From an uncultured Muribaculaceae bacterium (GTDB lineage Bacteria; Bacillota_I; Bacilli_A; RF39; UBA660), in NCBI GenBank assembly GCA_964370755.1, contig CAYJKL010000001.1, forward strand, positions 9,046 through 73,045: a stretch of DNA of 64,000 bases, in the 5' to 3' direction. This document shows, piece by piece, positions 1 through 64,000 of the stretch. The notes under the pieces were generated by a model, which worked only from the letters and a program-made list of their open reading frames with translations, searched no databases and was not told where the DNA came from. Positions within the stretch are counted from its first letter, which is position 1. Each line of letters opens with the position of its first letter. The position numbers and the translations under genes are program-made.

Positions 1-1229
1 GCTTCATCTAAATCAAACTCTATATAACCCCTTGATACTTTTTCTGCTCTTAATATTTTAGCTAGTTCATTCATTTTAAGTAAGTAAGGAGCATATTCTT
101 CATAACCTTCTGGAGTTGTATTTTCCATAAGTATTTTATTTACTTCTTTATAAGTCATCTTTTTCTTTGATTTAATATATGACTCTTTAATTTCGTAATC
201 TACTACTTTACCTTTTTTATTAATTTCCATGAAACAACTAAGTGTTAATCTTATTACTTCTGGGTTAAGTGAACATATACCATTTGATAATTGATGAGGT
301 ATCATTGGTATTACTGTATCTGCTAAATATGAAGATGTTCCTCTTGAGTAAGCTGTTTCATATAAAGCACTTCCTATTTTAACATAATTTGTAACATCTG
401 CAATATGTACTCCTAATACATAGTTTCCATTTTTTTCCTCAATACTTATCGCATCATCAATATCTTTTGTATCTGCACCGTCTATAGTGAATATCATTTT
501 GTCGGTTAAATCTAGTCTACCTTTTAAATCTTTTTCTTCAACTTCTTTTGGAATAGTTTCTAGTTCTGCTATAACTTCTTCACTAAAATCAATTTCAATT
601 CCATGTTTACATGCAATAGATACAATATCAACACCTGGATCATTTTTATGACCTAGTATTCTAACTACTTCTGCGATATAGTGTGTTGTATTAACTTTTT
701 TTACTACATCTACCAATACTTTATGACCTTCTACGCAACCTTCAGTTGATTCTCTAGTTAAAGTTATATGTATATTTATTTTTTTGTCATCTGGCACGAA
801 AAATAATTTTTGTTTTTTGAAAGTTATTTCTCCTACGATTTTATTTAAGTCTCTTTTTAAAACTTTAATAACTTTTCCCTCTTTTTTACCATGATAAGTA
901 TATACATCTACTAAAACATAATCGTTTTCAATAGCACCATTTAGATTTTCTTTATATATATATATATCATGCTCTCCGCCGTAATCTAAAAATCCATTAC
1001 CTGCTCTGTTTACTTTTATTTTTCCAGTTTTAAGTGAACTACAAAATTTAAGTAATAAATACTCATCATTTTTAGTTTCGTGGATTAAACCATTTTCAAC
1101 CATATCTTTAATAACTTTAGTTAACTCTTTATATTCTTCTACTGTTTTAAGTCCTAATAAATTATTTATTTCCATTAAACTTTTCGCTTTGTTTACATTA
1201 TCTAGCGATACTAAAATTTGTTCTTGCAT
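1..1229 (-). CDS. rnr: Ribonuclease R (3'-5' exoribonuclease), N-terminal ~410 codons; the C-terminus lies beyond the left edge
   Basis: Absent from the ORF track because it runs off the window. My translation from ATG at 1229..1227 gives MQEQILVSLDNVNKAKSLMEINNLLGLKTVEEYKEL..., then the RNB-domain signature FTIDGADTKDIDDAISIE and SRGTSSYLADTVIPMIPHQLSNGICSLNP. AAAGGAGAA RBS just upstream. Confidence 0.85.
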   Translation of the reverse strand, partial: MQEQILVSLDNVNKAKSLMEINNLLGLKTVEEYKELTKVIKDMVENGLIHETKNDEYLLLKFCSSLKTGKIKVNRAGNGFLDYGGEHDIYIYKENLNGAIENDYVLVDVYTYHGKKEGKVIKVLKRDLNKIVGEITFKKQKLFFVPDDKKINIHITLTRESTEGCVEGHKVLVDVVKKVNTTHYIAEVVRILGHKNDPGVDIVSIACKHGIEIDFSEEVIAELETIPKEVEEKDLKGRLDLTDKMIFTIDGADTKDIDDAISIEEKNGNYVLGVHIADVTNYVKIGSALYETAYSRGTSSYLADTVIPMIPHQLSNGICSLNPEVIRLTLSCFMEINKKGKVVDYEIKESYIKSKKKMTYKEVNKILMENTTPEGYEEYAPYLLKMNELAKILRAEKVSRGYIEFDLDE

Positions 1230-1244
1230 TTTATTTTCTCCTTT

Positions 1245-1610
1245 TTATTCTGTATAAGTACATATTTTTTCATTTTCTTTCCACTCGATTACTATATCTC
1301 CAGTTAAAGATTTTGTGCTGTCGTTTGGATTTTCCAAATTTTCATCTAGTAGTCCCGCTCCAACTATATTTTCTACTGGTATATCTGTAATCTGACAATT
1401 ACTTTTATCAAGACAACGTTCATCTCTTAAGTTATTTGTCTCGGCATAAGTGCATGCAGCATTTTCTATTGTTTCTTTGTATATACTATATTGCTCTTCT
1501 TTTTGCGCATTCATAGACTTTATTATTCCCAGAGTAACTGATGTTGTTATTACCCCTAAAAGTAGTATACATACTAAAAGTTCAACTAGTGTAAATCCAT
1601 TTTTTTTCAT
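1245..1610 (-). CDS. Prepilin-type N-terminal cleavage/methylation domain protein (ComGC-like pseudopilin / type IV pilin-like)
   Basis: From the internal Met the ORF reads MKKNG|FTLVELLVCILLLGVITTSV: a short basic leader, Gly, then FTLVE and a hydrophobic helix, which is the class III signal peptide. I chose the start at 1610 rather than the tracked 1637 so the leader has normal length. It lies 15 nt upstream of rnr on the same strand. Confidence 0.7.
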   Translation of the reverse strand: MKKNGFTLVELLVCILLLGVITTSVTLGIIKSMNAQKEEQYSIYKETIENAACTYAETNNLRDERCLDKSNCQITDIPVENIVGAGLLDENLENPNDSTKSLTGDIVIEWKENEKICTYTE

Positions 1611-1705
1611 TATCATCACATAACCATTATAACACACATATTAACATATTGTTATTTATTTTAATAAAAATTTATGATATTATACTTAAGAAAGGAAAGA
1701 TTAAA

Positions 1706-3337
1706 ATGACAAATAAAGAATATTCTGATGTTTTGATGCCAAATGTGGAGCATGATGCACAGTATTATGAAAACTTATATAAAGAAAGATATTTAAGTGA
1801 AGATGCTATAGTTTCAAGATTTGGACCTAGTCCAACAGGACATATGCATATAGGGAATTTTTATAGTGCATTTGTTGCTAATACATTTCCAGCTCAAACT
1901 GGGGGCGTATCTTTTTTAAGACTTGAAGATACTGATCAAAAAAGAGAAATGGAAAATTCCCTTGGTAATATTCAAGAACAACTTAAAGAACTAAATTTAA
2001 TATTTGATGAAAGTAATGAAAACGGTGGAAACTATGGACCTTATCAACAATCTCTTAGAAAAGATATTTATCACGCCTTTGCTAAAAAAATGATTGAAGA
2101 AGATCTTGCTTATCCTTGTTTTTGTACACAAGATGATATAAATCACATTAGAGAAGATCAAGAATCAAAAAAAGCAAGACTTGGGTATTACGGTAAATAT
2201 GCTAAATGTAGATACATTTCAAAAGAGGATGCTATTAAAAACATAGAAGATGGTAAGTCTTTTATAATTAGATTAAAATCTCCTGGTTCTTTTTACAATA
2301 AAGTTGTCCTAAATGATTGTATTCGAGGTAAAATTGAAATGCCTGAAAATGATGTTGATGAAGTGTTAATTAAATCTGACGGACTTCCAACTTATCACTT
2401 TGCTCATGTTGTAGATGACCATTTAATGGGAACTACACATGTTGTTAGAGGAGATGAATGGGTATCAAGTTATCCTAAGCATGATCAAATGTTTAAAATG
2501 TTAGGATTTAAACTTCCTAATTTTGCACACATTTCTCCTATAAATATTAAAGATGGAGAATCTACTCGTAAATTATCAAAAAGAAAAGATGCTTGGGCAG
2601 CAATAAGTTATTATAATGAAAAAGGAATACCTAATGAAGTTATTAAACTTTACTTATCAACACTTTTTAATTCTAATTTTGAAGAATGGTATAACTCTGT
2701 TTCAGATTTAACTTATCATAACTTTAAATTTAGTTTTGATAAAATGCCAATAAGTGGTCCGTTATTTGATATTGAAAAACTTAATAATATTTCAAAAACT
2801 TATTTTAGTAGATTAACTGCGGAAGAAATTTATGAAAATTTATTAGTTTATACAAAAAAATATGATGAACAGTTTAATAATATAATTAGCAACAATAAAG
2901 ATTATGTTATTAACATGCTTAATATAGAAAGAGATGTTCCTAAACCAAGAAAAGATATATCAGCTTATAGTGATATTAAGAATATATATTGGTTTATGTT
3001 TGATGAATACTTTAGTGAAAACACTGATGAGTACGAAGAAGTAACAAATGTTACTAAAGAAAATTTAGAAAATTATTTTACAAAAGTGTATAGCGCTGAT
3101 GATTCTCAAGAAAATTGGTTTACAAATTTAGCAGAATATGCTGATAGTATTGGTTTTACTAAAGATAGAAAAGCGTATAAAGCTGATCCTGAATCTTTTA
3201 AAGGTACAACTGCTGATTTTTGTAAAATTATCAGAATAATAATAACTAAGAAAAACTTAAGTCCAAATTTATACGATATTATCAAATTACTTGGAAAAGA
3301 AAATTTATTAAAAAGAATTAATCAATACTTTGATTAG
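1706..3337 (+). CDS. gltX: Glutamyl-tRNA synthetase
   Basis: Class I aaRS motifs are present: SRFGPSPTGHMHIGNF (HIGH) and KLSKRK (KMSKS). I chose the start at ATG 1706 (MTNKEYSD), which is preceded by AAAGGAAAG. Confidence 0.9.
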   Translation: MTNKEYSDVLMPNVEHDAQYYENLYKERYLSEDAIVSRFGPSPTGHMHIGNFYSAFVANTFPAQTGGVSFLRLEDTDQKREMENSLGNIQEQLKELNLIFDESNENGGNYGPYQQSLRKDIYHAFAKKMIEEDLAYPCFCTQDDINHIREDQESKKARLGYYGKYAKCRYISKEDAIKNIEDGKSFIIRLKSPGSFYNKVVLNDCIRGKIEMPENDVDEVLIKSDGLPTYHFAHVVDDHLMGTTHVVRGDEWVSSYPKHDQMFKMLGFKLPNFAHISPINIKDGESTRKLSKRKDAWAAISYYNEKGIPNEVIKLYLSTLFNSNFEEWYNSVSDLTYHNFKFSFDKMPISGPLFDIEKLNNISKTYFSRLTAEEIYENLLVYTKKYDEQFNNIISNNKDYVINMLNIERDVPKPRKDISAYSDIKNIYWFMFDEYFSENTDEYEEVTNVTKENLENYFTKVYSADDSQENWFTNLAEYADSIGFTKDRKAYKADPESFKGTTADFCKIIRIIITKKNLSPNLYDIIKLLGKENLLKRINQYFD

Positions 3338-3350
3338 TTTTTTTTTGCAC

Positions 3351-3374
3351 AAAAAAAGGTGTTTTAAACACCTT
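3351..3374 (-). terminator. Intrinsic terminator of secG (hairpin AAGGTGTT-TTAA-AACACCTT followed by a T-run on the minus strand); may also act on convergent gltX
   Basis: The inverted repeat at 3356-3374 overlaps the secG stop codon. The A7 run at 3351-3357 reads as a T-run on the minus strand. Confidence 0.5.
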
Positions 3375-3588
3375 GTAAAAATAAGATTAGTGAAATCAGA
3401 ACAAATAATACTCCAAGTACTAATGTTAGTCTTGAGATAAATAACTCAAAACCTCTTTCTTTCATATTTTGAAATAATGCATCATTTCCACCAGTAATAA
3501 CTTGACCAGCATCACTTGCTTTTCCACTTTGTAGTAAAACTACTGCAATTAGTAGTACTGATACTACAACTAATATAGTTTCTAACAT
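3364..3588 (-). CDS. secG: Preprotein translocase subunit SecG
   Basis: 74-aa two-TM protein. [34 protein letters not shown] matches the SecG N-terminal signature. Confidence 0.85.
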   Translation of the reverse strand: MLETILVVVSVLLIAVVLLQSGKASDAGQVITGGNDALFQNMKERGFELFISRLTLVLGVLFVLISLILFLQGV

Positions 3589-5552
3589 TATTTTTCACCT
3601 TCTTCTTTTTTTGTTTCTTTTTTATTTTCTTTAACTTCTTTTATTTCTTTAGTTTCTTTAACTTCTTCTTGTTTTTCTAATTCTTCTTCAATCTTATTGA
3701 AGTCTGGAATAGATTCAGTTTTAACTATCTCTTCGATTTGTTCTTTAGTTAAAGTTTCATATCTAATTAAAGCGTCTCTTAAAAGTTCAATTAACTTTTT
3801 ATTTGCTTTAATTATTTTTTTAGATTCTTCGTAACACTCTTCAATAATTTTTCTTGTTTCTTTATCTATTTCATGTGCTACTTGATCTGATATATTTCTA
3901 GATTTAGCATAATCTCTACCTAAGAATACACCTTCACTTTTATGTTCATATTGCATTGGACCTAAATCACTCATACCATATTCTGCTACCATACTTCTAG
4001 CGATAGCAGTTGCTCTTTTAAAGTCATCTGATGCTCCTGTTGAAATTTCATTTAAGAACATTTCTTCAGCAACACGCCCACCAAGTAATCCGATAATTTG
4101 TGCTAATAACTCAGTTTTAGTAGTTACTGCCATTTTTTCTTCTTTAGGAAGCATCATTGTATAACCACCTGCCATACCTCTTGGTATGATAGTTATTTTA
4201 TGAACGTCATTTGCATCTTCTAGTTTAATTCCTATTACCGCATGTCCAGCTTCATGTATCGCAACAAGATTTTTTTCTTTTGGAGTAATTTGTCTAGTTG
4301 TTTTTGCAGGACCAAGTAATACTCTATCTGTTGCTTCATCTATTTCTGCCATTGTTATAGCTTTTTTATTTCTTCTAACTGTTAATAGCGCTGCCTCATT
4401 AAGTAAGTTTTCTAAATCTGCTCCACTAAATCCTGGCGTTCTTAAACTTAAGAAATCAAGTTTAACTTCTTTATCCAATATTTTGTTTTCAGCGTGTACT
4501 TTAAGGATAGCTTCTCTTTCTTTAGCATCTGGAAGTGATACTGTTACTTGTCTATCAAATCTTCCTGGTCTTAAAAGCGCTGGGTCAAGTACATCCGGTC
4601 TATTTGTTGCAGCTATTATGATTATTCCTTCATTAGCTCCAAATCCGTCCATTTCAGTAAGTAACTGATTTAATGTTTGTTCTCTTTCGTCATGTCCACC
4701 ACCTAGACCTGTTCCTCTTTGTCTACCAACAGCATCTATTTCATCAATGAATATTAAACATGGTGCGTTTTTCTTTGCTTCTTTAAACATATCTCTTACA
4801 CGAGATGCTCCTACACCAACAAATAATTCAACGAAGTCAGATCCACTTATATAATAAAATGGTACATTGGCTTCTCCAGCTATTGCTTTAGCAAGTAATG
4901 TTTTACCAGTTCCCGGAGGACCTACTAATAACACACCTTTTGGAATTCTAGCTCCAAGTTTTTGGAATTTTTTTGGACTTTTTAAAAAATCAATCAATTC
5001 TTCAACTTCTTCTTTTTCTTCTTTAAGTCCTGCTACATCTTTAAAATTCTTTTTATCAGTATCATTTGTAAGTTTAGCTCTACTTTTTCCGAAGTCAACT
5101 CCAGATTTATTTGAAGATGCTATTTTAGTAAAGATATAATATGTTGCACCAATTATTAAGAATAATGGTAATAAATTTACTATTACATATAATAACATTG
5201 AACTTCCCGGATCAGCATTAGTTTCATATTCATCAATTTTATTATCATTTGCGTATGTAACTATTGTTTCTTTATCTTCATCTAAAACTTTAGCTTCAAA
5301 ACTTTCAGTTTCTTTGTAATCTTCTAACTTACCAGTTATATAGTAAACACCTTCTCCACTATTAGGTGTAATTGTTACTTCAGTAACATTTTTGCTTTTA
5401 ATTTCACTCATAAGCTCACCTGTTGTTAAATTGTGAACAGTTGCTCCTCCAAAATTAACAAGTATTACTATAATTAAAATTACTGCACCTAATACTAAAT
5501 AAGGTAAATTTGGTTTTATATTCTTATTTTTTGTATTTTTCTTTGTATTCAT
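3588..5552 (-). CDS. ftsH: ATP-dependent zinc metalloprotease FtsH
   Basis: Walker [17 protein letters not shown] second region of homology, and Zn site HEAGHAV. I chose the start at MNTKKN (5552), which is preceded by AAGGGAGA. Confidence 0.95.
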
Positions 5553-5576
5553 ATTTGTTCTCCCTTGCATTTTTTA

Positions 5577-6530
5577 TTATATCACATTTTTAGAATTTGT
5601 GATAAAAAATTCTTTATTTTTCTTAATTCCTTTATAACCATTTGGCAAATCAATACTTCCTTTACCTTCTGTACTATAAATTAATTTATTTATTTCATTT
5701 ATTATATTATCGTTAACTGGAAAATAATCTTTTTCTTGAAGATTCAATATTATCTTTTCAATTACTCTATTTCTAATAAAATTTTCTTCATCCTTAAATG
5801 TTACTAAGTTAATTTTATTATCCTTTATTATGTTTTTGCTATCAATATATTTTTTAACAAATGTATCATATTCATTTAATTTTTCACTAAATACTAAGTA
5901 TTTATTATGAATATTTTCATGTTCCTCTTTTAAAGAAGGTAATATTTTTTTTCTATATCTATTTCTAGTGTAATCTTCTGATTCATTAGATTTATCAATA
6001 AAATATTTTATACTATTATTTTTATTATACTCAAGTATCTGTTCTTTATTTATGTATATTAAAGGTTTTATAACGTTATAAGATTCGAATGTTTCGATAA
6101 CGCTAAATCCTTTATAACCAGAAATATTTGATCCTCTTGTAATCCTCATAAGAACAGTTTCTACTAAATCATCACCGTGATGAGCTGTCATTATTGTGCT
6201 AGCTTTGTATTTTTCTTGTAAAGTTTTTAAAAAGTTTTGCCTTTTTTTACTAGCATCCGCTTGAAAGTTATCTTTAAACTCTAAATTTGTTAATAATTCA
6301 AAGATTATATTATTTTTCTCAGCAAAATTTTCAACATACTTTTCTTCTTCTTCTGACTCTTCTCTTTTTTTATGATTTACGTGAGCACAAACTATGTTAA
6401 GATTTTTACTATCTTTATACTCTAATACTAAAGACAGTAAACACATTGAATCTGGTCCGCCACTGCAAGATACAATTACTGTACTATCTTGTTTTAATTC
6501 TTTTTCTAATAATTTTTTTACTTTTTCCAT
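5577..6530 (-). CDS. tilS: tRNA(Ile)-lysidine synthetase
   Basis: PP-loop motif VSCSGGPDSM near the N-terminus. ATG at 6530 with AAGG five nt upstream; the tracked GTG at 6536 overlaps the prfB stop. Confidence 0.85.
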   Translation of the reverse strand: MEKVKKLLEKELKQDSTVIVSCSGGPDSMCLLSLVLEYKDSKNLNIVCAHVNHKKREESEEEEKYVENFAEKNNIIFELLTNLEFKDNFQADASKKRQNFLKTLQEKYKASTIMTAHHGDDLVETVLMRITRGSNISGYKGFSVIETFESYNVIKPLIYINKEQILEYNKNNSIKYFIDKSNESEDYTRNRYRKKILPSLKEEHENIHNKYLVFSEKLNEYDTFVKKYIDSKNIIKDNKINLVTFKDEENFIRNRVIEKIILNLQEKDYFPVNDNIINEINKLIYSTEGKGSIDLPNGYKGIKKNKEFFITNSKNVI

Positions 6531-6532
6531 TT

Positions 6533-7565
6533 TCACCTTATATTTTTTAGATTATATTCTAAAATTTCTTTTATAAAACCACTTAATACTTTATCTGGGT
6601 CATGTGTCTCAAAATTTGTACGGTGGTCTTTGACTAATTTATATGGTTCTAAAAAATAACTTCTTATTTGTGAACCAAAATTTATACTTGAATTATCTTT
6701 CATACTGTTTTCTAATTCTTCTTGTTTTTTTCTTTCTACTTCATATATTTTACTTTTCAGTATTTTTAGGGCAACCTCTTTGTTTTTTAGTTGACTTCTT
6801 TCATTTTGACATGTAACTACTATTTTACTTGGTAAATGTGTAATTCTTACTGCTGAATTTGTTGTATTTACTGATTGTCCTCCAGCACCTGATGAATGAT
6901 ATACATCTATTTTTAAATCTTCTTCTCTAATCTCAATGTTAATATCATTATCTAGTTCTGGTGTGACTGATACTGATGCAAATGATGTGTGTCTTCTTTT
7001 ATTTGAATCAAATGGACTAATTCTTACTAATCTGTGAACTCCTGATTCATTTTTTAAGTAGCCGTATGCATATGGACCTTTAACTTTTATGATAGCGCTT
7101 TTTATTCCTGCTTCTTCACCACTTGCTATATATATTACTTCATAAGACATGTTATTTTTGTCACAATATGACATATACATATCTTTTAACATTGAAGCCC
7201 AATCACACGATTCTGTTCCGCCTGCTCCTGGATGTATCTCTAGGTAACAGTTGTTATTATCATATTCTTTATTTAATAAAGTTTCTATTTCTTTAGATTC
7301 TAGTTTACACAATACTTCATTATATATGCTTTCATTTTCTTCTTCTTTTAATATTTCGATAGTTATTTCTAATTCTTCATATAAGTTTATAGTTTTTTCT
7401 ATAATTGAAATATCTTGATATATTTTATTTGCTTTATCTGGATTATCCCAAAATGTTGGATTATTACTTTCCTCTTTTAATTTAGTTAAAAGATTTTTTT
7501 TATTATCAAGGTCAAAGTAACCCCCGAATTGAAGTTAATCTTTCTTCAAGTTCTTTTATATTCAT
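6533..7565 (-). CDS. prfB: Peptide chain release factor 2, expressed through a programmed +1 ribosomal frameshift
   Basis: The tracked ORF 6533-7312 carries the RF2 core (SPF-like RISPFDSNKRRHTSFASV, GGQ in [11 protein letters not shown]). My translation from ATG 7565 gives MNIKELEERLTSIRGLL then TGA. Shifting +1 at CTT TGA C continues as DLDNKKNLLTKLKEESNNPTFWDNPDKANKIYQ... into the tracked frame (7513-7312 = 201 nt, in frame). Confidence 0.9.
7511..7526 (-). promoter_or_regulatory. prfB +1 frameshift site: CGG GGG TTA CTT TGA C (internal SD-like GGGGG, slippery CTT, in-frame UGA followed by C)
   Basis: Read directly on the minus strand. It has the same architecture as the classical RF2 autoregulatory site (AGG GGG TAT CTT TGA C in E. 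coli). Confidence 0.85.
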
Positions 7566-7688
7566 TTGAATCACCGTTTATATTGTACTATGAAACTTAT
7601 TCTTTATCTAGCATTTTTTAAAATTTTCATTTTGTTTTCACAATATATAGTAAATATTAAAAAAATAATGCAAATTTTGCATTACTTT

Positions 7689-8411
7689 TTACATATCTTT
7701 TAAATTTGATTTTCTTACTCTAGCGATTCCCATGTTTAAATCTTCAATAGTTTTAACTTTTGCATTATATCTTCTGTAAATTTGTTCTATTACATCTCTT
7801 AAATATAACGATGCAAAGCTATATTGTTTTATTATATCTTCATATAAATTTCCTTTGTAATCTAAGTTATCAAACATTGGCACTTGAACAAAGTTTTCAT
7901 GTATTATTTTAGCTATCTCTATTTGATTATCTTTTTTTATCATTTCCAGACTATCATTAGTTTTTAGATCTTTGATACATTCTCCAATATTATATATTCT
8001 TCCGATTTTTGATGGTATATAAATCATCTTTTCAGGATTTAGAGTTTGTATCTTAACACAAAAATTTGATATTGTATCTACTTCTTCTTCAAACGCCTGT
8101 AGTGCGTACCATAAATTTTCTATAAGTAAATCTCCTGGTAAATTATTTAATTTATGAGTTATCATAATATCTAGTAATACATCTAATTGTTCTGGTTCTA
8201 ATGATTGAATGTTATCAAAATTTTCTAAATTTGCCGAGTAGAGACCGCTTTGATACATAGAATCATCTTGTTGTTCTGACATTAATCTAAATTTATTTTG
8301 TGATTTTTGGTAGTGTTTTCCATAATCTTCGGCGGTACTAAATCTTGTTGGAACCATCCCCCCATGAAATATTTTTTTCCTAGACGATCTTCGTTGGTCT
8401 CCCGTTTCCAT
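7689..8411 (-). CDS. Hypothetical protein (240 aa), no family recognised
   Basis: Long ORF on the same strand as its neighbours, lying between secA and prfB. No motif I can name. Confidence 0.45.
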   Translation of the reverse strand: METGDQRRSSRKKIFHGGMVPTRFSTAEDYGKHYQKSQNKFRLMSEQQDDSMYQSGLYSANLENFDNIQSLEPEQLDVLLDIMITHKLNNLPGDLLIENLWYALQAFEEEVDTISNFCVKIQTLNPEKMIYIPSKIGRIYNIGECIKDLKTNDSLEMIKKDNQIEIAKIIHENFVQVPMFDNLDYKGNLYEDIIKQYSFASLYLRDVIEQIYRRYNAKVKTIEDLNMGIARVRKSNLKDM

Positions 8412-8454
8412 AGTGTCCTCCTACTACTTTATTATTATTGTTTGACTTAAAATA

Positions 8455-10944
8455 TTACTTACCGCAGCAACTTTTATGTTTTTTGCCACTTCCGCATGGA
8501 CACATTTCATTTCTTCCTACTTTTTTTGCAACTCTTTTAGGAGCATTTTTTACTGTATCCTTTCCAGAATTATCATTCCCACTTAATGTTTGTTTTCTTT
8601 CAATATTTTGTCTTATTTCTGCTTTTAATAGAAACATTGCTGTTTCAGAATTTATTCTCTCGATAAATTTATCAAAAAGTTCAAATCCTTCCATTGTATA
8701 TGCTTGTACTGGATTTACTTGTGCATAACTTCTTAGAGTTATACCTTCTTTTAGATGCTCCATTGCACTCATATGATTAACCCAGTTAGTATCAATTATT
8801 CTAAGAGATATTGCTTTTTCAAATTCAGTTTTTACTGGAGCATTTATCATTTTTTCATCATAATCTTTAATTATTTTCTCTGATATATAATTTGGAAGTT
8901 CTCCTTCATTAATATCTTTAATGTCTTCAATATTTATTTTTTCTTTTTTCAAGTAATTTGCATTTACAAATTCTAAAATATCTTCTTTATCTTTATCTGT
9001 TAGATATCCTTCTGGTTCAATATGATTTTGACAAAGAGTTTCGATTACTTCTTTAAATAATTCAATTATAGTTTCTGATATAGATTCATTATCTAATATT
9101 TCATTTCTTCTGTCATATATAATTTCTCTTTGCTCGTTTAAAACATTATCATAATCTAGTAAACTTTTTCTGTAATCGTAATTATTACCTTCTACTTTTT
9201 TCTGTGCTGTTTCAATACTTCTTGTAAAAGTTTTACTTCTAATTGATTGATCTCCAGTAACTCCAATTGCTTCTAACATTCCTTTAATTCTGTCTGTTCC
9301 AAATTTTCTCATTAAGTCGTCTTCGAACGATACAAAAAACTGACTCATACCAGGGTCCCCTTGACGACCTGCTCTACCACGTAACTGGTTATCTATTCTT
9401 CGTGATTCATGTCTTTCAGTTCCGATAACACATAAACCACCTAGTTCTTTTATTCCTTCTCCTAGTTTAATGTCAGTACCACGACCTGCCATATTAGTTG
9501 CAAGCGTTATAGAACCTTTGTCTCCTGCTTTAGCAATTATATCTGCTTCTCTTTCATGATTTTTAGCATTTAGTATTTCGTGTTTTAAATTTTCTCTTTT
9601 TAATACTTTACTTAATTCTTCATTGGCCTCTACAGAAATTGTTCCTATTAATATAGGTTGTCCTTTTTCATGTATTTCTCTAATGAATTTTACTATTGCT
9701 TGATTTTTACCTTTAATATTTGAGTATACAAGATCTGCATAATCTTCTCTTTGTATTGGTTTGTTTGTAGGAATAGTTATAACATACATATTATATACAT
9801 TTCTAAATTCTTCTTCTTCTGTTTTTGCAGTACCCGTCATACCTGATAATTTGTTATACATTCTAAAAAGATTTTGAAATGTAATTGTAGCCATCGTTCT
9901 TGTTTCTGTATTTATTTTAACATTTTCTTTAGCTTCTATCGCTTGATGTAATCCTTCGCTGTACTGTCTTCCATGCATAAGTCTTCCAGTAAATTGGTCT
10001 ACTATAATTACTTCATTTTCTTCTACAACATAGTCAACATCTTTTTTAAAACCAAAGTTTGCTTTTAATGCTTGATTTAATCTATGAACAAATCCTGTAT
10101 TATCTAAATTATATAAATTTGTTAAATTTGTTAATTTTTCGACTTTTTTAACTCCATCTTCAGTTAGAGATACATTTTTAGTTTTTTCATCTGTTACATA
10201 GTCAGTATCTATTTTTAATGATTTTGCTAGTTTATCAACTTCCATATATTGATTACTTACATTTACTTTTCCTCCACTTATTATAAGAGGCGTTCTTGCT
10301 TCATCTATTAATATTGAATCTACTTCATCTATGATACAAAAATTTAATTTTCTTTGTGCTCTATCTTCTTTTCTTACTACCATATTATCTCTTAAGTAGT
10401 CGAATCCAATTTCATTATTAGTTGAATATGTAATATCGCAGTTATATACTTCTTTTTTTTCTTTAGGTGATAACGCTCTTAAGTTTACCCCTACTGTAAT
10501 TCCTAGAAGATCATAAACTGGTTTCATCCATTCGGCATTTCTTTCAGATAGATATTCATTAGTTGTTACTACATGTACACCTAAACCTGTTAGTGCATTA
10601 GCATATGCTGGTAGCGTTGTTGTTAGAGTTTTACCTTCACCCGTTTTCATTTCTGCTATGTTTCCATAATGTATAGCAAGCCCACCTAGAATTTGAACTC
10701 TGTAGTGTTTTTCACCAATTGTTCTTGATGCAGCTTCACGGCAAAGCGCAAATGCTCTTACTAAAATGTCATCAAGCTCAGCACCTTCTTCTAATTCTTT
10801 TTTTAAGTCAGCTGTTATTAGCGCAAAATCTTTATCCTTTAACTTTTGCATCTCTTCATCTAACGCTTCTATTTCATCAGCTAGTTTTTCAAACCTTTTT
10901 AATTCTTTATATTCTGTGTCAAATATTTTTTTAAGTAATTTCAT
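8455..10944 (-). CDS. secA: Preprotein translocase ATPase SecA
   Basis: 829 aa. DEAD-like motor motifs (MKTGEGKTL, IIDEVDSILIDEARTPLIISG) and the C-terminal zinc finger CPCGSGKKHKSCCGK. Confidence 0.95.
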   Translation of the reverse strand: MKLLKKIFDTEYKELKRFEKLADEIEALDEEMQKLKDKDFALITADLKKELEEGAELDDILVRAFALCREAASRTIGEKHYRVQILGGLAIHYGNIAEMKTGEGKTLTTTLPAYANALTGLGVHVVTTNEYLSERNAEWMKPVYDLLGITVGVNLRALSPKEKKEVYNCDITYSTNNEIGFDYLRDNMVVRKEDRAQRKLNFCIIDEVDSILIDEARTPLIISGGKVNVSNQYMEVDKLAKSLKIDTDYVTDEKTKNVSLTEDGVKKVEKLTNLTNLYNLDNTGFVHRLNQALKANFGFKKDVDYVVEENEVIIVDQFTGRLMHGRQYSEGLHQAIEAKENVKINTETRTMATITFQNLFRMYNKLSGMTGTAKTEEEEFRNVYNMYVITIPTNKPIQREDYADLVYSNIKGKNQAIVKFIREIHEKGQPILIGTISVEANEELSKVLKRENLKHEILNAKNHEREADIIAKAGDKGSITLATNMAGRGTDIKLGEGIKELGGLCVIGTERHESRRIDNQLRGRAGRQGDPGMSQFFVSFEDDLMRKFGTDRIKGMLEAIGVTGDQSIRSKTFTRSIETAQKKVEGNNYDYRKSLLDYDNVLNEQREIIYDRRNEILDNESISETIIELFKEVIETLCQNHIEPEGYLTDKDKEDILEFVNANYLKKEKINIEDIKDINEGELPNYISEKIIKDYDEKMINAPVKTEFEKAISLRIIDTNWVNHMSAMEHLKEGITLRSYAQVNPVQAYTMEGFELFDKFIERINSETAMFLLKAEIRQNIERKQTLSGNDNSGKDTVKNAPKRVAKKVGRNEMCPCGSGKKHKSCCGK

Positions 10945-11127
10945 CTTATCTCCTTGTGAAACTATTATATCAAAAAAAGTTACTGATTACCAATAACTTT
11001 TTATTTTATTTTAATATTAATTGATATTTTGATTTATATAATTTTATATTGTTGATGCTGAAACTTGAGTTTCATCACTTGATTTTATATATAAAAAATC
11101 GCTAATAATAGGTATTTTTTTTATTTT

Positions 11128-11889
11128 TTATATAGTTACAGTACTAGTTTCTGGAGTTGTTGCTCCTCCGTCTATTATAAATTCTTGTCCTGTTATGTAA
11201 CTAGACTCTTCGCTTGCTAAAAATGCTGCTAGTTCTCCAAGTTCTTCTATTGTTCCTAATCTTCTCATAGGAATACCTGCCGCTATACCTTTTATTACTG
11301 ATTCTGGATTTTCTTTATTAGTATCTTTTGCTATACCTTCTACCATTGGAGTCAATATATAACCAGGTAATATTGCATTACATCTGATTCTATCAACAAA
11401 TTCCATTGCTATTCCTTTTGTAAAACCAATAAGTGCTGCTTTTGTTGTTGCATAAGCAACTTCTCCTGGATCTGCTACTTTCGGCCCTGTTACACTTGAT
11501 AAATTTACAATACTTCCTTTTTTCATATATGGTATTACCGACCTTGTAACATTCCAAGTGCCCTTTATATTAATGTCAAAATGATAATCTCTTATTTCTT
11601 CAGTTGTTTCTAAAAATGATACTATCTTTGCAACTCCTGCATTATTTACTAGTATATCTATATTTTCACATTCTTTTGATATCTCAAAAATTGTATCTAC
11701 TACTTTTTCATTATCTCTAATATCAATTTTATATCCTTTTACACCTAGTTTAACGGCTGTATTTATTGTTTCGTTATCATAATCTATGATATATACTTTA
11801 GCCCCATACTTTTTAAATATTTTAGCAATACCTAAACCATTACCTTTAGCTCCTCCTGTAATTATTGCAACCTTATTTTCTAATTTCAT
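11128..11889 (-). CDS. Short-chain dehydrogenase/reductase (SDR) family oxidoreductase
   Basis: Rossmann motif ITGGAKGNGLGIA, NNAG, and catalytic YATTKAAL (YxxxK). Confidence 0.85.
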   Translation of the reverse strand: MKLENKVAIITGGAKGNGLGIAKIFKKYGAKVYIIDYDNETINTAVKLGVKGYKIDIRDNEKVVDTIFEISKECENIDILVNNAGVAKIVSFLETTEEIRDYHFDINIKGTWNVTRSVIPYMKKGSIVNLSSVTGPKVADPGEVAYATTKAALIGFTKGIAMEFVDRIRCNAILPGYILTPMVEGIAKDTNKENPESVIKGIAAGIPMRRLGTIEELGELAAFLASEESSYITGQEFIIDGGATTPETSTVTI

Positions 11890-11950
11890 ATCATACCATC
11901 CTTTATTTTATTATAATATTTTTAAAATAAAAAGAGAAGACGTTAATCTT

Positions 11951-12475
11951 CTACTTTACATTTATTATACCGAATTTTTCATCTTTTCTTTTATAGATAA
12001 CTGATACACATTCTTCATCTAAATTTTTAAAGACAAAGAAGTCATGGTTAACCAATTGCATTTGAAGAATTGCTTCCTCTTCATCCATTGGTTTTATATC
12101 TAAATTTTTTCTTTTTACTATATCTACTTTTTCTTCTTCTGCTTCAAAATCCATTACCATATCGAATTCTGGAACATTTTTGAATTTCTTTTGAATTTTT
12201 TTCTTATTCTTAGTAATTTGTCTTTCAAGAATGTCAATTACTAAATCAATAGATGCATAAAGATCAGCATGGCTAACCTCTGCTCTTAATAAGAAATACT
12301 TTGTTGGGATTGTAACTTCTACAGTTTGTAAATTATTTTTTACTCGCACATTAATTACGGCTTTAATCTCATCAGTGTTATCAAAGTATCGATCTAATCT
12401 TTTTACCTTTTCTTCTAGGTACTCCTTGATAGCTTTTGTAACAACTAATTTGTCACCGTGTACTTGCAATTTCAT
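11951..12475 (-). CDS. hpf: Ribosome hibernation-promoting factor, long form (YvyD/HPF)
   Basis: 174 aa. N-terminal sigma54-modulation/S30AE fold (MKLQVHGDKLVVTKAIKEYLEEKV) plus a C-terminal dimerisation domain (KPMDEEEAILQMQLVNHDFFVFKN). Confidence 0.9.
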   Translation of the reverse strand: MKLQVHGDKLVVTKAIKEYLEEKVKRLDRYFDNTDEIKAVINVRVKNNLQTVEVTIPTKYFLLRAEVSHADLYASIDLVIDILERQITKNKKKIQKKFKNVPEFDMVMDFEAEEEKVDIVKRKNLDIKPMDEEEAILQMQLVNHDFFVFKNLDEECVSVIYKRKDEKFGIINVK

Positions 12476-12599
12476 AATATCACCTTCCTACTATCAGTAT
12501 AGCACTTTTTTATAAAAATTTCTATAATTTTTTGTAGTTTTACACTTTACTATAAATAATTAAGTTTAAATATATATAATAAAATATAATACCGGGGTT

Positions 12600-12620
12600 A
12601 AAAAAACTGCCAATGGCAGT
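12600..12620 (-). terminator. Intrinsic terminator downstream of csp
   Basis: Minus strand reads ACTGCCATTGGCAGT followed by TTTTTTT, 7 nt after the csp stop. Confidence 0.6.
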
Positions 12621-12626
12621 GTACTA

Positions 12627-12839
12627 CTAAACTTCGACAGTTTGTTGTTCTTCTACTTCAATAGCTTGTAATCCCTTGGAAGTTTCGATTAATTTAAAAT
12701 TTACGAAAGTTCCTTCTTCTAAAGTCTTATAGCCTTCTTTGATGATTGCGGAATAATGCACAAAGATATCTTCTAGGTCTTGGTATTCTATGAACCCATA
12801 ACCTTTTTCATTGTTGAACCATTTAACTCTACCCTTCAA
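12627..12839 (-). CDS. Cold-shock protein, CspA family
   Basis: KGRVKWFNNEKGYGFIE (RNP1) and VHYSAI (RNP2-like). The likely start is TTG at 12839 (MKGRVKWF), 6 nt after GAGGTG. The tracked GTG at 12848 sits inside the SD. Confidence 0.9.
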   Translation of the reverse strand: MKGRVKWFNNEKGYGFIEYQDLEDIFVHYSAIIKEGYKTLEEGTFVNFKLIETSKGLQAIEVEEQQTVEV

Positions 12840-13130
12840 ACTCAACACCTCTTTTCTTCTAGATTTTAAAACATAACACAGGAAAATGTCTCTGAAAAAT
12901 TAAGTAAGTATATATATCGTTGACATCTTCAACCACGACCTTATTATAACTTATATAATATGTCATATCTTGATATTTGTTTCAAACATAATTTTCTTGT
13001 ACTAAGTTTTTATATAATTTACAAAATGAAAACTATACTTATAAAATTGTCATTTTTTGGTAATTTAAGTCGACTTCGTAATTTATTTTATTTTTAAATG
13101 ATAAAATTATTAACGTAATAAGGAAGAATT

Positions 13131-13736
13131 ATGAATAAAAAATTTGCAGACTTTGTAATTAGTAACATTAAAAAAAAGCAAGTTTTATCTGAACGCGATG
13201 AACGTATTTGTAGATATACACTTGAAGGACTATTTAGTTTTTTTACTAAAATAATTGTCATAATTGTCATATCTATTTTTCTTGGAACCATTTTTGAAAC
13301 ATTATTATTGTTTTTACTTTATGGCTTTCTTCGCTCAGTTGGTTTTGGAATTCATGCTTCTAAAGATATATATTGTTGGATTTCTAGTATTATCATTTAT
13401 GTAATAACACCTTTTGCAGTTAAATTTTTAGTAATCCCTACTGAAACATATTATATTTGCTTTATTATATTTTCAATATTGTTAGTAATCTATTCACCAG
13501 CAGATACTCCAAAAAGACCTTTAATTAGATCTGAGAAGCGAGCTCGCAATAAAATGTTAGTATCATTTATTTTACTAATATTTGTATTGTTAACAATATT
13601 GCTTGATAGTATATTACTGGAAAACGCTATTTTGATTTCTATGACACTTCAAATGGTATGCGTTATTCCACTTACATATAAAATATTTAATACTAGGTAC
13701 AATAATTATTTGTACTACAAACCCACTATGGTTTAA
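13131..13736 (+). CDS. agrB: AgrB-family accessory gene regulator protein B (autoinducing-peptide processing endopeptidase)
   Basis: Polytopic membrane protein. FLRSVGFGIHASKDIYCWISS reproduces the AgrB catalytic His-x6-Cys pair (H77/C84 in S. aureus). YSPADTPKRPL matches the conserved YAPAATKKKPI loop. Confidence 0.85.
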   Translation: MNKKFADFVISNIKKKQVLSERDERICRYTLEGLFSFFTKIIVIIVISIFLGTIFETLLLFLLYGFLRSVGFGIHASKDIYCWISSIIIYVITPFAVKFLVIPTETYYICFIIFSILLVIYSPADTPKRPLIRSEKRARNKMLVSFILLIFVLLTILLDSILLENAILISMTLQMVCVIPLTYKIFNTRYNNYLYYKPTMV

Positions 13737-13769
13737 ATGATTATATATTTAAGCAGGAAGGAGGACATA

Positions 13770-13874
13770 ATGTTAGTAGATATTTTAAAAAATATTTCAG
13801 AAAGTCAAGGTAAAGAAGCATATACAATCTTATGGATTTTTGATGAACCAGCGTGTCCTGAAGAATTATTATAA
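13770..13874 (+). CDS. agrD: AgrD-like autoinducing peptide precursor (34 aa), absent from the ORF track
   Basis: ATG at 13770 is preceded by GGAAGGAGG and lies 33 nt after agrB. Translation: MLVDILKNISESQGKEAYTILWIFDEPACPEELL. It has an amphipathic leader, a hydrophobic core and an acidic tail with P-E-E-L, as in AgrD propeptides. Confidence 0.65.
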   Translation: MLVDILKNISESQGKEAYTILWIFDEPACPEELL

Positions 13875-13877
13875 TTT

Positions 13878-13905
13878 AAAACCACTTATTATAGTGGTTT
13901 TTTGT
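13878..13905. terminator. Bidirectional intrinsic terminator between convergent agrBD and the histidine kinase gene
   Basis: AAAACCACT-tattat-AGTGGTTTT followed by TTGTTT. It overlaps the last codons of the kinase gene. Confidence 0.6.
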
Positions 13906-15154
13906 TTATAGTAAATCTTATTTTAAACTCATCATTTATAATACTGATATCGTGATTTATTTCTTTTATTTTTTTTAAACTAAATAAACCAATACCTGAT
14001 GCTTTTTTCTTTACTGAATAATCTTTTTCTCCGAGCATATCAATATCTAAATTATGATTAAAATTATTTCTTATAGAAATTATTATATGATTTTCATTTT
14101 CTTTAAAAATTATATTGATATAAGGGTCTTTAGTATTTATATTTGCCTCAATCACATTGTCTAAACATATACCTATACATTCTATTAATTTGCTAAATTT
14201 AATGATTCCTAGTTCTTTGATAAGATCTGAATCAAGTGCATTTACAACTATTATTCTAATTTGCTCATGCTTATATAGTTTATCATAAAAAATAGTTAAC
14301 ATGTTTTCAGGAATATTACCAAAATGAACTGAGTTTTGGTACTGAATGAATTCATCACATATTATATTATCTATTAACTTTGTTACATTTTTATCACTTA
14401 TTGATTTTATAGCTAATAACTTATTTCTGATATTATGCCTATAGATCTGATCTTCCTCTATTTTTTTTAGATATTTCTTATTCAGATTAGTGAGTTGAAC
14501 TTTTTTGTCTTTGTGTTTTTCGAACAGCACATATTGAAATTGGATTATCAAAATAAAAGTACCATAAAGTATCGATAACATTGTAAAATATATTATGTTA
14601 TCACTTAAACTAATTGTTTCATATATTATTCCTGATATTAATATTAGCACTATTATCTCGAATATTATAAATATTTTATTTACTAAAATTTCACTAATCA
14701 TTTTTGATAGCCTTTTCATTTTTTCTCTTGTTGATTTAATATTTACTAAAATTATCATGAATAATAATGTTCCATAATTAAATACGATTGCTAACAAAGA
14801 GGAATGACTGTTTAAGTAATTGTTATAATTAATTTCAAGTACAGTTAGTATTATTCCTATAATTAAATCTATAACCAGCAATAAACTTACTAATAAAAGT
14901 GCATTAGCTATACTATTTTGTAATTTAAATTTTAAAATGAAATAGTTTATAGATATGTATACCATTATGAGTATCGTAGCCCTTATTACTTCGTTAACTG
15001 CTGTATATGAATAAAATACAGCAAAACTTAGTAGTACTATATAGATTAAATTTTTAATACTAAATTTTATTTTAATATCTTTTAATTTAGACAGAAAATA
15101 ACATACAGTTAAAACCATAATGACTGATCTATTAAATAGTAAAATAGAGTCCAT
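13889..15154 (-). CDS. AgrC-like (HPK10 family) sensor histidine kinase
   Basis: About 200 aa of multiple TM helices, then an H-box YRHNIRNKLLAI and a GHKL ATPase (N-box DNVIEANIN, G-box KKKASGIGLFSLKKI). Confidence 0.75.
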   Translation of the reverse strand: MDSILLFNRSVIMVLTVCYFLSKLKDIKIKFSIKNLIYIVLLSFAVFYSYTAVNEVIRATILIMVYISINYFILKFKLQNSIANALLLVSLLLVIDLIIGIILTVLEINYNNYLNSHSSLLAIVFNYGTLLFMIILVNIKSTREKMKRLSKMISEILVNKIFIIFEIIVLILISGIIYETISLSDNIIYFTMLSILYGTFILIIQFQYVLFEKHKDKKVQLTNLNKKYLKKIEEDQIYRHNIRNKLLAIKSISDKNVTKLIDNIICDEFIQYQNSVHFGNIPENMLTIFYDKLYKHEQIRIIVVNALDSDLIKELGIIKFSKLIECIGICLDNVIEANINTKDPYINIIFKENENHIIISIRNNFNHNLDIDMLGEKDYSVKKKASGIGLFSLKKIKEINHDISIINDEFKIRFTINKKPL

Positions 15155-15155
15155 T

Positions 15156-15863
15156 TTAGTCCTCTATGTTACTTTTATATTTTTTTGATAAAAGGTTGAC
15201 TGATTCTTTATTATCTAACACAAATGTATTGCTACCCCATTGGTATTCGATTACTCTATCTTTGTTTACTATACACGCTCTATGTGCAAATGCAAATCTT
15301 TTATCTAACATTGTTAAAATTTCTTGTAAGCTTAAACTAACTGAATAATTGTTTTTATCAGTTACAATACAAAGCTTTCTATCAGATGTATCTCTATAGA
15401 TATATAAAATTGTATTCAAAAATAAAGAGAGATGTGCACTTCTAGATGAATACTTAAACATTTGATTGTCAAAATCTCTTTTTAAAATTTTATCAATATC
15501 TTTTTCTAGTCTAGTTTCAAATTCGTGAAATTTTTCGATGAAGTCAAAAATGTTATATGTGCTTCTGTACACTGTTTCAAACATTTTATCATGGTTGGTT
15601 ACGAAAATTATTTCACTATTCCAGTCAATCTCTCTTATTTGTTCGGCTATCTCTATGCCTGATGTTTTTGTTTTTAAGCTTATATCTAATATGTAAACCT
15701 TTTTATATTCTCTATCTTTAATTTCTTCTTCAAGCTTTTCATCATAACAATCAAAGTTTTTAATCTCGATTTCTTCTTCGATTTTAAAACTTAGTTTACT
15801 TATTACCTTGTTAATTATTTCTTTGTCTTTTTTGTCATCTTCTACTACTATAAATCTAATCAT
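15156..15863 (-). CDS. LytTR-family response regulator (AgrA-like)
   Basis: Receiver domain (MIRFIVVEDDKKD..., YILDISL) plus a C-terminal LytTR domain (FAFAHRACIVNKDRVIEY). I chose the start at 15863, which follows AAGGTGG. Confidence 0.85.
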   Translation of the reverse strand: MIRFIVVEDDKKDKEIINKVISKLSFKIEEEIEIKNFDCYDEKLEEEIKDREYKKVYILDISLKTKTSGIEIAEQIREIDWNSEIIFVTNHDKMFETVYRSTYNIFDFIEKFHEFETRLEKDIDKILKRDFDNQMFKYSSRSAHLSLFLNTILYIYRDTSDRKLCIVTDKNNYSVSLSLQEILTMLDKRFAFAHRACIVNKDRVIEYQWGSNTFVLDNKESVNLLSKKYKSNIED

Positions 15864-15933
15864 AATTCTGCCACCTTCTTGGAGTAAAATACCCAAGTAA
15901 ATTATAGCATAAATTGGCAAAAAATGGAAGTTT

Positions 15934-16524
15934 TTATTTTCCGTTTTTTTCTTTTATTTGCTGGGAAAAATAACTATATTTGATATCAAATATATATTCG
16001 TTTTCTTTAGTAAAATTTTGGTCTATATTTTTATTAATTCCAAATATATATGTTGCTTTATTTTTAGTTATTTTTCTTATATAGTTAATTAGTTCTTCTT
16101 CACTAAATAAATTGTGATCTATTAATTTTACTTCATCTTTATTAAATTCATTTTTATAGTAAATAATTGTGTATGTATTTAAATTATTTATATACACTTT
16201 GTTTTTTTCTATGTTGATAAGTTTTTTATCTAATATAAACTCTATATCTTTATAAGATTGTTTATTTAGTATATCAGTTATTAACATTTTATCAACATTT
16301 GTAAAATATATGTTTGTAATTACAATAATTTTTTCTAGAAATATGCTAGATTTTATTTTATTTTCTTTTAGAAATATTTCAAATAGTTTTGTAAACTTAA
16401 TCGGATTTTTTATTATTCCAAACATAGTTATGTCTTTAGGTAGTTTTTTTATATATATTTTATCATGTTTATAACTATAATAATTTATTACATTGTCTTC
16501 TAAATATAAAATGTTTTTTTTCAT
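15934..16524 (-). CDS. Hypothetical protein (196 aa)
   Basis: ORF co-oriented between the SpoIIQ-like gene and the response regulator. No recognisable motif. Confidence 0.4.
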   Translation of the reverse strand: MKKNILYLEDNVINYYSYKHDKIYIKKLPKDITMFGIIKNPIKFTKLFEIFLKENKIKSSIFLEKIIVITNIYFTNVDKMLITDILNKQSYKDIEFILDKKLINIEKNKVYINNLNTYTIIYYKNEFNKDEVKLIDHNLFSEEELINYIRKITKNKATYIFGINKNIDQNFTKENEYIFDIKYSYFSQQIKEKNGK

Positions 16525-16559
16525 TTTTCCTCCTATTTAAAAAGCCCTAGTGGGCTATT

Positions 16560-17198
16560 TTATTCAAAAGTTTTTAATTCACTTTCATAAAATGTATTTG
16601 GATCTATTGTCTTTCCTTCATAATAGATTTCAAATAATAGTGAACTTCCAGCATTATTTTCTATTTTATTATTTCCACTTTTACCAATTACTTGTCCTGT
16701 TGTTACTGTATCTCCGATATTTACTGTAACTTCACTTAAACTATAGTAATAACTTGTTAGATTATTTGTATGAGTTATTTCTATTACTGCACCTAGTATT
16801 TCATCAGTTGTTATATTTTTGATAGTACCATCAAGTACACTTACAACATCAAATGTATTTTCTGAAGTATATAGTATACCTGTATTTTGCATATAAGTGT
16901 TTTCATAGTATATAAGTGAGTTTGTTTGACCATCTGTTTCATCATCTTTAGAGTAATAATCTTTACTTATTGTAACTGATTCATCTGTGTATGGTTTAAC
17001 AGACTTTTCTTCTACTTCGGATACAACTGGCACTTCATCATCCTGAAGTGAGTCTACTGAGTAATCAAGCTGAGGAGAATCGTCTTCCTCTACTGGAGCA
17101 AGGGATGTTCCTAAAAACATCATAGAAATAAATATCACGGATAATGTCATGATATATAATGTTGGAATTACAAAACTTTTTAATTTTCTTTTTTTCAT
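16560..17198 (-). CDS. SpoIIQ-like membrane protein with a degenerate LytM/M23 peptidase domain
   Basis: N-terminal TM segment (FVIPTLYIMTLSVIFISMMFLGT), with an M23 fold recognisable in VIEITHTNNLTSYYYSLSEVTVNIGDTVTTGQVIGKSG. The metal-binding motifs are replaced: HxGxD becomes NTGIL, and HLHFE becomes LLFEI. It lies directly downstream of spoIID. Start at 17198 after AGGACGGTG. Confidence 0.6.
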   Translation of the reverse strand: MKKRKLKSFVIPTLYIMTLSVIFISMMFLGTSLAPVEEDDSPQLDYSVDSLQDDEVPVVSEVEEKSVKPYTDESVTISKDYYSKDDETDGQTNSLIYYENTYMQNTGILYTSENTFDVVSVLDGTIKNITTDEILGAVIEITHTNNLTSYYYSLSEVTVNIGDTVTTGQVIGKSGNNKIENNAGSSLLFEIYYEGKTIDPNTFYESELKTFE

Positions 17199-17239
17199 AT
17201 TCACCGTCCTAATTAAAGTATGGCGCAATATGTTTTTTC

Positions 17240-18151
17240 TTATACATTATATTTTAATATTTCAATATTTTTGTAATAATGGTTTAAAATTTCTTCATAA
17301 TTACTTCCAAGTTTGGCCATCTCATTTGCTCCGTGCTGACTCATTCCTACACCATGTCCATATCCTTTAGTCGTAACAATTATTTCATCACTTATCTCTA
17401 TATTTATATCTGCTGATCTAATACCAAGAAGGTTTCTAAGTTCTGTACCTTTAAATTCTTTGTTATTAATTATAATAGTGTCTATATAACCACTTTCATT
17501 ATGAATAATGTTTTGTATTGTTATAAAATCACAAGATATATTTAATAGGGAACAAAAATTTTCTTTAGTAAATGTAGTATTTGTTTCATAATAGGCGACA
17601 TTTTTATCTAGTGGTGATTCTACAGGCACAATGTAATCTAAACTTGTTCCAAATACATTTGCAGCATCCTCTGTTCGGCCATTGCTAATAGAGAAATAAA
17701 ATGAACATATAACTTCATCATTATAATACATAACTAAATTTTCAGTTTCCTTTACAATAGTTTTAATTTTATCGTAATATAGATCAAAATCACCTTCCCA
17801 CTTGGTTTTCATTTCCTCTATTGTTATATAACTTTGTGTGGTAACATCTGTTGTTACATCATAGTTTACATCTGAATTTTCAATTTTGTAAAGTGCATAA
17901 GTACGTGATGCAATAGCTTGAGCTCTTAATGCCTCCTCATGAAAAAGAGCAGGCATTTCTGCTGCTACTACTCCTATAATATAATCCTCTAAACTTATAT
18001 TTTCTATTTTATTGTTTTCTTTTAAAACTTTTATTTCAATTTTTTTTTCTTCATTTTCTATTTTTTCTTCTTGAAGTTCATATTTGGGCATTAAGAAATA
18101 AACTAAACATAATGTAATATTTACTAAAATTAATACTATATTTTTTTTCAT
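17240..18151 (-). CDS. spoIID: Stage II sporulation protein D (SpoIID/LytB-domain lytic transglycosylase)
   Basis: Signal/TM N-terminus. Contains YIIGVVAAEMPALFHEEALRAQAIASRTYA and GYGHGVGMSQHGANEMA, both characteristic of the SpoIID family. Confidence 0.85.
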   Translation of the reverse strand: MKKNIVLILVNITLCLVYFLMPKYELQEEKIENEEKKIEIKVLKENNKIENISLEDYIIGVVAAEMPALFHEEALRAQAIASRTYALYKIENSDVNYDVTTDVTTQSYITIEEMKTKWEGDFDLYYDKIKTIVKETENLVMYYNDEVICSFYFSISNGRTEDAANVFGTSLDYIVPVESPLDKNVAYYETNTTFTKENFCSLLNISCDFITIQNIIHNESGYIDTIIINNKEFKGTELRNLLGIRSADINIEISDEIIVTTKGYGHGVGMSQHGANEMAKLGSNYEEILNHYYKNIEILKYNV

Positions 18152-18178
18152 ATAGAATTCTCCTTAGTAACTGTATGA

Positions 18179-18361
18179 TTAGTTTATAAATAAAATTACA
18201 AAATCTCCTAATAGGTATCCAAGTGATATACTTAATATAATTGCTAAAAGTTTTGCCTCAACCGCTTTATTTGTTTTAATAAAGTGGTCAAAATTTATAC
18301 CCGATACTGCAAATGTAGTTATTACTATACATATTGCATATATTGTTATCTCTATGTTCAT
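18179..18361 (-). CDS. Small integral membrane protein, DUF1146/YwzB-like
   Basis: 60 aa with two TM helices. Its position next to the spoIID/murA neighbourhood matches B. subtilis ywzB. The assignment rests on size, topology and context only. Confidence 0.45.
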   Translation of the reverse strand: MNIEITIYAICIVITTFAVSGINFDHFIKTNKAVEAKLLAIILSISLGYLLGDFVILFIN

Positions 18362-18810
18362 TCTGTCTCTACTTCTTGCTCATATGAAAATATTTTATTT
18401 ACTCTGTTTATATGACGCTCTTCTTTTGGTCTTTCTGTGTTTAAAAATGTGTCTACTATTTTTTTAGTTAATTCTATATCAGTTCCTGCACTAAGCGCTA
18501 TAATGTTTGCTCCATTATGATTTTTACATTTAAATGCATCATCTTCTGTTAAAACTCTTGCGCATCTAACTCCATTTACTTTATTAGCGGCTATGCTTAT
18601 ACCAATACCATTTCCGCAAATTAGTATTCCTTGCGCACCGAATTCTACAACTTTTTCTCCTATTTCAAAAGCAAAGTCTGGATAATCATCAAGTGGATTA
18701 TTTTCTAATTTGCTTTTTTCAACTTCTATGTTTTTAGATTTAATATACTGTATTAACTCCTCTACCATTTTTGTTCCTGTATGGTCTGAACCTATAAATA
18801 TTTTTTTCAT
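18358..18810 (-). CDS. rpiB: Ribose-5-phosphate isomerase B
   Basis: MKKIFIGSDHTGTKM and GILICGNGIGISIAANKVNGVRCA are RpiB/LacAB signatures. Confidence 0.9.
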   Translation of the reverse strand: MKKIFIGSDHTGTKMVEELIQYIKSKNIEVEKSKLENNPLDDYPDFAFEIGEKVVEFGAQGILICGNGIGISIAANKVNGVRCARVLTEDDAFKCKNHNGANIIALSAGTDIELTKKIVDTFLNTERPKEERHINRVNKIFSYEQEVETE

Positions 18811-18907
18811 AATCTTTTTCTCCTATGTCAATTATAATATAATAATTTTAAATAATAAATACTATGTTAATAACTTTACAAAAAAAAGAACGTTTTTTTA
18901 CGCTCTA

Positions 18908-19117
18908 TTATTTTTCTTCTAATCCGTATTTACGGTTAAATTTATCTATATTACCAGTTTTCTTATTAACACTTTTAAAATCTTTGTTATAAGCTGGATG
19001 ACATTTACTACAAACTTCAACTGGAATACTTTCCTTAGTTGATTTAGTTGTGAATGTTTCTCCACAAGCACATGTTACAGTTGCTTCTTTAGTTTCTGGA
19101 TGAATATTCGCTTTCAT
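18908..19117 (-). CDS. rpmE: 50S ribosomal protein L31 (zinc-binding type A)
   Basis: MKANIHPETKEATVTCACGETFTTKSTKESIPVEVCSKCHPAYN. Start at 19117 after GGAAGGAG; the tracked upstream extension is not credible. Confidence 0.9.
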   Translation of the reverse strand: MKANIHPETKEATVTCACGETFTTKSTKESIPVEVCSKCHPAYNKDFKSVNKKTGNIDKFNRKYGLEEK

Positions 19118-19218
19118 ACTATCGCTCCTTCCGCCATGCTTTTTATAAAGCATAGATTTGCATTTCCTATGTATTATATCATATTTTTTCAATTTTTCAA
19201 GTATGTTATTAGATTTTT

Positions 19219-20064
19219 TTATTTTAGTAAATTTTTATTTTTAATTTTAATTAGGATAACAATTGAAATCATACCTATCGTTATAAGTAATATACTATTT
19301 AAACTTAATCCAGTCTCTGGATTTTCTATCGCTGCATCTGTTGCACCTTCCGGCATTTGACTGCCTGTATCTGTTGTATCTTTTGGAGTCTCTGGAACTA
19401 CTGGATCAACAACTCCCCCTCCATTTGAACCTGTATTATTTAAATACTCTATTATATTATCTTGTAATTTTGTTGTCGTTTCTATTTTGTATGTATCTGA
19501 TGAAACTTGACAATAACCTAATGTTTCCATGTCACATAAAAAGTCTGATGACCTTACTAGAGCATATGTGTTTACTGTGTTTTTTACTTCATCTGACGCA
19601 TTTTGATTTATAAAATACATTGTAAGAATCGCCTTTGCTATGTCCTGACTTAATACACTATCAAAAGTGTATATATTATTTTCAAGTTTATAAGAATATA
19701 CCATTTTATGCTTATCATCGCTTTCAACTGGATTTGGACTTGTTGATGCACCTGTAATTATATTATTTGAGTCTTTCGTTAAATTTACTATTCTACTTTC
19801 ATAATACATTAGCATAGTATTGTAACTTCCTGTTGATAAGTCATTAGAACTGTATTGCAAGCATTTAAATGAGTCAGCTAATTCTTCTCTACCCATTAAA
19901 TCGTGCAAATCACAATACTCTACTCTAAACTTCTCATTTATGTCTTGATAGTCATAATTTAATAGATCATTTTCAAACTCTGCTGTGTCCAAGGCAAAAA
20001 CAGCTGCAGAATTTAAACTAAATGCAAGTGCTATAGTTCCTATTAACTTTAAACTTTTTCTCAT
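19219..20064 (-). CDS. Secreted surface protein with a C-terminal NPETG sortase-type cell-wall sorting signal (paralog 1)
   Basis: Signal peptide MRKSLKLIGTIALAFSLNSAAVFA. The C-terminus is MPEGATDAAIENPETG, then a hydrophobic stretch and KIKNKNLLK. Start at 20064 after AGGTGA. Confidence 0.6.
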   Translation of the reverse strand: MRKSLKLIGTIALAFSLNSAAVFALDTAEFENDLLNYDYQDINEKFRVEYCDLHDLMGREELADSFKCLQYSSNDLSTGSYNTMLMYYESRIVNLTKDSNNIITGASTSPNPVESDDKHKMVYSYKLENNIYTFDSVLSQDIAKAILTMYFINQNASDEVKNTVNTYALVRSSDFLCDMETLGYCQVSSDTYKIETTTKLQDNIIEYLNNTGSNGGGVVDPVVPETPKDTTDTGSQMPEGATDAAIENPETGLSLNSILLITIGMISIVILIKIKNKNLLK

Positions 20065-20143
20065 ACTTATCACCTATTATAATACTATATATAATTTTTT
20101 TATATTGCAAGATAAAAATGCTTATTTTTCCGCTATTTACGTG

Positions 20144-20944
20144 TTATTTACTTATTTTATTGATTTTTTTAACTTTTAACAACATGGCGCAAGAAATTGA
20201 TCCAATAATAATTAATAATAAACTATTTAAACTTAAACCAGTTTCTGGATTTTCTATTGCTGCATCAGTTGAACCTTCTGGCATAACTGTATCTTTACTT
20301 CCGCTTAAATAAGTAACTATATTATCTTGAAATTTTGTACTTAATTCTATTTGAAAATCAGAAGGATTTGTTTGACAAAAACCTACTTCTTCCATATCAC
20401 ATATAAAGTCACTTGAACTCCAAAAACCTACACCATTTACTAAATCTATAACTTCTTGTGATGCATTATTTGTTTTTAAAAATATTGTTAGTACTTGCAT
20501 TTGAGTAGAGTCATAGTTATTAGTTTCAATGTTATATACGTTATTTACTTTTTTATAACTAAACATATCTTGTATAACACCTGATGTTGGCGTACTTACT
20601 ATATCGAATGTTACTGATGTTATTATATTTGAAGAGTCTACTACTGGATTAAGTGTAGTTTCATCAAATATAGTTTGAAATGTCATTGTACCATTACCAT
20701 CTGCATCTATTATTCTAAAGTTATTATACTTTAAACATTCGTCTGTAGACGTAATTGTACTTATATCTTTACCAATGTAATTATTTGGTTCGCACATTAT
20801 TTCTAACATTTCTATTGTTTGATCGCTAGAATAACTGCTTTCTAAATTAGACTTAAATGCAGTTTCATCGAAAGCTGAAACAACCGCAGTATTTAAACTA
20901 AATGCAAGTGCCATAGTTCCTAACAATTTTAAACTTTTTCTCAT
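20144..20944 (-). CDS. Secreted surface protein with a C-terminal NPETG sorting signal (paralog 2)
   Basis: Signal peptide MRKSLKLLGTMALAFSLNTAVVSA. The C-terminus is MPEGSTDAAIENPETGLSLNSLLLIIIG...KVKKINKISK. The N- and C-termini are near-identical to paralog 1. Confidence 0.6.
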   Translation of the reverse strand: MRKSLKLLGTMALAFSLNTAVVSAFDETAFKSNLESSYSSDQTIEMLEIMCEPNNYIGKDISTITSTDECLKYNNFRIIDADGNGTMTFQTIFDETTLNPVVDSSNIITSVTFDIVSTPTSGVIQDMFSYKKVNNVYNIETNNYDSTQMQVLTIFLKTNNASQEVIDLVNGVGFWSSSDFICDMEEVGFCQTNPSDFQIELSTKFQDNIVTYLSGSKDTVMPEGSTDAAIENPETGLSLNSLLLIIIGSISCAMLLKVKKINKISK

Positions 20945-21016
20945 ACTTATCACCTAGTATAATAATATTATCTTTTTGTATGTATATCAAGGTAAAGAAG
21001 TTTGTTTTTTCATTAT

Positions 21017-21625
21017 TTACGTATTATTTACTTCTTTTGTATACTTTTCTTTGATTAATTTGTTTCCTTCACTGTTTATACTATGTGTTCCTTCGTATAA
21101 ATGCTCTTCTTTTATTTCGTTTTCTATGTTAATAAAGTTTATATTATATTTTGTTGCTAAATCATTTAACTTATTATTGATATCTTTGATTCTTATGTTT
21201 TCTGTATATAGACTGAATAAATTTATTTCCTTGTTATTTATTTTTGTTATTTCTTCGAGTATTTTATCCATATAATAAAGATATAATTTTATATTTTGAT
21301 TGTTACTTAGTTCATCCATACCAAGTGATATTGTTAATATATCTGCTTTTGCTATTAACTGTTTTATTGTTAAGTTGTTATCTCCTAATTTTGTATTGTT
21401 TATTAAAAAATCTAGTAATTGATCTGATGATAGATTGTTTAGTACATAGTCAGTGTTATAATCTTTTAAATATTTTTCTTTATCATTTATTATTAAGTTA
21501 TTAAATCCTTCTGCACTACTGTCTCCGATAGCCATAAAGTTTAATTTTTGATTATCAAAAAATGAGTATATTATTACTGTTAGAATTACTGCTACTATAA
21601 ATATAATACTTACTTTTTTTTCCAC
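21017..21625 (-). CDS. SGNH/GDSL-like hydrolase family protein with an N-terminal membrane anchor
   Basis: A TM helix followed by a block I motif FMAIGDSSAEG. The remaining blocks are weak. Confidence 0.55.
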   Translation of the reverse strand: MEKKVSIIFIVAVILTVIIYSFFDNQKLNFMAIGDSSAEGFNNLIINDKEKYLKDYNTDYVLNNLSSDQLLDFLINNTKLGDNNLTIKQLIAKADILTISLGMDELSNNQNIKLYLYYMDKILEEITKINNKEINLFSLYTENIRIKDINNKLNDLATKYNINFINIENEIKEEHLYEGTHSINSEGNKLIKEKYTKEVNNT

Positions 21626-21665
21626 TATATCATCTCCAAATAAAAATGTAGATTATCTCTCTACA

Positions 21666-22919
21666 TTATATTTCATCGATTTCGATTATAGCACCAACTT
21701 CTGATAATTTATTGATGATATTTTCATATCCTCTTAAAATGTGGTCAGCATCTTTTATTATTGTTGTTCCTTCTGCTATTAAACCTGCTAGTACTAAAGC
21801 AGCTCCACCACGTAGATCAACCGCTGTAATATTTGCTCCAGTTAATGTCATTGGACCTTTAAATACTGCACTCATTTTTTCAGCAGTAATTGTTCCACCC
21901 ATTCTATTAAGATATTTTATATGTCCCATTCTATTTTCATATATAGTTTCTTCGAAGAATGATGTTCCTTCAGCTTGTGTTAATAATATTTGCATAGGTT
22001 GTCCTAAATCTGTTGGAAAACCTGGGTATACAAGGGTTTCTATGTTAATAGGTTTTAAATTACTTGCTTTATTTATCTTTATTACATTGTTTTCAAGTAT
22101 ATAATTTATTCCCATATCTTGTAATTTACTTAAAAGCGAACTTAAATGTTCTTCAACGATTCCTTCTACTTCAAAGTTTTCACCTAGAAGAGCACCAATT
22201 ATTACATAAGTTCCACCTTCTATTCTATCAGGTATAACGGCTATTTCAGCACTTCCTAGTTTATCTACACCTTCGATTAATAAAGTATCTGTTCCTGCTC
22301 CACTTATTTTTGCACCCATTTTATTAAGTAAATCTATAATATTTACTATTTCTGGTTCTTTAGCAGCATTATAAATTGTTGTTGTACCTTCCGCTTTAGT
22401 TGCTGCAAATAAAATATTTAGTGTAGCTCCAACTGATGCAAATTTTAAGTTTATTGGGCATCCTACTAATTTATCTGCTTCTATAATATACTTTTCATCT
22501 ATTTGAGTTACTTTTGCGCCTAAAGCTTTAAAACCTTCTATATGTAAATCTATTGGTCTTTCTCCAATTTTACATCCTCCTGGAATAAATACTTCAGCTT
22601 TTTTATATTTAGCAAGTAATACACCCATAAAATAATATGATGCTCTTAATTTTTTTGCTAAGTCATAAGGTATTTCTTTGTAAGCAGCATTTCTAACATC
22701 TACTGTTATATTACTGTTATCAATATCTAAGTTTGCTCCTAATAACTCCATAATGTTTATTAATGCATCTTTATCTGAAATATTAGGTACATTTGTAACC
22801 TTTACTATTTCATCAGAAAGCATTGCAGCTGGGAGTAAGGCTACTGCACTATTTTTAGCGCCACCAATTTTAACTCTTCCACTTAAACTCTTGTTTCCTT
22901 CAATAATTATCCTTTTCAT
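21666..22919 (-). CDS. murA: UDP-N-acetylglucosamine 1-carboxyvinyltransferase
   Basis: MKRIIIEGNKSLSGRVKIGGAKNSAVALLPAA, active-site loop GGCKIGERPIDLH, C-terminal RGYENI. Start at 22919 after GGGAGG. Confidence 0.95.
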   Translation of the reverse strand: MKRIIIEGNKSLSGRVKIGGAKNSAVALLPAAMLSDEIVKVTNVPNISDKDALINIMELLGANLDIDNSNITVDVRNAAYKEIPYDLAKKLRASYYFMGVLLAKYKKAEVFIPGGCKIGERPIDLHIEGFKALGAKVTQIDEKYIIEADKLVGCPINLKFASVGATLNILFAATKAEGTTTIYNAAKEPEIVNIIDLLNKMGAKISGAGTDTLLIEGVDKLGSAEIAVIPDRIEGGTYVIIGALLGENFEVEGIVEEHLSSLLSKLQDMGINYILENNVIKINKASNLKPINIETLVYPGFPTDLGQPMQILLTQAEGTSFFEETIYENRMGHIKYLNRMGGTITAEKMSAVFKGPMTLTGANITAVDLRGGAALVLAGLIAEGTTIIKDADHILRGYENIINKLSEVGAIIEIDEI

Positions 22920-23013
22920 AATTACCTCCCTTTTCACACGTACAATATATTTAAACATATTTTTTTAAATTTATCAATCTTACTATAATAATTTTTTATG
23001 AAAATGTCAATTA

Positions 23014-23547
23014 TTATGCCAATAAATGTATTAATCCTAGTGTAAATAACACTATAATGCTGAGTATTTTTGCATATTTGCCGAGTATTTTACTGGTATA
23101 TTTACCTATTATTAAGCCTAATGCTGTAAAAAACATACTAAAAATTGAAAAGAATAGTGAATTAAATAAAATGTTACTACTTTCAAAACTAAGACCAAAA
23201 CCAACTGTAAAACTATCTAAACTTACACTAAATGCTAATAATAAAATCTCGTATATACTAAATTTTTCTTTACGATCTTCTTTTTCTACAAAAGATAAAA
23301 TTATTTGAACTGCTAGTATGATTAGCACTATTCCTAGTACGTAGTTTCCGTTAATATGTAGTAAATTAGAAACTTTAATTCCTACAAGAGCACCTAATAT
23401 TGGCATTATAAGATGAAAAAAACCAGTAAATATTATTAAAAATTTACCGTCCTTTTTTTTAAATATAGTTCCCAGTGCAATTGATAATGAAAATGCGTCC
23501 ATTGCTAAGGATAAACTAAGTAATATAGTTGTTATTAAATTTGTCAT
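23014..23547 (-). CDS. mntP: Manganese efflux pump MntP (DUF204)
   Basis: Two DUF204 repeats, each with the MDAFS / LDSFT motif (LSLAMDAFSLSIALG, FSVSLDSFTVGFG). Confidence 0.85.
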   Translation of the reverse strand: MTNLITTILLSLSLAMDAFSLSIALGTIFKKKDGKFLIIFTGFFHLIMPILGALVGIKVSNLLHINGNYVLGIVLIILAVQIILSFVEKEDRKEKFSIYEILLLAFSVSLDSFTVGFGLSFESSNILFNSLFFSIFSMFFTALGLIIGKYTSKILGKYAKILSIIVLFTLGLIHLLA

Positions 23548-23558
23548 ACTTAAATATA

Positions 23559-24062
23559 TTACTTGATGCTGTTTAATATGTTTTCTAGGTAAAACGAATA
23601 TTCTATTTCACTTAAGTTTTCACTTTGCATGTCTAAGTTACATAATGGCGGATATAAAACACACCACCAGTTGTCTCCTTTAGCTTCTCCTATTTCAATT
23701 ACAAGTGATTCGTAATTTCCACTTTCATAACTTACTCCTTTGTATGTTTTTACTGGAAAATAATTTTCTCCATAGTTTATATTATATGTAAGGTTTGAAT
23801 CTGTTAAAATAGTTTCTATTTCAGGTATTTTTTCTTCAATAGCATTTCTTGTTTCTTCAATGTTTTTTGAACTTTCTATATCTGATAGTACATTTGATAA
23901 TTTGTTTACAGTGTTTTCTTTTACTAATTGATCACTTACTTCATTACTGTTTGCTATAACTCTAAATCTAATTGATTCACTAGGAATTAAATATGTACCC
24001 TCATCGTTCATTATTAAGTTTACTGATGTTAATACAAATAAAAATATTATAATTTTTTTCAC
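23559..24062 (-). CDS. spoIIR: Stage II sporulation protein R
   Basis: Signal peptide, IRFRVIANSNEVSDQ, and the family-defining GDNWWCVLYPPLC. Confidence 0.85.
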   Translation of the reverse strand: MKKIIIFLFVLTSVNLIMNDEGTYLIPSESIRFRVIANSNEVSDQLVKENTVNKLSNVLSDIESSKNIEETRNAIEEKIPEIETILTDSNLTYNINYGENYFPVKTYKGVSYESGNYESLVIEIGEAKGDNWWCVLYPPLCNLDMQSENLSEIEYSFYLENILNSIK

Positions 24063-24106
24063 AATATCACTCTTTCTAAAATAATATTGTTCTAAAATTA
24101 TAATAT

Positions 24107-24820
24107 TTATTCATTAATTATAAAAATCATTCTGTTTTTTCCGGTTAAATCTTGTTTAGGAATAATTTTTCCTAATGGAAAATAATGTTTACTTATGTTT
24201 GTTATTTCCTCTGTTTGCGTTTCTCCGATTTCAAATGCTATTATGTTTTTTTTATTTAAAACTTCTTTTGCATATGATAATATCTTTTCATAAAATATTA
24301 AACCTTTATTATCTGCAAATAATGCTAAGTGAGGTTCATAATTAAAAACTTTTTTATCTATAATATCTGATCTGTCAATGTAAGGTGGATTTGACACTAT
24401 TACATCGTATTTACCTGGTATTTTGTTTAAAATATCATGTTTTATAAACTCTACATTTGTATTATTTATTTTGTTATTTTTTTTAGCAATTTCTAATGCT
24501 TTTTCTGATATATCAAATGCAGTAACACTTGTTTCTAACTCTTTAGAAAGCGTTATAGCTATTGCTCCAGAGCCTGTACCAAGATCTGCTATCTTTACAT
24601 CTTTATCAAAATTTTCTTTTATTAATTTTATAAGATTTTCTACTAAATATTCAGTTTCAAATCTTGGTATTAGTACATCTTCTGTTACTTTAAATTCGTA
24701 ACCATAAAAGTTTACGTTTCCTATTAAATATTGAAGTGGATATCCTTCGTTATATTTTTTTATAGCTTCTTCTTGTTTTTCTTTTGGAATATATTTTTTT
24801 ATTTGTTCTAAATCTTTCAT
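24107..24820 (-). CDS. prmC: Release-factor glutamine N5-methyltransferase (PrmC/HemK), short form
   Basis: SAM motif DLGTGSGAIAI and catalytic NPPY. It lies immediately downstream of prfA. Confidence 0.85.
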   Translation of the reverse strand: MKDLEQIKKYIPKEKQEEAIKKYNEGYPLQYLIGNVNFYGYEFKVTEDVLIPRFETEYLVENLIKLIKENFDKDVKIADLGTGSGAIAITLSKELETSVTAFDISEKALEIAKKNNKINNTNVEFIKHDILNKIPGKYDVIVSNPPYIDRSDIIDKKVFNYEPHLALFADNKGLIFYEKILSYAKEVLNKKNIIAFEIGETQTEEITNISKHYFPLGKIIPKQDLTGKNRMIFIINE

Positions 24821-24821
24821 A

Positions 24822-25886
24822 TTAATTCATTGTTTCGCCAGCAAGTTTTAATCTCATATCTTCAGTTACTAAAGCTTCTATAACTGCATCAATTCCACCA
24901 TTCATTACTCTATCAAGCTCCATTAGTGAAAAATTAATTCTATGATCAGTTACTCTGTTTTGTGGGTAATTGTAAGTTCTTATTTTTTCTGATCTGTCTC
25001 CAGAACCTATTTTATTTTTTCTTGTAGCTCCAACTTCATTTTCTTTTCTTTGTAATTCTTCATCGTATAATTTTATTTTAAGCATTTTCATTGCTTTATC
25101 TTTATTTTTCAGCTGACTTCTTTCATTTTGACAAGTTACTACTACTCCAGTAGGTAAATGCGTTATTCTTACTGCAGAATCGGTAGTATTTACTGATTGT
25201 CCACCTGCTCCAGACGAACGGTATACATCTATTTTTAAATCAACTTCTTTTATATCTATGTTTACATCTTCAACTTCAGGCATAACAAGTACTGTAGCTG
25301 TTGATGTATGCACTCTTCCTTGTGTTTCAGTTGATGGAACTCTTTGAACTCTGTGTGCTCCACTTTCATATTTTAATTTTGAGTACACACCTTCACCCTT
25401 AATTAGGCATTCAACTTGTGAAAATCCTCCACTTGTTCCTTCTATTTCATTAAGCATTTCAACTTTCCAACCATTTTTTTCAGCATAATATGTATACATT
25501 CTTAAAAGGTCTCCTGCAAAGATGTTTGCTTCGTCTCCACCAGCTGCTCCTCTTATTTCCATAACTACGTTTTTACCATCGTTTTCGTCTTTAGGAATTA
25601 ATAGTATTTCTAGTTCAGCATTTAAATCACTAATTTTTTTTGTAAGTGTTTCAATTTCCATTTCTGCTATTTCTTTCATTTCTGGATCACTTAACATAGT
25701 TTTTGCTTCTTCTAAGTCATTTTCAGCTTTTTTTAGTGAGTTATAACAATTTACTGTTTCTTCTAAGTCACTAAATTCTTTTGATAATGTTTTTACTTTA
25801 TTAAAATCACTTAGTACTTCTGGTTTGCTTAATTCTTCTTTAAGTTCTAAGTATTTTGCTTCAATATTATTTAATCTTTCTATCAT
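24822..25886 (-). CDS. prfA: Peptide chain release factor 1
   Basis: PST tripeptide region ([17 protein letters not shown]) and GGQ ([12 protein letters not shown]). Confidence 0.95.
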
Positions 25887-25914
25887 TTTTTTCCTCCAAT
25901 TTTAAAAAACAAGC

Positions 25915-26346
25915 TTACATGCCTGTTTCTTCGTCTTCGTCTATTAAAACTAAGTCAGCTAAATCATTGTCAGCTCTGTCATCAGTTTCTTCACCTTCAT
26001 AAAATATGTCATCTTCGATGGCAGGTTCTTCTTCAGTTTCTTCAATTTCCTCTTCGAAGTCATGCGCTTCTTCATCTTCTATTGTAACCGCTTGTAATTT
26101 ATGTTTAATTTGTAAGTCCCAGTATCCTTTGTCTAACATAATAAATTTTTTATTAGTTGATAAAAGTTCGAAAAATTCAGCTACATCATCTTTATAGCTT
26201 TCAAAATCAAGTTTTAGTAAATCACAAACCTTTTTGTAAAGGTTAATTAATTTTTCCTTTTTACCACTTTCTTGTAATATTAGATATGCTATTTCATCAT
26301 ATCCCATACACTCTAATTCGTCTAATGTTAAATCTTTAAGTTTCAT
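25915..26346 (-). CDS. rpoE: DNA-directed RNA polymerase delta subunit
   Basis: N-terminal HARE-HTH-like domain (MGYDEIAYLILQESGKKEKL...FIMLDKGYWDL) followed by a long Asp/Glu-rich tail, typical of Firmicute RpoE. Confidence 0.8.
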   Translation of the reverse strand: MKLKDLTLDELECMGYDEIAYLILQESGKKEKLINLYKKVCDLLKLDFESYKDDVAEFFELLSTNKKFIMLDKGYWDLQIKHKLQAVTIEDEEAHDFEEEIEETEEEPAIEDDIFYEGEETDDRADNDLADLVLIDEDEETGM

Positions 26347-26386
26347 TTTTATCCTCTCTTTTGTTGTATTATTATATGCATTATAC

Positions 26387-26737
26387 CTATAATTTTATAT
26401 CATATAATTTAATTTCTATTTTCACTTCAATGTCATCAATTTTATATTTTAACACTACTTCATCATCTGTTGTCTTGGCACTACACTGCACATCAAACTT
26501 ACAATTACCTTCTTTTCCAAAATCAAATGAGCATGTTTTTTCATTAAAATTAATAATCATTTTGTATTCACTAGTTTTTCTAGTATAAGTATTTTTTACA
26601 TAGTTGTAATTATTATACTCATCATTTTGAAGAAAAGTTATTTCAGTATTGTATATAATACTTGCTTTTTCTTCTTTGAGACAAATTATTAGTTTGTCAT
26701 CATTAAAAAGCTTCCAGTCTATTTGGTCTTTCAACAT
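26387..26737 (-). CDS. Hypothetical small protein, possibly DUF1934/YwiB-like beta-barrel
   Basis: 116-aa ORF predicted rich in beta-strands, adjacent to rpoE. The assignment rests on size and context only. Confidence 0.3.
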   Translation of the reverse strand: MLKDQIDWKLFNDDKLIICLKEEKASIIYNTEITFLQNDEYNNYNYVKNTYTRKTSEYKMIINFNEKTCSFDFGKEGNCKFDVQCSAKTTDDEVVLKYKIDDIEVKIEIKLYDIKL

Positions 26738-26841
26738 AACACCCCGCTTTTTTCCTAAACATTATATCACAACGTCAAATAAAATCAAGATTTTTTGATA
26801 CTTTTTTTAGACATATTAAAAATTTTTGTAAATATTTACTT

Positions 26842-27645
26842 TTATAATTCGAAATTTCTAGGTAAAGTTGACTTAATTTCTATTAATTTATTTGTTACTG
26901 GATGATTAAATTTTATTAGATGTGCGTGTAAAAACATTCTTTTTTCTTTTCTAGATCCATACTTTGTATCACCTTTAATTATACATCCTATATCTTTCAT
27001 ATGTACTCTTATTTGGTTTTTTCTACCTGTTTTTATTTCAATTTCTAACCATGTGTACATTTTTGATTCTTTTATTCTTTTATATAAAGTAATTGCTTTT
27101 TTTCCTTTATAACTACTTTTAACGTATAAATTTTTATCCTCTGCTAGGTAAGATTCTATTCTTCCTTCTTTTTTAGTTTTACCTTCTACTATAGTTACAT
27201 ATTTTCTTTCAACACTTTCCCAATTTTCTTGCATTTTTTCTTTTATTTTTTGACTTTTTGTAAACACTACTATACCAGATGTTTCTTTATCTAGTCTATT
27301 TACAATAAAAATTTTATTATTTTTATTTTTGTGTTTTACATACTCACTTACTTTCCAGTATAATGAATTGTTACTTGTTTCTGTTCCTATACAAAGTAAA
27401 TTATACGGTTTATCTACTATAATAATATCTTTATCTTCAAATAGTACTCTTAAATCTGATTTATTGTTATTAATTGATACATTGTCACCTTCTTTTAACT
27501 CGAAGTTAAACTTTGTAACCGTCTTATCGTTTACTTTTACTTTTTCTGTTGTTAATAACTTTTTGATGTCTTTTCTTTTTATTTCTTTTAAAATTAGAAA
27601 TTCAGTAAGTGTATTTTTTTCTTCTACTATAAACTCTTTAAACAT
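26842..27645 (-). CDS. RluA-family 23S rRNA/tRNA pseudouridine synthase
   Basis: S4-like N-terminus. Catalytic motif VNRLDKETSGIVVF and KNQIRVH. Confidence 0.85.
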   Translation of the reverse strand: MFKEFIVEEKNTLTEFLILKEIKRKDIKKLLTTEKVKVNDKTVTKFNFELKEGDNVSINNNKSDLRVLFEDKDIIIVDKPYNLLCIGTETSNNSLYWKVSEYVKHKNKNNKIFIVNRLDKETSGIVVFTKSQKIKEKMQENWESVERKYVTIVEGKTKKEGRIESYLAEDKNLYVKSSYKGKKAITLYKRIKESKMYTWLEIEIKTGRKNQIRVHMKDIGCIIKGDTKYGSRKEKRMFLHAHLIKFNHPVTNKLIEIKSTLPRNFEL

Positions 27646-27756
27646 ATTTTCTCCCTTTTCTTTTTATATACTATCATTAATTTGCGATTTTAGAAAGTTT
27701 TTTTACTTTTAACTCATACTTTTTACATTTTATGTGATACTAAGAATGGTGATTTT

Positions 27757-29694
27757 ATGCGTTTTTTTAAACTTAGTTTTAAACTTTTTATATTTGGCTT
27801 TATCTCTTTTGTTGTTATTATGGTAGCTCTTTATGTCTATGCCTATTTAAGCCCTCAGATTGATTTAAAAACTCCTGGTAATCTATATTTATATGATAAT
27901 AATAGTAATTTAGTTTATCAAGGTTCTAAATCTAGTCAGTGGGTAGAAATAGATGATATTAGTGACTATTTGATAAATGCCACTATTTCTGTTGAAGATA
28001 AAAATTATTATAACCATTCTGGATTTGATTATATAAGGATTGCTAGTGCTGCACTTACTAATATTCAAACAAGAAGTATTACTCAGGGTGCTTCTACTAT
28101 AACACAGCAATATGCTAAAAATATGTACTTAGATTTTAGTCAGACTTTTGAAAGAAAAATAGAAGAGGCCTTTTTAACTCTAGAACTTGAAGTTCACTAT
28201 GAAAAAGATGAAATTTTAGAAGGTTATTTAAATACTATATATTATGGACAAGGTAATTATGGTATTGAAAATGCTAGTAACTTTTACTTTAATAAAGATT
28301 CTAAAGATTTAACGCTTGAAGAAGCTATAATTTTAGCTGGTATACCTAATAGACCAAATGATTATAATCCTGTATCAAATTATGAAGCATCTGTTAATAG
28401 AGCTCTTATCGTTGCTAAAACTATGCTTGATAATGGTTATATTAGTGAAACTGAGTTTGAAGGTTTATTTGAAAATGAACTTGAAATATACGCTAAGAAT
28501 ACTGAAAATGATTTACAAATGGTTATGTATTATCAAGATGCTGTTTTAGATGAACTTTATTCACTTAAAGAAATTCCTACTTCTTTAATAGATTCTGGAG
28601 GTCTTAAAGTATATACCACACTTGATTTAGATGCACAAAAGAATTTAGAAGAAAATATTCTTGAAAATTTACCTGATGATGAAATACAAGTATCTAGTGT
28701 TGTTGCTGACCCTAATACTGGTGCAGTACTAGCTTTAACAGGTGGTGTTGATTATTCTCTTAGTACATATAATAGAGCAACTACATCTACTAGGCAAGTA
28801 GGATCTGTTATGAAATCTTTTCTTTATTATGCTGCTCTTGAAAATAATATGACTATGGCTTCTACTTTTAAAAGTGAGCATACTGTATTTACACTATCTA
28901 ACGATCAAGTTTATTCACCTAGTAATTATAATAATAAATATGCTAATAAAGATATTACTATGGCAGCAGCTCTTGCTTTTTCTGATAATATATATGCAGT
29001 TAAAACCAATCTTTTTTTAGGCATTGATAAAATGATTGATGTTGCTAAAACTACTGGCATTGAAGGCAATTTAAATGAAGTTGCTTCACTTGCACTTGGG
29101 ACTAGCGAACTTAGTTTGATAGATATTGCTACTGGTTATACTACATTTGCTTCTGGTGGATATGAAAGAGATTTATATTTTATTGAAAGAGTTGAGGACA
29201 TGAATGGTAATGTACTTTACGAAAAGGAACATGTAAATAATCTTGTTCTTAACCCTAACTATACATATATACTTAATGAAATGCTTGCTTGTACTACAAG
29301 TAATAAATTTAGTGATTATACTGTAGCAACAGGCGTTTCTATAGCAAATGAATTAACAAATAAGTATGCACTTAAAAGTGGTACTACTGATACTGATAAC
29401 TGGCATATTGGTTATAACGAAGATTTACTAGTTGCTATATGGATGGGTTATGATGATAATAAAGAGACCAATTCAACAGTGAGCCAAAAAGAAAGAAATA
29501 TTTGGGCTAGTACTATGGAAGATATTTTGGCAAATAAAAACACCAACTGGTATGATAAACCTGATAATGTAGTTGGTGTTATGCTTGATTCTGTTACTGG
29601 AGAAGCTCCTACTGATAGTGATAATAGTACAATATTTTATTTTCTAAAAGGAACTGAACCTGGAGCAAGCTCTTATGTTAGTACACCTGATTAA
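27757..29694 (+). CDS. Class A penicillin-binding protein (glycosyltransferase + transpeptidase)
   Basis: GT51 motifs SVEDKNYYNHSGFD and GASTITQQYAKN. Transpeptidase motifs GSVMKSF (SxxK), SDN, KSGTT. N-terminal TM anchor. Confidence 0.9.
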   Translation: MRFFKLSFKLFIFGFISFVVIMVALYVYAYLSPQIDLKTPGNLYLYDNNSNLVYQGSKSSQWVEIDDISDYLINATISVEDKNYYNHSGFDYIRIASAALTNIQTRSITQGASTITQQYAKNMYLDFSQTFERKIEEAFLTLELEVHYEKDEILEGYLNTIYYGQGNYGIENASNFYFNKDSKDLTLEEAIILAGIPNRPNDYNPVSNYEASVNRALIVAKTMLDNGYISETEFEGLFENELEIYAKNTENDLQMVMYYQDAVLDELYSLKEIPTSLIDSGGLKVYTTLDLDAQKNLEENILENLPDDEIQVSSVVADPNTGAVLALTGGVDYSLSTYNRATTSTRQVGSVMKSFLYYAALENNMTMASTFKSEHTVFTLSNDQVYSPSNYNNKYANKDITMAAALAFSDNIYAVKTNLFLGIDKMIDVAKTTGIEGNLNEVASLALGTSELSLIDIATGYTTFASGGYERDLYFIERVEDMNGNVLYEKEHVNNLVLNPNYTYILNEMLACTTSNKFSDYTVATGVSIANELTNKYALKSGTTDTDNWHIGYNEDLLVAIWMGYDDNKETNSTVSQKERNIWASTMEDILANKNTNWYDKPDNVVGVMLDSVTGEAPTDSDNSTIFYFLKGTEPGASSYVSTPD

Positions 29695-30650
29695 TTAGGT
29701 ATATTTATTTTAAGAACAATTGATCCATTTTCTTCTGTTTCAGTAAATGTTACATTTGGGTATTTTGAGATAAATTCTTTTATCTCATTTTTTATGTTAC
29801 TATCACTTGCTGGGCTTTGTGGCACATCAAATTCATCTAACATTTCTATTTCTTCAACTGCTGGACTTATTTCTGGAGCAGTCACACTCATGTTTGCTGA
29901 TTCATCTTCTAAAAAGTTAAAAAATTTATTTGGTACTTTTTCAGTATTATTTGGATTATTAAACATATTTTGCTCCTCTCTTTTTATTACTTCTTCTTTA
30001 GGAATTATTTTAATTGGCTCTATTTTAGGCTTTTCTTCAACGCCTTGCATTTTTATAATTTCTTCTTCTAATCTTTTTACACTTAATCTTTCATTTAATA
30101 TTTTATCAAGTAGTGTTTTTTGATCTTCTATTTTTTTTACTTTTAGAAGTGTTCTAGCATGTCTTTCTGAAATTTTTTCAGCAAGTATTGCATCTTGCAC
30201 ACTTTCATCTAAGCTAAGAAGCCTTAGTTTATTAGAAATAGCACTTTGACTAATCCCCATTTTTCTAGCAAGTTCCTCTTGATTCATTAAACCTTTATCA
30301 AGTAAAGCTTTATAAGATTTTGCTTCTTCTATTGCTGTTAAACTTTTTCTTTGAACATTTTCAACAATTGCTACTTCTGCACTTTTTGTATCTGACATTT
30401 CTGTTATTATTGCTGGTACTGAAATAAGTCCCGCTATTTTCGCAGCACGATATCTTCTTTCTCCTGCTATAATTTCATATTTATCATTTATTCTTCTTAT
30501 TATAATTGGCTGTATAATACCATGCTCTTTAATTGACTGTGCAAGTTCAGATAATGAGGCATCATCAAAAGCTAATCGTGGTTGAAAACGATTAGGTAAT
30601 ATGTCCTCTATTGGTATTTGCATTACATTATTATTATTCATGCTAGCCAT
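29691..30650 (-). CDS. noc: ParB-family protein, Noc-like (nucleoid occlusion protein) by position and recognition-helix residues
   Basis: ParB N-domain PNRFQPR and CTP-binding box IIAGERRYRAAK. The HTH GISQSAISNKLRLLSL...ISERHARTL resembles B. subtilis Noc (GKGQSTIANKLRLLKL...ITERHARAL) rather than Spo0J (GKSRPHIANHLRLLTL...LSMGHGRTL); this comparison is from memory. The C-terminus ...IVLKINIPN resembles Noc ...IQLTIRIPK. The gene lies immediately downstream of rsmG, as noc does in Bacilli. Confidence 0.75.
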   Translation of the reverse strand: MASMNNNNVMQIPIEDILPNRFQPRLAFDDASLSELAQSIKEHGIIQPIIIRRINDKYEIIAGERRYRAAKIAGLISVPAIITEMSDTKSAEVAIVENVQRKSLTAIEEAKSYKALLDKGLMNQEELARKMGISQSAISNKLRLLSLDESVQDAILAEKISERHARTLLKVKKIEDQKTLLDKILNERLSVKRLEEEIIKMQGVEEKPKIEPIKIIPKEEVIKREEQNMFNNPNNTEKVPNKFFNFLEDESANMSVTAPEISPAVEEIEMLDEFDVPQSPASDSNIKNEIKEFISKYPNVTFTETEENGSIVLKINIPN

Positions 30651-30736
30651 CCTTATTTTTTATTCTATCATCATTTTATCATAATAATTTATTATTTTCT
30701 AGAGGTTTTTTTAAATTATTTTTTTGAGCGTAAAAA

Positions 30737-30756
30737 AAGTGCATACTTTTGCACTT
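30737..30756 (-). terminator. Intrinsic terminator after rsmG, separating it from noc
   Basis: Minus strand reads AAGTGCA-aaagta-TGCACTT followed by TTTTT. The hairpin overlaps the rsmG stop codon. Confidence 0.5.
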
Positions 30757-31459
30757 ACTTTAATTCTGATTTTATTATTTTATCGTATGGTCTTACGTTT
30801 TCTAAGTTTGATTCTTTAGTCTTAATAAATCTTACTATGTTTCTTTCTCCAGAATCATTTATCAGATTAAATTTTTCTTTTTTATCTACTGTTAAATTTA
30901 ATAGTTTAATTGTATTTTCGGCTTCTTTTAACTCTTCTGTAAGTGTACCTTTCATCGCAATAAAACTTCCATCTTTTTTTACAAAAGGAACACATAACTC
31001 TGTTAGTACTCTAAGGTTAGCTACTGCTCTTGCTGTTACTGCATCAAATTTATTTATGTTCTTTTTTAAGTAGTTTTCTGCTCTATCGTTTACTACGGTT
31101 ACCTTTGAACCGATACCATTTGATACATAATTTAAAAATTTAGTTTTTTTATTATTTGAATCTAAACAAGTTACTTCTAAAGATGGATAGAATATTTTAA
31201 GAACAATTCCTGGAAAACCCGCACCTGATCCTATATCTAGTAAGTTTGTAACAGTATTTAAATCAATTACTTTAGCTATTGTTAAACTATCGTAGAAGTG
31301 TTTTAAGTATACATCTTCTTTTTCAATAATTCTTGTTAAGTTTGTATGCTCATTATAATCTTTTAGAAGTTCGTAATATCTTTCTAATTTATCTAACATT
31401 TCACTAGTGTAGGTAATATTTAGTTTAGTTATTTCTTCTATAAATGTTTCTTTATTCAT
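30755..31459 (-). CDS. rsmG: 16S rRNA (guanine527-N7)-methyltransferase RsmG (GidB)
   Basis: SAM motif LLDIGSGAGFPGI. Conserved position after mnmG, with an 8-nt overlap. Confidence 0.9.
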   Translation of the reverse strand: MNKETFIEEITKLNITYTSEMLDKLERYYELLKDYNEHTNLTRIIEKEDVYLKHFYDSLTIAKVIDLNTVTNLLDIGSGAGFPGIVLKIFYPSLEVTCLDSNNKKTKFLNYVSNGIGSKVTVVNDRAENYLKKNINKFDAVTARAVANLRVLTELCVPFVKKDGSFIAMKGTLTEELKEAENTIKLLNLTVDKKEKFNLINDSGERNIVRFIKTKESNLENVRPYDKIIKSELK

Positions 31460-33266
31460 TTTTTGCGTACTCCTTTTTTAGATATACTGCAAGTACTGAT
31501 ATATCTGCTGGATTAACACCAGATATTCTAGTTGCTGCAGCTATTGTTTTTGGTCTAATTTTACTAAGTTTTTGTTTTGCTTCACTAGCTAGATTTAATA
31601 TTTTTTCATAATCTATATCATCAGGGATTTGTTTTTCTTCAAGTTTTTTTAATTTTTCAGCATTTTCATATGCTTTTTTTATGTATCCTTCGTATTTAAC
31701 TAGTATTTCTACTTGCTCTACTACTTCTTTTGGATAACTTTCTTCTAAATAATTTTTCAGTTTTTCTTCTGGTCTTTTAATAAGTTCATATAAAGATACG
31801 CTTTTAAGTTCTTCTTTTAAAAATATTTTTGTTTCTTTAATAGTTTCAATTAATGCTTTAATTCCTATTTCTTTTTCTACTAATTTATCATATTTTTCTT
31901 TAGAAATTGCGCCTTTTTCATATGCATATTTTCTTAGTCTTAAATCTGCATTATCATGGCGAAGTAATAATCTAAACTCTGCTCTTGATGTTAACATTCT
32001 GTATGGTTCTATAGTACCTTTTGTTACTAAATCGTCTATTAATACACCTATATATGCTTCATCTCTTCTAAGAATAAGTGGTTCTTTATTATCTAATTTC
32101 AAACTTGCATTTATTCCTGCTATGATACCTTGTCCTGCGGCCTCTTCATAACCACTTGTTCCATTAATTTGTCCCGCTGTAAATAAATTATTTATTTTTT
32201 TATTTTCAAGTGATACTGTTAATTCTAATGGGTCTACTGCATCGTACTCTATTGCATATGCATACTTTGTAATTTCAGCATTTTCCAAACCAATTATGCT
32301 TCTTACCATTTTTTCTTGAACTTCTTCTGGCATACTAGTTGAAAATCCTTGTAAATACCAATCATCTAAGTGGTTACTTTCTGGCTCTAAGAATAATTGA
32401 TGTCTTTCTTTATCTTTAAATCTTACTATTTTATCTTCTATTGATGGACAATATCTTGGACCGACTCCAGTTACATGTCCTCCGTACATAGCACTTTTAT
32501 CTAAGTTTTCTTCAATAATTTGATGAGTTTTTTCATTTGTAAATACTAAATAGCATAATCTTTGATTTTCAGGGTCATAACTAGGCTTATCGTCAAAACT
32601 AAATGTATATGCTTCAGTTGCTCCCGGTTCTTTTTGGATTATATCAAAATTTATTGATGATTCTTTTATTCTTGGAGGTGTTCCTGTTTTAAGTCTTATA
32701 ATATTTAGTCCATATTTTTTTAGATTATCTGACAAATAGTTTGATCTGTCTTCTCCATGAGGACCCTCTTCTTTTGATGTATTTCCTACTAAAATATTTG
32801 CTTTTGTATAAGTTCCTGTGGTTAGAATTACAATTTTACTGTATAATTTTTCTCCGTTATCTAAAATAACACCTGTTACCTTATTGTTTTCAATTATTAA
32901 ATCTTCTACTTTACCTTCTTTTATTTCTAGATTTTTAGTTTTTTCTAATGCTTTTAGCATATTTTCTGGGTATGTTATTTTATCTGCTTGAACTCTTAAA
33001 CATCTAACTGCTGGACCTTTTGAAACATTTAGCATTTTAGCTTGAAAATGAGAAATATCTGCAATTTTACCCATTAGTCCACCTAATGCATCTACTTCTC
33101 TTACTATAACACCTTTACTTGTTCCACCTATTGAAGGATTGCAAGGCATATCTGCTATATTATTTTTATTCATTGTTAAAAGAACAGTTTTTTTCCCCAT
33201 AACTGCTGCTATATGTGCTGCTTCACAACCTGCGTGTCCTGCTCCTACTACTAGTATATCTATCAT
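31452..33266 (-). CDS. mnmG: tRNA uridine 5-carboxymethylaminomethyl modification enzyme MnmG (GidA)
   Basis: FAD motif DILVVGAGHAGCEAA, GPRYCPSIEDK, AGQINGTSGYEEAAGQG. Confidence 0.95.
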   Translation of the reverse strand: MIDILVVGAGHAGCEAAHIAAVMGKKTVLLTMNKNNIADMPCNPSIGGTSKGVIVREVDALGGLMGKIADISHFQAKMLNVSKGPAVRCLRVQADKITYPENMLKALEKTKNLEIKEGKVEDLIIENNKVTGVILDNGEKLYSKIVILTTGTYTKANILVGNTSKEEGPHGEDRSNYLSDNLKKYGLNIIRLKTGTPPRIKESSINFDIIQKEPGATEAYTFSFDDKPSYDPENQRLCYLVFTNEKTHQIIEENLDKSAMYGGHVTGVGPRYCPSIEDKIVRFKDKERHQLFLEPESNHLDDWYLQGFSTSMPEEVQEKMVRSIIGLENAEITKYAYAIEYDAVDPLELTVSLENKKINNLFTAGQINGTSGYEEAAGQGIIAGINASLKLDNKEPLILRRDEAYIGVLIDDLVTKGTIEPYRMLTSRAEFRLLLRHDNADLRLRKYAYEKGAISKEKYDKLVEKEIGIKALIETIKETKIFLKEELKSVSLYELIKRPEEKLKNYLEESYPKEVVEQVEILVKYEGYIKKAYENAEKLKKLEEKQIPDDIDYEKILNLASEAKQKLSKIRPKTIAAATRISGVNPADISVLAVYLKKEYAKNE

Positions 33267-33322
33267 TTAACCACTTTCACTTTCGCTTTCAAATGTATTA
33301 TAACAAAAAAAAGCAGCAATTG

Positions 33323-33970
33323 CTACTTTGATTTTCCAAATAATCTTATTAAATCTAAAAATAAATTAATGAAATCAATATATAATTCAAATGCACCATA
33401 TATTACAAGTTTATTATCTTCCATTCTAGATATTTGATTTTTGATTTTTTGCATATCGTATGATATAAAACCAGTAAATATTAATGCTGATGCTGCTGTT
33501 ATAATTATGTTAATAGTTTCACTTTCTAAGAAAAAGTAACTAACTAATGAGAATACGATAATTATTAATAATGATATTGATAACATATTTCCTAAACCTG
33601 TTAAGTCTTTTTTGGTTTTATATCCTATAATTGCCATTACCACAAAAATTGCAGATGTTAATAGGAATATTGATATTATTGATGACATCTCATATGTCAA
33701 AAATATACTTGAAAATGTTATACCTATAATACTTGAATATACTAGGTATAAAATATATAAAATTTGTGTTGGTAACTTGTTAATTAATAATTTGAATGCA
33801 AATGCTGTTACTAACATTGCTATTATTATAGGTAATGTCCCTATATCTACTAATAGTTTATAAGCGAGTTCTGCATCATTAGATATGTAGTATCCTGCTC
33901 CAAATGAGATTAGTAATCCTATTGCCAACCATAAAAATATTTTATTAAATATATCATAATTATTTTCCAT
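33323..33970 (-). CDS. Bax inhibitor-1/YccA family membrane protein
   Basis: Seven predicted TM helices and the C-terminal signature GAFELYIDFINLFLDLIRLFG. Confidence 0.8.
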   Translation of the reverse strand: MENNYDIFNKIFLWLAIGLLISFGAGYYISNDAELAYKLLVDIGTLPIIIAMLVTAFAFKLLINKLPTQILYILYLVYSSIIGITFSSIFLTYEMSSIISIFLLTSAIFVVMAIIGYKTKKDLTGLGNMLSISLLIIIVFSLVSYFFLESETINIIITAASALIFTGFISYDMQKIKNQISRMEDNKLVIYGAFELYIDFINLFLDLIRLFGKSK

Positions 33971-33998
33971 ATTATTTTTTTCCTTTCAAAATACAATG

Positions 33999-34676
33999 TT
34001 ATCTTACTGGTAAATATCCTGCGATTGCACCAGCTAAGTTCATAATAGGCATTGATTGTAAGTATACTACTCCAGGACCCGTTATAACTGTATTAAATAG
34101 ACCTTCTCCTCCGAATACCATATTTTTTAAACCTGGTACAGTTTTAATATCCATTTTACATGTTGCACTCATAGCTGCTAAATTTCCAGTATCCACTATT
34201 ATTTGTTCTCCATCTGCTAGTGTTTTTTCTACTACATATCCATCAAATTCTGCAAATGCAAGGCCTTCTCCAGATATTTTTTGTAGAATAAACCCTTCTC
34301 CTCCAAATAATCCTGCTCCGATTTTTTTTCTAAAATGCATTGATAACTCTACTCCTCTTGTTGAGCATAAGTATCCACCTTTTTGAAATATCATTTCACT
34401 TCCTGGTTTAATTTCAAATACTTTAATTTCACCTGGTAAGTTAGATGCTATAGAGATTGATCCTGGTCCACCCTTTGCTGTATATATGTTTTGCATTAAA
34501 GTTTCCCCAGATAAAGCTCTTCCTAAAAGTTTACCAACTCCACCATTTGTAGTTGTTTTCATTTCCATGTTAGGTGTCATCCAGCACATTGCTCCACCTT
34601 CACTGTTTATTGATTCATTTTCTTCAAGTTCTATTGTAAGTAGCGGCAAATTTCCGCCTTCTATTTTATAATTCAT
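33999..34676 (-). CDS. AIM24/TIGR00266 (DUF124) family protein
   Basis: MNYKIEGGNLPLLTIELEENESINSEGGAMCWM and repeated GGEG(L/F) motifs are typical of the family. Confidence 0.7.
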   Translation of the reverse strand: MNYKIEGGNLPLLTIELEENESINSEGGAMCWMTPNMEMKTTTNGGVGKLLGRALSGETLMQNIYTAKGGPGSISIASNLPGEIKVFEIKPGSEMIFQKGGYLCSTRGVELSMHFRKKIGAGLFGGEGFILQKISGEGLAFAEFDGYVVEKTLADGEQIIVDTGNLAAMSATCKMDIKTVPGLKNMVFGGEGLFNTVITGPGVVYLQSMPIMNLAGAIAGYLPVR

Positions 34677-34706
34677 TATTTCCTCCAGTTATATTTTATC
34701 ATATTT

Positions 34707-36050
34707 TTATTTGCCTAAGCAAAAATTTGCAAATATTTTGTCTACTAGTTCATCTTCGTAAAATTCTCCAGTTAATTCTCCTAAAAATTGCCAAGCGTTT
34801 TTTATATCTATTTCTATTAAATCAAGTTCAATCTTTTCTTCTTTACTTTTTATAGCAGTTTCAATAGATTTATATGCTTTTTTTGCTAAGTTAATCTGTC
34901 TTATATTACATAAATAAGTCATATCTTTACTTAAAATTTCGCTTATTTTTAGTTTTTCACTTATTTTATTTTTTAATTCATCTATTCCATTTACTGATAG
35001 TGTATTTCCATATACTATATCATTATGATTTATATCAAGTTTTTTTTCTAAATCATTTTTGTTAATAAATATAAGTGTTTTTTCTATGTCTGCGTTATTA
35101 ATTAAATATTCATCTTCTAATGTTAATTGTTCATTATTATTAAGAACTATTATTACTAAATCAGCATTTTCATAAGCTTTTTTACTTTTTTCAACACCAA
35201 TTTTTTCAACAATGTTTTCAGTTTCTCTAATTCCTGCTGTATCGATAAAGTGGAGCTCTATATTATCTATCATAACTGAGCCTTCAACTACGTCTCTTGT
35301 AGTTCCTGGGATGTTAGTAACTATTGCTTTTTCTTCATCTAAAAATGCATTTAATAAACTAGATTTACCTACATTTGGTCTACCTACTATTGCTACTTTA
35401 ATACCATTTTTTATAAGTTGACCATTTTCGGAATCTTTTATAATTTCTGCTAAATCTGTGTTTATTTCAGTTAAAAATTTATCAATCATTTCTTCGGTTA
35501 CTTCGACTTCATCTGTATATTCTGGATAATCTATGTTAACTTCTATATTGCTTATAATTTTCGAAATTTTTTCTCTTAATTTATTTATTTTTGCATAAAG
35601 ACGGCCATTTACAGCATTTAAAGCCATTGTTCTTGAGCTATCATGTTTAGCTAATATTAAATCATTTACCGCTTCGGCTTTTGTAAGATCTATTCTTCCA
35701 TTTAAAAATGCTCTTTTAGTAAATTCTCCTGGCTCTGCTAAATCTGCTCCATTTTCTAGTAGTAACTCTAAAACTTTTGTTGTAGTTGAAATTCCTCCAT
35801 GACAGTTTATCTCTACTAAATCTTCACAAGTATACGTTTTAGGACCCTTCATTAGCATTACAAGTACTTCATCTATAATCTCATCTACATTTAAAATATG
35901 TCCATAAGTTATTGTGTGACTTTCTTTTTTTGATAAATCTTTTGTAAATATTTTATTTACTATATTTATTGCTTCTTTTCCAGAAATTCTTACAATAGAT
36001 ATTGCTCCATTACCTACTGCCGATGATATTCCTGCTATAGTATTTTCCAT
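34707..36050 (-). CDS. mnmE: tRNA modification GTPase MnmE (TrmE/ThdF)
   Basis: G1 GRPNVGKSSL, G3 DTAG, NKND, and the C-terminal FCLGK motif. Confidence 0.95.
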   Translation of the reverse strand: MENTIAGISSAVGNGAISIVRISGKEAINIVNKIFTKDLSKKESHTITYGHILNVDEIIDEVLVMLMKGPKTYTCEDLVEINCHGGISTTTKVLELLLENGADLAEPGEFTKRAFLNGRIDLTKAEAVNDLILAKHDSSRTMALNAVNGRLYAKINKLREKISKIISNIEVNIDYPEYTDEVEVTEEMIDKFLTEINTDLAEIIKDSENGQLIKNGIKVAIVGRPNVGKSSLLNAFLDEEKAIVTNIPGTTRDVVEGSVMIDNIELHFIDTAGIRETENIVEKIGVEKSKKAYENADLVIIVLNNNEQLTLEDEYLINNADIEKTLIFINKNDLEKKLDINHNDIVYGNTLSVNGIDELKNKISEKLKISEILSKDMTYLCNIRQINLAKKAYKSIETAIKSKEEKIELDLIEIDIKNAWQFLGELTGEFYEDELVDKIFANFCLGK

Positions 36051-36121
36051 TTTTAACTCCTTCTTTTTGTTTAGTATATCACATTTATTTTATGATTTAA
36101 AGATTTAAAAACAGAATATTT

Positions 36122-36727
36122 CTATTCTGCTTCTATAACTAAATGTCTATTAGGTTCTACACCTTCACTATGTGTTTTAATTCCTTTAAATTCAGTTAAT
36201 GCATTGTGCATTATTCTTCTTTCAAATGAATTCATATTTTCTAAATGTACTGGAATTTTAGTTTTTAAAACTTCTTTTGCAGTTGTTTTAGCAAGTCTAA
36301 TCAGTCTAGATTCTTTTTTATCACGATAATTTTCAACATCTAAAGTTACTTTAAAGTTAATACCTGTATCAATAAATACTTTTTGCTTTGCAAGTATCTC
36401 TAATGATTTGATTGTTTGACCATTTTTACCAATTAAAATCGAACTATTTTCAGAGTGCATTTTTATTGTAGTGCGCCCTTCTTTAGTAAGAACTTCAAAA
36501 GTTACTTCTAAATTTAGACCATTACATATTTCTTTTAAGTATTTTTTAATTTCAGTATATATATCTTCTTTTTTATAAACTGTTGCTTTAACACTTTCAC
36601 CTTTAAATAATTTTCCTTTAACTTTTTCTTTTGTATAAATGTAATCACTAGATGTTAAATTATTTTCTTCATTAATTTTTTCTAAAGCTTCCTCAATCGT
36701 TTTTGCTTCTTTTACTAATTTTTCCAT
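36122..36727 (-). CDS. khpB: Jag/KhpB RNA-binding protein (Jag_N, KH and R3H domains)
   Basis: KH-like GKNGQTIKSLE and R3H ERRIMHNAL. Conserved position after yidC. Confidence 0.85.
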   Translation of the reverse strand: MEKLVKEAKTIEEALEKINEENNLTSSDYIYTKEKVKGKLFKGESVKATVYKKEDIYTEIKKYLKEICNGLNLEVTFEVLTKEGRTTIKMHSENSSILIGKNGQTIKSLEILAKQKVFIDTGINFKVTLDVENYRDKKESRLIRLAKTTAKEVLKTKIPVHLENMNSFERRIMHNALTEFKGIKTHSEGVEPNRHLVIEAE

Positions 36728-37757
36728 TTTCCCTACCTTCTTTTTTATCTAATCTATTTTTGATTTTATTAGATTTTTCTTCTTTAATTATTTTATCTTT
36801 TTTTGGTTTTCTATCACCTAGATACCATTTAATTAAATACGTTTGAAGTGCTATAAATGCATAAGTTACTATCCAGTAAAAATGCAGTGCTGTTGGGAAA
36901 TTAATTGATGACACTAAAATTATTACTACCATAATGTTCATCATCATTTTTGTTTGTTTTGCTGATGCTTCATTCATTGTTGGAGCTTGACTCATAGAAT
37001 ATTTAAATGAGAAGAATGTTGAAAATGCTATAAGCACTAAAAGTACTATATAACTATAATTTCCATTTTGTATTCCTACAAGTGGAGTTGTTCCAAGGTT
37101 CCATCCAAATAATGTTTCTTCATATATTGCTGGTGTTCTATAAATTGCATCTAAGAATGCGAAGAATATAGGTAATTGTATAAATGCTAGCAGACATCCT
37201 GTTGCAGGATTTACTTTATATTTGCTATATACTCCCATCATTTCTTGACTTTTTGCCATTTGAGAATCTCTGTCAGTTCTGTTTTTATATTTTTCTTCGA
37301 TTTTTTTCATCTCTGGCATTGCTTTTTTCATATTTTGCGATTGTCTTGAGTTTTTTATTTGTACTGGTAATAAAATTATACGGATACATAAACCCACTAA
37401 CATTACCGCTACACCTAGTGATCCAACTAACTCGCCTACACTATTTATTGCCCATGCAGTTGGTTTTACAAATAAAAATTGCCATATTGAAGATGTCTCA
37501 TTTGAATTTACTGTAAAATCTTCACAAGTCGGTAGATCTTCTAGTTTATTTTCTAATTGATCTTCATATGTTTTATATATTGCATATACTTCACTGTCAC
37601 TATCTGGTTTACAAAGAATATCTTTTCTAAGCATTTGACCAGTTTTTTCATATTTTACTATTTCTTCATTTTTATCTAGTATATAATCATTTGACCCACA
37701 TCCACTTGAAAATAGTATTAATAAAAGCGCAGTTAGTCCTAAAATTTTTGTTTTCAT
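36693..37757 (-). CDS. yidC: Membrane protein insertase YidC/SpoIIIJ (lipoprotein form)
   Basis: Lipobox LFSSGC after the signal peptide. Has the 60-kDa inner-membrane-protein core (PLQIK-like LLPVQIKNSRSQ...) and a basic C-terminal tail. Confidence 0.9.
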   Translation of the reverse strand: MKTKILGLTALLLILFSSGCGSNDYILDKNEEIVKYEKTGQMLRKDILCKPDSDSEVYAIYKTYEDQLENKLEDLPTCEDFTVNSNETSSIWQFLFVKPTAWAINSVGELVGSLGVAVMLVGLCIRIILLPVQIKNSRQSQNMKKAMPEMKKIEEKYKNRTDRDSQMAKSQEMMGVYSKYKVNPATGCLLAFIQLPIFFAFLDAIYRTPAIYEETLFGWNLGTTPLVGIQNGNYSYIVLLVLIAFSTFFSFKYSMSQAPTMNEASAKQTKMMMNIMVVIILVSSINFPTALHFYWIVTYAFIALQTYLIKWYLGDRKPKKDKIIKEEKSNKIKNRLDKKEGRENGKISKRSKND

Positions 37758-38080
37758 TGTTCTCCTTTAATTAATTTAATTAATTCATTTTCTTTTTCAT
37801 TATATGACAGCTTTGCACCGTCACTATTTATCATTATAATATATTTACGGTTATTTTGAAAGTATATTTTGTTTTTATCTATAATATTTTTAAGTTGTCT
37901 TCTTATTTTATTACGGTAAACAGCGTTTCCTAATTTCTTTGATACTGCAAAACCGAATAATGGTATTTCAGAATTTGTTTTTAGGAAAAATATTTTAAAA
38001 TACTTACTTTTTGTTTTTTGACCCTTTTGTATAATGTTATTGTAGTCTTTTCTTTCTTTTACTATTTCTCTTTTTTTCAT
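37754..38080 (-). CDS. rnpA: Ribonuclease P protein component
   Basis: Basic 108-aa protein with the RNR motif region GNAVYRNKIRRQLK, downstream of rpmH. Confidence 0.85.
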   Translation of the reverse strand: MKKREIVKERKDYNNIIQKGQKTKSKYFKIFFLKTNSEIPLFGFAVSKKLGNAVYRNKIRRQLKNIIDKNKIYFQNNRKYIIMINSDGAKLSYNEKENELIKLIKGEQ

Positions 38081-38091
38081 AAATTCCTCCT

Positions 38092-38121
38092 AAAAAAAAA
38101 TCACATTAAAATTTTAATGTG
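38092..38121 (-). terminator. Hairpin plus T9 tract between rpmH and rnpA (probable partial terminator/attenuator)
   Basis: A perfect 20-bp palindrome CACATTAAAATTTTAATGTG (38102-38121) overlaps the rpmH stop. On the minus strand it is followed by ATTTTTTTTT, then GGAGG and the rnpA ATG. Confidence 0.5.
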
Positions 38122-38242
38122 TTAATTCTTTACGACCTTTTTTACGTCTTCTTGAAACAATACCAGTATCTGCTGCTTTTCTAGCAAAAAAGCCATGAGT
38201 TTTTTTAGTTTTTCTTTTATTTGGTTGCCATGTTCTTTTCAT
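38114..38242 (-). CDS. rpmH: 50S ribosomal protein L34 (absent from the ORF track)
   Basis: My translation: [42 protein letters not shown], preceded by AAAGGAGTG. Confidence 0.9.
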
Positions 38243-38274
38243 AATTACAATCACTCCTTTTTTAATGCTACATT

Positions 38275-38304
38275 ATTATAATATTAAAATTGCTAAAAAG
38301 TCAA
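38275..38304 (-). promoter_or_regulatory. Putative sigma-A promoter of rpmH-rnpA (TTGACT - 18 nt - TATAAT on the minus strand)
   Basis: The -35 is at 38304..38299 and the -10 at 38280..38275, about 30 nt upstream of the rpmH ATG. Confidence 0.5.
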
Positions 38305-38352
38305 GGAATTTATCGGTTTATTCCTTTAAATGTGTATAATTTTATGTTTATT

Positions 38353-39342
38353 TTATCTTTTTTTTCTAACATTTTTGTATTCTGTAATATATTTTTCATA
38401 ATAACTTGCGTATTTATCAAGTATAAATTTTTCTGCTTCTCTAGCAACATTTGTATTAGGTTGTTCTATATCGAATGCATGGAAACAACCTTCAAATATT
38501 GCAAATTCGACGGGAACATTACTTTCTTTTAATTTTTCAATGTAGTTTTTAGTTTCTATATAAAATGGATCTAGGGTTCCTATTAATGATATTGTTGGAG
38601 GAAGATCACATAAATTATTTTCTTTGCTTACTGATGCATAACTCGGAATTTCAAGATTATTATTATATAAGTTACTTAAATATGCTTCCCAACCTAATCT
38701 ATTAGAAGCGGTTCCCCACATAGGACTTTCTATATACCTATTTACATCGTATGGTTGTGTACAATCTATCATTGGATATATTGGAAGTTGAAATGCAATA
38801 TCAATATCTTCCTTATTTCTTACTAACAATGATGTTGCAGTTGTTAAACCTCCTCCGGCACTTGGACCTCCAACTATAAAACGATCTTTGTATATTCCAA
38901 TATCACCATGGTTATTTTTAGCCCATAATAAACTATCATAGCAGTCATTTATTGCTGCTGGATAAGGTTCTTCGAAAGCTTTTCTATATTTTGGGGAAAC
39001 TATTATACATCTTTTTTTATTAATGAACTTTTCAATACAATCCTCATACATCTCTGGATTTCCGGTGATATAACCACCTCCATGTATATACAAAAATAGA
39101 GGAATAGGCGTTTCTACATTCTCAGGTTTATATATTTTTAATTTCAAATCGTTATTAGTTTGGGTAACTATACTTTCTTCTGTAATTTTTATATTTTCTC
39201 TTTTTTTTGATTTTGAAAAATATTTTAAATATAAATTATGAGCTACAACAAAGTTCTTATTTGACAATAACTTAGCAATCAACATATACTTATCATAATT
39301 TGATTTTAAATCTCTGTGTAACATATTTTTCGTAACTTTCAT
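38353..39342 (-). CDS. Alpha/beta hydrolase fold-3 esterase/lipase (HSL/arylacetamide deacetylase-like)
   Basis: Oxyanion motif YIHGGGY, nucleophile elbow GGPSAGG (GxSxG), and C-terminal Asp/His regions (LIGTLDPF, GCFHAF). Confidence 0.8.
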   Translation of the reverse strand: MKVTKNMLHRDLKSNYDKYMLIAKLLSNKNFVVAHNLYLKYFSKSKKRENIKITEESIVTQTNNDLKLKIYKPENVETPIPLFLYIHGGGYITGNPEMYEDCIEKFINKKRCIIVSPKYRKAFEEPYPAAINDCYDSLLWAKNNHGDIGIYKDRFIVGGPSAGGGLTTATSLLVRNKEDIDIAFQLPIYPMIDCTQPYDVNRYIESPMWGTASNRLGWEAYLSNLYNNNLEIPSYASVSKENNLCDLPPTISLIGTLDPFYIETKNYIEKLKESNVPVEFAIFEGCFHAFDIEQPNTNVAREAEKFILDKYASYYEKYITEYKNVRKKR

Positions 39343-39552
39343 TTTTTCACCTACAAATTTGTTATATTATATTAATATAATATACTAAAGTCAAGATTAC
39401 CTTTCCTGAAAAATAAATATCTGCTGTGTCAAATTAATATTTTTCTAATAGATTAATACACTTTTAATTATTATAAACATGGTTAAAATCATGTTTTTTT
39501 ATATTTACTATAATCTAAGTATATTAATTAAGTTTGGATTAAAGACAAATTT

Positions 39553-40275
39553 TTACTCTATATAATCTTTAATATTGTATCCATCTTTAAATTCAATAAA
39601 TTTTGATATTCTTGGATGGATTGCTCTTTTTGGACAATTGTATATACAATTCATACATAGTATACAATTTAGTCCAAATTTTGGTTTATTTTTCATTTTT
39701 ATATTTTTTTGTGGACAACTTTTAATACATTTACCACATTTTATACAACTTTTATTTGCTTTTAACTCTAGTCCAAATAACTTTACAAAAAAAGATTCTA
39801 ATAAATGTACTATGATTAGTGATTTTGATAATAAAGATATTTTTATATTAGTTTTTTTGTTATTAATTATATCACTGTAAATTTGATTTATTTCCTCAAC
39901 TGATTTTTCAATTATTTCTTTTCCATACTTTTTATCAAATTTTTTTACTATAGTTAGTGGCATAGCTAGTACTTTATATGTAGAAATATCTATCTTTTCT
40001 TTTTTTGCTTTGTTAATTAGATGTATTCCTGCTGCGCTATTAATTTTTTCTTTGTTACACCCTACAGCTATTATACTTAATTTTTTTATGTTAGTAACTT
40101 TCTTAGATAATTTTAACGGAATTCTAAAAGCATGAATAGAGCTCATTATGATTAAGTGGTCACAATTTACTTCTTCTTCTATGTTAATTATTTCACAATT
40201 TAGTTTTTTTGATAGAATTGTTGCTAAAAATTTTGTGTTACCTGTTGGGCTAAATGATAATATTTGATATTTCAT
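39553..40275 (-). CDS. Flavodoxin-like protein fused to a 2x[4Fe-4S] ferredoxin domain (EFR1-family-like)
   Basis: N-terminal flavodoxin-type loop ILSFSPTGNT. Two cluster motifs: CIKCGKCIKSCP and CILCMNCIYNCP. Confidence 0.65.
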   Translation of the reverse strand: MKYQILSFSPTGNTKFLATILSKKLNCEIINIEEEVNCDHLIIMSSIHAFRIPLKLSKKVTNIKKLSIIAVGCNKEKINSAAGIHLINKAKKEKIDISTYKVLAMPLTIVKKFDKKYGKEIIEKSVEEINQIYSDIINNKKTNIKISLLSKSLIIVHLLESFFVKLFGLELKANKSCIKCGKCIKSCPQKNIKMKNKPKFGLNCILCMNCIYNCPKRAIHPRISKFIEFKDGYNIKDYIE

Positions 40276-40279
40276 GTTA

Positions 40280-40636
40280 CTAACTTGGTATTATTTCAAT
40301 CCAGTATCCATCCGGATCTGATATAAAATATATTCCCATCTCTTTATTCTCATAACAAATGCAGTCCATCTTTTTATGTTTATTATAACTTTCTTCAAAA
40401 TTATCAGTTTTTAATGCTAGATGAATTTCATTATCTCCTAGATTATATTTTTCTTTTCTATCATGTAAATAAGTTAACTCGATTGTAAAATCTGTTTTTT
40501 TGTCTGTTAAATATACTAAAGTAAAATTTTCTTTTTTATATTCTTTCTTTATTTCTAAATCTAGTGCTTCTTGATAAAATTTTATACTTTTTTCTAAATT
40601 TAAAACATTAAAGTTAAAATGTGCTAGTTTATACAT
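40280..40636 (-). CDS. VOC-family protein (glyoxalase I/lactoylglutathione lyase-like)
   Basis: 118 aa. N-terminus is LAHFNFNVLNLEKSIKFYQEALDLE; C-terminus is FISDPDGYWIEIIP. Confidence 0.8.
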   Translation of the reverse strand: MYKLAHFNFNVLNLEKSIKFYQEALDLEIKKEYKKENFTLVYLTDKKTDFTIELTYLHDRKEKYNLGDNEIHLALKTDNFEESYNKHKKMDCICYENKEMGIYFISDPDGYWIEIIPS

Positions 40637-40699
40637 TGTTTTTCTCCTTCAAAATAATTATATCAACTTATAATTAAAAATACTAGATATGATTTTGCT

Positions 40700-40960
40700 G
40701 TTTTTAATGTTGATAACTTTATGTGTATTTTTTTAGTAACACATTTTTAAACATAGTTATTAACATTTTACATTTCGATTTTTCTTTTAAATTCGACAAA
40801 TTTCGACTTTATTCACAAATTAACACCTATTAACATTTCTTAAAACAACACATAACTTATAAATGTTGGTTTGTTAATTGCAATTTGTTGATAAATGTTA
40901 ATAAGTATTTTTTTCTTGTAAATAAAAGCAATTTTGTGTTGATAAGTATGTGGAAAAAAT
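40700..40960. promoter_or_regulatory. oriC upstream module / dnaA promoter region: cluster of DnaA boxes (TTATCCACA-like)
   Basis: TGTTGATAA (complement of TTATCAACA) at 40708-40716, 40886-40894 and 40937-40945. TTATTCACA at 40809-40817. TGTGGAAAA (complement of TTTTCCACA) at 40949-40957. Weaker TTATTAACA-type boxes at 40757-40765 and 40896-40904. The gene-strand switch occurs here. Confidence 0.7.
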
Positions 40961-41039
40961 GTTATTATTATTTTAGACTTTATTTTTTGGTGAAAATGAT
41001 ATACAATTTTAAGTAAGTTGCAAGTAATGGGGTGAGGAT

Positions 41040-42386
41040 TTGAAAACTAATGAACTATTTAATAAATTTCTAAATGAGCTGGCTAATCAGTTAACTCCTA
41101 ATACTTATAGTATTTGGTTTTCAAAACTTGAGCTTGTTTCTATAACTGATGATGTTGTTACTATTAAAGTTCCAATGAATGTACATAAGACGATGCTGAG
41201 TGATAACTATTATAATGTTATTAACTCAACTTTTTATTCTATAACAGGTAAAGATTATACTTTTAAATTTGTTTTAGAAGAAGAACTTAATGATGTTACT
41301 AAAGTTATTGATACACCTAGTGCTGAAGAAGAACATGATTGGCATACTAATCTAAATACTGATCACGTATTTAATAATTATGTAGTTGGCGATACTAATA
41401 GACTTGCATTTATTGCGTCCAAGGCCGTTGCTGAAGCGCCTGGCACTATCCATAATCCTCTCTTTTTATACGGAAGAAGTGGTTTAGGTAAAACACATTT
41501 AATGCATGCTATAGGAAATTATGTTACTGAAAATACTAATAAAAAAGTTTTGTATACCACAAGTAATGACTTTATGACTGATTTTACTGGTATAGCTAAC
41601 ATTGATAAGGGTATTAATAGTATAAACTACGCTAATGAATTTAAGAATAAATATCGTAATGTTGATGTACTAATGATTGATGATATTCAGTTTTTAGTAG
41701 GAGCTGAGCGGACACAACAAGAGTTTTTTCATACATTTAATGCACTTCATCAAATGAATAAACAAATTATTATTACTAGTGATAGATCACCTGATGATTT
41801 AAAGAAAATTGAGGAACGCCTCAGAAGCCGCTTTAAATGGGGACTTCCTGTTGATATTTATCCACCAGATTTTAATCTAAGGTGTGAAATTATTAAAGCA
41901 AAAATCAAGAATAATATTATTGGTAAGAAAGTTGATAGTGATGTTATTGAATATATTGCTAATAGTTGTCCTAATGATGTTAGACATATAGAAGGTACTA
42001 TTAATAGATTAATGGCTTATACAGCTATGATGATTCCTACTAAGATTAATCTAGATTTTGCTATTGAAGCATTAAAAGATTATGTTAATAACAATGTTTA
42101 TTCTGATAATTCTATTTCAAATATACAACAAGTTGTTGCAGAATATTATAAAATTACTGTTGATGATATGAAAAGTAAGAAGAGAAATAGTAAAATTATT
42201 AGACCAAGACATGTTGCTATGTATTTATGTAGAAATGAAACTAGTGAAAATTTAGCAAAAATTGGTCTTGACTTTGGAGGACGTGATCATTCTACTGTTA
42301 TTGCTGCTTGTGAAAAGGTAAAACATGACTTAGAAAGTGATAAAGAACTTGATAAAGTGTTGAAAGAAATCAAAGAAAAGTTATAA
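41040..42386 (+). CDS. dnaA: Chromosomal replication initiator protein DnaA
   Basis: TTG start after GGTGAGGA. Walker A GRSGLGKTHL, box VII, and the C-terminal DnaA signature RPRHVAMYLCRNETSENLAKIGLDFGGRDHSTV. Confidence 0.97.
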   Translation: MKTNELFNKFLNELANQLTPNTYSIWFSKLELVSITDDVVTIKVPMNVHKTMLSDNYYNVINSTFYSITGKDYTFKFVLEEELNDVTKVIDTPSAEEEHDWHTNLNTDHVFNNYVVGDTNRLAFIASKAVAEAPGTIHNPLFLYGRSGLGKTHLMHAIGNYVTENTNKKVLYTTSNDFMTDFTGIANIDKGINSINYANEFKNKYRNVDVLMIDDIQFLVGAERTQQEFFHTFNALHQMNKQIIITSDRSPDDLKKIEERLRSRFKWGLPVDIYPPDFNLRCEIIKAKIKNNIIGKKVDSDVIEYIANSCPNDVRHIEGTINRLMAYTAMMIPTKINLDFAIEALKDYVNNNVYSDNSISNIQQVVAEYYKITVDDMKSKKRNSKIIRPRHVAMYLCRNETSENLAKIGLDFGGRDHSTVIAACEKVKHDLESDKELDKVLKEIKEKL

Positions 42387-42388
42387 AA

Positions 42389-42499
42389 TGTTGATAACTT
42401 TTAGTAACTAACACCTGTATCTTAGGGAAATTTATAAAGTTATTAACATTATCAACATTGTTATTATAAATAATATATAAAAAGAAAGAAGGTAAAAAA
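42389..42499. promoter_or_regulatory. oriC downstream module (dnaA-dnaN spacer): DnaA boxes followed by an AT-only stretch (candidate unwinding region)
   Basis: TGTTGATAA at 42389-42397. Two abutting head-to-tail boxes, TTATTAACA (42440-42448) and TTATCAACA (42449-42457), are followed by TTGTTATTATAAATAATATATAAAAAG. Confidence 0.6.
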
Positions 42500-43618
42500 A
42501 TGAAATTTTCAATTGAAAAAAATATTATATTAGATGCTCTAGTAAATGTTACTAAAGCATTATCTCAAAAAGTTACTATTCCTGTACTTAATGGAATAAA
42601 ATTTGAACTAACTAAAGAAGGATTAACTCTTCTTGCAAGTGACTCAGAACTTACTATTAAAATAAGTGTTGATGAAAAGGAAATAAAAAATATAGAAAAT
42701 ACTGGGATTTCTATTATTCAAAGTAAATATATTCTTGATATTATTAGAAAAATGCCAAGTGATGTTATTAACTTTGATGCTGATGATACTAAGGTTAAAA
42801 TTTATTCTGATACAAATGAATTTAGTTTAAATTGTTATGATGTAAATGATTATCCTAACTTTAAACTTGAAACTAGTAAGAATAATTTTAAAATTACTTC
42901 TGGTGAATTTAAAAAGATAATTGATCAAACATCATATGCTATGAGTACTCAAGAGCTTAGACCTCTTTTAACTGGACTTAATATAGCGCTTTCTAATGGT
43001 AATTTAGAATGTATTGCAACTGATTCTTATAGACTTGCTAAGAAAACAATGGCCGTTTCTTCTAATTTATCTGAAGATATTAATATTGTAGTTCCTGGAA
43101 GAAGTATTATTGAATTTAATAAAATTATTGATGATAGTGATGAAGAAATAGAAATAAATGTATTTAATAATAAAATAATGTTCGTTTATAAAAATATTTT
43201 TGTTCAAAGTAACCTTTTAAATGGTACTTATCCACAAACTTCTCACTTTATTCCAGATGATTTTTCTTATATGATTAATCTTGATTTAAGAAGTTTTTAC
43301 GACGCTATTGATAGAGCTTCATTACTTGCTTCTAATAAAGATAAAAATATTATTAAACTTAATATTAAAGAAAAAGAAATGTTAATAACTAGTACTGCTT
43401 CAGAAATTGGTAAAACTGAAGAGAAAATTATTATTGAAAGTAATAAAATAGATAAAATAGAAATTTCTATTAGTTCTAAGTATTTAATGGATGCTTTAAA
43501 AGTTATTAAAGATGATAATATTTTACTTCTTCTTAATAGTGATGATAAGCCAGTTATTATTAAATCTGTAAATGACGAGAATTTTACTTCGTTGATTTTA
43601 CCTATTAAAACGTTTTAA
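42500..43618 (+). CDS. dnaN: DNA polymerase III beta sliding clamp
   Basis: 372 aa. MKFSIEKNIILDALVNVTKALS..., three-domain length, canonical position after dnaA. Confidence 0.95.
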   Translation: MKFSIEKNIILDALVNVTKALSQKVTIPVLNGIKFELTKEGLTLLASDSELTIKISVDEKEIKNIENTGISIIQSKYILDIIRKMPSDVINFDADDTKVKIYSDTNEFSLNCYDVNDYPNFKLETSKNNFKITSGEFKKIIDQTSYAMSTQELRPLLTGLNIALSNGNLECIATDSYRLAKKTMAVSSNLSEDINIVVPGRSIIEFNKIIDDSDEEIEINVFNNKIMFVYKNIFVQSNLLNGTYPQTSHFIPDDFSYMINLDLRSFYDAIDRASLLASNKDKNIIKLNIKEKEMLITSTASEIGKTEEKIIIESNKIDKIEISISSKYLMDALKVIKDDNILLLLNSDDKPVIIKSVNDENFTSLILPIKTF

Positions 43619-43689
43619 TAACAAAATGTGACAATTTATTTAAGATTTTTATGTTAAAGTAGCATAAAAATTTTTTTATGGGGGAATTT

Positions 43690-44133
43690 ATGCAAAATAA
43701 TATAATTGATTTTGATACTTATGCTGTTATACCAGGGGTTAATGGTTCAAAAATTGTTAATAAGTTTAAAGTTTTTTTTGACTATAGAAACGTTAGGTCT
43801 ATTGTTAATTCTAGTTGTAAGTATTATGGAAGTAGTTTGGATGGCAGAATTAGTGGATCTAAAGAGATGCTTGGTATTTCGTATAAGGTTCCTATTATTG
43901 TTAGCGAAAACTTCAATTTGATATTTTTTCCAACGTCTTCTCCTAGGAGTGATGATTGTGTCTGGATAAATTTATGTGCTATTTTAGAATATAAGAGTAA
44001 ATCTAAAAATTTGGTGTTGGTAACTTTTAAAAATGGTAAAAAAGTGGTCTTAAATATTAGTTTCGGAGTGCTTGAGAAACAAATTTTGAGAGCTTCTCGT
44101 TTGGAAAGTATTTTTTTAGCAAGAAAAAGATGA
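43690..44133 (+). CDS. comK: ComK-family protein (competence transcription factor-like)
   Basis: SCKYYGSSLDGRISGSKEMLGISYKVPIIVSENFNLIFFPTSSPRSDDCVWINL...VTFKNGKKVVLNISFGVLEKQILRASRL aligns by eye with B. subtilis ComK SCRFFGSSYAGRKAGTYEVTKISHKPPIMV...IFLFPTLSSTRPQCGWI...VTFSNGKTMELPISYNSFENQVYRTAWL (recalled from memory). Start at 43690 after GGGGGA. Confidence 0.75.
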   Translation: MQNNIIDFDTYAVIPGVNGSKIVNKFKVFFDYRNVRSIVNSSCKYYGSSLDGRISGSKEMLGISYKVPIIVSENFNLIFFPTSSPRSDDCVWINLCAILEYKSKSKNLVLVTFKNGKKVVLNISFGVLEKQILRASRLESIFLARKR

Positions 44134-44234
44134 TTTTTCTTTTTTTATAGGTGAATTTATGATATAATTATAATGTGTATAGGAGTACGTAAAATAGATG
44201 TAAGTATTCTAAAAATATCATTTATGGGGTAAAT

Positions 44235-45338
44235 ATGGAATTAACTAATATTAAACTTAATAATTTTAGAAATTATGAGAAGCTAGATTTAAAATTTTCT
44301 AAAAATTATAATATTTTTTATGGAAATAATGGATCTGGAAAAACTAATTTAGTAGAAGCTATATATTTACTTGCACTTACTAAATCGTTTCGAGTAAATG
44401 ATGATAAATTAATGATTAAACTTGGTGAAAATGGGCTTTTAGTTGAAGGAAAAGTTAAAACTAAAGTTAACACTAGGTATAAAATTTCTATAGATAAAGA
44501 AGGTAATAAAATTACCACTATAGATAATGGAAAAAGCAGTTTAATCAGTGATTATATTTCTAATATTAATGTTATTTTGTTTAATCCAGAGGATGTTAAT
44601 TTAATTAATAATACACCAACAGAGAGAAGAAAGTTACTTAATATTGAAATTAGTAAAATGAATAAGGAATATTTACTGTTACTAAACACTTATAATAAAA
44701 TTTTAAAGCATCGTAATTCGTATTTAAAAGACGCCTCAGCGCGCAAAAATTTATCTATTGAGTATTTAGATGTTCTTACTAGTAAACTCATCGAAATGGG
44801 GCTTAAAATAAGAAATTATAGAGAAACCTTTATTAAAGATATAAATAACTATATTTCTAATATTTATAAAGATATATTTGGTTATGGGGAACTTAAAGTT
44901 ACTTATGTAAGTGAGTTTTTGAATAAAGATGCTGTAAAAATTAGTGAAAATTTTGCAAAAAATTATAAGAAAGAACTACAATTTGGTAAAACTCTTCTTG
45001 GAGTTCATCATGATGATATAGTATTTATACTTGATGGAGTTAAACTTAAAGACTTTGGAAGTGTTGGACAACATAAAAATAGTATAATTGCTTTTAAACT
45101 TGCAGAAATAGAAATGATAAAAAAAGAAAAAAATGAGAATCCTATACTTATTTTAGATGATTTATTTAGTGAAATTGACAGTGAAAAAGCTAGGAATATA
45201 ATTAAAATACTAGATAATAACATTCAAGTATTTATTACTACTACTAGTATTGATAATGTAGTTGGTTTAGATATAAAAAAAAGTAAGTCATTTAAAGTAA
45301 CTAAAGGAAAAATTGAGGAGGAAAGAAATGGAAAATAA
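44235..45338 (+). CDS. recF: DNA replication and repair protein RecF
   Basis: Walker [15 protein letters not shown], signature region [17 protein letters not shown], Walker B ILILDD. Confidence 0.9.
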
Positions 45339-47253
45339 TGTAAATTATGGCGATAGTGATATTCAAGTACTTGAAGGCCTAGAAGCCGTAAGAAAAAGAC
45401 CTGGTATGTACATTGGTACAACTAGTGAAAAAGGTCTTCATCATCTTGTTTGGGAAATTGTTGATAATGCTGTTGATGAAGCTTTAGCTGGATATTGTGA
45501 TGATATTGAAGTTACTATTGAAAAAGGTAATATAATTTGTGTTAAAGATGATGGTAGAGGTATTCCAACGGGAACTAATGCAAAAACTGGATTATCTACT
45601 GTTGAAACTATATTTACAGTACTTCATGCTGGAGGTAAATTTGGAGGAGAAGGATATAAAGTATCTGGAGGTCTTCATGGTGTAGGTGCATCAGTTGTTA
45701 ATGCCTTATCTACTTGGCTTGAAGTTACTATTAATAGAGATGGTAACACGTACTTTCAAAGATTTGAAAATGGAGGTACTGCAACTGAACCGCTAAAAAT
45801 TATAGGTAATTATGAAGACGATAGATCAGGATCTATGATTAGATTTAAAGCTGATCCTGAAATATTTAAGGAAACTACTGTGTATAACTATGATACTCTT
45901 CATAAAAGATTACAAGAAATTGCATTCTTAAATAAAGGTCTTAGAATTATTTTAACTGACGACCGTGAAGATGATAAAAAAGATACATTTTTATATAATG
46001 GTGGTATTATTGAGTATGTAAACCTACTTAATAAAATTAAAAAGCCTTTACATGAAAATGTTATATATGTTGAAGGAGAAGAAGCTGGAATTTCCCTAGA
46101 AATAGCGCTTCAATATAATGATAGTTACAATCAATCAATATATTCATATACAAATAATATTAACACTCATGAAGGTGGAACTCATGAAGATGGTGTTAAG
46201 AATGCTTTAACTAGAATTATTAATAATTATGCTAAAAGTAATAAAATTTTAAAAGATAATGAAGAATCATTATTAGGTGATGATTGCCGTGAAGGAATTA
46301 CAATGGTTATATCTTGTAAACATCCTGATCCTCAGTTTGAAGGACAAACTAAAACTAAACTTGGGAATGCTGAAGTTAGAAAAATAGCAAGTGATGTATT
46401 TAGTGAAGGTTTTGAAAGATTTTTACTTGAAAATCCTCCAGTTGCTAAGCAAATAGTTGAAAAAGCTATGACAGCTTCTAGAGCAAGAATGGCTGCTAAA
46501 AAAGCTAGAGAGTTTGCTAGACGTAAAGGTGGTCTTGAGATTACTAATCAATGGGGAAAACTTACTGACTGTTCTTCGAAAGATCCTAGTATTTCTGAAC
46601 TATTTATAGTCGAAGGGGATTCTGCAGGTGGTTCTGCTAAAGGTGGAAGAGACCCTAAAACTCAAGCAATACTTCCTCTTAGAGGTAAAATATTAAATGT
46701 TGAAAAAGCTAGACTTGATAAAGCACTCGCAAATGAAGAGATTAGAAGTTTAATTACAGCATTTGGTACTGGTATTGGTGAAGATTTCGATGTTGAGAAA
46801 CTTAGATATCATAAAATAATTATCATGACTGATGCCGATGTTGATGGATCTCATATTAGAACTCTTCTTTTAACACTATTTTATCGTATGTTTAAGAAGA
46901 TTATAGAAGATGGGTATGTTTATATAGCACAGCCACCTTTATACAACATTAAGCATGGTAAAACGACTAAATACGCACTTAATGATGAAGAGTTAAATGC
47001 ATATATGAGTACATTACCTGAAAATGTAAGAGCTAAAGCTGAAGTTGGAAGAAACAAAGGACTTGGTGAAATGGATGCTCATGAACTTTGTGACACTACA
47101 ATGAATATTGAAAATAGAACATTATTAAAAGTAACAATAGAAGATGCTATCTTAGCAGATAAAGTATTTGAAACACTTATGGGTGAAGAAGTTGAACCTA
47201 GAAGAGAGTTTATAGAAACTAATGCTAGATATGCTGAAAATATAGATGTATAG
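45328..47253 (+). CDS. gyrB: DNA gyrase subunit B
   Basis: [28 protein letters not shown] ATPase, Toprim [17 protein letters not shown]. Start at 45328 after GAGGAGGAAAG. Confidence 0.97.
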
Positions 47254-47265
47254 GAGGTGCTTATA

Positions 47266-49743
47266 ATGGATAAATTAGAACAACAAAATATAGTTAATGA
47301 AATGGAAAAATCGTTTCTTGAATATTCAATGAGTGTTATTATTTCAAGAGCACTTCCAGACTTAAGAGATGGTTTAAAACCAGTTCATAGAAGAATACTT
47401 TATGCGATGCATGAAGATGGTTTAACACCAGATAAAATGTTTAAAAAAAGTGCAACTACTGTAGGTAATGTACTTGGTAGATATCATCCACATGGTGATT
47501 CATCAGTATATGACTCAATGGTTAGAATGGCACAAGATTTTAGTTATAGATATCCTTTAGTTGAAGGACATGGTAACTTTGGTTCAATAGATGGTGATGG
47601 AGCTGCGGCATATCGTTATACAGAGGCAAGATTACAAAAATTATCTTTAGAACTTCTTAGAGATATTAATAAGGATACTGTTGATTTTGAAGCAAACTTT
47701 GATAATTCTAGAAAAGAACCTAAAGTATTACCTTCTAGATATCCAAATATACTAGTAAATGGTACTATGGGTATTGCAGTTGGTATGGCTACTAACATTC
47801 CTCCACATAATTTAGGAGAAGTAATTGATGGTTGTGTAGCTTTTATTGATAATAATGAAATAACTATTCCAGAACTTATGGAATACGTAAAAGGTCCTGA
47901 TTTTCCAACATCTGCTTCAATACTTGGTAATTCTGGTATAAGAAAAGCTTATGAAACTGGAAGAGGTTCAATTACTATTAGAGGTAAAGCTGAAATTATT
48001 GAGAAAAATAATAAATCTCAAATAATTATTACTGAACTTCCTTATCAAGTTAATAAGAAAAATTTCCAAGAAAAGATTGGACAACTTGTAAGAGATAAAA
48101 TAATTGATGGAATAGCAGATTTAAATGATGAATCTACGCTTAAAAATGGTATTAAAGTAGTTGTAACTCTTAAAAGAGATGCAAATGCTAATGTAGTACT
48201 TAATAACCTTTATAAACATACACAATTACAAACATCTTATGGTATTAATTTACTTATGTTAGATGAAGGTGAACCAAAAACACTAAATTTAAAAGAAATT
48301 ATAGAAAAATATACAAATTATCAGAAAGTTGTTATTGTTAGAAGAACTAAATTTGAACTAGCTAAGGCTGAGCGTCGTGTTCACATCTTAGAAGGTTTAA
48401 AAATAGCTCTTGATAATATAGATGAAGTTATTAAACTTATTAGGGCTGCTGCTACAGATGAAGAAGCTAAAAATGGATTAATGACTAAGTTTGGATTATC
48501 TGAAATACAAGCTGAAGCAATACTTGAAATGAAACTTAGAAGACTTACGGGTCTTGAAAAATCTAAGATTGAAGATGAACTTGCTGAGCTTATGAAGGAA
48601 ATAGATCGTTTAAGAGGTATTCTTGCTGATGAAGCTAAAGTTTTAGCTATTATTAAAGAAGAATTACTAGAAATTAAACATAAATATAATGATGAAAGAA
48701 GAACTAATATAGATATGACGGCTATAGAATTCATTGAAGATGAGTCGCTTATACCTGAAGAAAATATAATTGTAATGCTTACAAAAGCTGGTTATATTAA
48801 ACGTACACTTCCTGGAGAGTTTAAAACTCAAAACAGAGGTGGTGTTGGTATTAAAGGTATGACTACTAATGAAGAAGATATAGTTGAGCAACTTATTAAC
48901 TTATCAACACATGATTATATATTATTCTTTACAAATAAAGGAAAAGTATATAGACTTAAGGGATATGAAATACCAGAATTTGGTAGAACTGCTAAAGGAA
49001 TTCCTATTGTTAATTTACTACAACTTGAAAATGATGAAAAAATTAGTTCTGTTATACAAATTAAGAATGATGAAGCTAAAAAGTATTTATTATTTTCTAC
49101 TAAAACAGGTGTAGTTAAAAAGACTTTAATAGAAGAATTTAGTAATATTAGAACTACTGGTAAGATATCTATTAATTTAAGAGAAAATGATGAGCTTATT
49201 GCTGTTAGAAAAACTTCTGGCGAAGATATGATTCTTTTAGGGTCTAATGCAGGTCGTATGGTTAAATTCCTAGAAAGTGAACTAAGACCTATGGGAAGAA
49301 CTGCATCAGGCGTTAGAGGTATTAATTTAGGCGAAGCTGAATGTGTTTGTGCTGAAGTTGTGTCTGAAGATGATCTTATCTTGTTATTAACAGAAAAAGG
49401 ATATGGTAAGAAGACATTTGTAAGTGAGTTTAGACAAACTAAACGTGGTTCTAAAGGTGTTAAAGCACTTAATATTACTGATAAAAATGGTGCATTAATA
49501 TCTGTTAAAGTATTAAATGATGAAAATGAATTAGTACTTATGACAAATGTTGGTTTGACAATTAGAATGCCTCTTGAACAGATTTCTACATTAGGTAGAG
49601 TTACTCAAGGGTTAAGATTAATTAATTTAAAAGATAATCAACAAGTATCAAGTGCTGTATTACTAAAAATTGAACAAGAAGAAATAGAAACTGATTCAGA
49701 AACAAATGAATCAGAAGAAAATGAAGAAATTAGCGAAAGCTAG
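47266..49743 (+). CDS. gyrA: DNA gyrase subunit A
   Basis: [25 protein letters not shown] region [17 protein letters not shown], catalytic [12 protein letters not shown]-terminal beta-pinwheel repeats and an acidic tail. Start at 47266 after AGGAGGTG. Confidence 0.97.
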
Positions 49744-49793
49744 TTTTTTTTTTACTTGCTCTGCTCTATTGGTTTTCAATTTATATTAATATA

Positions 49794-50017
49794 TTATGTA
49801 AACTGAATATTTCCCGGGAAATAAAATTGTGAATAAATATAACGTTATTAACATAAAAATATTTCCCGGGAAATATTTTTATATGTTATGTAACCCAAAA
49901 TATTTCCCAAATTATAAAATTTTGTATAAATTTGTATGTTATGTTAACAAATTATTTCCCGGGAAATAATTTCGTTGCAACCAATTATTATGTAAACTAA
50001 TTATTTTCCAAAAATAA
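49794..50017. repeat. Tandem array of five ~41-53 bp units, each TTATGTAAAC-like + 4-5 nt + Noc-binding-site (NBS) palindrome TATTTCCCGGGAAATA
   Basis: Perfect 16-mers at 49808-49823, 49860-49875 and 49953-49968. A half-site-only copy TATTTCCCaaattata lies at 49901-49916, and a decayed copy TATTTTCCAAAAATAA at 50002-50017. TTATGTAAAC-type motifs are at 49794, 49886 (TTATGTAACC), 49939 (TTATGTTAAC), 49988 and 50081, with TTATTAACAT at 49845. The core equals the B. subtilis NBS consensus ATTTCCCGGGAAAT. Confidence 0.75.
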
Positions 50018-50328
50018 GTTAAGTTCTCTTATCAATATTTAATGATATATACCTGGCAAAATTTGTGTTTTTAAATAATATTATGTAAACCAAATTCTTA
50101 AGCTAGCTAATGCTCTTTTGTTTATTCTTATTTTTTTTAAAGTAGCTTAATATATTTCATTATTTATTTATAATTTGAATGATAGATATGTATTATAATT
50201 TCAATTATTCGTTTTTAAATTTATTATATATTTCTATTATAATATATTTTTTAAATTATTAGTTATATATATTAACAGATTGATCTTTCGTATTTATTAT
50301 AGTATATATCCTTAATTTTTACGAACAA

Positions 50329-51023
50329 TGTTCCACGTGGAACATTGTTTTTTTGTTGTATGTGTTATATATTGATATATTTTATGTATATTGATTCAAA
50401 TTTTCTTGGCTAGTAGTTATATAATTCATTAAAATATATTCAATGTTCCACGTGGAACATTGAGTGTTGATAACTTATACATATATTATTTGAGTTAAAT
50501 ATATATTTAATGTTGTTTTATTTTATTTATTTGTTAATAAAATCACCATTTTTGTAACTTTATATACTTTTGATGCGTTTGATGTTCCACGTGGAACATC
50601 ATGTTTATAATGCATTTTTTTAGTCTGTTATTTTAATTATAATATTTCAGTGTTAATAAATCCTATCTATTTTTTTTATTACGATTACAATGTTCCACGT
50701 GGAACATTGGTTATTTTTGTTGGTAACTTTCTCAATATAATTGAGTGTTATTATATTTTTTTGCCTAATTTACGCGGAAAATTCAATGTTCCACGTGGAA
50801 CATCAGCTTGTTGATAACTTATTTTCATGTTCTTTTTTTGATATATTAAATTAATGTTAATAAGTTTCCTATAAAATTTAAATAGTATTTTTTTCTTTAT
50901 ATGTTCCACGTGGAACATTAAGTGTTGATAAGTTTTATAACGAGAATGTTTTATTATAGATTATTTTGTGTTAATAATATAGTTAAGTATTTAGTATTTC
51001 AAAACAATGTTCCACGTGGAACA
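50329..51023. repeat. Array of seven identical, perfectly symmetric parS (ParB/Spo0J-binding centromere) sites
   Basis: TGTTCCACGTGGAACA at 50329-50344, 50444-50459, 50583-50598, 50691-50706, 50787-50802, 50902-50917 and 51008-51023. All copies share the 18-bp palindrome ATGTTCCACGTGGAACAT, and the first extends to 26 bp. This matches the parS consensus TGTTNCACGTGAAACA. The spacers are AT-rich and only loosely related to one another. Confidence 0.8.
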
Positions 51024-51097
51024 TTGTTAATAATTATCGAATTACTGCACTTTATGTGTATATTTTCTTTATTTTATGGCGATTTTATGTTTTTTTC

Positions 51098-51126
51098 TTG
51101 TTTTTCAATGTTAATTATGATATAAT
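51098..51126 (+). promoter_or_regulatory. Putative extended -10 sigma-A promoter for the SRP RNA gene (TTGTTT - 17 nt - TGaTATAAT)
   Basis: Read directly from the sequence. The -10 TATAAT at 51121-51126 is preceded by TG at 51118-51119. The predicted start is near G51133. Confidence 0.5.
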
Positions 51127-51132
51127 TTATAC

Positions 51133-51210
51133 GTGCAACAAATATATTGTAATCTGGTCAGGATCGGAAGATAGCAGCCACGTCAATCCCTATTTGTGTG
51201 CACTTTTTTT
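51133..51210 (+). ncRNA. ffs: Small (4.5S-type) signal recognition particle RNA
   Basis: CTGGTCAGGATCGGAAGATAGCAGCCACG matches the universally conserved SRP RNA domain IV (E. coli CCAGGUCAGGUCCGGAAGGAAGCAGCCAAGG) including the GGAA tetraloop. The closing stem is GTGCAACAAATA...TATTTGTGTGCAC, followed by T7. It sits next to tadA/dnaX, as scr does in B. subtilis. Confidence 0.65.
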
Positions 51211-51222
51211 ATAGGAGAATTT

Positions 51223-51636
51223 ATGAATTATATGTTGGAGGCTTTGAATGAAGCAAAATTAGCTTTTTTAGAAGATGAGGTGCCTGTAGGTGCTGTTTTG
51301 GTTAAAAATGGCGAAATAATTGTGAAAAAACATAATGATCGTGAGAAAAATAATAATATACTTAGTCATGCTGAAATAATGTGTATAATTGAAGCTAATA
51401 AAATTGAAAAAACTTGGAAATTGTATGATTATGATTTATATGTAACTTTAAAACCATGTTCTATGTGTGAAGCTGTTATAAAACAAGCAAGAATTAAAAA
51501 TGTTTACTATTTATCTGATAAATTAGAAATTAAAAATGATTACAACCGAACAAATGTTTGTAAAATGAATTTATCAGATGATTTATTGACTGAGTATCAT
51601 CAGATTTTGTCTGATTTCTTTAAAAATAAGCGATAA
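51223..51636 (+). CDS. tadA: tRNA-specific adenosine-34 deaminase TadA
   Basis: Zinc motifs SHAEIMCI (HAE) and KPCSMCEAVI (PCxxC). Start at 51223 after TAGGAGAA; the tracked upstream extension would overlap the SRP RNA. Confidence 0.85.
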   Translation: MNYMLEALNEAKLAFLEDEVPVGAVLVKNGEIIVKKHNDREKNNNILSHAEIMCIIEANKIEKTWKLYDYDLYVTLKPCSMCEAVIKQARIKNVYYLSDKLEIKNDYNRTNVCKMNLSDDLLTEYHQILSDFFKNKR

Positions 51637-51722
51637 ATTTTAATATTTTGATAAATTTGCTTATTGTGTAGACTTATTTGTGTCAATTTGATAAAATTAT
51701 ATTGATGGGAGTTAGGGGTAAT

Positions 51723-53303
51723 ATGAGTTATAAAGTATTATATAGAAAATATAGACCTGATGATTTTTCTACTTTAGTTGGTCAGGAAAATATTGTTAGA
51801 ATTTTAAAAAATAGTGTTGATAACAACAAGCTTTCTCATGCGTATATTTTTTCTGGTCCTAGAGGGACTGGTAAGACTAGTTCTGCTAAAATATTTGCTA
51901 AGTGTGTTAATTGTTTATCACTTGAAAATGGAAATCCATGTAATAAATGTGAGAATTGTTTAAATTATGAGAATAGTAATGATATTATAGAGATAGATGC
52001 TGCATCTAATAATGGTGTTGATGAGATGCGTGAAATTATAAATAATATTAAATTGTCTCCAAATTTTTTGAAGTATAAAGTTTATATTGTTGATGAAGTT
52101 CATATGCTTAGCCAAAGTGCTTTTAATGCCCTTTTACTTACACTTGAGGAACCTCCTAGTCATGTTATCTTTATACTTGCTACTACTAATATTGAGAGTG
52201 TTCCAATTACTATTATGTCTAGATGTCAAAGATTTGATTTTAAGAAAATTGATCTAAATGTTATTGTAAGAAGAATAAATGATATATGTAAGGAAGAAAA
52301 TATTGAAATTACTGAAGATGCTGCTATTGAAATAGCTAGAGTTTCTGATGGTGGTATGAGAGATTCACTTAGTTTACTTGATCAGTTGTCTAAAAGTAAT
52401 CAGAAAATTGATTTAAATATGGTTACTGATTCAGTAGGAAATATTTCTTTAAAATCAATAAATCTTATTTTGGATGCGATTGAAGATAATGATTTTAGTA
52501 AAGTTATAGATTTGTTAGATGAATTTTCTTTAAAATCTGTTGATTATAAGCTTTTAATTAAGGGGCTTATAGATCAAAGTGCGTTGCGTGTTAAAAATAT
52601 GCTAATTAATAATAAGCAAGATAGATTAAGTACTTCAGATTATAAGAAACTTGTATTTGATTTAACTGATTGTATGAATAAGATTAATGTTAATGTTAAT
52701 GTTTATTCACTTTTAACTGTACTTTTGATGACTTATATGGACACTAAAAATATTGTTATAGCTGAAAGTAGTGTTGTTAAGAATGTTGAAGCAAATGCTA
52801 GTTTAAACAAAAAAATTGATGATAGTTCAGTTTTAGTTCTTGATAAAGATGCTGATTTTAATAAGAATTTTGATGAAATTAAAAAAATTCGTGTAAATAA
52901 TTGTTTTGTTAATGTTTCTAAAGATGAAAAGAATAAACAGTTACAAAATTGGGGTAATTTTAAAGATGATGTTAGTAAACAACTAAGAGGTATTGTAGTA
53001 GATTCTGATGTTGCTATGGCATCAAAGGAAATTATTGTGATTCATTCTAGTAGTGTTAATGATGTCGAAGAATTGTTTAATAATATAGATAATATAGAAG
53101 AACAATTTAATAAACTTAATAAAAGTTTATTTAAATTTGTATTTTTGACTAGTGATGAATGGAAGAATTTATCGTCAGACTATGTTAAAAACATTAAAAA
53201 TGGTGTAAAATATAATTATATCGAAGAGAAGAATGAAAAAATAGATGAATTGTCAGCTATTGCTAGTGATATTTTCGATAGTGCTATTATAGAGGAAGGA
53301 TGA
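51723..53303 (+). CDS. dnaX: DNA polymerase III subunits gamma/tau
   Basis: LYRKYRPDDFSTLVGQENIV, Walker A GPRGTGKTS, zinc module CVNC...CNKCENC, DEVHML, SRCQRFDF. Start at 51723. Confidence 0.9.
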   Translation: MSYKVLYRKYRPDDFSTLVGQENIVRILKNSVDNNKLSHAYIFSGPRGTGKTSSAKIFAKCVNCLSLENGNPCNKCENCLNYENSNDIIEIDAASNNGVDEMREIINNIKLSPNFLKYKVYIVDEVHMLSQSAFNALLLTLEEPPSHVIFILATTNIESVPITIMSRCQRFDFKKIDLNVIVRRINDICKEENIEITEDAAIEIARVSDGGMRDSLSLLDQLSKSNQKIDLNMVTDSVGNISLKSINLILDAIEDNDFSKVIDLLDEFSLKSVDYKLLIKGLIDQSALRVKNMLINNKQDRLSTSDYKKLVFDLTDCMNKINVNVNVYSLLTVLLMTYMDTKNIVIAESSVVKNVEANASLNKKIDDSSVLVLDKDADFNKNFDEIKKIRVNNCFVNVSKDEKNKQLQNWGNFKDDVSKQLRGIVVDSDVAMASKEIIVIHSSSVNDVEELFNNIDNIEEQFNKLNKSLFKFVFLTSDEWKNLSSDYVKNIKNGVKYNYIEEKNEKIDELSAIASDIFDSAIIEEG

Positions 53304-53309
53304 TATATA

Positions 53310-53603
53310 ATGAATATGCAAAGTTTAATGCAACAAGCACAAAAAATGCAAAAAGATATTGCAAAAAAACAAGATGAACTTGAGAAAATGGAGTTTGCTG
53401 GTTCTAGTGAACTAGTTGATTTAGTTATGAAAGGTGACCATAAGATTGCTAAAGTTTCTATTAAATCTGAATCACTTGATAAAGATGATATCGAAGTTTT
53501 AGAAGACATGATTGTTATAGCGTATAATGATGCTTTATCTAAACTAAATAAAGAAACTGAAAGTAAAATGGGTGCTTATAGTAAAATGGGCGGAATGTTT
53601 TAA
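53310..53603 (+). CDS. ybaB: Nucleoid-associated protein YbaB/EbfC
   Basis: 97 aa. MNMQSLMQQAQKMQKDIAKKQDELEK..., conserved position between dnaX and recR. Confidence 0.9.
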   Translation: MNMQSLMQQAQKMQKDIAKKQDELEKMEFAGSSELVDLVMKGDHKIAKVSIKSESLDKDDIEVLEDMIVIAYNDALSKLNKETESKMGAYSKMGGMF

Positions 53604-53605
53604 TA

Positions 53606-54208
53606 ATGGTTTATCCAGAAACATTGCAAAAATTAATTAATTTTTATAAGAAATTTCCTGGTGTAGGTGAGAAAAGTGCTGAAAGGATGGCGCTTGCTAC
53701 TATAGAATTTAGTGATGAGGATATTGAAGATGCTTCTGAAGTATTTTTGTTGGCAAAACAAAATTTAAAGAAATGTCAGATATGTGGTCATATTACTGAT
53801 GATGAAACTTGTAGTATTTGTCATAGTGGCACAAGGAATAAAAATGTTATTTGTGTTATTGAGGATTATAAAAGTGTTTTTGCATTTGAGAAAGCGGGTA
53901 ATTATAATGGTGTTTATCACGTTTTAAATGGGCTGATAAGTCCGATTAATAATGTTTCGCCTGAAGATATTAACTTATCTTCTTTAATTAAAAGAGTTTC
54001 TCAGATGGAAAACGTAGAATTAATTCTTGCGTTAAAGTCATCTATAGAGGGTGAAACTACAACGCTTTATATTAAAAAGATATTTGAAAAAGAAAATGTT
54101 ACTATTTCTAGACTATCTTATGGACTTCCGATGGGTGCAGAAATAGATTATTTAGATATTATGACATTAGATAAAGCTTTAGAAGATAGAAAAAAGATCT
54201 CTGAATAA
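53606..54208 (+). CDS. recR: Recombination protein RecR
   Basis: HhH motif LPGVGEKSAERMA, zinc finger CQICGHITDDETCSIC, Toprim domain. Confidence 0.95.
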   Translation: MVYPETLQKLINFYKKFPGVGEKSAERMALATIEFSDEDIEDASEVFLLAKQNLKKCQICGHITDDETCSICHSGTRNKNVICVIEDYKSVFAFEKAGNYNGVYHVLNGLISPINNVSPEDINLSSLIKRVSQMENVELILALKSSIEGETTTLYIKKIFEKENVTISRLSYGLPMGAEIDYLDIMTLDKALEDRKKISE

Positions 54209-54252
54209 GTATAATTAAGTAGTATTTTCATATAATTTTTTAGAGGAAAGAT

Positions 54253-54438
54253 ATGAAAATATTTATTAAAAAATTTTTGAAACAATTTGTTCTAGCGTTT
54301 GCTATGTTGTATGCGCTTAATTTATTGTTAGTGAATTTAGATGTATTTATTCCAATTAACGCAATTACTGTTGCCGTTACTACTTTTTTAGGACCTTTTG
54401 GAGCTGTATCTTTAGTTATTTTATCTTATATGATCTAG
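54253..54438 (+). CDS. bofA: BofA-like pro-sigma-K processing inhibitor (short form)
   Basis: 61-aa two-TM protein. IPINAITVAVTTFLGPFGAVSLVIL resembles B. subtilis BofA HVPINLVTTAISGILGIPGIAALVV (recalled from memory). It occupies the same position after recR. Confidence 0.55.
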   Translation: MKIFIKKFLKQFVLAFAMLYALNLLLVNLDVFIPINAITVAVTTFLGPFGAVSLVILSYMI

Positions 54439-54448
54439 ATAGGAGATT

Positions 54449-55318
54449 ATGATAAGTAAAAACTTTGATAAGTTAATACATGATTTTGAGAGTGATAAAT
54501 TTGCTCATGCATACTTGATTGAAACAAACAATCAAGATTTTTGTGTTGAAGAACTGAAATATTTAGTTAAGCATTTGTCGTGTTTAGATAATTTTAGTCC
54601 AGATTGTGATAAATGTTCTATATGTAAAATGATAGATAATGATGAAGCTTTAAATTTATTTATCGTTGGTCCTGATGGAATGTTTATTAAGAAGGAACAG
54701 ATTTTAGAACTAAAGAAAAAGTGTCTAGTAAAGCCTGATCTTGCTAAAAATAATGTCTATATAATTAAACAAACAGAAAAACTTAATTCATCATCTGCTA
54801 ATACTATGCTTAAGTTTGTTGAAGAACCTTACGATAATACAATTGGTTTTTTTATTACTAATAATAAAGAGAATGTTATCAACACTATAAAAAGTAGATG
54901 TCAAATACTAAGTGTCAAATATGATAATGCAACTATATATCAAGAGTTGGGAATTAGTAAAGAAGAATTTGATTTTCATGTTGATAACATACGTTACTAC
55001 TTACTAGAAATAATTAATAATAAAAATGATTCTATTTTAATTAATAAAACTATATTAAATGATATTTATTTAGAAAAAAATCAAGCATATATATTATTTA
55101 AAATAGTTTTAGATATATATGATAGTGTTTTTTATTATATTTGTGGTAAAAATGTGATAAAATATGATGGATTTGAGAAATTATATGAGGAAAATTTGGA
55201 ATATGTTGTTAAAATTAAGGAAATTTTAGTAAAATTATTAAACGATATGAATTATAATGCTAAAATTGATTTATTATTTGATAGATTTGTGATAGAAATG
55301 GGAGAAGTAAATGACTAA
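54449..55318 (+). CDS. holB: DNA polymerase III delta-prime subunit
   Basis: AAA+-like clamp-loader fold without an intact P-loop (FAHAYLIE), a zinc-like Cys cluster (CDKCSICKMI), SRCQIL. Position upstream of ricT as in Bacilli. Confidence 0.7.
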   Translation: MISKNFDKLIHDFESDKFAHAYLIETNNQDFCVEELKYLVKHLSCLDNFSPDCDKCSICKMIDNDEALNLFIVGPDGMFIKKEQILELKKKCLVKPDLAKNNVYIIKQTEKLNSSSANTMLKFVEEPYDNTIGFFITNNKENVINTIKSRCQILSVKYDNATIYQELGISKEEFDFHVDNIRYYLLEIINNKNDSILINKTILNDIYLEKNQAYILFKIVLDIYDSVFYYICGKNVIKYDGFEKLYEENLEYVVKIKEILVKLLNDMNYNAKIDLLFDRFVIEMGEVND

Positions 55319-56102
55319 TGTTTATGGAGTAAGTTTTAATAAAAATAGTAAAGTGTATTATTTTAAAACTGAACTAAAGTGTAGAATTGATGTTACTGTT
55401 ATAGTAGAAACTGAAAAAGGTGAGCAGTTTGGGAAGATTGTTAGTGAAATTACAGATAAAAATAAAGCTAATAAGTTTAGTGATTTAAAAAAAATTATTA
55501 GAATTTCTACTAAAGATGATTATAAGGAACATTTAAGAAATATAAAGGATGCCGAAAAAGCATTAAAAAAATGTAGAGAAATTGCTGCTGAGCTTAATCT
55601 TGATATGAATTTTATAAGTGCTAATTATTCTTTTAGTAGAAGTCAACTGGTGTTTAATTTTTATGCAGATGAAAGAGTTGATTTTAGAGAACTTGCTAAA
55701 AAACTAGCAATGCTTTACAAAACGCGTATAGAACTTAGACAAGTTGGGGCAAGAGATAAAGCAAGAGAAGTTTCTGGTGAGGGTGTTTGTGGTCAAAAGT
55801 TGTGTTGTTCTAGATTTTTAAATCAAATGGAATCTGTTTCGATAAGTATGGCCAAAAATCAAAATTTAGCCCTTAATCCTTCTAAAATTAATGGAGCTTG
55901 TAATAGACTTCTTTGTTGTCTTGCTTACGAAGATGATAATTATACTGAAATAAGAAAAGAATTACCTAATATTGGATCAAGTATTAAATGTGGTAACAAA
56001 AATGGAACCGTTAGAAGTTTAAATATACTTAAAAATAGTTATATTGTTGATGTTAATGGGGAGAGAATAGAAGTTAGTAATAATGAAAATAGTAAAAAAT
56101 GA
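55311..56102 (+). CDS. ricT: PSP1-domain protein RicT/YaaT (stage 0 sporulation protein)
   Basis: PSP1 C-terminal domain with the conserved Cys cluster GVCGQKLCCSRFL...NGACNRLLCCLAYE. Confidence 0.8.
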   Translation: MTNVYGVSFNKNSKVYYFKTELKCRIDVTVIVETEKGEQFGKIVSEITDKNKANKFSDLKKIIRISTKDDYKEHLRNIKDAEKALKKCREIAAELNLDMNFISANYSFSRSQLVFNFYADERVDFRELAKKLAMLYKTRIELRQVGARDKAREVSGEGVCGQKLCCSRFLNQMESVSISMAKNQNLALNPSKINGACNRLLCCLAYEDDNYTEIRKELPNIGSSIKCGNKNGTVRSLNILKNSYIVDVNGERIEVSNNENSKK

Positions 56103-56784
56103 TTTATTTGATTATAAGAATAGATATATTTATCAACATGAAAAAGGGTTTAAATTTTCTGTAGATTCTCTTCTTTTAGCTGAATATGTAAATATTTTAA
56201 AAAAAGATAAGCTTTTAGTTGATTTTTGCACAGGTAACTGTGTTGTACCACTTGTAATATCTACTAAAAGTAGTATTAATATTATGGCTTTTGAAATTAG
56301 CGAGGAAGTTTATTCACTTGCTTTAAAATCTGTGAATTTAAATAATGTTGATAACATTGAGGTTATTAACAGTGATATTAAAAGAGTTTTTGATTACTTA
56401 GGATATAATAGTGTAGATATTATTACGTGTAATCCGCCTTATTTTAAAATAGGTGAAAATATAAATAATAGTAAGTTTAAAACTGATGCTAGACATGAAG
56501 TGTTGATAACTCTTGAAGATATTTTTTCGATTTCTACTAAACTATTGAGTAATAATGGTACTCTTTATATGGTTCACAGAAAAGAAAGAATAGATGAAAT
56601 AATTATTTTAGCTAATAAATTTAAGATGAATGTTAAAGAAGTAGTTTTTGTTAGTACTAGGAAAGATAAAATTGGTTTGATACTTGTAAAATGTGTAAAA
56701 AATTCTAAGTTTGGAGTTAATATTACTTTGAAAAGTATTGAAAATTTAGAAACGTATCAAAATATGTTTAAGGAGGATAAATGA
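56083..56784 (+). CDS. SAM-dependent methyltransferase, YabB/TrmN6-like (tRNA adenine-N6)
   Basis: Catalytic CNPPYF motif and a Rossmann-type fold. Synteny with B. subtilis yabB. Confidence 0.65.
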   Translation: MKIVKNDLFDYKNRYIYQHEKGFKFSVDSLLLAEYVNILKKDKLLVDFCTGNCVVPLVISTKSSINIMAFEISEEVYSLALKSVNLNNVDNIEVINSDIKRVFDYLGYNSVDIITCNPPYFKIGENINNSKFKTDARHEVLITLEDIFSISTKLLSNNGTLYMVHRKERIDEIIILANKFKMNVKEVVFVSTRKDKIGLILVKCVKNSKFGVNITLKSIENLETYQNMFKEDK

Positions 56785-57323
56785 AATTAATAGTTGGTCT
56801 TGGTAATCCAGGAAAAAAATATGAAAATACAAGACATAATATAGGATTTAATATTGTTGATAACTATGTTGGAAATATTAAGTGGCAAAATAAGTTTAAT
56901 TCTTTGTATACTAAGATTAATGTTTTAGGTGAAGAAGTTATCTTTATTAAACCTGAAACTTTTATGAATTTATCTGGGGATTCTGTTGTTAAGTATGTAA
57001 ATTATTTTGATATTAATATTAATGATATTTTAGTTATTCAAGATGACTTAGATATGTTAATAGGTACTTATAAACTTAAAAAAGATTCATCTTCGGGTGG
57101 ACATAATGGAATTAAATCCATTGAAAATGTACTTAAGAGTAAAAATTTTGCTAGACTAAAAGTAGGTATACTTGATGCTGATAAAAAAGATGTTGTTGAT
57201 TTTGTTTTGGGTAGGTTTTCTAAAGAAGATTTGGAAAAAATATTTAGTGTAGATTATGATAAAATTATTAACTTATTTATTAAGGAAGGATTTGAGAAGG
57301 CTATTAATACTTATAAGAGCTAG
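56781..57323 (+). CDS. pth: Peptidyl-tRNA hydrolase
   Basis: MKLIVGLGNPGKKYENTRHNIGF and GGHNGIKSI. Confidence 0.95.
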   Translation: MKLIVGLGNPGKKYENTRHNIGFNIVDNYVGNIKWQNKFNSLYTKINVLGEEVIFIKPETFMNLSGDSVVKYVNYFDININDILVIQDDLDMLIGTYKLKKDSSSGGHNGIKSIENVLKSKNFARLKVGILDADKKDVVDFVLGRFSKEDLEKIFSVDYDKIINLFIKEGFEKAINTYKS

Positions 57324-57326
57324 ATT

Positions 57327-60300
57327 ATGGAAAATATAAATAAATATTTTAAATATGAAGATGGTAGAAATGTAAGTGGCTTAACACAGGAGTTAAGTGT
57401 TCTTTATATGCTTAATTATTATAATAAGTTTGAAAAGGATGTTCTTATAGTTACTAGTTCTTTATTTGAAGCGACAAAACTGTTTAATATTTTTTCCAAT
57501 TATACTGAAAATGTGCTTTTATATCCAATGGATGATTTTTTAACTAGTGCTACTATAGCAGAGTCTCCTGATTTAAAATTTACTAGACTTGAAACAGTTA
57601 AAAGTCTTAAAAAAAGCAAAAATATAGTTATCACTAATTTAATGGGTTATCTTAAGTTTTTACCGAAAAAAAGTGAAGTGTTAGAACTTAATTTATCTAT
57701 TAATTTAGAGATTAAGAGAAGTAGTTTAATAGAAAATTTAGAGAAGTTTGGATATAACCGTGAATCTTTTGTTACTTCAACTGGTGAATATGCTGTTAGA
57801 GGACTTGTTATTGATGTTTTTCCGATTCATGAGTCTAGACCACTTAGAATAGAGTTTGATGGAGATGAGATAGAATCAATTAAATATTTTGATGAAGGTA
57901 CTCAAATAACTGTTGAAGAAGTTACTGATTTATCTATTAATCCAGTTAATGAAGTTAAAAGTGAAGTAAATGACTCTATACTTGATTATATGGATGATAA
58001 AGTTGTTTTTTATGTTGATTACAATCAAATTAAAGGTTCATACATAAAACTAGTTGAAGATATTTTTTCATTTAATCAAAGTAAAGGAACAAATGAGAAA
58101 TTTATGTTTGAATTTGATGAAATTAAACCTAAATTTACTATGAATATTAATAATATCGAAGTAAGTAAAAATGATATTATATTTTCTTCTAAAGTCCTTG
58201 ATAATTATAATGAGGATTTTGATAAACTAAAAATTGATTTTTACGGCTGGAGTAATAAAGATTACGAAGTTTATTTTTGTTTAACTAATGAAAAACAAAT
58301 AAGTAAAATTAGAGATATTTGTGTAGGTGCTAAATTTATTAAGCAAAAAGTTACTCATGGTTTTATCTTTGAAGATGTTGTATATATTGGTGAAAGTGAT
58401 ATATCTAAAGTTAGTAAAGATGTAACTCGTTATAAAAGTAGTTATAAATTTGGTAAAAAAATTAAAAGTTATGATCAACTTGAAATAGGAGATTATGTTG
58501 TACATATTTCACATGGAATTGGTGTATATAATGGCATTGTCAAACTTAATAAAGGTGGTATAGAAAAAGATTTTTTACAAATACTTTATGCTGGTAAAGA
58601 TAAAATTTATGTTCCTGCGTCTAAAATTACTACTATATATAAATATGGTGATAAAGATGGTAGTGCTCCTAAGATAAATAAGCTTGGAGGAGATACTTGG
58701 AAGAAAACAAAAAGATATATTGAAGCAAAAATTAAAGATATATCTTTAGAATTAATGAAGTTATATAAAGAAAGATTAGCAGTTAAGACTCCTGTTTATA
58801 AGGGGTATGCTGAGGATGATGTATTTGATACTGGATTTGAGTATGATTTAACTACTAATCAAGCAAAAAGTGTTAATGAAATTTTAGGAGATTTACAAAA
58901 GGAATACCCAATGGATAGGCTTTTATGTGGAGATGTAGGATTTGGTAAGACCGAAGTTGCGTTTAGAGGTATGTTTAATACTGTTTTAAATAATTATCAG
59001 GTAATGTATTTGTGTCCGACAACTATTTTATCAAGTCAGCAATATAAAGTTGCCCTTGAAAGATTTAAAGATTGGCCAATAGAAATAGGTCTTTTGAATA
59101 GATTTGTTAGTGCTAAAGAAGCGAAAATTACACTTGAAAGATTTAATCAAGGGAAAATTGATATACTTTTTGGTACTCATAGAATACTTAGTGATGATGT
59201 TAAACCTAGTAAACTTGGACTTTTAGTAGTAGATGAAGAGCAAAGATTTGGAGTTACTCATAAAGAAAAAATCAAATCTCTTAAAAATGATGTAAATGTA
59301 CTTACTTTGTCTGCTACTCCTATTCCTAGGACTTTAAAAATGGCTTTATCTGGGCTTAGAGATTTATCAGTGATAGATACGCCTCCTGTAAATAGATATC
59401 CAGTGCAAACTTATGTTGTTAGTGAAAACGAATTTGTAATAAAAGATGCAATTTATAAAGAGTTATCGCGAAATGGTCAAGTATTTATTTTATATAATAA
59501 AGTTTCGGATATTGAATCTGTTGCTAGTTATATTAAAAAAATAGTACCTGATGCTAGAGTTAATTTTGCTCATGGACAGATGAAAAAAGAAGAACTTGAA
59601 AATATCATGACTGATTTTGTAAATTATGAGTATGATATTTTAATATGTACTACTATTATTGAAAGTGGTATTGATATACCAAATGTTAATACTTTGCTTG
59701 TTTATGATGCTGATCACTTTGGTTTATCTCAGCTTTATCAAATTAGAGGTAGAGTTGGAAGAAGTAATAAAATAGGCTATGCTTATTTACTTTATAAAGA
59801 AGGAAAAGTATTAAATGAAGTTGCTACTAAGAGACTTAGTGCTATAAAAGAGTTTACGGAGCTTGGTAGTGGATATAAAATTGCTATGAGAGATCTTGCT
59901 ATTAGAGGAGCAGGAGATGTTTTTGGTTCTAGTCAAGCTGGATTTGTTGATTCAGTTGGAATATCTTTATATTTAAAGATGATTGATGATGAGCTTAGAC
60001 GCAGTAAAGGTGAAGAAGTAATAGATGAAGAAGAAGATGCTCCTACACTTTTAGATGTTGCTACTCATATAACTGATGATTATGCACCAGATGAGGAAGT
60101 TAAACTTGAAATTCACCAAATTATTAATAAAGTGTCTTCGCTGGAAACTTTTAATGAAGTAAAAGAAGAACTAGAGAATAGATTTGGTACTTTACCTAAT
60201 GATTTAATTATATATATGTATGAAGAATGGTTTGAAAAACTGGCTTCTAAACTGTGTATAAAGCATGTTAAAAAAACTGATAGAATGGTTGAACTTATTA

Positions 60301-60497
60301 TTCCAAAGGAAGTTTGTGATAATATTAAAGGTGATAAACTTTTAATGAGTGCATTTCAAATAAGTACTAATTTTAATATTAAGTATCTTAGTTCTCAGTT
60401 ACATGTTTCGCTTATAATAAAAAAAGAAGTAGAACATTACGTTATACTTTTAACTAAGTTATTAACAGAAATAGAAAATAATGTAAAAAATACATAA
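57327..60497 (+). CDS. mfd: Transcription-repair coupling factor Mfd
   Basis: 1056 aa. CarD/RID-like GDYVVHISHGIGVY, SF2 helicase motifs GDVGFGKTEVA, DEEQRFG, SATPIPRT, QLYQIRGRVGRS, and TRG motif. Confidence 0.95.
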   Translation: MENINKYFKYEDGRNVSGLTQELSVLYMLNYYNKFEKDVLIVTSSLFEATKLFNIFSNYTENVLLYPMDDFLTSATIAESPDLKFTRLETVKSLKKSKNIVITNLMGYLKFLPKKSEVLELNLSINLEIKRSSLIENLEKFGYNRESFVTSTGEYAVRGLVIDVFPIHESRPLRIEFDGDEIESIKYFDEGTQITVEEVTDLSINPVNEVKSEVNDSILDYMDDKVVFYVDYNQIKGSYIKLVEDIFSFNQSKGTNEKFMFEFDEIKPKFTMNINNIEVSKNDIIFSSKVLDNYNEDFDKLKIDFYGWSNKDYEVYFCLTNEKQISKIRDICVGAKFIKQKVTHGFIFEDVVYIGESDISKVSKDVTRYKSSYKFGKKIKSYDQLEIGDYVVHISHGIGVYNGIVKLNKGGIEKDFLQILYAGKDKIYVPASKITTIYKYGDKDGSAPKINKLGGDTWKKTKRYIEAKIKDISLELMKLYKERLAVKTPVYKGYAEDDVFDTGFEYDLTTNQAKSVNEILGDLQKEYPMDRLLCGDVGFGKTEVAFRGMFNTVLNNYQVMYLCPTTILSSQQYKVALERFKDWPIEIGLLNRFVSAKEAKITLERFNQGKIDILFGTHRILSDDVKPSKLGLLVVDEEQRFGVTHKEKIKSLKNDVNVLTLSATPIPRTLKMALSGLRDLSVIDTPPVNRYPVQTYVVSENEFVIKDAIYKELSRNGQVFILYNKVSDIESVASYIKKIVPDARVNFAHGQMKKEELENIMTDFVNYEYDILICTTIIESGIDIPNVNTLLVYDADHFGLSQLYQIRGRVGRSNKIGYAYLLYKEGKVLNEVATKRLSAIKEFTELGSGYKIAMRDLAIRGAGDVFGSSQAGFVDSVGISLYLKMIDDELRRSKGEEVIDEEEDAPTLLDVATHITDDYAPDEEVKLEIHQIINKVSSLETFNEVKEELENRFGTLPNDLIIYMYEEWFEKLASKLCIKHVKKTDRMVELIIPKEVCDNIKGDKLLMSAFQISTNFNIKYLSSQLHVSLIIKKEVEHYVILLTKLLTEIENNVKNT

Positions 60498-60547
60498 AAA
60501 ATATTTAAATTCACACACTAGTAATGAAGTGGAGTGAATTTTTTATT

Positions 60548-61072
60548 GTGAAAAGTACAGGTGTAACACGTAGAATAGATGAACTTGGAAGAATTGTTAT
60601 TCCAAAAGAAATTAGAAGAAGTCTTTCTATTAGAGATGGTGAAAACATAGAAATTTTAGTAGAGGAAGATAAAATTATATTAAAAAAATTTTTACTTATG
60701 GATAATATTGGTGATCTTAGTCAAAAACTTACTGATATATTTTCTTCGATTGATAATGATATGATAATAATTACTGATAGAGTAAAGGTTGTCGCTACTA
60801 CTGATATATATAAACATTTGGTTGAGCAAAGTTTTGATACATTACTGATTAAGTATATAGATAATAGAGAAATAGTGAATATTAAAGATGGTAAATTATC
60901 TTTTTCAAATAATGATATTTATGGTAATTTTGTTATAGTACCTATAATTAGTAATACTGATTCTCTTGGACTTGTAATTATTACAAAAAATGATTCTATT
61001 ACAAATGATACTGATTTAAAGAGTGCTAAAATAATAGCTAAAATTTTAGCTGAAAAAATAAATATAAGTTAG
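60548..61072 (+). CDS. spoVT: Stage V sporulation protein T (AbrB-family SpoVT)
   Basis: SpoVT-AbrB swapped-hairpin domain TGVTRRIDELGRIVIPKEIRRSLSIRDGENIEIL plus a C-terminal GAF-like domain. The probable start is GTG at 60548 (VKSTGV), analogous to B. subtilis MKATGIVRRIDDLGR; the tracked ATG is at 60524. Confidence 0.8.
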   Translation: MKSTGVTRRIDELGRIVIPKEIRRSLSIRDGENIEILVEEDKIILKKFLLMDNIGDLSQKLTDIFSSIDNDMIIITDRVKVVATTDIYKHLVEQSFDTLLIKYIDNREIVNIKDGKLSFSNNDIYGNFVIVPIISNTDSLGLVIITKNDSITNDTDLKSAKIIAKILAEKINIS

Positions 61073-61121
61073 TTGACATTAGTTTTCATTTTGTTATAAT
61101 AAGTCTTTATATGGGGGACTT

Positions 61122-62045
61122 ATGAAAAATAGTATTAGATTATTACTTGAATTTAGTAAATCTTTTGATGAAAATTTGTATGAAGAAGTTAAGAATCTTA
61201 ATCTTGAAAAGTTAGAAACGTATGTTACTACAAATAAAAAATATGATATTATTTTTTTGGGGGAATATATTGTTATTAAAGATATTAAGAATGGTGCTGT
61301 GTTTACACTAAGTTATGCTGATAGTATACTTTTTAATAAAATAATAGATGAAGAGCATATGGAAACTTATCAATATAATATTGTTCATGATGAAATAGTA
61401 TACTTTAATGCATTTTCAACTAGAGATTTGAATAAGTATGAGTATGCTTTATTATATACTGATTGTGATGAAGTAATTAGTGATATTACAAGTATGGACG
61501 ATTTTGTAAAATATGTAAAAAATATTTTGAAGAAAAATAATAATTTAGATGGTTGTAAAAGTCTTTTTCAGTTAAGAAGGTATATTGAAGATAAAATTCT
61601 ATTTGAACAAGTGAATATTGATGGTGAAGATTTAGAGCATTATTCTAACTTTATTTATACTTTAATTACTAAGTTTAATTTAGAATTAGAGTCATTTGAA
61701 AATTTGGGTACGGAGTTTAATTACAGAATATCTTTAAATGGAAATAAAAATTGTAATGTAGATATAAGATTAAATGATGAAGAAGAATATGATTTATTTG
61801 CTTATTTTAACCATAATTTAATTTTAACTTTTGTAAATAGAGTTTTAAAAGCTAAGGTTTTTGATACTATTATTTCAATGGGTTATAAGAAAGTTTTTGG
61901 TAGAACGGTTTTTATAATTAAAATATATAATACAAAAGAAAAATGTTATCATGAATTACCTATTTTACATAATGTTGCTGCGATGGAATCATTTATTAAT
62001 TTTATAGGTGATTATGCACAAGAACAGAGAAATTTGAAAAAATAG
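61122..62045 (+). CDS. Hypothetical protein (307 aa)
   Basis: Long ORF with GGGGGA upstream. No recognisable motif. Confidence 0.4.
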   Translation: MKNSIRLLLEFSKSFDENLYEEVKNLNLEKLETYVTTNKKYDIIFLGEYIVIKDIKNGAVFTLSYADSILFNKIIDEEHMETYQYNIVHDEIVYFNAFSTRDLNKYEYALLYTDCDEVISDITSMDDFVKYVKNILKKNNNLDGCKSLFQLRRYIEDKILFEQVNIDGEDLEHYSNFIYTLITKFNLELESFENLGTEFNYRISLNGNKNCNVDIRLNDEEEYDLFAYFNHNLILTFVNRVLKAKVFDTIISMGYKKVFGRTVFIIKIYNTKEKCYHELPILHNVAAMESFINFIGDYAQEQRNLKK

Positions 62046-62135
62046 TAATTTACAATTGTTTAGATAAAATGTATTTTTTTTCTAGATTTTTATTGTTTTT
62101 AATGATATACTTTAAATAGAAAGAAGGTTGTGTTT

Positions 62136-62798
62136 ATGTTTTGTGGAAATTGTGGAACTAAAAATGAGGTTACTGCTAAACATTGTGTGAATTGTGGAAA
62201 TGCACTTGCTCCTGCTAATGAATCGGTAAGTAATGTTGCTCCTGCTGCTGTGCCAGTAAATAATTCAAGTAATGATTTTGTTGTTAATGCTAAAGCTAAG
62301 GGAAATGAGTTAATTACTAAAGGAAAAGATTTTTATGCTAAAAGTCCTAATACTGTTTATGGTATTGTTGGTGGCGTAGTTCTTGTTATTATTCTATTTA
62401 TCGTTTTAGGAGATAAAACGATGACATGTGAGACATCGGAAAGTTTTGCTGATACTTCAGTAGATGTTAAATATAATGGAGATGATGATGTAACTAAAAT
62501 TTTTATTAAAGTTGTTTATGATACTACTGATGGGGATTTTGAAGATTATTTAGATTATGAAGATGTTGACATAGATGAATTTGTAGATGATCAACAAGAT
62601 GATTTAGAAGATTATATGGATGATGCTCCTGATGGATATAAAGCGTCTATTAAAAAAAGTGGAGATAATATAATTCAAACTCAAGAATTTAAAGGTGAAG
62701 CTTTAGAAGAATATTTAGATGACTTAGACGTGAAAGATGTTGATGATTTAGAGGATTATTTAGAAGATGGTTACTCTGATTATAAGTGTGAAAAATAA
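62136..62798 (+). CDS. Zinc-ribbon membrane protein with a highly acidic extracytoplasmic domain
   Basis: MFCGNCGTKNEVTAKHCVNCGN (double CxxC zinc ribbon), one TM helix (VYGIVGGVVLVIILFIVLG), then an Asp/Glu/Tyr-rich domain. Confidence 0.5.
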   Translation: MFCGNCGTKNEVTAKHCVNCGNALAPANESVSNVAPAAVPVNNSSNDFVVNAKAKGNELITKGKDFYAKSPNTVYGIVGGVVLVIILFIVLGDKTMTCETSESFADTSVDVKYNGDDDVTKIFIKVVYDTTDGDFEDYLDYEDVDIDEFVDDQQDDLEDYMDDAPDGYKASIKKSGDNIIQTQEFKGEALEEYLDDLDVKDVDDLEDYLEDGYSDYKCEK

Positions 62799-62799
62799 T

Positions 62800-62990
62800 T
62801 TAACAGAGAAGAAAATGAGTAATAGTTAATATTTTAAAGAGAGTTAATGTTTGGTGGAAATTAATAAATTAATACTATGAATATGGTTTTTGGAGTTAAA
62901 ACGGGTAATTACGTTATAAATATTTAAGTGCATGGAAATCATGAATTAAGGTGGTACCGCGGATATATATTCGTCCTTTCTTAGTTTGTG
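62800..62990 (+). promoter_or_regulatory. T-box leader (tRNA-sensing riboswitch), probable Met specifier
   Basis: Canonical T-box sequence AATTAAGGTGGTACCGCGG at 62944-62962, with the 3' partner TTCGTCCTTT. Upstream are stem I elements AGAGA (62804) and AGAGAG...TGGTGGAAA, and a stem III-like hairpin CATGGAAATCATG. The candidate specifier is ATG followed by A at 62877-62880. metG is the second gene downstream. Confidence 0.7.
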
Positions 62991-63011
62991 ATTTTTATTT
63001 TGGAGGTTAGT

Positions 63012-63494
63012 ATGAGAGGTTTTGAAAAAATAAGTTTTAAGCAGTTTAGTAAAGATATAAAAAATGATGAAATATTATATAAAGAATATATATTACCTCA
63101 TAGAAAAACTAGAGTATCTGCTGGATATGATTTTATTGCAATAGATGATTTTGTAATTAAACCTGGTGAAATTTTAAAAATTGCTACTGGATATAAAGTT
63201 TATATGGAAGATGATGAAGCTTTGTTTATAGTTGTAAGAAGTAGTATGGGATTTAAAAGTAATGTTCGAATGTGTAATCAAGTTGGAGTAATAGATGCTG
63301 ATTACTATAATAATATTAATAATGAAGGACATATGTTTGTTGCTCTTCAGAATCATGGAGATAAAGAATTTGCTGTTAAAAAAGGTGATAGTTATGCACA
63401 AGGAATTTTTACTAAATATCTTATTTGTGATAATGATAATGTAAGTAATGAAAGAGTTGGGGGACTAGGAAGTACTAATGGAAGGAATGATTAA
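63012..63494 (+). CDS. dut: Trimeric dUTP diphosphatase (dUTPase)
   Basis: Motifs SAGYDF, VVRSSMG, GVIDADYY, and C-terminal RVGGLGSTN. Start at 63012 after TTGGAGG. Confidence 0.8.
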   Translation: MRGFEKISFKQFSKDIKNDEILYKEYILPHRKTRVSAGYDFIAIDDFVIKPGEILKIATGYKVYMEDDEALFIVVRSSMGFKSNVRMCNQVGVIDADYYNNINNEGHMFVALQNHGDKEFAVKKGDSYAQGIFTKYLICDNDNVSNERVGGLGSTNGRND

Positions 63495-63495
63495 A

Positions 63496-64000
63496 ATGAA
63501 TGAAAAATATTATTTAACAACGGCTATAGCGTATACGTCAGGAAAGCCTCATATAGGAAATACTTATGAGATTGTGCTTTCAGATGCTATTGCAAGATAT
63601 AAAAGATTAGAAGGATATGATGTATATTTTCAAACTGGAACAGATGAACATGGTCAAAAAATAGAATTAAAGGCGGAAGAAGCGGGAAAAACTCCTCAAA
63701 AATTTGTAGATGAGATTGCTGGGTTAATTAAAAACAATTTTGATTTAATGAATACAAGTTATGATAAATTTATAAGAACTACTGATAAAAATCATAAAGA
63801 AATTGTTCAAAAAATATTTGATAAAATGCTTGGTTCAGGAGATATTTATTTAGGTGAGTATGAGGGTTTGTACTGCACACCTTGTGAATCATTTTGGACT
63901 GAGTCTCAGCTTGTAGATGGAAAATGTCCAGATTGTGGTAGAGTAGTTGAACCTAAGAAAGAAGAAGCGTATTTTTTTAAATTGTCAAAGTATCAAGATA
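63496..64000 (+). CDS. metG: Methionyl-tRNA synthetase, N-terminal 168 codons (continues beyond the right edge)
   Basis: My translation: MNEKYYLTTAIAYTSGKPHIGNTYEIVLSDAIARYKRLEGYDVYFQTGTDEHGQKIE..., with the HIGH motif and a zinc knuckle (CTPCESFW...CPDCG). Confidence 0.9.
   Translation, partial: MNEKYYLTTAIAYTSGKPHIGNTYEIVLSDAIARYKRLEGYDVYFQTGTDEHGQKIELKAEEAGKTPQKFVDEIAGLIKNNFDLMNTSYDKFIRTTDKNHKEIVQKIFDKMLGSGDIYLGEYEGLYCTPCESFWTESQLVDGKCPDCGRVVEPKKEEAYFFKLSKYQD

Follow-up and report, generated by a model that had tools for sequence, protein, structure and literature searches.

A Noc-clade ParB/CTPase without an N-terminal membrane helix, predicted to load at NBS sites and carrying a Noc-helix-like motif in its acidic linker

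The only ParB-family gene in the window (the whole stretch of DNA analysed, 64 kb) encodes what sequence and fold comparison indicate to be the Noc orthologue of its lineage, a Noc by descent that carries no N-terminal membrane helix. In the explanation we favour, and regard as reasonably probable when taken as a whole, this Noc orthologue is an NBS-loading CTP clamp in which the helix has been replaced by a linker motif, and Spo0J is encoded elsewhere in the genome. The protein would act as a CTP-dependent DNA clamp loading at NBS sites, so that three perfect NBS at 49808-49968 and other NBS in the genome would be bound and seven parS copies would not. Through the first of two linker motifs, NBS-loaded clamps would then link DNA to the division machinery or to the cell envelope. 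In the ancestor, soj-spo0J would have followed noc directly, and it would later have been displaced in the sub-lineage to which the window belongs. The gene and its immediate neighbours are as follows.

27757..29694, plus strand: class A PBP gene (PBP1A; TIGR02074, 506 bits), convergent, occupying the place that soj-spo0J has in sister lineages.
29691..30650, minus strand: Noc-clade ParB/CTPase gene, an ORF of 319 aa, identified by Pfam domains, sequence and fold relatives and an NJ tree.
30755..31459, minus strand: rsmG (TIGR00138, 164.9 bits), the upstream neighbour, which marks the canonical noc slot.

The ORF at 29691-30650 is real, and the sequence details given for it in the preliminary description were all correct. 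The database version of the protein starts at Met4 and has 316 aa. Along the minus strand the genes run rpmH-rnpA-yidC-jag-mnmE-(two inserted genes)-mnmG-rsmG, followed by the Noc-like gene and then not by soj but by the convergent PBP1A gene, which overlaps the 3' end of the Noc-like gene by 4 nt. Two earlier statements, that soj-spo0J is missing from its usual place and that this is the only ParB-family gene, are both true of the 64-kb window: blastp and unfiltered hmmsearch against all window ORFs of at least 40 aa, the latter with profiles of the clade's own Soj and Spo0J, found no second ParB and no ParA, either adjoining the Noc-like gene or anywhere else in the window. Nearly all of 80 related loci have rsmG ahead of the Noc-like gene. 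A convergent PBP gene follows it in about 24 related species, all of the closest ones included, and the full order rsmG-noc-soj-spo0J is present in 23 of the 80 (one more is cut by a contig end).

We assign the protein to the Noc clade on the basis of a tree, a Noc-type C-terminal domain, its best structural matches and its slot after rsmG. The closest systems are the Noc proteins of B. subtilis, Geobacillus thermoleovorans and Staphylococcus aureus (TIGR04285; PDB 7ol9, 7nfu, 7ng0, 6y93); across the N-terminal and DNA-binding domains the identity is about 49%. In searches of PDB sequences the best match is Noc 7ol9 (191.8 bits), with 7ng0 and 7nfu at about 189 and Spo0J 6sdk at 169, the best solved relatives by sequence being the Noc proteins of B. 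subtilis and Geobacillus. The top five Foldseek matches to the AF2 model are all Noc structures, and the DNA-binding domain of the model fits the Noc-NBS complex 6y93 to 1.4-1.9 A (TM 0.87-0.89) and the ParB-parS complex 6s6h less closely, to 2.7 A (TM 0.73). An NJ tree of the N-terminal and DNA-binding domains, a distance method applied to 192 columns and 104 sequences that include just two canonical Noc sequences, separates the family together with B. subtilis and Geobacillus Noc from all Spo0J/ParB sequences in 53 of 60 bootstraps, and the family itself is monophyletic in 58 of 60. A family HMM of the C-terminal domain aligns to residues 242-283 of B. subtilis Noc with 29.5 bits, and 25 of 25 Spo0J sequences score below 4 bits. 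The first description of the protein as Noc-like is thus borne out. We dropped the NCBIfam Noc model TIGR04285 as a classifier: B. subtilis Noc scores 373 bits, and the window protein, unlike Noc, falls below the curated cutoff of 315 with 269.8 bits, aligned across positions 1-202 of the 255 in the model (other family members, 274-293), but the genuine Spo0J proteins of B. subtilis and of the clade reach 257 and 232, too little under the window protein for this model to settle the assignment.

The public annotation of the relatives as 'ParB/RepB/Spo0J family partition protein', together with a TIGR04285 score that is under the cutoff and nearly equalled by real Spo0J, would agree with a plain chromosomal ParB/Spo0J that has been mislabelled as Noc-like and that binds the parS array. 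We consider this highly improbable. Noc arose from a ParB/Spo0J paralogue, and B. subtilis Spo0J (6sdk; TIGR00180) has the same fold and CTP-clamp architecture, with about 45% identity. However, Spo0J has R...G at the base-reading positions, where the window protein has Q135 in place of the invariant R and R163 in place of the invariant G. Spo0J also stimulates ParA through an N-terminal LG(R/K)GL peptide, a contact motif that does not occur at the N-terminus of the window protein; its C-terminal domain is of a different type, and it is encoded beside soj. Moreover, the tree sets the window protein apart from every Spo0J sequence, and relatives of the window organism carry a Spo0J-type protein besides the Noc-like one, a genuine Spo0J coexisting with the family protein in about 25 related species.

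The four specificity positions of the window protein are Q135, K141, S146 and R163, which align, as the preliminary description stated, to Q/K/K/R in B. subtilis Noc and to R/H/T/G in Spo0J. In the published specificity code, which was measured in a Caulobacter ParB scaffold and uses Caulobacter residue numbers (173/179/184/201), Q173 recognises adenine 1 of NBS and R201 cytosine 6, R173 is invariant among parS-specific variants, and positions 179 and 184 make permissive backbone contacts, for which one lysine at either position suffices (PMC7383237). Because positions 179 and 184 are permissive, S146 is not a ParB-like state. The earlier reading of a mixed specificity signature fails, since both base readers, Q and R, are of the Noc type and the one deviating residue sits at a permissive position. 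By this code, Q-K-S-R is predicted to be NBS-specific, binding the three perfect NBS of the window and not its seven parS copies. The protein shares with Noc the NBS-reading Q and R and one permissive K, whereas the second permissive lysine of Noc is replaced by S; this third signature position is N, S, T or A throughout the subfamily. The signature QK(N/S/T/A)R is found in 120 of the 120 close matches listed and in about 130 of the 150 best representatives. QKSR is the commonest form (14 of 24) among relatives with a canonical soj-spo0J in the same locus, and in our signature check of the relatives S or T versus N at the third position did not track the loss of an adjacent spo0J. The nearest laboratory counterparts are the engineered ParB(QKAR) and ParB(QTKR) of the PtoN series, which likewise combine Q173 and R201 with a single permissive lysine; they are absent from the lists of dead, hybrid-site and promiscuous variants and by elimination would be NBS-preferring (PMC7383237). 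Fitness values for QKSR, QKTR or QKNR do not appear in the accessible part of the supplementary text of PMC7383237. QKAR and QTKR are constructs in Caulobacter ParB, whereas the QK(S/T/N)R family is natural and widespread.

The domains of the protein, from the N-terminus onward, are listed here.

30351..30629, minus strand: N-terminal CTP-binding domain, aa 8-100 (Pfam ParB_N, PF02195, 121 bits; AF2 pLDDT about 90).
30048..30344, minus strand: helix-turn-helix DNA-binding domain, aa 103-201 (Pfam HTH_ParB), with the recognition region at aa 132-166.
29802..30041, minus strand: acidic, Pro/Glu/Asn-rich linker predicted to be disordered, aa 204-283 (AF2 pLDDT below 50).
29889..29933, minus strand: linker motif 1, PNKFFNFLEDESANM, aa 240-254, recognised by conservation and amphipathicity.
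29829..29855, minus strand: linker motif 2, EEIEMLDEF, aa 266-274, acidic and hydrophobic.
29694..29801, minus strand: Noc-type C-terminal (dimerisation) domain, aa 284-319 (family CTD HMM).

Like Noc, the window protein has a CTP-binding N-domain in which the GERRxRA and ENxQR boxes are intact, a C-terminal domain of the Noc type and a gene directly after rsmG. Its CTP-binding boxes are FQPR, GERRYRA (aa 63-69) and ENVQR (aa 97-101), in which R66 and N98 align to R89 and N121 of B. subtilis Noc, and the box residues are invariant across a family alignment of 43 sequences. The C-terminal domain is predicted by AF2 to be helix-strand-strand (pLDDT about 80). The main departure from Noc lies at the N-terminus, where helix alpha1, helix alpha2 and the spacer of Noc are all missing. 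That terminus, MASMNNNNVMQIPIEDILPN, places just 7-8 residues before the first strand (beta1) of the ParB N-domain, and an in-frame TAA four codons upstream of the ATG makes an N-terminal extension impossible, in agreement with the initial observation that the amphipathic helix is lacking. The helix is likewise absent from 120 of the 120 close homologues listed and from all 150 of the best representatives, even though it is conserved in all Noc homologues examined in published work, where it is needed for membrane binding and function (PMC4331003, PMC8429893).

B. subtilis Noc has a short, basic linker, whereas the linker of this family is acidic, disordered and from 80 to more than 400 aa long, with conserved short motifs. 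With 15 Glu and 9 Pro, the 80-aa linker of the window protein carries a net charge of -11, and across the family both the length and the sequence of the linker are hypervariable. Its most conserved feature is motif 1, and the Noc-helix-like peptide PNKFFNFLEDE (aa 240-250, nt 29901-29933) first seen within a Pro/Glu-rich insertion is a real part of it. The core PNKFFNFLED is near-invariant in the family: F243 and F244 are invariant in 43 sequences, and conservation is 90% or more at N241, K242, N245, F246, E248 and N253. Its hydrophobic moment of 0.64 is the highest in the tail of the protein. A PSSM of motif 1 finds its best single match at residues 4-17 of B. subtilis Noc with 11.8 bits (the next match scores -7.0), part of which follows from anchoring the PSSM on [KR]F[FI]; none of 2000 shuffles reached this score. 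The likeness to the Noc membrane-targeting sequence that the preliminary description noted therefore outdoes every shuffle and, by this measure, exceeds chance, which is a new point. In motif 2, conservation reaches 90% or more at E269, L271 and D272, and the motif is typical of the window's sub-lineage. For both motifs we considered clamp-binding, PIP-box and SSB-tail peptides, none of which agrees well with the consensus.

Motif 1 most likely replaces the Noc helix as the effector end of the protein; in Noc the helix is transplantable, and a foreign helix can substitute for it (PMC4331003). A weak membrane tether is a possible role, if a tentative one. The net charge of motif 1, -1 to -2, is unusual in a helix that binds the anionic membranes of bacteria, and AF2 predicts a helix here at low confidence only. 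A second candidate role, to which we give slightly less credence, is that of a docking peptide for a partner protein.

The sites on which these predictions bear lie some distance from the gene.

49808-49823, 49860-49875 and 49953-49968, no strand (palindromic): NBS, three perfect 16-bp palindromes, TATTTCCCGGGAAATA, by sequence match.
Near 49901, no strand: NBS, a decayed copy among the three perfect palindromes.
50329..51023, no strand (palindromic): parS array of seven identical palindromes, TGTTCCACGTGGAACA, by sequence match.

The three perfect NBS match the B. subtilis NBS consensus and are the predicted loading sites of the Noc-like protein. None of the shuffled windows equalled the match counts for NBS or for parS. 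NBS are enriched in genomes with the family: in 1.31 Mb of loci from relatives there are 6 perfect and 8 near-perfect NBS (8 sites against 0.05 expected), all of them scattered singles, and no parS lies within 10 kb of the Noc-like gene in these relatives. By contrast, the NBS of the window are clustered beside the parS array, a layout that also departs from the scattered arrangement of Noc sites. The seven parS copies are identical over 18 bp in AT-rich flanks and spacers that have diverged, which speaks for selection that still maintains the exact ParB consensus. Six related metagenome contigs, whose GyrA proteins are 57-66% identical, have 4-8 parS sites in the same position, after gyrA and before dnaX. 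An intergenic parS array is not unusual in itself, as contigs throughout the GC range carry clusters of 3-17 sites. We take the array to be most likely the centromere of a Spo0J-type ParB, and predict from the specificity residues that the window protein does not bind it.

The preliminary description asked whether a single protein serves the NBS array, the parS array or both. Service of both is probably not real: spo0J is adjacent to the Noc-like gene in about a quarter of related species and has been relocated in one related lineage, L037. The adjacent Spo0J proteins have an N-terminal RRALGRGLEELF and an R...G helix-turn-helix, and their best match is B. subtilis Spo0J. Within the window's own group (group B), L079 has soj-spo0J adjacent to the Noc-like gene, and L037, which is nested in this group, has a relocated soj-spo0J with a divergent Spo0J. 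Most likely, then, a canonical Spo0J encoded outside the window serves the gyrA-proximal parS array. In searches of the protein database for a relocated Spo0J in the window's sub-lineage, the best 120 matches to a profile of 12 clade Spo0J proteins come from other abundant lineages (502-511 bits), as do the best 120 matches to the L037 Spo0J (at least 83% identity). The two-array puzzle is accordingly weakened, though not formally dissolved, and the outcome of the first question is mostly deflationary, in that the signature is unmixed and two-array service is unlikely.

The same absence data can be read in another way. In about 24 relatives of the PBP type, and in about 25 with other arrangements, including the locus of a closed 1.2 Mb genome, the 10 kb to either side of the gene yielded neither Spo0J nor Soj, and the 64 kb around oriC analysed here hold no ParA and no second ParB. 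If soj-spo0J has truly been lost, the Noc-type clamp might have taken over the origin region and might alone carry out both nucleoid occlusion and the centromere or SMC-loading work, using the NBS triplet next to the parS array, and perhaps parS too, as its loading sites. The clustering of NBS beside this array, where relatives have singles, would suit such a role, and a protein without the ParA-contact motif would fit a system without ParA. We nevertheless think it improbable, because Q135 and R163 read NBS and binding to parS requires R at the first position (PMC7383237). The signature is also the same in relatives in which Spo0J adjoins the gene, which gives no hint of retuning; L037 and L079 still have Spo0J; and the parS array is present across the clade, its distant members included, which is most simply explained by a conserved Spo0J. 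An elaborated version, which we likewise hold to be unlikely, supposes that the genome has no Spo0J or Soj and that the Noc-type clamp has reverted to an origin-organising, centromere-like role, loading at the NBS triplet beside the array of parS and DnaA boxes, perhaps with relaxed parS recognition, while the Phe-rich linker motif tethers the origin to the membrane or to a partner.

Alternatively, Spo0J may have been lost and the protein may be NBS-only, the parS array being a recent relic or being bound by an unrelated factor, possibly one linked to the DnaA boxes that are interleaved with parS. Beyond the same absence of Spo0J and Soj, this draws on the finding that a DnaA box, TTATCAACA, lies 5-6 bp after each of three parS copies, so that the array may have a role beyond ParB loading. 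The exact identity of seven copies amid diverged spacers points to selection that is still at work, and no other protein family is known to read the parS 16-mer; we therefore rate this account, too, as having little likelihood.

On the favoured reading, that of a Noc orthologue loading at NBS with Spo0J encoded elsewhere, the significance of the protein extends well beyond the window. The present definition of Noc combines NBS binding with a CTP switch and with an N-terminal membrane helix that the switch releases. Here we describe a large natural Noc subfamily that keeps the CTP switch and, by prediction, NBS binding without an N-terminal helix, and that has a similar motif inside a long acidic linker in its place. 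If the motif is a membrane tether, its position keeps it from being sequestered in the known way by CTP-driven closure of the N-domain, and membrane binding would have to be gated otherwise than in the published model. Should it instead be a docking peptide, it would point to a new protein partner of Noc. The family also exemplifies in nature what deep mutational scanning predicted, NBS specificity gained with a single permissive lysine. Because the public names of these proteins are generic ParB/Spo0J labels, the Noc system of these genomes has been hidden. The subfamily, so far unnamed, is very large and belongs to uncultured, low-GC, small-genome Bacilli of gut and rumen; to judge by labels such as 'Tenericutes bacterium UMGS' and 'Clostridium sp. 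CAG:609', the order may be GTDB RF39 or a neighbour. All 150 of the best representatives of clusters at 50% identity are members, and gut metagenomes of humans and animals commonly contain the subfamily.

The ParB-family gene of the window lies in the Noc clade, not with Spo0J/ParB, and four independent lines place it there: structures, tree, C-terminal domain and genomic position. Its best solved-structure relatives by sequence are the Noc proteins of B. subtilis and Geobacillus (about 190 bits, vs 169 bits for B. subtilis Spo0J), the top five fold matches to its AF2 model are all Noc structures, and superposition of its DNA-binding domain on the Noc-NBS complex gives 1.4-1.9 Å. We built a neighbour-joining tree from the N-terminal and DNA-binding domains of 104 sequences (the window protein, 73 relatives, 24 same-clade Spo0J, B. 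subtilis Noc and Spo0J, Geobacillus Noc, and 3 non-Firmicutes ParB outgroups), in which the family of relatives is monophyletic in 58/60 bootstraps. The C-terminal domain, profiled across the family, aligns over its full length with the final 42 residues of B. subtilis Noc (29.5 bits), and the profile finds no match among 25 Spo0J sequences (all <4 bits). Finally, soj and a fully canonical Spo0J gene directly follow the Noc-like gene in 23 of 80 related species, and in one more that is cut by a contig end, which is the classical rsmG-noc-soj-spo0J order. The preliminary description had called the protein Noc-like, and all four lines bear this out; the phylogeny it proposed is the tree described here, which splits the family plus Noc from all Spo0J/ParB in 53/60 bootstraps. 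The score on the NCBIfam Noc model TIGR04285 does not settle the assignment: the model's cutoff is 315 bits, and the window protein (269.8), its Noc subfamily (270-293) and genuine Spo0J proteins (232-257) all stay under it, so that the subfamily is publicly annotated as generic ParB/RepB/Spo0J. Taken together, the gene is a Noc orthologue from an unusual, widespread subfamily.

The replication origin is inside the window, with a sign flip of GC skew near 40 kb, and DnaA boxes (TTATCAACA) lie both upstream and downstream of dnaA. On the minus strand the genes run rpmH, rnpA, yidC, jag, mnmE, 2 inserted genes, mnmG, rsmG and the Noc-like gene, whose 3' end overlaps by 4 nt a convergent class A PBP gene. 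Neither a ParA nor a second ParB was found in the window by blastp or when Soj and Spo0J profiles from the clade itself were run unfiltered; rsmG, one ParB-family gene and a convergent PBP gene without soj-spo0J is the arrangement first described from the sequence. Accessory genes break the conserved origin-proximal block at two places.

Features of the window around the Noc-like gene and the origin
29691-30650, minus strand: ParB-family (Noc-like) ORF, 319 aa; ParB N-terminal domain at aa 8-100, ParB helix-turn-helix domain at aa 103-201
33323-34676: accessory genes between mnmE and mnmG (TIGR00266-family protein, MAG0110-family membrane protein)
38353-40636: accessory genes between rpmH and dnaA (esterase/lipase, EFR1-type ferredoxin, small glyoxalase-like ORF)
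41040-42386: dnaA
40708-40945, 42389-42457 and 50444-50931: DnaA boxes
49808, 49860 and 49953: three perfect NBS 16-mers
50329-51023: seven identical parS palindromes
51125-51219: small SRP RNA (Rfam), immediately after the parS array
19125-19155: L31 ribosomal-protein leader (Rfam)
62797-62981: T-box leader (Rfam)

The family is very large: among the best 150 representatives of 50%-identity clusters, all 150 belong to it. Its members are encoded in assemblies of uncultured gut and rumen bacteria, filed under Bacilli, Tenericutes, Mycoplasma sp., Erysipelotrichaceae or Clostridium sp. CAG:609, with low-GC genomes, of which a closed one (JBAMOY010000001.1) measures about 1.2 Mb. The proteins are about 230-660 aa long and carry the signature QKNR, QKSR, QKTR or QKAR at the four specificity positions (essentially never a lysine at the third); a hypervariable, Pro/Asn/Glu-rich linker joins their DNA-binding domain to the C-terminal one.

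Residues Q135, K141, S146 and R163 occupy these positions in the window protein (173, 179, 184 and 201 in Caulobacter ParB numbering), just as they had first been read, and only the description of them as a mixed signature fails. In the published code, Q173 reads adenine 1 and R201 reads cytosine 6 in NBS, while 179 and 184 make permissive phosphate-backbone contacts at which a single lysine is sufficient, and position 184 tolerates any residue (Jalal et al. 2020, PMC7383237). Neither QKAR nor QTKR, both triple variants, is on that study's lists of dead, hybrid-site and promiscuous variants, and R173 is constant in its parS-specific variants. By these roles Q-K-S-R reads NBS with the help of one permissive lysine and does not mark a shift towards ParB. 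It is also the commonest signature (14 of 24) among relatives with a canonical soj-spo0J at the same locus, and therefore not an adaptation to being alone, and perfect NBS sites are strongly enriched in family-carrying genomes (8 in 1.31 Mb, against 0.05 expected). From this code, which was measured in another scaffold, we predict that the NBS triplet, and not the parS array, is the target of the window protein; that a single protein serves both arrays is unlikely.

Both site types named in the preliminary description are present (16-mers TATTTCCCGGGAAATA and TGTTCCACGTGGAACA): three perfect NBS 16-mers and seven identical parS palindromes share one 1.4 kb intergenic stretch from gyrA to the SRP RNA gene. 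The seven parS copies are identical over 18 bp and their flanks have diverged, which argues that selection still holds the exact ParB consensus. Clusters of parS are common in metagenomes at all GC ranges; six low-GC contigs whose GyrA is 57-66% identical to the window's carry 4-8 sites each, directly after gyrA and before dnaX.

parS arrays in six related contigs
L085: 1337-1570
L104: 649-1022
L129: 2239-2430
L131: 3352-4029
L174: 892-1137, seven copies exactly 38-39 bp apart
L188: 2419-3199

Spacing and copy number vary among these contigs and position is conserved, so the array is a conserved centromere of the clade. The relatives' NBS sites are scattered singles, and among contigs with parS arrays only L129 shows an NBS-like site next to its array; the NBS triplet by the centromere is thus special to the window lineage. 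The DnaA box occurs 23 times in the window against 2.7 expected, in clusters on both sides of dnaA. Three boxes (50465, 50809 and 50923) fall within the parS array, at a distance of 5-6 bp behind a palindrome in each case, and degenerate boxes (GTGTTAATAA) follow other parS copies; ParB loading and DnaA binding might be coupled through such composite units. This unusual placement of three NBS sites beside a centromere array with DnaA boxes is among the points to carry forward. A larger repeat at 49782-50095 contains the NBS sites, with the motif TATTATGTAAAC(T/C) at 49791, 49937 (a variant), 49985 and 50078; a decayed fourth NBS copy (AATATTTCCCAAATTATA) lies at 49899, and only weak NBS remnants follow the last two motif copies.

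What, then, acts on the parS array? Three arrangements of the Noc-like locus occur among the 80 related species: Noc-like then soj-spo0J; Noc-like with a PBP1A gene converging on it, as in the window, all its closest relatives and the abundant P0073 lineage; and Noc-like then other genes. Species with adjacent soj-spo0J nearly all form one group (A) in the tree, and the two other arrangements form group B, which includes the window. One group B locus (L079) nevertheless has soj-spo0J adjoining the Noc-like gene, and in another (L037), nested among PBP-type lineages, soj-spo0J is on the other strand beside rpmH, as confirmed on three independent contigs. Group B therefore did not begin with a loss of Spo0J, and relocation happens within it. 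The simplest explanation of the window's parS array is probably a canonical Spo0J encoded outside the window. In the L037 lineage (L204-L206, L037:979-3049) rpmH divergently adjoins soj-spo0J, not dnaA, with csp, dnaB/dnaI-like genes and dnaE coming after it, so that origin-proximal gene order is rearranged there.

The N-terminal amphipathic helix is conserved in all Noc homologues examined, needed for function, transplantable and replaceable by a foreign helix (Adams et al. 2015, PMC4331003), and is released by CTP binding (Jalal et al. 2021, PMC8429893). By contrast, the present family has no such helix, and the preliminary description had noted its absence from the window protein. There only 7-8 residues precede the first strand of the fold and an in-frame stop four codons upstream of the ATG makes a longer N-terminus impossible, and the short N-terminus recurs in every family member. 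TIGR04285 begins at B. subtilis Noc residue 29, leaving the helix outside the model. Loss of the defining Noc helix across a very large natural family is worth carrying forward.

So is the Noc-helix-like motif in the linker. In the window's sub-lineage two motifs, PNKFFNFLEDxAANM (motif 1) and EEIEMLDDF, are near-invariant amid an otherwise unalignable linker, with F243 and F244 invariant; the wider-family core is N-[KR]-F-F, sometimes in two copies. In the window protein motif 1 (PNKFFNFLEDE, aa 240-250, nt 29901-29933) has the highest hydrophobic moment of the C-terminal half (0.64), and the AF2 model shows a short, low-confidence helix at this place. Its likeness to the Noc helix, remarked on earlier, holds up: a position matrix from 189 distinct linker copies has one good match in B. 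subtilis Noc, residues 4-17 (SFSRFFGLGEKEQE), the membrane-targeting sequence, at 11.8 bits against -7.0 for the next and 0/2000 shuffles reaching it, a score partly built in by anchoring on [KR]F[FI]. That motif 1 is a relocated membrane tether is accordingly a serious possibility, if short of probable; the motif and its surroundings are acidic, which counts against a simple tether. A docking peptide for a partner protein is rated almost as likely. On both readings motif 1 is a functional, conserved element, and it is the finding's main point of interest. Strict NKFF occurs in 2 of 24 soj-spo0J-adjacent group A members and in about half of group B; motif type tracks soj-spo0J adjacency along the phylogeny, a link that may not be causal. 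Group A has related linker motifs, including PKFINYGEIDD and NFITPAEKIVK. These belong to a richer, different conserved set in the Noc-like ORFs beside soj-spo0J, together with NYGKVxIAPP, ADLDSLLN and EDYFKxPDL (from loci L036, L038, L046, L052, L056, L067, L072, L073 and L081-L083).

Follow-up and report, generated by a model that had tools for sequence, protein, structure and literature searches.

The spacer between gyrA and ffs in this chromosome is probably its origin-proximal centromere region, with loading sites for ParB and for a Noc-like ParB paralogue. In the window, by which we mean the whole 64,000-nucleotide (64-kb) stretch of DNA that was analysed, the NBS and parS arrays described in an earlier note on this DNA are real and far beyond chance, with three and seven exact copies located 9-10 kb from dnaA/oriC. 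In addition, the window encodes, 19 kb from the arrays, a ParB paralogue whose specificity residues are of the Noc type, in line with the Noc-type half of that note's proposal.

The interval spans 49744-51124 (1.38 kb) and is enclosed by two genes:

47257-49743 (stop at 49743), plus strand: gyrA, the left border, with Pfam DNA_topoisoIV and gyraseA_C domains
51125-51219, plus strand: ffs, the small SRP RNA gene, the right border (Rfam RF00169, 56.6 bits)

As the earlier note had stated, the sequence between these borders is gene-free, with no conserved ORF, tRNA or further Rfam RNA. A tRNA search of 49744-51124 returned none, and beyond the SRP RNA an Rfam search of the same interval gave nothing better than E = 0.2. 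Promoter-like matches occur at chance level (18 versus 16.6 expected). The small ORFs of the interval have no conserved counterpart among 16 related loci, where the sole ORF matches come from an ORF that overlaps the SRP RNA gene. On these results we reject a hidden gene in the interval. The host genome has a G+C content of 27% and contains genes for SpoIID, SpoIIR, BofA and ComK, features that make the label Muribaculaceae, given in ENA to close MAGs, implausible.

The parS sequence TGTTCCACGTGGAACA is present in seven copies with zero mismatches, spaced 96-139 nt apart, and all seven are exact matches to the 16-bp palindrome consensus TGTTNCACGTGNAACA:

50329-50344, no strand: parS 1, TGTTCCACGTGGAACA, whose flanks and 3' T-run are terminator-like for gyrA
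50444-50459, no strand: parS 2, exact, followed by TGTTGATAA at 50465-50473
50583-50598, no strand: parS 3, exact TGTTCCACGTGGAACA
50691-50706, no strand: parS 4, exact TGTTCCACGTGGAACA
50787-50802, no strand: parS 5, exact, followed by TGTTGATAA at 50809-50817
50902-50917, no strand: parS 6, exact, followed by TGTTGATAA at 50923-50931
51008-51023, no strand: parS 7, exact, with TGTTAATAA next to it at 51025 and the SRP RNA gene some 100 nt downstream

The rest of the 64 kb has no further parS match at ≤3 mismatches (0.09 expected), and the array lies 9.3-10 kb from the dnaA start and the GC-skew minimum, which makes it origin-proximal. An 18-nt core, ATGTTCCACGTGGAACAT, is identical in all seven copies, which as members of one array are non-independent observations. 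The spacers between them, in contrast, are mutually no more similar than shuffled sequence (0.57 versus 0.55), and TRF detects no tandem repeat in the array, so recent tandem duplication is ruled out as the source of the identical sites. Unrelated spacers around identical cores argue instead for purifying selection on the parS cores. Between lineages, parS varies chiefly at the two free positions of the consensus, TGTT[C/T]CACGTG[G/A]AACA. The only 12-nt palindromes containing G/C in these spacers are the parS and NBS cores.

Upstream of the parS array, the NBS core ATTTCCCGGGAAAT occurs in three exact copies (at 49809, 49861 and 49954), extendable to TATTTCCCGGGAAATA, and the nearest other match in the 64-kb window has two mismatches. 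This part of the interval is arranged as follows:

49793-49803, plus strand: third motif ATTATGTAAAC, copy 1, 4 nt 5' of NBS 1
49808-49823, no strand: NBS 1, a perfect 16-bp Noc-type palindrome TATTTCCCGGGAAATA
49860-49875, no strand: NBS 2, perfect
49901-49916, no strand: decayed NBS TATTTCCCAAATTATA, left half-site intact
49953-49968, no strand: NBS 3, perfect
50001-50016, no strand: decayed NBS TTATTTTCCAAAAATA, from direct reading of the sequence
50116-50281, no strand: extreme A+T stretch, the sole 150-nt windows of the 64 kb at G+C ≤10%

A one-mismatch DnaA box, TGTGAATAA, starts at 49828, 4 nt after NBS 1. The parS of this locus and NBS differ at three positions per half-site (TGTTCCAC versus TATTTCCC), where the earlier note had counted two. 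Specificity is determined at two of the three, and the remaining one falls on the free N in the parS consensus. The third motif ATTATGTAAAC has further perfect copies at 49987-49997 and 50080-50090 and one-mismatch copies at 49886 and 49939; neither ram nor ricS matches it, and both are ruled out as its identity. The extreme A+T stretch exists, but it is narrower than the almost pure A+T region of about 50100-50320 first described, which taken whole has 14% G+C; the part at ≤10% G+C is 165 nt long. The AT-only spacer does not hold up as part of a module, since it is not kept in relatives and the corresponding spacer of the related locus L003 is ordinary sequence. It is probably unconstrained spacer.

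The window encodes one protein that might read the NBS sites:

29691-30650, minus strand: the only ParB-family gene in the window, adjoining rsmG, with Noc-type Q-K-S-R residues

The neighbouring rsmG (30755-31459) is on the same strand, and the arrangement is repeated in the related locus L009. The protein has ParB N-terminal and HTH domains, and its best PDB matches are the Noc structures 7OL9, 7NG0 and 7NFU (E = 1e-55), with Spo0J 6SDK behind them (E = 1e-48). With 269.8 bits over model positions 1-202 of 255, it stays below the NCBIfam Noc (TIGR04285) cut-off of 315. The paralogue and its best 119 listed homologues all carry Q173-K179-[T/S/N]184-R201. Jalal et al. 2020 found that A1 of NBS is read by Q173 and C6 by R201, provided that one permissive lysine is present (PMC7383237). 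Set against the Noc-type QKKR combination, the Q-K-S-R of this protein is Noc-type, with Q173, R201 and one permissive lysine present. Judging by these residues, we presume that it is the reader of the NBS sites. The N-terminal amphipathic helix (aa 1-14) is missing: a mere 8-10 residues precede the ParB box, both in this protein and in 40 of 40 homologues inspected. This helix is conserved in all Noc proteins examined and is required for function (PMC4331003). Membrane tethering and division inhibition, which the earlier note had attributed to a Noc-type complex, thus cannot be assumed for this protein. Its linker is long and disordered and carries the invariant motifs PNKFFNFLED and EEIEMLDD. 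In the AlphaFold model, the N-terminal, HTH and small C-terminal domains have pLDDT of ~80, and the FFNF-bearing linker is of low confidence, so that the model speaks neither for nor against an amphipathic helix there.

The DnaA-box array of the earlier note is present in imperfect form, as three one-mismatch copies of TTATCAACA and five two-mismatch copies of TGTTAATAA, but no perfect box TTATCCACA occurs in the gyrA-ffs interval. Relative to the origin, the boxes are placed as follows:

40637-41039, no strand: oriC region, upstream of dnaA, at the GC-skew minimum
50465-50473, minus strand: DnaA-box variant TTATCAACA (read as TGTTGATAA), one mismatch
50809-50817, minus strand: the same variant, one mismatch
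50923-50931, minus strand: the same variant, one mismatch
starts at 50532, 50651, 50855, 50969 and 51025: weaker two-mismatch boxes TTATTAACA

TGTTGATAA follows parS by 5-6 nt at three of the seven sites. The three TTATCAACA boxes lie within 460 bp and, together with the five TTATTAACA, within 0.6 kb, all on one strand. The gene dnaA is at 41040-42386, and TTATCAACA boxes on the oriC side are found at 40708, 40886 and 40937 and also at 42389 and 42449 (five in the dnaA-flanking spacers). The GC-skew minimum is at ~40 kb beside dnaA and not at 50 kb, which argues against the parS/NBS interval as oriC. The interval does have the make-up of a DnaA-box cluster, with several 9-mers ≤1 mismatch from TTATCCACA, of the same variant as its own oriC. 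In the related loci, boxes with ≤1 mismatch reach 6.4 per kb within 30 nt of parS versus 0.85 per kb in the remaining spacer (~7-fold). In total, 34 boxes are observed near parS against 3.2 ± 1.8 in shuffles, which bears out the association of DnaA-box-like 9-mers with parS. Their offset and orientation vary (mirrored in L010, 28 nt off in L011), and parS arrays such as those of L003, L048 and L083 have no DnaA boxes. As a general rule the coupling is ruled out, the enrichment in other taxa being ~2-fold (0.55 versus 0.26 per kb). According to these sequence counts, it is mainly lineage-specific.

To place the arrays in their lineage, we compared the same spacer in 16 related loci, all from metagenome assemblies, with GyrA 57-96% identical. 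Every one of them has two to eight parS sites between gyrA and ffs, counts that carry the uncertainty of repeat copy number in metagenome assemblies (the contigs of L001 and L002 end at the array). Nine loci picked by GyrA similarity alone (71-96% identity) all have two to eight parS in the gyrA-ffs-tadA-dnaX spacer, and eight more distant loci have five to eight in the same spacer. NBS are found in this spacer in six of the nine GyrA-picked loci and in about half of the related loci overall, where the two arrays share one long spacer without fixed order or spacing. NBS and parS stand together in the window, L001, L003, L010, L007, L008, L047 and L062/L118; spacer NBS are absent from L006, L011 and L012, which have parS arrays, and from five of the eight more distant loci. 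The NBS array comes first in the window, L001, L003 and L010, the parS array first in L008, and the two are interleaved in L007. Synteny of the paired arrays between gyrA and ffs is therefore real for parS (9/9) and frequent for NBS (6/9), but pairing is not obligatory and its order is not fixed. The NBS density in the spacer is 53-fold above that of the remaining 214 kb of the GyrA-picked loci, and the exact NBS 16-mer is also found at scattered sites in L007, L012, L047 and L062. The DnaA-box-like TGTGAATAA follows NBS in both the window and L007.

We propose that a canonical CTP-dependent ParB clamp, predicted to be encoded outside the window, loads at the seven parS. Seven sites in 0.7 kb would give a high ParB loading rate at one point 9-10 kb from oriC, from which ParB would spread and recruit SMC as in other bacteria. 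DnaA likely sits on the centromere too, through the oriC-type boxes 5-6 nt from several parS, by analogy with Caulobacter, where DnaA binds DnaA boxes in the parS locus (PMC6399470). Its presence at parS could couple the assembly of the partition complex to the status of the initiator, or could titrate DnaA. The three NBS and their decayed copies would be loading sites for the lone Noc-type ParB paralogue beside rsmG, and the complexes on the two arrays might cooperate. The earlier note's ParB-type complex lacks visible partners in the window, as motif scans and phmmer searches with Spo0J and Noc against six-frame ORFs find no second ParB and no ParA in the 64 kb. No ParB with parS-type residues (R173/T179/A184/G201-like) and no ParA was found in the 64 kb or in the ~20-kb origin loci of relatives, and soj-spo0J is absent beside the Noc-like gene in L009, a long contig. 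There is a precedent for ParB lacking a ParA partner, since S. aureus has an orphan ParB (PMC5540599).

A stronger reading, close to that of the earlier note, would make the NBS array, the AT-rich spacer and the parS/DnaA-box array one co-selected platform, at which Noc-type and ParB-type complexes must nucleate next to each other if the origin is to be organised, tethered or insulated. This is rather unlikely in our judgement. The recurrence of NBS and parS in one spacer despite clear array turnover speaks for it, as do the 53-fold NBS enrichment and the shared TGTGAATAA after NBS in the window and L007. However, L008 has the reverse order and L007 an interleaved one, spacer NBS are lacking in L006, L011 and L012 and in five of the eight more distant loci, the AT-rich spacer is not conserved, and no membrane helix is present at the N-terminus of the Noc-like protein. 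It may just be that a long spacer near oriC, free of genes, gives any site array room to expand. We also think it unlikely that the locus forms a three-protein origin-organising unit peculiar to the lineage, in which DnaA gates or stimulates ParB loading and the Noc-like protein on NBS tethers or insulates the same few kilobases. There, a DnaA box beside each parS would make centromere assembly follow initiator status, and the FFNF linker would have been kept as the helix was lost. In the bolder sub-case of such a unit, the Noc-like paralogue would be the sole ParB-family protein and serve both site classes. Taken by itself, the proposal that the lineage has no ParB-family protein other than this lone paralogue, which would load at NBS and parS alike, seems quite improbable. 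It agrees with the finding of no other ParB-family gene in the 64 kb or in L009, with soj-spo0J gone from its usual place after noc, with S/T/N and not K at position 184 in 120 listed homologues, and with dual-specificity variants in the mutational library of Jalal et al. (82 variants; PMC7383237). However, R173 is invariable in parS-specific binders and Q173 goes with NBS preference (Jalal et al. 2020, PMC7383237). In addition, parS and NBS are each kept exact, with no intermediates. In S. aureus, parB is located far from noc, so that little weight attaches to the lack of a ParB gene in 64 kb.

Alternatively, the box cluster and the A+T-rich stretch might act as a DnaA-titration locus or auxiliary origin, like the B. 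subtilis clusters, datA or a second unwinding site, with parS secondary. The three TTATCAACA and five TTATTAACA boxes on one strand, the adjoining most A+T-rich 150 nt of the window and the closeness to oriC would suit this role, which we nevertheless consider improbable: the GC-skew minimum and the dnaA-flanking boxes put oriC at ~40.6-41.0 kb, no perfect box is present, the boxes track parS positions and form no array of their own, related parS arrays such as those of L003, L048 and L083 have none, and the A+T-rich stretch is not conserved. The palindromes could also be non-binding, as REP/MITE-like repeats, terminator hairpins or parts of an unannotated gene. In a terminator scan, four parS palindromes come out as terminator-like hairpins, and the gyrA transcript may well stop at parS 1, with its T-run. 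As a full account of the arrays this is highly improbable, because both palindromes match exactly the two experimentally defined ParB-family sites, vary at tolerated positions only, and are absent from the other 62 kb; unlike those of a mobile element, their flanks are not conserved, and the interval has no conserved ORF and no Rfam family. A centromere region with loading sites for ParB and the Noc-like paralogue is the reading that we prefer.

Recognition of parS by ParB, of NBS by Noc and of DnaA boxes by DnaA is well understood in each case and normally studied at separate, dispersed sites. In this lineage of uncultured, small-genome gut Bacillota, the three site types are concentrated in one origin-side spacer, their cores are under selection, and the Noc-type protein is missing what is considered the defining feature of Noc function. 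Should the co-location be functional, the locus would offer a compact natural test bed of less than 1.5 kb, short enough for synthesis. With it one could ask how DNA is shared or divided between two paralogous clamps that depend on CTP, whether direct control of centromere assembly by DnaA extends beyond Caulobacter, and what role is left to a Noc-type protein that has no membrane anchor. Otherwise, the data still document widespread, very dense parS arrays and a conserved centromere position in the lineage. Dense parS arrays alone are common in metagenomes, in many contigs of other taxa and usually beside parB; it is the pairing with NBS and the coupling to DnaA boxes that make a new variant.

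Comparison with known systems suggests where this locus belongs. The F plasmid sopC is a set of tandem SopB sites, and it resembles our locus as a tandem array of ParB-family sites in less than 1 kb. Here, however, the motif is chromosomal, the locus is a chromosomal one between gyrA and ffs, and the spacing is irregular (96-139 nt) with unrelated spacers. DnaA-box clusters outside the origin are known as the DBCs of B. subtilis and datA of E. coli. They too lie outside yet close to oriC, whereas the boxes here are interleaved with parS, placed relative to parS and all imperfect. RacA/ram and RicO/ricS are cis sites near the origin in Firmicutes that could tether it (bioRxiv 10.64898/2026.03.06.710092), but they belong to unrelated protein families and motifs. 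The ricS1 sequence GTTTGTCTGAGGTTAGAC is unlike any motif here, and the GC-rich inverted repeat of ram, TGACGCCGGCGTCA, has no match at ≤3 mismatches in the 64 kb, so the analogy to RacA/ram drawn in the earlier note finds no ram-like site. The Noc-NBS system of B. subtilis and S. aureus shares the identical core ATTTCCCGGGAAAT and a paralogue beside rsmG with Q173, K179 and R201, and relatives of our genome also have scattered NBS. The sites here differ in forming a tandem cluster beside the centromere, not single and dispersed ones, and the protein in having no N-terminal helix, a score below the NCBIfam cut-off, S/T/N at position 184 and a long disordered linker.

In Caulobacter crescentus, DnaA binds the parS locus (Mera et al. 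2014, as reviewed in PMC6399470). DnaA boxes are inside the centromere region in both cases, which suggests an initiator at the partition site, but here a box variant recurs at a short offset from individual parS of an array, and the host is from an uncultured low-G+C Bacillota lineage. The chromosomal parS clusters of B. subtilis (Spo0J), P. aeruginosa (four parS), Caulobacter and C. glutamicum share the 16-bp motif tGTTNCACGTGNAACa with this locus and are likewise origin-proximal with several sites per chromosome. In most bacteria, parS sites are clustered within 5-40 kb (reviews PMC8357415, PMC7022226). Here, seven identical sites occupy 0.7 kb of one spacer, ~10-50x denser than the textbook arrangement, at a post-gyrA position that is conserved lineage-wide with no parB/parA gene nearby. 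The layout is an unusual variant of known systems and not a new kind.

The window is an origin region of 27% G+C with its GC-skew minimum near 40 kb, and its genes run in the order rnpA-side genes, oriC, dnaA, dnaN, a ComK-family gene, recF, gyrB, gyrA, spacer, SRP RNA, tadA and dnaX. The features needed here are:

41040-42386, dnaA
47257-49743, gyrA
49744-51124, spacer between gyrA and the SRP RNA gene (ffs)
49793-49803, 49987-49997 and 50080-50090, same strand, exact copies of a third motif, ATTATGTAAAC
51125-51219, SRP RNA

The earlier note described the interval after gyrA as free of genes, and this is borne out. No tRNA was found in 49744-51124, the SRP RNA was the only Rfam match below E = 0.2, promoter-like sites are at chance level (18 vs 16.6 expected), and its ORFs have no counterpart in 16 related loci, except for one that overlaps the SRP RNA gene. 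The AT-only stretch placed at 50100-50320 is real as an A+T extreme and is narrower than proposed: across the whole 64 kb, 150-nt windows with G+C ≤10% occur only at 50116-50281, and 50100-50320 overall has 14% G+C. The ComK-family gene (43678-44133, +; Pfam PF06338, E = 1e-36), an unusual neighbour for replication genes, lies between dnaN and recF in all related loci.

The parS and NBS sites seen earlier are also confirmed with small corrections, the exact copies being seven parS and three NBS. The parS sequence TGTTCCACGTGGAACA occurs without mismatch at 50329, 50444, 50583, 50691, 50787, 50902 and 51008, and the 64 kb contain no other match even when three mismatches are allowed (0.09 expected). 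An 18-nt core, ATGTTCCACGTGGAACAT, is identical in all seven, and when the six intervening sequences are aligned they resemble one another only to the level of shuffled sequence (0.57 vs 0.55 ± 0.04). Recent duplication of parS units is argued against by these unrelated spacers and by Tandem Repeats Finder, which reported no array; the pattern points to selection that kept the cores exact while their surroundings drifted. Among the 12-nt palindromes of the gyrA-ffs spacer, only the parS and NBS cores contain G/C. The first parS and its flanks (50323-50360) make up a hairpin, with a stem of 12 bp and a T-run behind it, that may double as the gyrA terminator.

The exact NBS copies, ATTTCCCGGGAAAT, lie at 49809, 49861 and 49954 with no mismatches, all extend to TATTTCCCGGGAAATA, and decayed copies are found at 49901 and about 50001. 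The three exact copies of the non-palindromic ATTATGTAAAC in the window all fall inside the spacer, and two copies, one exact and one mismatched, stand 4 nt upstream of an NBS. This motif persists beside a decayed NBS, is restricted to the closest relatives (L001, 4070 and 4110; L003, 12486, with another copy outside the spacer on the reverse strand at 952), and no match to a known binding protein was found. A one-mismatch DnaA box, TGTGAATAA, follows an NBS by 3-4 nt in both the window (49828-49836) and the related locus L007 (12537-12545); NBS, like parS, may be accompanied by DnaA-box-like motifs. L007 carries a second NBS cluster (1227-1315) in the mnmE-jag spacer on the opposite side of oriC; its three copies are spaced by 36-37 nt, two of them exact and the third with 2 mismatches.

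Relatives came from a one-genome-per-species GyrA scan, which gave three close MAGs, and from exact-protein look-ups of GyrA homologues of graded identity, which gave six further loci; L002, which ends at gyrA without downstream sequence, is not in the spacer comparison. The order gyrA-spacer-(ffs)-tadA-dnaX is kept in all loci compared, and every spacer, at lengths of 0.3-2.3 kb, contains parS. The pairing with NBS that the earlier note proposed is conserved in part, being present in the window and five relatives and absent in three.

Sites in the spacer of the window and of metagenome-derived loci chosen by GyrA similarity (parS numbers in MAGs are lower bounds)
Window: GyrA 100%; parS 7; NBS 3
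L001: GyrA 96%; parS at least 3 (contig ends); NBS 2
L010: GyrA 89%; parS 6; NBS 2
L003: GyrA 88%; parS 2; NBS 2; all within 300 bp
L011: GyrA 83%; parS 4; NBS 0
L006: GyrA 82%; parS 8; NBS 0
L007: GyrA 75%; parS 3; NBS 2, interleaved with parS
L012: GyrA 73%; parS 4; NBS 0
L008: GyrA 71%; parS 7; NBS 3, after the parS

The copy numbers are lower bounds because short-read contigs of close relatives break in or just before the array: L001 (contig end at 4512) breaks inside it and L002 just after gyrA. Both MAGs carry the ENA label 'Muribaculaceae', which does not match their gene content and 25-28% G+C. Across these loci 43 parS fall in 8.7 kb of spacer vs 2 in 214 kb elsewhere, and 13 NBS in spacer vs 6 elsewhere, a 53-fold higher density. 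Variation in parS between lineages is mainly at two free consensus positions, TGTT[C/T]CACGTG[G/A]AACA, and some copies begin with A or G in place of T. The observation is real and conserved.

DnaA boxes accompany the parS sites. TGTTGATAA follows parS by 5-6 nt in three cases and TGTTAATAA has five further copies within the array. The reverse complement of the former, TTATCAACA, is a DnaA-box variant with three copies upstream of dnaA and two between dnaA and dnaN, and these two dnaA-flanking spacers contain no perfect TTATCCACA. When 9-mers within one mismatch of TTATCCACA are counted over 16 spacers of the lineage, their density up to 30 nt from a parS is 6.4 per kb, against 0.85 per kb elsewhere in the spacers and 0.94 per kb in flanking DNA (34 observed vs 3.2 ± 1.8 in composition-matched shuffles, copies inside one array being non-independent). 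Most of these 9-mers have the sequence TGTNGATAA and stand on one side of parS at a distance of 0-9 nt. This arrangement is loose: it is mirrored in L010, and in L011 box and parS are 28 nt apart. In other taxa the enrichment at parS is only about two-fold.

The sole ParB-family gene in the window (29691-30650, -) directly follows rsmG, and the structures that match its product best are those of B. subtilis-type Noc at E = 1e-55, with Spo0J behind at E = 1e-48. Four specificity positions are RTAG in ParB and QKKR in Noc, where Q173 reads A1 and R201 reads C6 of the NBS, given K179 or K184 (PMC7383237). The window protein has Q-K-S-R, and all 120 best database homologues have Q-K-[T/S/N]-R; NBS are therefore its predicted sites. 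It falls short of Noc in two defining features: its score is 269.8 bits against an NCBIfam Noc cut-off of 315, and its family lacks the N-terminal amphipathic helix, the membrane anchor of Noc. Its variable, disordered, low-confidence linker, which precedes a small C-terminal domain, holds two short motifs invariant in the homologue alignment, PNKFFNFLED..ANM and EEIEMLDD, candidates for a peptide that binds the membrane or a partner and has been relocated. K-F-F-x-F-L in the linker resembles the R-F-F-G-L core of the Noc helix, in resemblance only. No soj/spo0J follows the gene in the window or in the relative L009 (304-kb contig), and no deviant Walker A ParA was found in the window. A parS-reading ParB is therefore predicted to be encoded outside the window; S. 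aureus offers a parallel, with an orphan ParB in a genome that lacks ParA (PMC5540599).

When metagenomes were scanned for parS pairs with a spacing of 95-125 nt, at least 120 metagenome contigs and 37 'viral' contigs matched, from source genomes of 24-70% G+C. The scan also recovered this locus from at least eight more distant lineage members (GyrA 57-68%), with 5-8 parS directly after gyrA and, in three of the eight, NBS as well. Among the matches listed, 97 of 157 contigs hold at least three parS inside 2 kb (15 in one), most array contigs have a ParB gene nearby, and NBS adjoin parS only in low-G+C gyrA-tadA loci of this lineage. A dense parS array by itself is not unusual in sequence data; described parS clusters span 5-40 kb (PMC8357415), so that tight arrays are under-described, not rare. 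In a literature search, no account of NBS arrays paired with parS arrays was found. In L083, a more distant lineage member, seven identical parS with a 38-39-nt period (offsets 135-365 after gyrA) form an array much tighter than that of the window, and L024, an unrelated 35% G+C metagenome contig, has 15 canonical parS within 2 kb (1086-3100) beside a dnaA-like gene.

We infer all function at this locus from sequence. The spacer is probably a chromosome centromere. Its tight parS array would load ParB at a distance of 9-10 kb from oriC, several of the sites having a DnaA box attached, and in about half of the lineage NBS in this spacer would load the Noc-like paralogue. The stronger proposal of the earlier note, a co-selected tripartite platform, is possible but doubtful. 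Four points speak against it: the order of the arrays varies, NBS are missing in several relatives, the Noc-like protein has no membrane helix, and the A+T-rich spacer is not conserved and resembles unconstrained DNA of a 27% G+C genome. DnaA titration or an auxiliary origin is unlikely as the main function. A single protein reading both NBS and parS is also unlikely, because Q173 accompanies loss of parS binding in mutational data (PMC7383237). A non-binding repeat or a hidden gene is very improbable.

The components of this putative centromere, parS, NBS and DnaA box, are of known kinds, and the novelty, that of a variant, lies in how they are arranged: parS are packed at extreme density in a position conserved across the lineage, the offset from parS to DnaA box recurs, an NBS array frequently adjoins, and the predicted Noc-type reader is without the anchor of Noc. 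The coupling of parS to DnaA boxes has its nearest precedent in Caulobacter, whose parS locus contains DnaA boxes bound by DnaA, a protein that centromere movement requires there (PMC6399470).

Follow-up and report, generated by a model that had tools for sequence, protein, structure and literature searches.

Clustered Noc-binding sites beside a parS array in the replication-origin region of uncultured gut Bacilli, with a candidate Noc-type reader

Noc and its binding site (NBS) have been studied only in Bacillus subtilis and Staphylococcus aureus, where the protein acts as a membrane tether for DNA and its sites are scattered. The stretch of DNA analysed here (the window, 64 kb in length) contains several copies of this site side by side, directly downstream of gyrA and near the replication origin, and thereby raises the question of what a Noc-binding sequence could serve for when it is concentrated at a single place, and which protein would read it there.

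NBS and parS sites in the gyrA–ffs spacer

The window covers the replication-origin region of a genome with 26.8% G+C, whose relatives in the databases, all metagenome-assembled genomes of human, rabbit, rumen and chicken gut, bear the labels Bacilli, Mollicutes, Tenericutes or Erysipelotrichaceae. Coding strands switch between rpmH/rnpA (minus strand, up to 40636) and dnaA (from 41040, plus strand), and the cumulative GC skew reaches its minimum at the same switch. To the right of it follow dnaA, dnaN, a ComK-family gene, recF, gyrB, gyrA, a 1.4-kb non-coding spacer, ffs, tadA and dnaX. The spacer is bounded on the left by gyrA (47257..49743, plus strand) and on the right by the SRP RNA gene ffs (51125..51219, plus strand), which tadA and dnaX follow; SRP RNA was the sole RNA family that Rfam matched on the spacer.

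Three perfect copies of the 16-bp palindrome TATTTCCCGGGAAATA were found by sequence match at 49808..49823, 49860..49875 and 49953..49968 (palindromic, hence given with no strand), with the 14-bp core ATTTCCCGGGAAAT perfect at 49809, 49861 and 49954. Two decayed copies accompany them, namely TATTTCCCAAATTATA at 49901..49916 (no strand, repeat family D2), which keeps its left half-site intact, and TATTTTCCAAAAATAA at 50002..50017 (no strand, repeat family D5). A preliminary description of this DNA had listed these five copies and taken their core for the binding site of Noc; its positions and sequences are reproduced here, and the 16-mer is letter for letter the NBS of the Noc biochemistry papers. 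Allowing up to two mismatches, the core has four matches in the 64-kb window versus 0.06 expected, and the hexamer CCCGGG does not occur in the 64 kb outside the cluster. Within these 64 kb, the perfect copies show no dispersed distribution and all fall inside one 160-bp cluster; together with the copies of a second motif described below, the whole assembly takes up less than 300 bp. A repeat search resolved it into a diverged direct repeat with a 33-nt unit in four copies (spacing 52/41/52 bp) and a higher-order repeat of 43 nt, the copies of which lie 145 bp apart and join units 1 and 4. The divergence of the units was too great for Tandem Repeats Finder, which did not report the array.

Seven perfect copies of the parS palindrome, TGTTCCACGTGGAACA, share this spacer, lying between 50329 and 51023 (no strand; starts at 50329, 50444, 50583, 50691, 50787, 50902 and 51008). 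They are spaced by 96–139 bp, and 0.09 matches would be expected even at three mismatches allowed. The site measures 16 bp (TGTTNCACGTGNAACA), or 18 bp with its flanks (ATGTTCCACGTGGAACAT), and it lies about 9–10 kb from the GC-skew minimum and dnaA, near oriC as is typical of a parS centromere. A seven-copy array is unusually dense for a chromosome. It did not appear in the preliminary description, which located the NBS copies correctly and treated as a whole what is only half of a larger unit, with the parS array alongside and, in relatives, interleaved with NBS. Both the NBS cluster and the parS array are situated about 9 kb to the right of oriC.

A third kind of word is present in this spacer. 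TGTTRATAA (reverse complement TTATYAACA) was found 46 times in the window versus 6.3 expected, a 7-fold excess, and it forms clusters on both sides of dnaA (40708-40945 and 42389-42457); this enrichment and clustering mark it as the probable local DnaA box. Eight copies, all on the plus strand, are interspersed in the parS array (50465-51033). Several of them sit a few nucleotides after a parS, and in the relative L002 the box abuts parS directly. The gyrA–ffs spacer is thus a dense block of chromosome-organising sites, not a lone NBS cluster. As a separate observation, the first parS with its flanks (50323-50360) folds into a 12-bp stem with a T-run behind it, a structure that scores as an intrinsic terminator, and it could double as the terminator of gyrA read-through.

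Conservation of the arrays and of a second motif

The preliminary description had proposed comparing the array across related genomes, and it proved to be kept both in loci fetched through GyrA homologues and in a scan of species genomes. Among the GyrA-fetched loci, two NBS are accompanied by six parS in L002 (89% GyrA identity to the window), by four in L003 (86%) and by five in L112 (79%), and the order gyrA, NBS, parS, ffs, tadA is preserved in all three; L115 (71%) has two to three NBS on the tadA side and seven parS. In L004 (82%, eight copies) and L005 (83%, four copies) the parS array stands alone, NBS being absent within 22 kb; the NBS cluster can accordingly be dispensed with at exactly this spot. 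Overall, the relatives carry 4–10 parS copies at this locus.

Scanning one genome per species (n = 185,579) for two NBS cores 32–62 nt apart returned 74 stretches in 68 genomes, nearly all from uncultured gut Bacilli and none from Bacillus or Staphylococcus. The majority of the non-redundant loci (57 of 73) lie in the gyrA-tadA-dnaX-recR segment; of the remainder, three are next to dnaA, two next to rsmG and one between recF and gyrB, and for ten the 8 kb that were fetched include no origin marker gene. The sole cultured match was Lactiplantibacillus plajomi (L078, 3184-3255), where the NBS pair is placed between transporter and glycosidase genes at a locus without an origin-region marker gene. 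Cluster size across the 73 loci ranges from two to nine NBS; many arrays reach contig ends, and these copy numbers are lower bounds, as such repeats break short-read assemblies. Contigs of related assemblies often end at or inside the NBS/parS arrays, as in L001 (which ends at the gyrA stop), L003, L114 and many of the scan loci.

Many species contain a true tandem repeat of NBS plus parS with a 62–76-bp period and up to nine units, in which both sites are perfect while the spacers share nothing between species. In 20 of the 73 loci, at least half of the NBS in the cluster are accompanied by a parS-like site no more than 60 bp away; arrays consisting of NBS only also exist (L064). The dnaX reading frame itself harbours NBS pairs or triples, at spacings that are multiples of three, in at least ten species (L024, 5325-5436; L050, 5902-6070; L052, L063, L016, L049, L036, L067, L071 and L026); the window's own dnaX contains no NBS. 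These embedded sites encode (I/N)ISREI in some species and NYFPGNN in others, which are two frames of the same 16-mer, so it is the DNA and not the peptide that is conserved. Over all loci, the spacings between neighbouring NBS peak at 51–54, 62–64 and 74–76 bp with troughs between, suggestive of approximately integral helical turns at about 11 bp per step, for loci that are not phylogenetically independent and a search pattern that bounded the range. The perfection of the tandem sites, the two dnaX frames and the phased spacings argue for selection acting on the NBS DNA word itself. No NBS pairs were detected on the phage contigs scanned.

The preliminary description had further regarded the repeat unit as a composite of NBS and a second motif. 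In the window, this motif occurs on the plus strand as TTATGTAAAC at 49794..49803, 4 nt before NBS 1; as the variant TTATGTAACC at 49886..49895, 5 nt before the decayed NBS at 49901; as TTATGTTAAC at 49939..49948, 4 nt before NBS 3, the form kept in relatives as ATTATGTTAAC-YAAW-NBS; again as TTATGTAAAC at 49988..49997, 4 nt before the decayed NBS at 50002; and as an orphan copy at 50081..50090 with no NBS after it. The consensus TTATGTWAMC is found five times in the window versus 1.38 expected, all on the plus strand and all within 49794-50090, and in four of these five cases it starts 14–15 bp ahead of the start of an NBS or a remnant of one. The motif is asymmetric and stands at a fixed 4-nt distance from NBS; an inverted partner at a suitable distance was not found by eye. 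Compared by eye with the DnaA-box variant TGTTRATAA, with a parS half-site and with a BirA-type half-site, it gave no match without indels.

Past its first NBS, L002 contains the same composite in inverse orientation (TATTATGTTAAC-TAAT-NBS), and L003 has TATGTTAC-AAAA-NBS. A metagenome scan with TATGTWAAC-N3-6-NBS yielded 30 contigs, all of which show the order gyrA, four to ten parS, one or two NBS, tadA, dnaX as far as the contig extends. The conserved stretch in these contigs outreaches the search pattern, reading (A)TATTATGTTAAC-YAAW-NBS, and the motif is always tadA-proximal, with the remaining flanks unrelated. Among relatives picked by GyrA similarity alone, the motif is not beside NBS in L112, L113 and L115, and the 454 NBS flanks from the species-genome scan show no general association with TTATGTAAAC-like words, nearly all of these arrays being without the motif. 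The second motif is therefore real but patchy, with ATTATGTTAAC-N4-NBS kept in some lineages and missing in others: the composite unit stands for the window, L002, L003 and the 30 metagenome contigs, and it fails for L112, L115 and most arrays of the species scan, so that the motif is not a general part of the unit. Speculatively, a second factor, or an extra contact by the C-terminal part of the paralogue described below, might possibly be accommodated at it.

The Noc-type ParB paralogue and the canonical ParB

The candidate reader of the NBS copies is encoded at 29691..30650 (minus strand, 319 amino acids), 19 kb from the cluster, by the sole ParB-family gene in the 64 kb. It is adjacent to rsmG (30755-31459), which lies directly upstream, and this agrees with the position of noc in Firmicutes, beside rsmG (gidB) in the origin gene cluster. 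The rsmG-adjacent layout recurs in P0073, and in L027 a Noc-type gene is found near rsmG. The Pfam domains ParB_N and HTH_ParB are both present, and among the closest solved relatives Noc scores higher (191.8 bits) than B. subtilis Spo0J (169.3 bits).

According to published work, four residues turn ParB (R-T-A-G) into Noc (Q-K-K-R), and NBS is read by Q173 at adenine 1 and by R201 at cytosine 6, given one lysine at 179 or 184. The window protein has Q-K-S-R at these positions, with Ser and not Lys at 184, and the 120 closest homologues all have Q-K-[T/S/N]-R, in line with the Noc specificity set (Q173, K179 and/or K184, R201). Since Q173 and R201 are combined with one lysine (179), the protein should by this residue rule prefer NBS. 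CTP binding in Noc requires the GERR arginine R89 and the ENxQR asparagine N121; the motifs GERRxRA and ENxQR are intact in the window protein, and their forms GERRYRA and ENVQR are invariant in 42 homologues.

The N-terminus differs from that of Noc. The Noc literature describes an amphipathic helix alpha1, together with alpha2 and a loop, as specific to the family and required for membrane tethering. In the window protein neither alpha1 nor alpha2 and the loop could be found: only about eight residues of the reading frame precede the first ParB N-domain strand, a stop codon bounds any extension, the homologues are equally short, and no N-terminal helix is seen in an AlphaFold2 model. The NCBIfam model TIGR04285 (nucleoid_noc) gives 269.8 bits versus a cut-off of 315. 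With no N-terminal helix and a score below the Noc cut-off, the product is, judged by its sequence, named a Noc-type ParB paralogue rather than Noc. The term "Noc-like protein" used in the preliminary description therefore fits as regards Q173, K179 and R201, but not as regards the amphipathic helix and the family score.

The C-terminal part of about 110 residues consists of a variable linker and a small helix-plus-hairpin domain. The linker (residues about 238-272) contains two near-invariant short motifs, PNKFFNFLED..NM and EEIEMLD, the former of which is loosely similar in its hydrophobic pattern to Noc's N-terminal membrane peptide. AlphaFold2 models the ParB core and the C-terminal domain confidently and the linker with low confidence, so that the model speaks neither for nor against an amphipathic helix at NKFFNFLED.

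Neither ParA nor a second, canonical ParB is encoded in the 64-kb window. In the more distant relative L027, the order is rsmG ... noc-type, soj, spo0J, and the noc-type protein there is Q-K-S-R and likewise lacks the N-terminal helix. Homologues of the L027 Spo0J are numerous; the few named ones are labelled Bacilli or Tenericutes (uncultured, metagenome), and the 120 listed share 77–100% identity with the query over about 200 residues. They contain the N-terminal ParA-binding motif RRKALGRGLEELF, R173 and a small residue at 201, the last two of which mark them as parS-type. None of these homologues could be linked to the genome of the window, in which a canonical ParB of this type is nevertheless likely to be encoded elsewhere.

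This second protein opens another way to account for the NBS copies, in which they would be extra centromere sites for the clade's canonical ParB, perhaps with relaxed specificity, and the Noc-type paralogue would be irrelevant to them. The canonical ParB of the clade (R-M-S-S) has Ser at 201, a position at which most dual-specificity variants of a deep mutational scan had T or S, S being tolerated in parS binders; the interleaving of NBS and parS in many arrays would suit such a protein as well. However, R173 was invariant in the parS-specific variants whereas the A of NBS is read by Q173, and a dedicated Q-K-x-R paralogue is present in every relative examined, pointing to a cognate reader for NBS. 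Arrays with NBS only, such as L064, also argue against it. We consider this explanation improbable, though it is the best placed of the alternatives to loading of the Noc-type paralogue at NBS.

A candidate bipartite loading region near oriC

Observed directly are the sites, how they are conserved and placed across species and, for the protein, its specificity residues and CTP motifs; binding, spreading and every downstream function are what we infer from them. On this basis, it is reasonable to suggest, with some confidence, that a Noc-type CTP clamp loads at the NBS cluster, the copies of which would act as a multi-copy nucleation site, and that the cluster and the seven-copy parS array jointly form a bipartite loading region, specific to the clade and located about 9 kb to the right of oriC. 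Dimers of the Noc-type paralogue would read each 16-bp palindrome by way of Q173 and R201, K179 serving as the permissive lysine. On binding CTP they would close to form sliding clamps, which would then spread into the kilobases on either side. Adjacent sites could raise the loading rate and yield a dominant complex on the origin region, which would overlap the ParB complex loaded at the neighbouring parS; from an array 9 kb from oriC, the paralogue's spreading zone would cover both the origin and the ParB complex. S. aureus Noc occupies 8–10 kb around each NBS and restrains initiation, and in B. subtilis Spo0J and Noc jointly keep Z rings from forming too early at mid-cell when replication is blocked at an early stage. 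The region could thus serve to mark or organise the newly replicated origin and couple origin position to division-site choice and/or replication initiation, with division inhibition over unsegregated origins, origin anchoring, initiation control and interplay with SMC loading as candidate outputs. The output may differ from classical nucleoid occlusion, since the protein has no N-terminal membrane helix of the Noc kind.

The palindromes could alternatively be operators, through which a ParB-family repressor would control ffs-tadA-dnaX transcription or gyrA read-through, as with KorB or with silencing by spreading ParB. The array does lie in a spacer that must hold the promoters of ffs, tadA and dnaX, and some parS palindromes with their T-runs score as terminator-like. 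However, promoter-like sites in the spacer are not enriched (17 found versus 16.6 expected), and the array is not fixed in place, being found downstream of gyrA, between tadA and dnaX, within dnaX or near dnaA, which does not fit a single operator-promoter geometry; operators appear to us slightly less probable still than extra ParB centromere sites. That the array is a neutral or selfish minisatellite-like repeat, functionless and resembling NBS by chance, might be suggested by the partly decayed window copies at 49901 and 50002, by copy numbers that vary among species and by contigs that often break at the array, but the cross-species data make this very unlikely, given that the 16-mer is perfect despite full divergence of the spacers between species, that the chromosomal neighbourhood is the same in 57 of 73 loci and that NBS is kept in two dnaX reading frames.

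Read as a loading region for a Noc-type clamp, the locus can be compared with known systems. With Noc–NBS of B. subtilis and S. aureus it shares the identical 16-bp palindrome, the origin-proximal sites and a putative reader that is a ParB paralogue beside rsmG with Q173, K179, R201 and intact CTP motifs. Unlike there, where NBS are dispersed as about 70 (B. subtilis) or 41 (S. aureus) single loci, the sites here form tandem arrays of two to nine at one conserved locus, adjoining or interleaved with parS, and the protein, devoid of the N-terminal amphipathic helix, of alpha2 and of the loop, has a long C-terminal linker with NKFFNFLED and EEIEMLD.

The clustered-parS centromeres of Caulobacter, Corynebacterium and Streptomyces likewise load a CTP-dependent clamp at several 16-bp palindromes near oriC, and the seven parS of the window fit them exactly. 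The known clusters of this kind have one site type and one ParB, usually over several to tens of kilobases, whereas here two site types for two paralogues are brought together in one 1.4-kb spacer, or in one 62–76-bp repeat unit. A likeness can also be drawn to RacA–ram of sporulating B. subtilis, in which the sites of a dedicated DNA-binding protein gather around the origin so that the region can be handled as a unit; RacA is outside the ParB family and its sites are a GC-rich inverted repeat, in contrast to the candidate ParB-family reader here. The composite centromere parS of P1, with its box A and box B motifs, resembles ATTATGTTAAC-N4-NBS in having an asymmetric extra motif at a fixed distance from a palindrome, but here neither a second DNA-binding domain nor a partner was found, the motif is missing in many relatives and NBS pairs are absent from the phage contigs.

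A full-text literature search, of incomplete coverage, returned the 16-mer only in Noc and ParB biochemistry papers and gave no description of natural NBS arrays, NBS-parS composite repeats or a helix-less Noc subfamily. The statement of the preliminary description that a tandem NBS cluster had not been reported is upheld to that extent, as the literature gives only dispersed NBS for B. subtilis and S. aureus. Familiar in this system are NBS, parS and the ParB-family CTPases; new are the way they are arranged, how tightly their position is conserved, the sites embedded in coding sequence and the changed architecture of the protein.

A more far-reaching scenario, which we put forward tentatively and regard as doubtful, is that Noc has been rewired in a large clade of uncultured AT-rich gut Bacilli. 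The helix-less paralogue would load onto NBS arrays interleaved with parS, the two forming a bipartite origin-proximal centromere selected strongly enough to be written into dnaX in two frames; NKFFNFLED might be a membrane- or partner-binding peptide that has changed its place in the protein and serves to position origins or to block division over them, and the ATTATGTTAAC motif might recruit a further factor in some lineages.

In contrast to the scattered sites and membrane-tethering protein of the two studied species, NBS are here concentrated at one origin-proximal locus, paired with a ParB centromere and provided with a candidate reader that has no membrane helix, which amounts to a natural experiment in loading a Noc-type CTP clamp at a single place. 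The system is relevant to the sharing of one stretch of DNA, or the competition for it, between two paralogous clamps, and to how strongly a coding sequence, such as dnaX, can be constrained by chromosome-organising sites. For gut bacteria that are abundant yet uncultured, it leads to a prediction that is concrete and testable, and orthogonal two-colour ParB/Noc arrays for DNA labelling could be modelled on its natural designs.

Two further observations concern the gene content of the region and its relatives. A ComK-family protein (Pfam PF06338, E = 1.3e-36) is encoded at 43678-44133 between dnaN and recF, and the gene is kept at this spot in all GyrA-fetched relatives whose locus covers the interval. 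Homologues of SpoIIR and BofA are encoded by relatives (L080/L081, 20521-21024; L004, 17802-17990; L005; L113; L115), indicating that at least part of this small-genome clade retains sporulation genes, despite some of its members being labelled Mollicutes or Tenericutes.

Follow-up and report, generated by a model that had tools for sequence, protein, structure and literature searches.

A cluster of seven parS-type palindromes close to a bacterial replication origin raises two questions: what kind of centromere it represents, and which protein reads it. Here we describe such a locus in a stretch of DNA of 64 kb (hereafter the window), whose host is a low-GC and apparently spore-forming member of the Bacilli, represented by metagenome assemblies only. 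We elaborate on the two kinds of binding sites present at this locus, on a Noc-like protein encoded nearby, and on the fate of the canonical ParB in related genomes.

Palindromes in the gyrA-ffs spacer

The oriC region (40650..42500, + strand) was located by gene calls, GC skew and DnaA-type boxes. It contains dnaA (41040-42386), with TTATCAACA-type boxes on its upstream side (40708, 40886 and 40937) and on its downstream side (42389 and 42449). The cumulative GC skew has its minimum near 40 kb, and together with the dnaA start at 41040 this places the parS array 9.3-10 kb to the right of the origin, in line with the origin-proximal position right of oriC proposed in the earlier note. The genes right of the origin are, in order, dnaA, dnaN, a comK-family gene, recF, gyrB and gyrA, followed by the spacer that holds the array, ffs, tadA and dnaX, and then by ybaB, recR, holB, yaaT/PSP1, a methyltransferase gene, pth, mfd and spoVT. 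On the left are rnpA, yidC, jag, mnmE, mnmG, rsmG, a ParB-family gene and a convergent gene for a class A penicillin-binding protein.

The spacer (49744..51124, 1,381 bp; no strand is assigned to it or to its palindromes) is bordered on the left by gyrA (47257..49743, + strand, gene call) and on the right by ffs, encoding the small SRP RNA (51125..51219, + strand; Rfam RF00169, 56.6 bits), after which come tadA and dnaX. Both site clusters described below lie inside it. Its GC content is 21.2% (18.1% when the palindromes are removed, compared with 26.8% for the window) and it contains no credible ORF, as expected from the earlier description of a gene-free, AT-rich interval. In the spacer region ffs is the sole Rfam match, and a reading of the array as an sRNA was therefore rejected.

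The 16-mer TGTTCCACGTGGAACA occurs in seven exact copies in the window, starting at 50329, 50444, 50583, 50691, 50787, 50902 and 51008, with distances of 115, 139, 108, 96, 115 and 106 bp between successive sites. An exact-match count thus reproduces the positions and spacings first reported for the array. No eighth match is present in the 64-kb window even when up to 3 mismatches are allowed, which speaks against a dispersed intergenic repeat, the possibility raised at the outset, and none was obtained in 100 dinucleotide-preserving shuffles, compared with the 7 observed. All seven copies are part of an identical 18-mer, ATGTTCCACGTGGAACAT (100% identity), located at 50328..50345 (site 1, with the extended palindrome CAATG...CATTG), 50443..50460 (site 2), 50582..50599 (site 3), 50690..50707 (site 4), 50786..50803 (site 5), 50901..50918 (site 6) and 51007..51024 (site 7, with ffs ~100 bp downstream). 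In five of the seven the symmetry extends to a 22-bp palindrome, CAATGTTCCACGTGGAACATTG or TGATGTTCCACGTGGAACATCA.

TGTTCCACGTGGAACA fits the 16-bp palindromic parS consensus TGTTNCACGTGAAACA. Its single deviation from the B. subtilis consensus renders it fully symmetric, as the earlier note had recognized, and a single one of its 16 positions differs from the M. xanthus consensus TGTTCCACGTGGAACG. The sequences between the sites have a pairwise identity of 0.563, close to the 0.552 of shuffled sequence, bearing out the claim that the palindromes are invariant while the spacers have diverged. Tandem Repeats Finder detected no array here, since the repeat units are too diverged. A CRISPR reading was also rejected, since the repeated element is a perfect palindrome of 18 bp and spacer lengths range from 78 to 121 bp.

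A tentative DnaA-box variant (TTATCAACA, 50465..50473, - strand), the same 9-mer as in the boxes flanking dnaA, lies 5 nt past the second parS site, and further tentative copies are found in the array at 50809-50817 and 50923-50931. The 9-mer also abuts parS in one of the relatives (L204), while its presence in arrays of the wider clade is inconsistent. Across the whole window 22 copies are found, compared with 2 expected. Given this window-wide enrichment and the inconsistency among the relatives' arrays, a role of DnaA boxes in the array was set aside.

In addition to parS, the spacer contains three perfect copies of the palindrome TATTTCCCGGGAAATA, located 376-521 bp upstream of the first parS site. 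This sequence is an exact match to the consensus of the Noc-binding site (NBS), given in PMC7383237, and the palindromes in the window fit ATTTCCCGGGAAAT. The copies are at 49808..49823, 49860..49875 and 49953..49968, all three confined to this one spacer within the 64 kb, and no further copy with up to 2 mismatches occurs in the window. A degenerate half-site, TATTTCCCAAATTATA (49901..49916, repeat family D2), represents a decayed fourth NBS unit.

The palindromes might instead act as nucleic-acid structures (bidirectional terminator or insulator hairpins, or REP-like elements) or as operators of a regulator unrelated to ParB. By score, four of the seven parS sites resemble terminators, having a stem-loop with a T-run after it, the scanned region contains 5 terminator-like sites compared with 0.3 expected, and the palindromes are located between two highly expressed genes. 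However, the palindromes match the pan-bacterial parS consensus exactly, dozens of phyla have arrays of this 16-mer next to rsmG-parAB, and there are zero copies elsewhere in the 64 kb. A stem-loop function would in addition tolerate compensatory changes, and none are present in the seven copies or in 118 sites of relatives, known N positions aside. We regard this explanation as highly improbable.

Arrays in relatives and across phyla

The earlier note had described the array as plasmid-like. This description does not hold, as there is no parAB pair beside the array, the gyrA-ffs spacer has no match in 72,556 plasmids, and the flanks consist of core genes in conserved order. The absent plasmid match and the core-gene synteny likewise led us to reject an integrated plasmid as the source of the array. 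The related view that a tight array sets this locus apart from well-studied chromosomes was not sustained either: M. xanthus has 22 parS in 3 kb, and a survey of one genome per species, using two parS sites 80-110 bp apart, returned at least 119 loci, of which at least 32 have five or more (5-10) parS per 8 kb. The loci are from Actinomycetota, Bacteroidota, Acidobacteriota, Planctomycetota, Spirochaetota, CPR phyla, Clostridia and Bacilli, and among the survey loci listed the array adjoins rsmG-parAB in most phyla. The array is thus an ordinary chromosomal centromere cluster and not exceptional, although it has an unusual neighbour.

At least 21 low-GC Bacilli species known as MAGs, with GyrA 59-70% identical to that of the window, carry between 2 and 10 parS in this same interval between gyrA and tadA. 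For the three closest relatives retrieval was through GyrA (82-89% identity), and parS thus played no part in their selection. Their gyrA-ffs spacers contain 2 NBS and 6 parS, 2 NBS and 4 parS, and 8 parS-like sites and 0 NBS (L205), respectively. The comparison of this spacer in related genomes, suggested earlier as a check, thus finds parS at the same position in at least 21 species of the clade as well as in the three closest relatives. Coupling of the two site types is concentrated in this clade: among the survey loci listed, 9 of the 21 from the clade have an NBS no more than 400 bp from parS, compared with 1 of 98 others. In a closed 1.5-Mb Bacilli MAG (L017), one NBS and one parS form a 125-bp unit that is repeated in tandem five to six times.

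In spacers compared at 86-89% GyrA identity, the shared blocks of at least 16 nt consist of the two palindrome types, parS and NBS, and some bases directly next to them, and the remaining sharing among close relatives consists of short A/T-rich 11-13-mers. Since the spacers within the array are like shuffled sequence and only the palindromes are substantially shared between species, selection acts on the sites only, and the pattern of conservation identifies the parS palindromes as under strong site-specific selection. The earlier note had invoked either selection or gene conversion; the first agrees with the conservation of the sites only, while the second is dispensable, purifying selection being enough. 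Copy number turns over among close relatives by tandem duplication, with 4, 6, 7 or 8 parS per locus when the window is included.

It might also be supposed that the array is a decaying relic centromere that nothing binds, that it derives from the centromere of an integrated plasmid, or that it is an artefact of assembly, given that the source is a MAG and that the window shows neither a cognate ParB nor a ParA. We find this barely credible. All seven sites are perfect while their spacers are randomized, and at least 24 independent assemblies have an array at this locus. The units are non-identical, which speaks against collapse or expansion of a repeat, and the core-gene flanks in conserved order and the lack of a plasmid match argue against an integrated element.

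A Noc-like protein and the whereabouts of ParB

According to the earlier note, the window contains neither a Spo0J-type parB nor parA/soj. The absence of parA/soj stands, as no deviant Walker A motif (KGGxGK[ST]) is found in any frame of the window. The absence of ParB does not extend to the whole family: a gene of Noc type rather than Spo0J type is present at 29691..30650 (- strand), directly after rsmG and with no adjacent parA, assigned as an orphan Noc-like ParB-family CTPase on the basis of Pfam, PDB and NCBIfam comparisons and of its residues. Genes for a canonical ParB (R173/G201), ParA or SMC are absent from the 64-kb window. This gene and the three NBS had been missed earlier, and their presence changes the question of which protein binds which site.

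The Noc-like protein contains ParB_N (2e-35) and HTH_ParB (5e-30) Pfam domains, and the GERR and ENxQR boxes are intact in its sequence; it is the only protein in the window with a GERR box. Among solved structures in the PDB it is closest to Noc (192 bits, compared with 169 bits for B. subtilis Spo0J). The NCBIfam Noc model TIGR04285 gives 269.8 bits, under the cutoff of 315, and covers profile positions 1-202 of 255. The N-terminal amphipathic helix for membrane targeting is absent: only ~9 residues precede ParB_N and the ORF cannot be extended upstream, and the helix is missing from all sampled orthologues. In the architecture given by AlphaFold, the C-terminal part comprises a disordered linker, in which the PNKFFNFLED motif is conserved, and then a small alpha-beta-beta domain.

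The choice between parS and NBS is set by positions 173, 179, 184 and 201 (Jalal et al., PMC7383237), which are R-T-A-G in ParB and Q-K-K-R in Noc, with R173 and G201 invariant in extant ParBs (PMC7383237). Q173 reads A1 and R201 reads C6 given a lysine at 179 or 184, and one lysine at either position sufficed for NBS specificity in the Caulobacter scaffold (PMC7383237). In the Noc-like protein these residues are Q173/K179/S184/R201 (Caulobacter numbering), which is three of the four of Noc, and the 35 orthologues sampled have Q-K-(S/T/N)-R. The exact variants QKSR, QKTR and QKNR are not listed in the supplementary files of Jalal et al. that were searched. As a control, ParB genes located beside parS arrays in other phyla have R173...G201 in 45 of 46 cases and R...S in the remaining one, and Q...R is confined to Noc-like paralogues. 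Because of the Q-K-S-R combination and this residue control, the Noc-like protein is predicted to bind NBS and not parS. In place of the conserved DNA-contact residue K171 the protein has Ile (I/L/V in the subclade), and its specificity may therefore depart somewhat from the published rules.

Searching metagenomes with the Noc-like family gave 80 loci. Distant members, which retain K171, have the Bacillus-type order rsmG - noc-like (QKxR) - parA - parB (RxxG), and in three distant-member loci a parAB pair lies ~8 kb away in inverted orientation. The subclade of the window, with a hydrophobic residue at 171, always has the order rsmG - noc-like - PBP, and no parA or parB is found within 10 kb of the noc-like gene in ~19 metagenome and 4 assembly loci of this subclade. 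In a protein search with a profile of canonical ParBs from related loci, none of the best 120 of 8,000 hits had a contig-length fingerprint in common with subclade contigs, a share too small to weigh on the matter. The distant relatives keep both the noc-like gene and parB, and the lineage therefore ancestrally had both proteins. In a reference locus of a different lineage (P0240), the order is noc-like-parA-parB-DUF951-...-ychF-rpsF-ssb-rpsR-divIC-tilS-ftsH. The window, by comparison, has tilS and ftsH but lacks parA, parB, ychF, rpsF, ssb and rpsR. Bacteria normally cannot do without rpsF, ssb and rpsR, and the block was therefore most likely moved and not deleted; parAB may have travelled along with it. 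Both site types are perfectly conserved, which argues that both are read. On these grounds we think it fairly likely that the genome encodes a canonical ParB outside the window, and this protein is probably the binder of the array.

Alternatively, the Noc-derived paralogue could be the only ParB-family clamp left in the subclade after the departure of soj-spo0J, reading NBS and parS alike and using the spacer as a private loading zone. It is the sole ParB-family gene in the 64 kb, and parAB is absent within 10 kb of the gene in every subclade locus. The change of K171 to a hydrophobic residue and the loss of K184 indicate a remodelled DNA interface (G-[ILV]-S-Q...K...[S/T/N]...R), NBS and parS are physically coupled, even inside one amplified unit in L017, and variants with dual specificity do occur in the mutational landscape (PMC7383237). 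However, parS binders always had R173 in the deep mutational scan, and the dual-specificity variants mostly had T or S, not R, at 201 (PMC7383237). The bases read by Q173 and R201, A1 and C6, both differ in parS, and the close relative L205 has 8 parS and zero NBS in the spacer. The loss of parAB is also better described as relocation of a block, given that rpsF, ssb and rpsR are missing with it. We therefore judge dual reading by a single protein to be unlikely.

A proposed two-paralogue origin module and its known counterparts

Taken together, the locus is likely to be a chromosomal, origin-proximal parS cluster for a canonical ParB, situated beside NBS for a Noc-derived paralogue. We infer from the sites and from the family's known biochemistry that a second ParB exists and that binding, clamp loading and SMC recruitment take place here; the family mechanism (CTP clamp and SMC recruitment) is drawn from PMC7333895 and PMC8429893. 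A dimer of canonical ParB/Spo0J would nucleate on each 16-bp parS, take up CTP, close into a sliding clamp and spread over the neighbouring kilobases. The resulting ParB complex in the origin domain would recruit SMC-condensin, and ParA, if one exists, would engage this complex and drive origin segregation. Seven sites in 700 bp would raise the loading rate and the local concentration of ParB. The array itself is likely to have arisen through tandem duplication of a ~100-140 bp unit, followed by selection on the sites alone. The Noc-derived paralogue (Q173/K179/S184/R201) would read the three upstream NBS rather than parS, and the NBS trio would load a Noc-like clamp onto the same DNA, so that two paralogous CTPase clamps would share the spacer as a joint landing site.

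A stronger version, which we advance only tentatively, is that, in this group of low-GC Bacilli, NBS and parS together make up one obligate composite centromere, in which a Noc-derived CTPase has been repurposed as an organizer of the origin domain, loading beside Spo0J on a shared module of ~1 kb or, in the extreme, replacing it. The paralogue might have been diverted from dispersed nucleoid occlusion, with loss of the N-terminal helix, K171 and K184 and uncoupling from soj-spo0J, a course of events that we put forward with similar reserve. The extreme form of this proposal, covered by the same reserve as the whole, would be one natural ParB-family protein servicing both site types.

By itself the array is another example of a known phenomenon, and the survey indicates that dense parS arrays are frequent among uncultured lineages. 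Of more potential importance is the conserved coupling of NBS and parS, two paralogous recognition sites, within a single origin-proximal module, in combination with an orphan, remodelled Noc-like protein. Noc function is at present explained by NBS dispersed along the chromosome arms, and a cluster of NBS next to the centromere implies that the Noc-like paralogue does something else. Because Q-K-S-R is combined with the loss of K171, the protein also offers a natural test of the specificity rules that separate ParB from Noc. With fresh and ancient duplications both visible, the clade provides natural material on a question raised in the field itself, namely the reasons for parS clustering and the evolution of site number. 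The conserved NBS-parS coupling, the clade-wide gyrA-ffs location and the orphan, helix-less Noc-like paralogue appear to be undescribed in the literature searched.

Compared with the Noc-NBS systems of B. subtilis and S. aureus, the 16-bp NBS is identical, the gene likewise follows rsmG, and Q173, K179 and R201 are kept. True Noc differs in having the membrane helix, K171 and K184, all of which are gone here, and the C-terminal region with PNKFFNFLED is different. In B. subtilis and S. aureus, NBS are scattered across the half to two-thirds of the chromosome nearest the origin (PMC5540599), whereas in the 64-kb window they are clustered beside parS near oriC.

The iterated sites packed in less than 1 kb resemble plasmid centromeres (F sopC, P1 parS and the RK2 OB sites). 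Unlike these, the array has no adjoining parAB and no mobile context, its period varies from 96 to 139 bp, and its sites have the chromosomal parS consensus. The Firmicute setting, the parS consensus and the proximity to the origin are shared with the Spo0J-parS/SMC system of B. subtilis. The B. subtilis parS sites are ~8-10 single copies across the origin region, several of them inside genes. The present sites instead form one compact intergenic array, and the cognate ParB gene, if present, is outside the window. ParB-parS-SMC systems that lack ParA are found in S. pneumoniae and S. aureus, and the number of parS per genome ranges from 1 up to 20-23 (PMC7333895); the lack of parA is shared with these systems as far as the window extends.

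In M. xanthus, a chromosomal cluster of 22-24 parS sites occupies ~3 kb, ~4 kb upstream of parAB, and its consensus is bound by ParB in vitro (PMC3899335). The array described here differs in its smaller number of sites (7), in the absence of parAB from the 64 kb, in its gyrA-ffs location and in the adjoining NBS. Like the M. xanthus cluster, it is dense (one site per ~110-140 bp), origin-proximal and intergenic, and its sites have a near-identical consensus.

DnaA-box variant and interspersed repeats at the array

Within the parS array of the window, a DnaA-box variant (TTATCAACA) occurs at 50465, 50809 and 50923, each of the three copies lying 4-6 nt past a parS, and further copies flank dnaA (at 40708, 40886, 40937, 42389 and 42449). 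This 9-mer is enriched window-wide (22 found vs 2 expected). Two parS sites of the relative L204 are directly abutted by TTATCAACA. Its presence in the arrays of other relatives is inconsistent. A third repeated motif, ATATTATGTAAAC(T/C)NAAT, is interspersed among the Noc-binding-site (NBS) cluster of the window (49791-49808, 49985-50002 and 50078-50095, with a variant at 49937). All three copies of TTATGTAAAC in the window lie at the NBS cluster, with none elsewhere in the window.

parS and NBS arrangements in comparison loci

The parS units of the window are fully diverged, in contrast to two neighbouring units of 160 bp each in the comparison locus L207 (3213-3550), which are almost identical; this near-identity indicates that they are the product of a very recent tandem duplication. 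Dense parS sites (7-10 in 0.4-1.5 kb) are also present in CPR genomes belonging to Moranbacteria, Moraniibacteriota and Paceibacterota (L097, 1004-2180; L029, 6414-7896; L072, 1473-1827), and in L097 the array is immediately upstream of dnaA.

In a closed 1.5-Mb Bacilli MAG (OZ006970.1, L017 2260-2960), a highly homogeneous 125-bp tandem repeat of 5-6 units carries in each unit one NBS (AATTATTTCCCGGGAAATAATT) and one parS, separated by 41 bp. Single NBS palindromes are found in seven metagenome loci: L137 (9717), L142 (9694), L133, L147, L175, L178 and L183. In L137 and L142 the palindrome precedes the noc-like gene by no more than about 300 bp, a position suggestive of autoregulation or of a nucleation site at the gene's own promoter. 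Mis-binning is probable for two of the comparison contigs. L064 carries the label Muribaculaceae, yet its genes are in the order typical of Bacilli and its NBS and parS sites form an interleaved array; L035 is labelled Nitrosopumilus (an archaeon), yet has 63% GC with rsmG, a parS array and parB.

Gene content around oriC

In the window, three accessory genes (38353-40636, - strand), whose products are an alpha/beta hydrolase, a 4Fe-4S protein and a member of the glyoxalase family, occupy the interval between rnpA (37754-38080) and dnaA. In the relative L205, dnaA is faced directly by rpmH, and in L204 a single small ORF (82 aa) is all that lies in between. The three-gene block looks like an insertion exactly at oriC. 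A ComK-family gene (43678-44133, + strand; Pfam ComK, 1e-36) is flanked by dnaN and recF within the origin operon, a placement also seen in L102, L137, L138, L141, L204 and L205. Two conserved ORFs (25915-26346 and 26387-26737, - strand), flanked by prfA and a gene for a pseudouridine synthase, give no match in Pfam, and their synteny is kept in the comparison locus L001.

Noc-type proteins

Three Clostridia-type MAGs (L063, L065 and L085) encode two ParB paralogues after rsmG, one whose specificity residues are of Noc type, Q-K-(K/R)-R, and the other an R...G ParB. Noc-type specificity, as judged from these residues, thus extends beyond Bacilli. In the Noc-like family, a PNKFFNFLED..ANM segment (residues about 240-275 of the window protein, encoded at 29691-30650, - strand) is nearly invariant, and EEIEMLDDF is also present in most members; both sit in an otherwise disordered linker, in which the AlphaFold model places a short helix at FFNF. 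The PNKFFNFLED segment may have taken over, at a new position, the role of the absent N-terminal helix of Noc, as a peptide for membrane targeting or partner binding.
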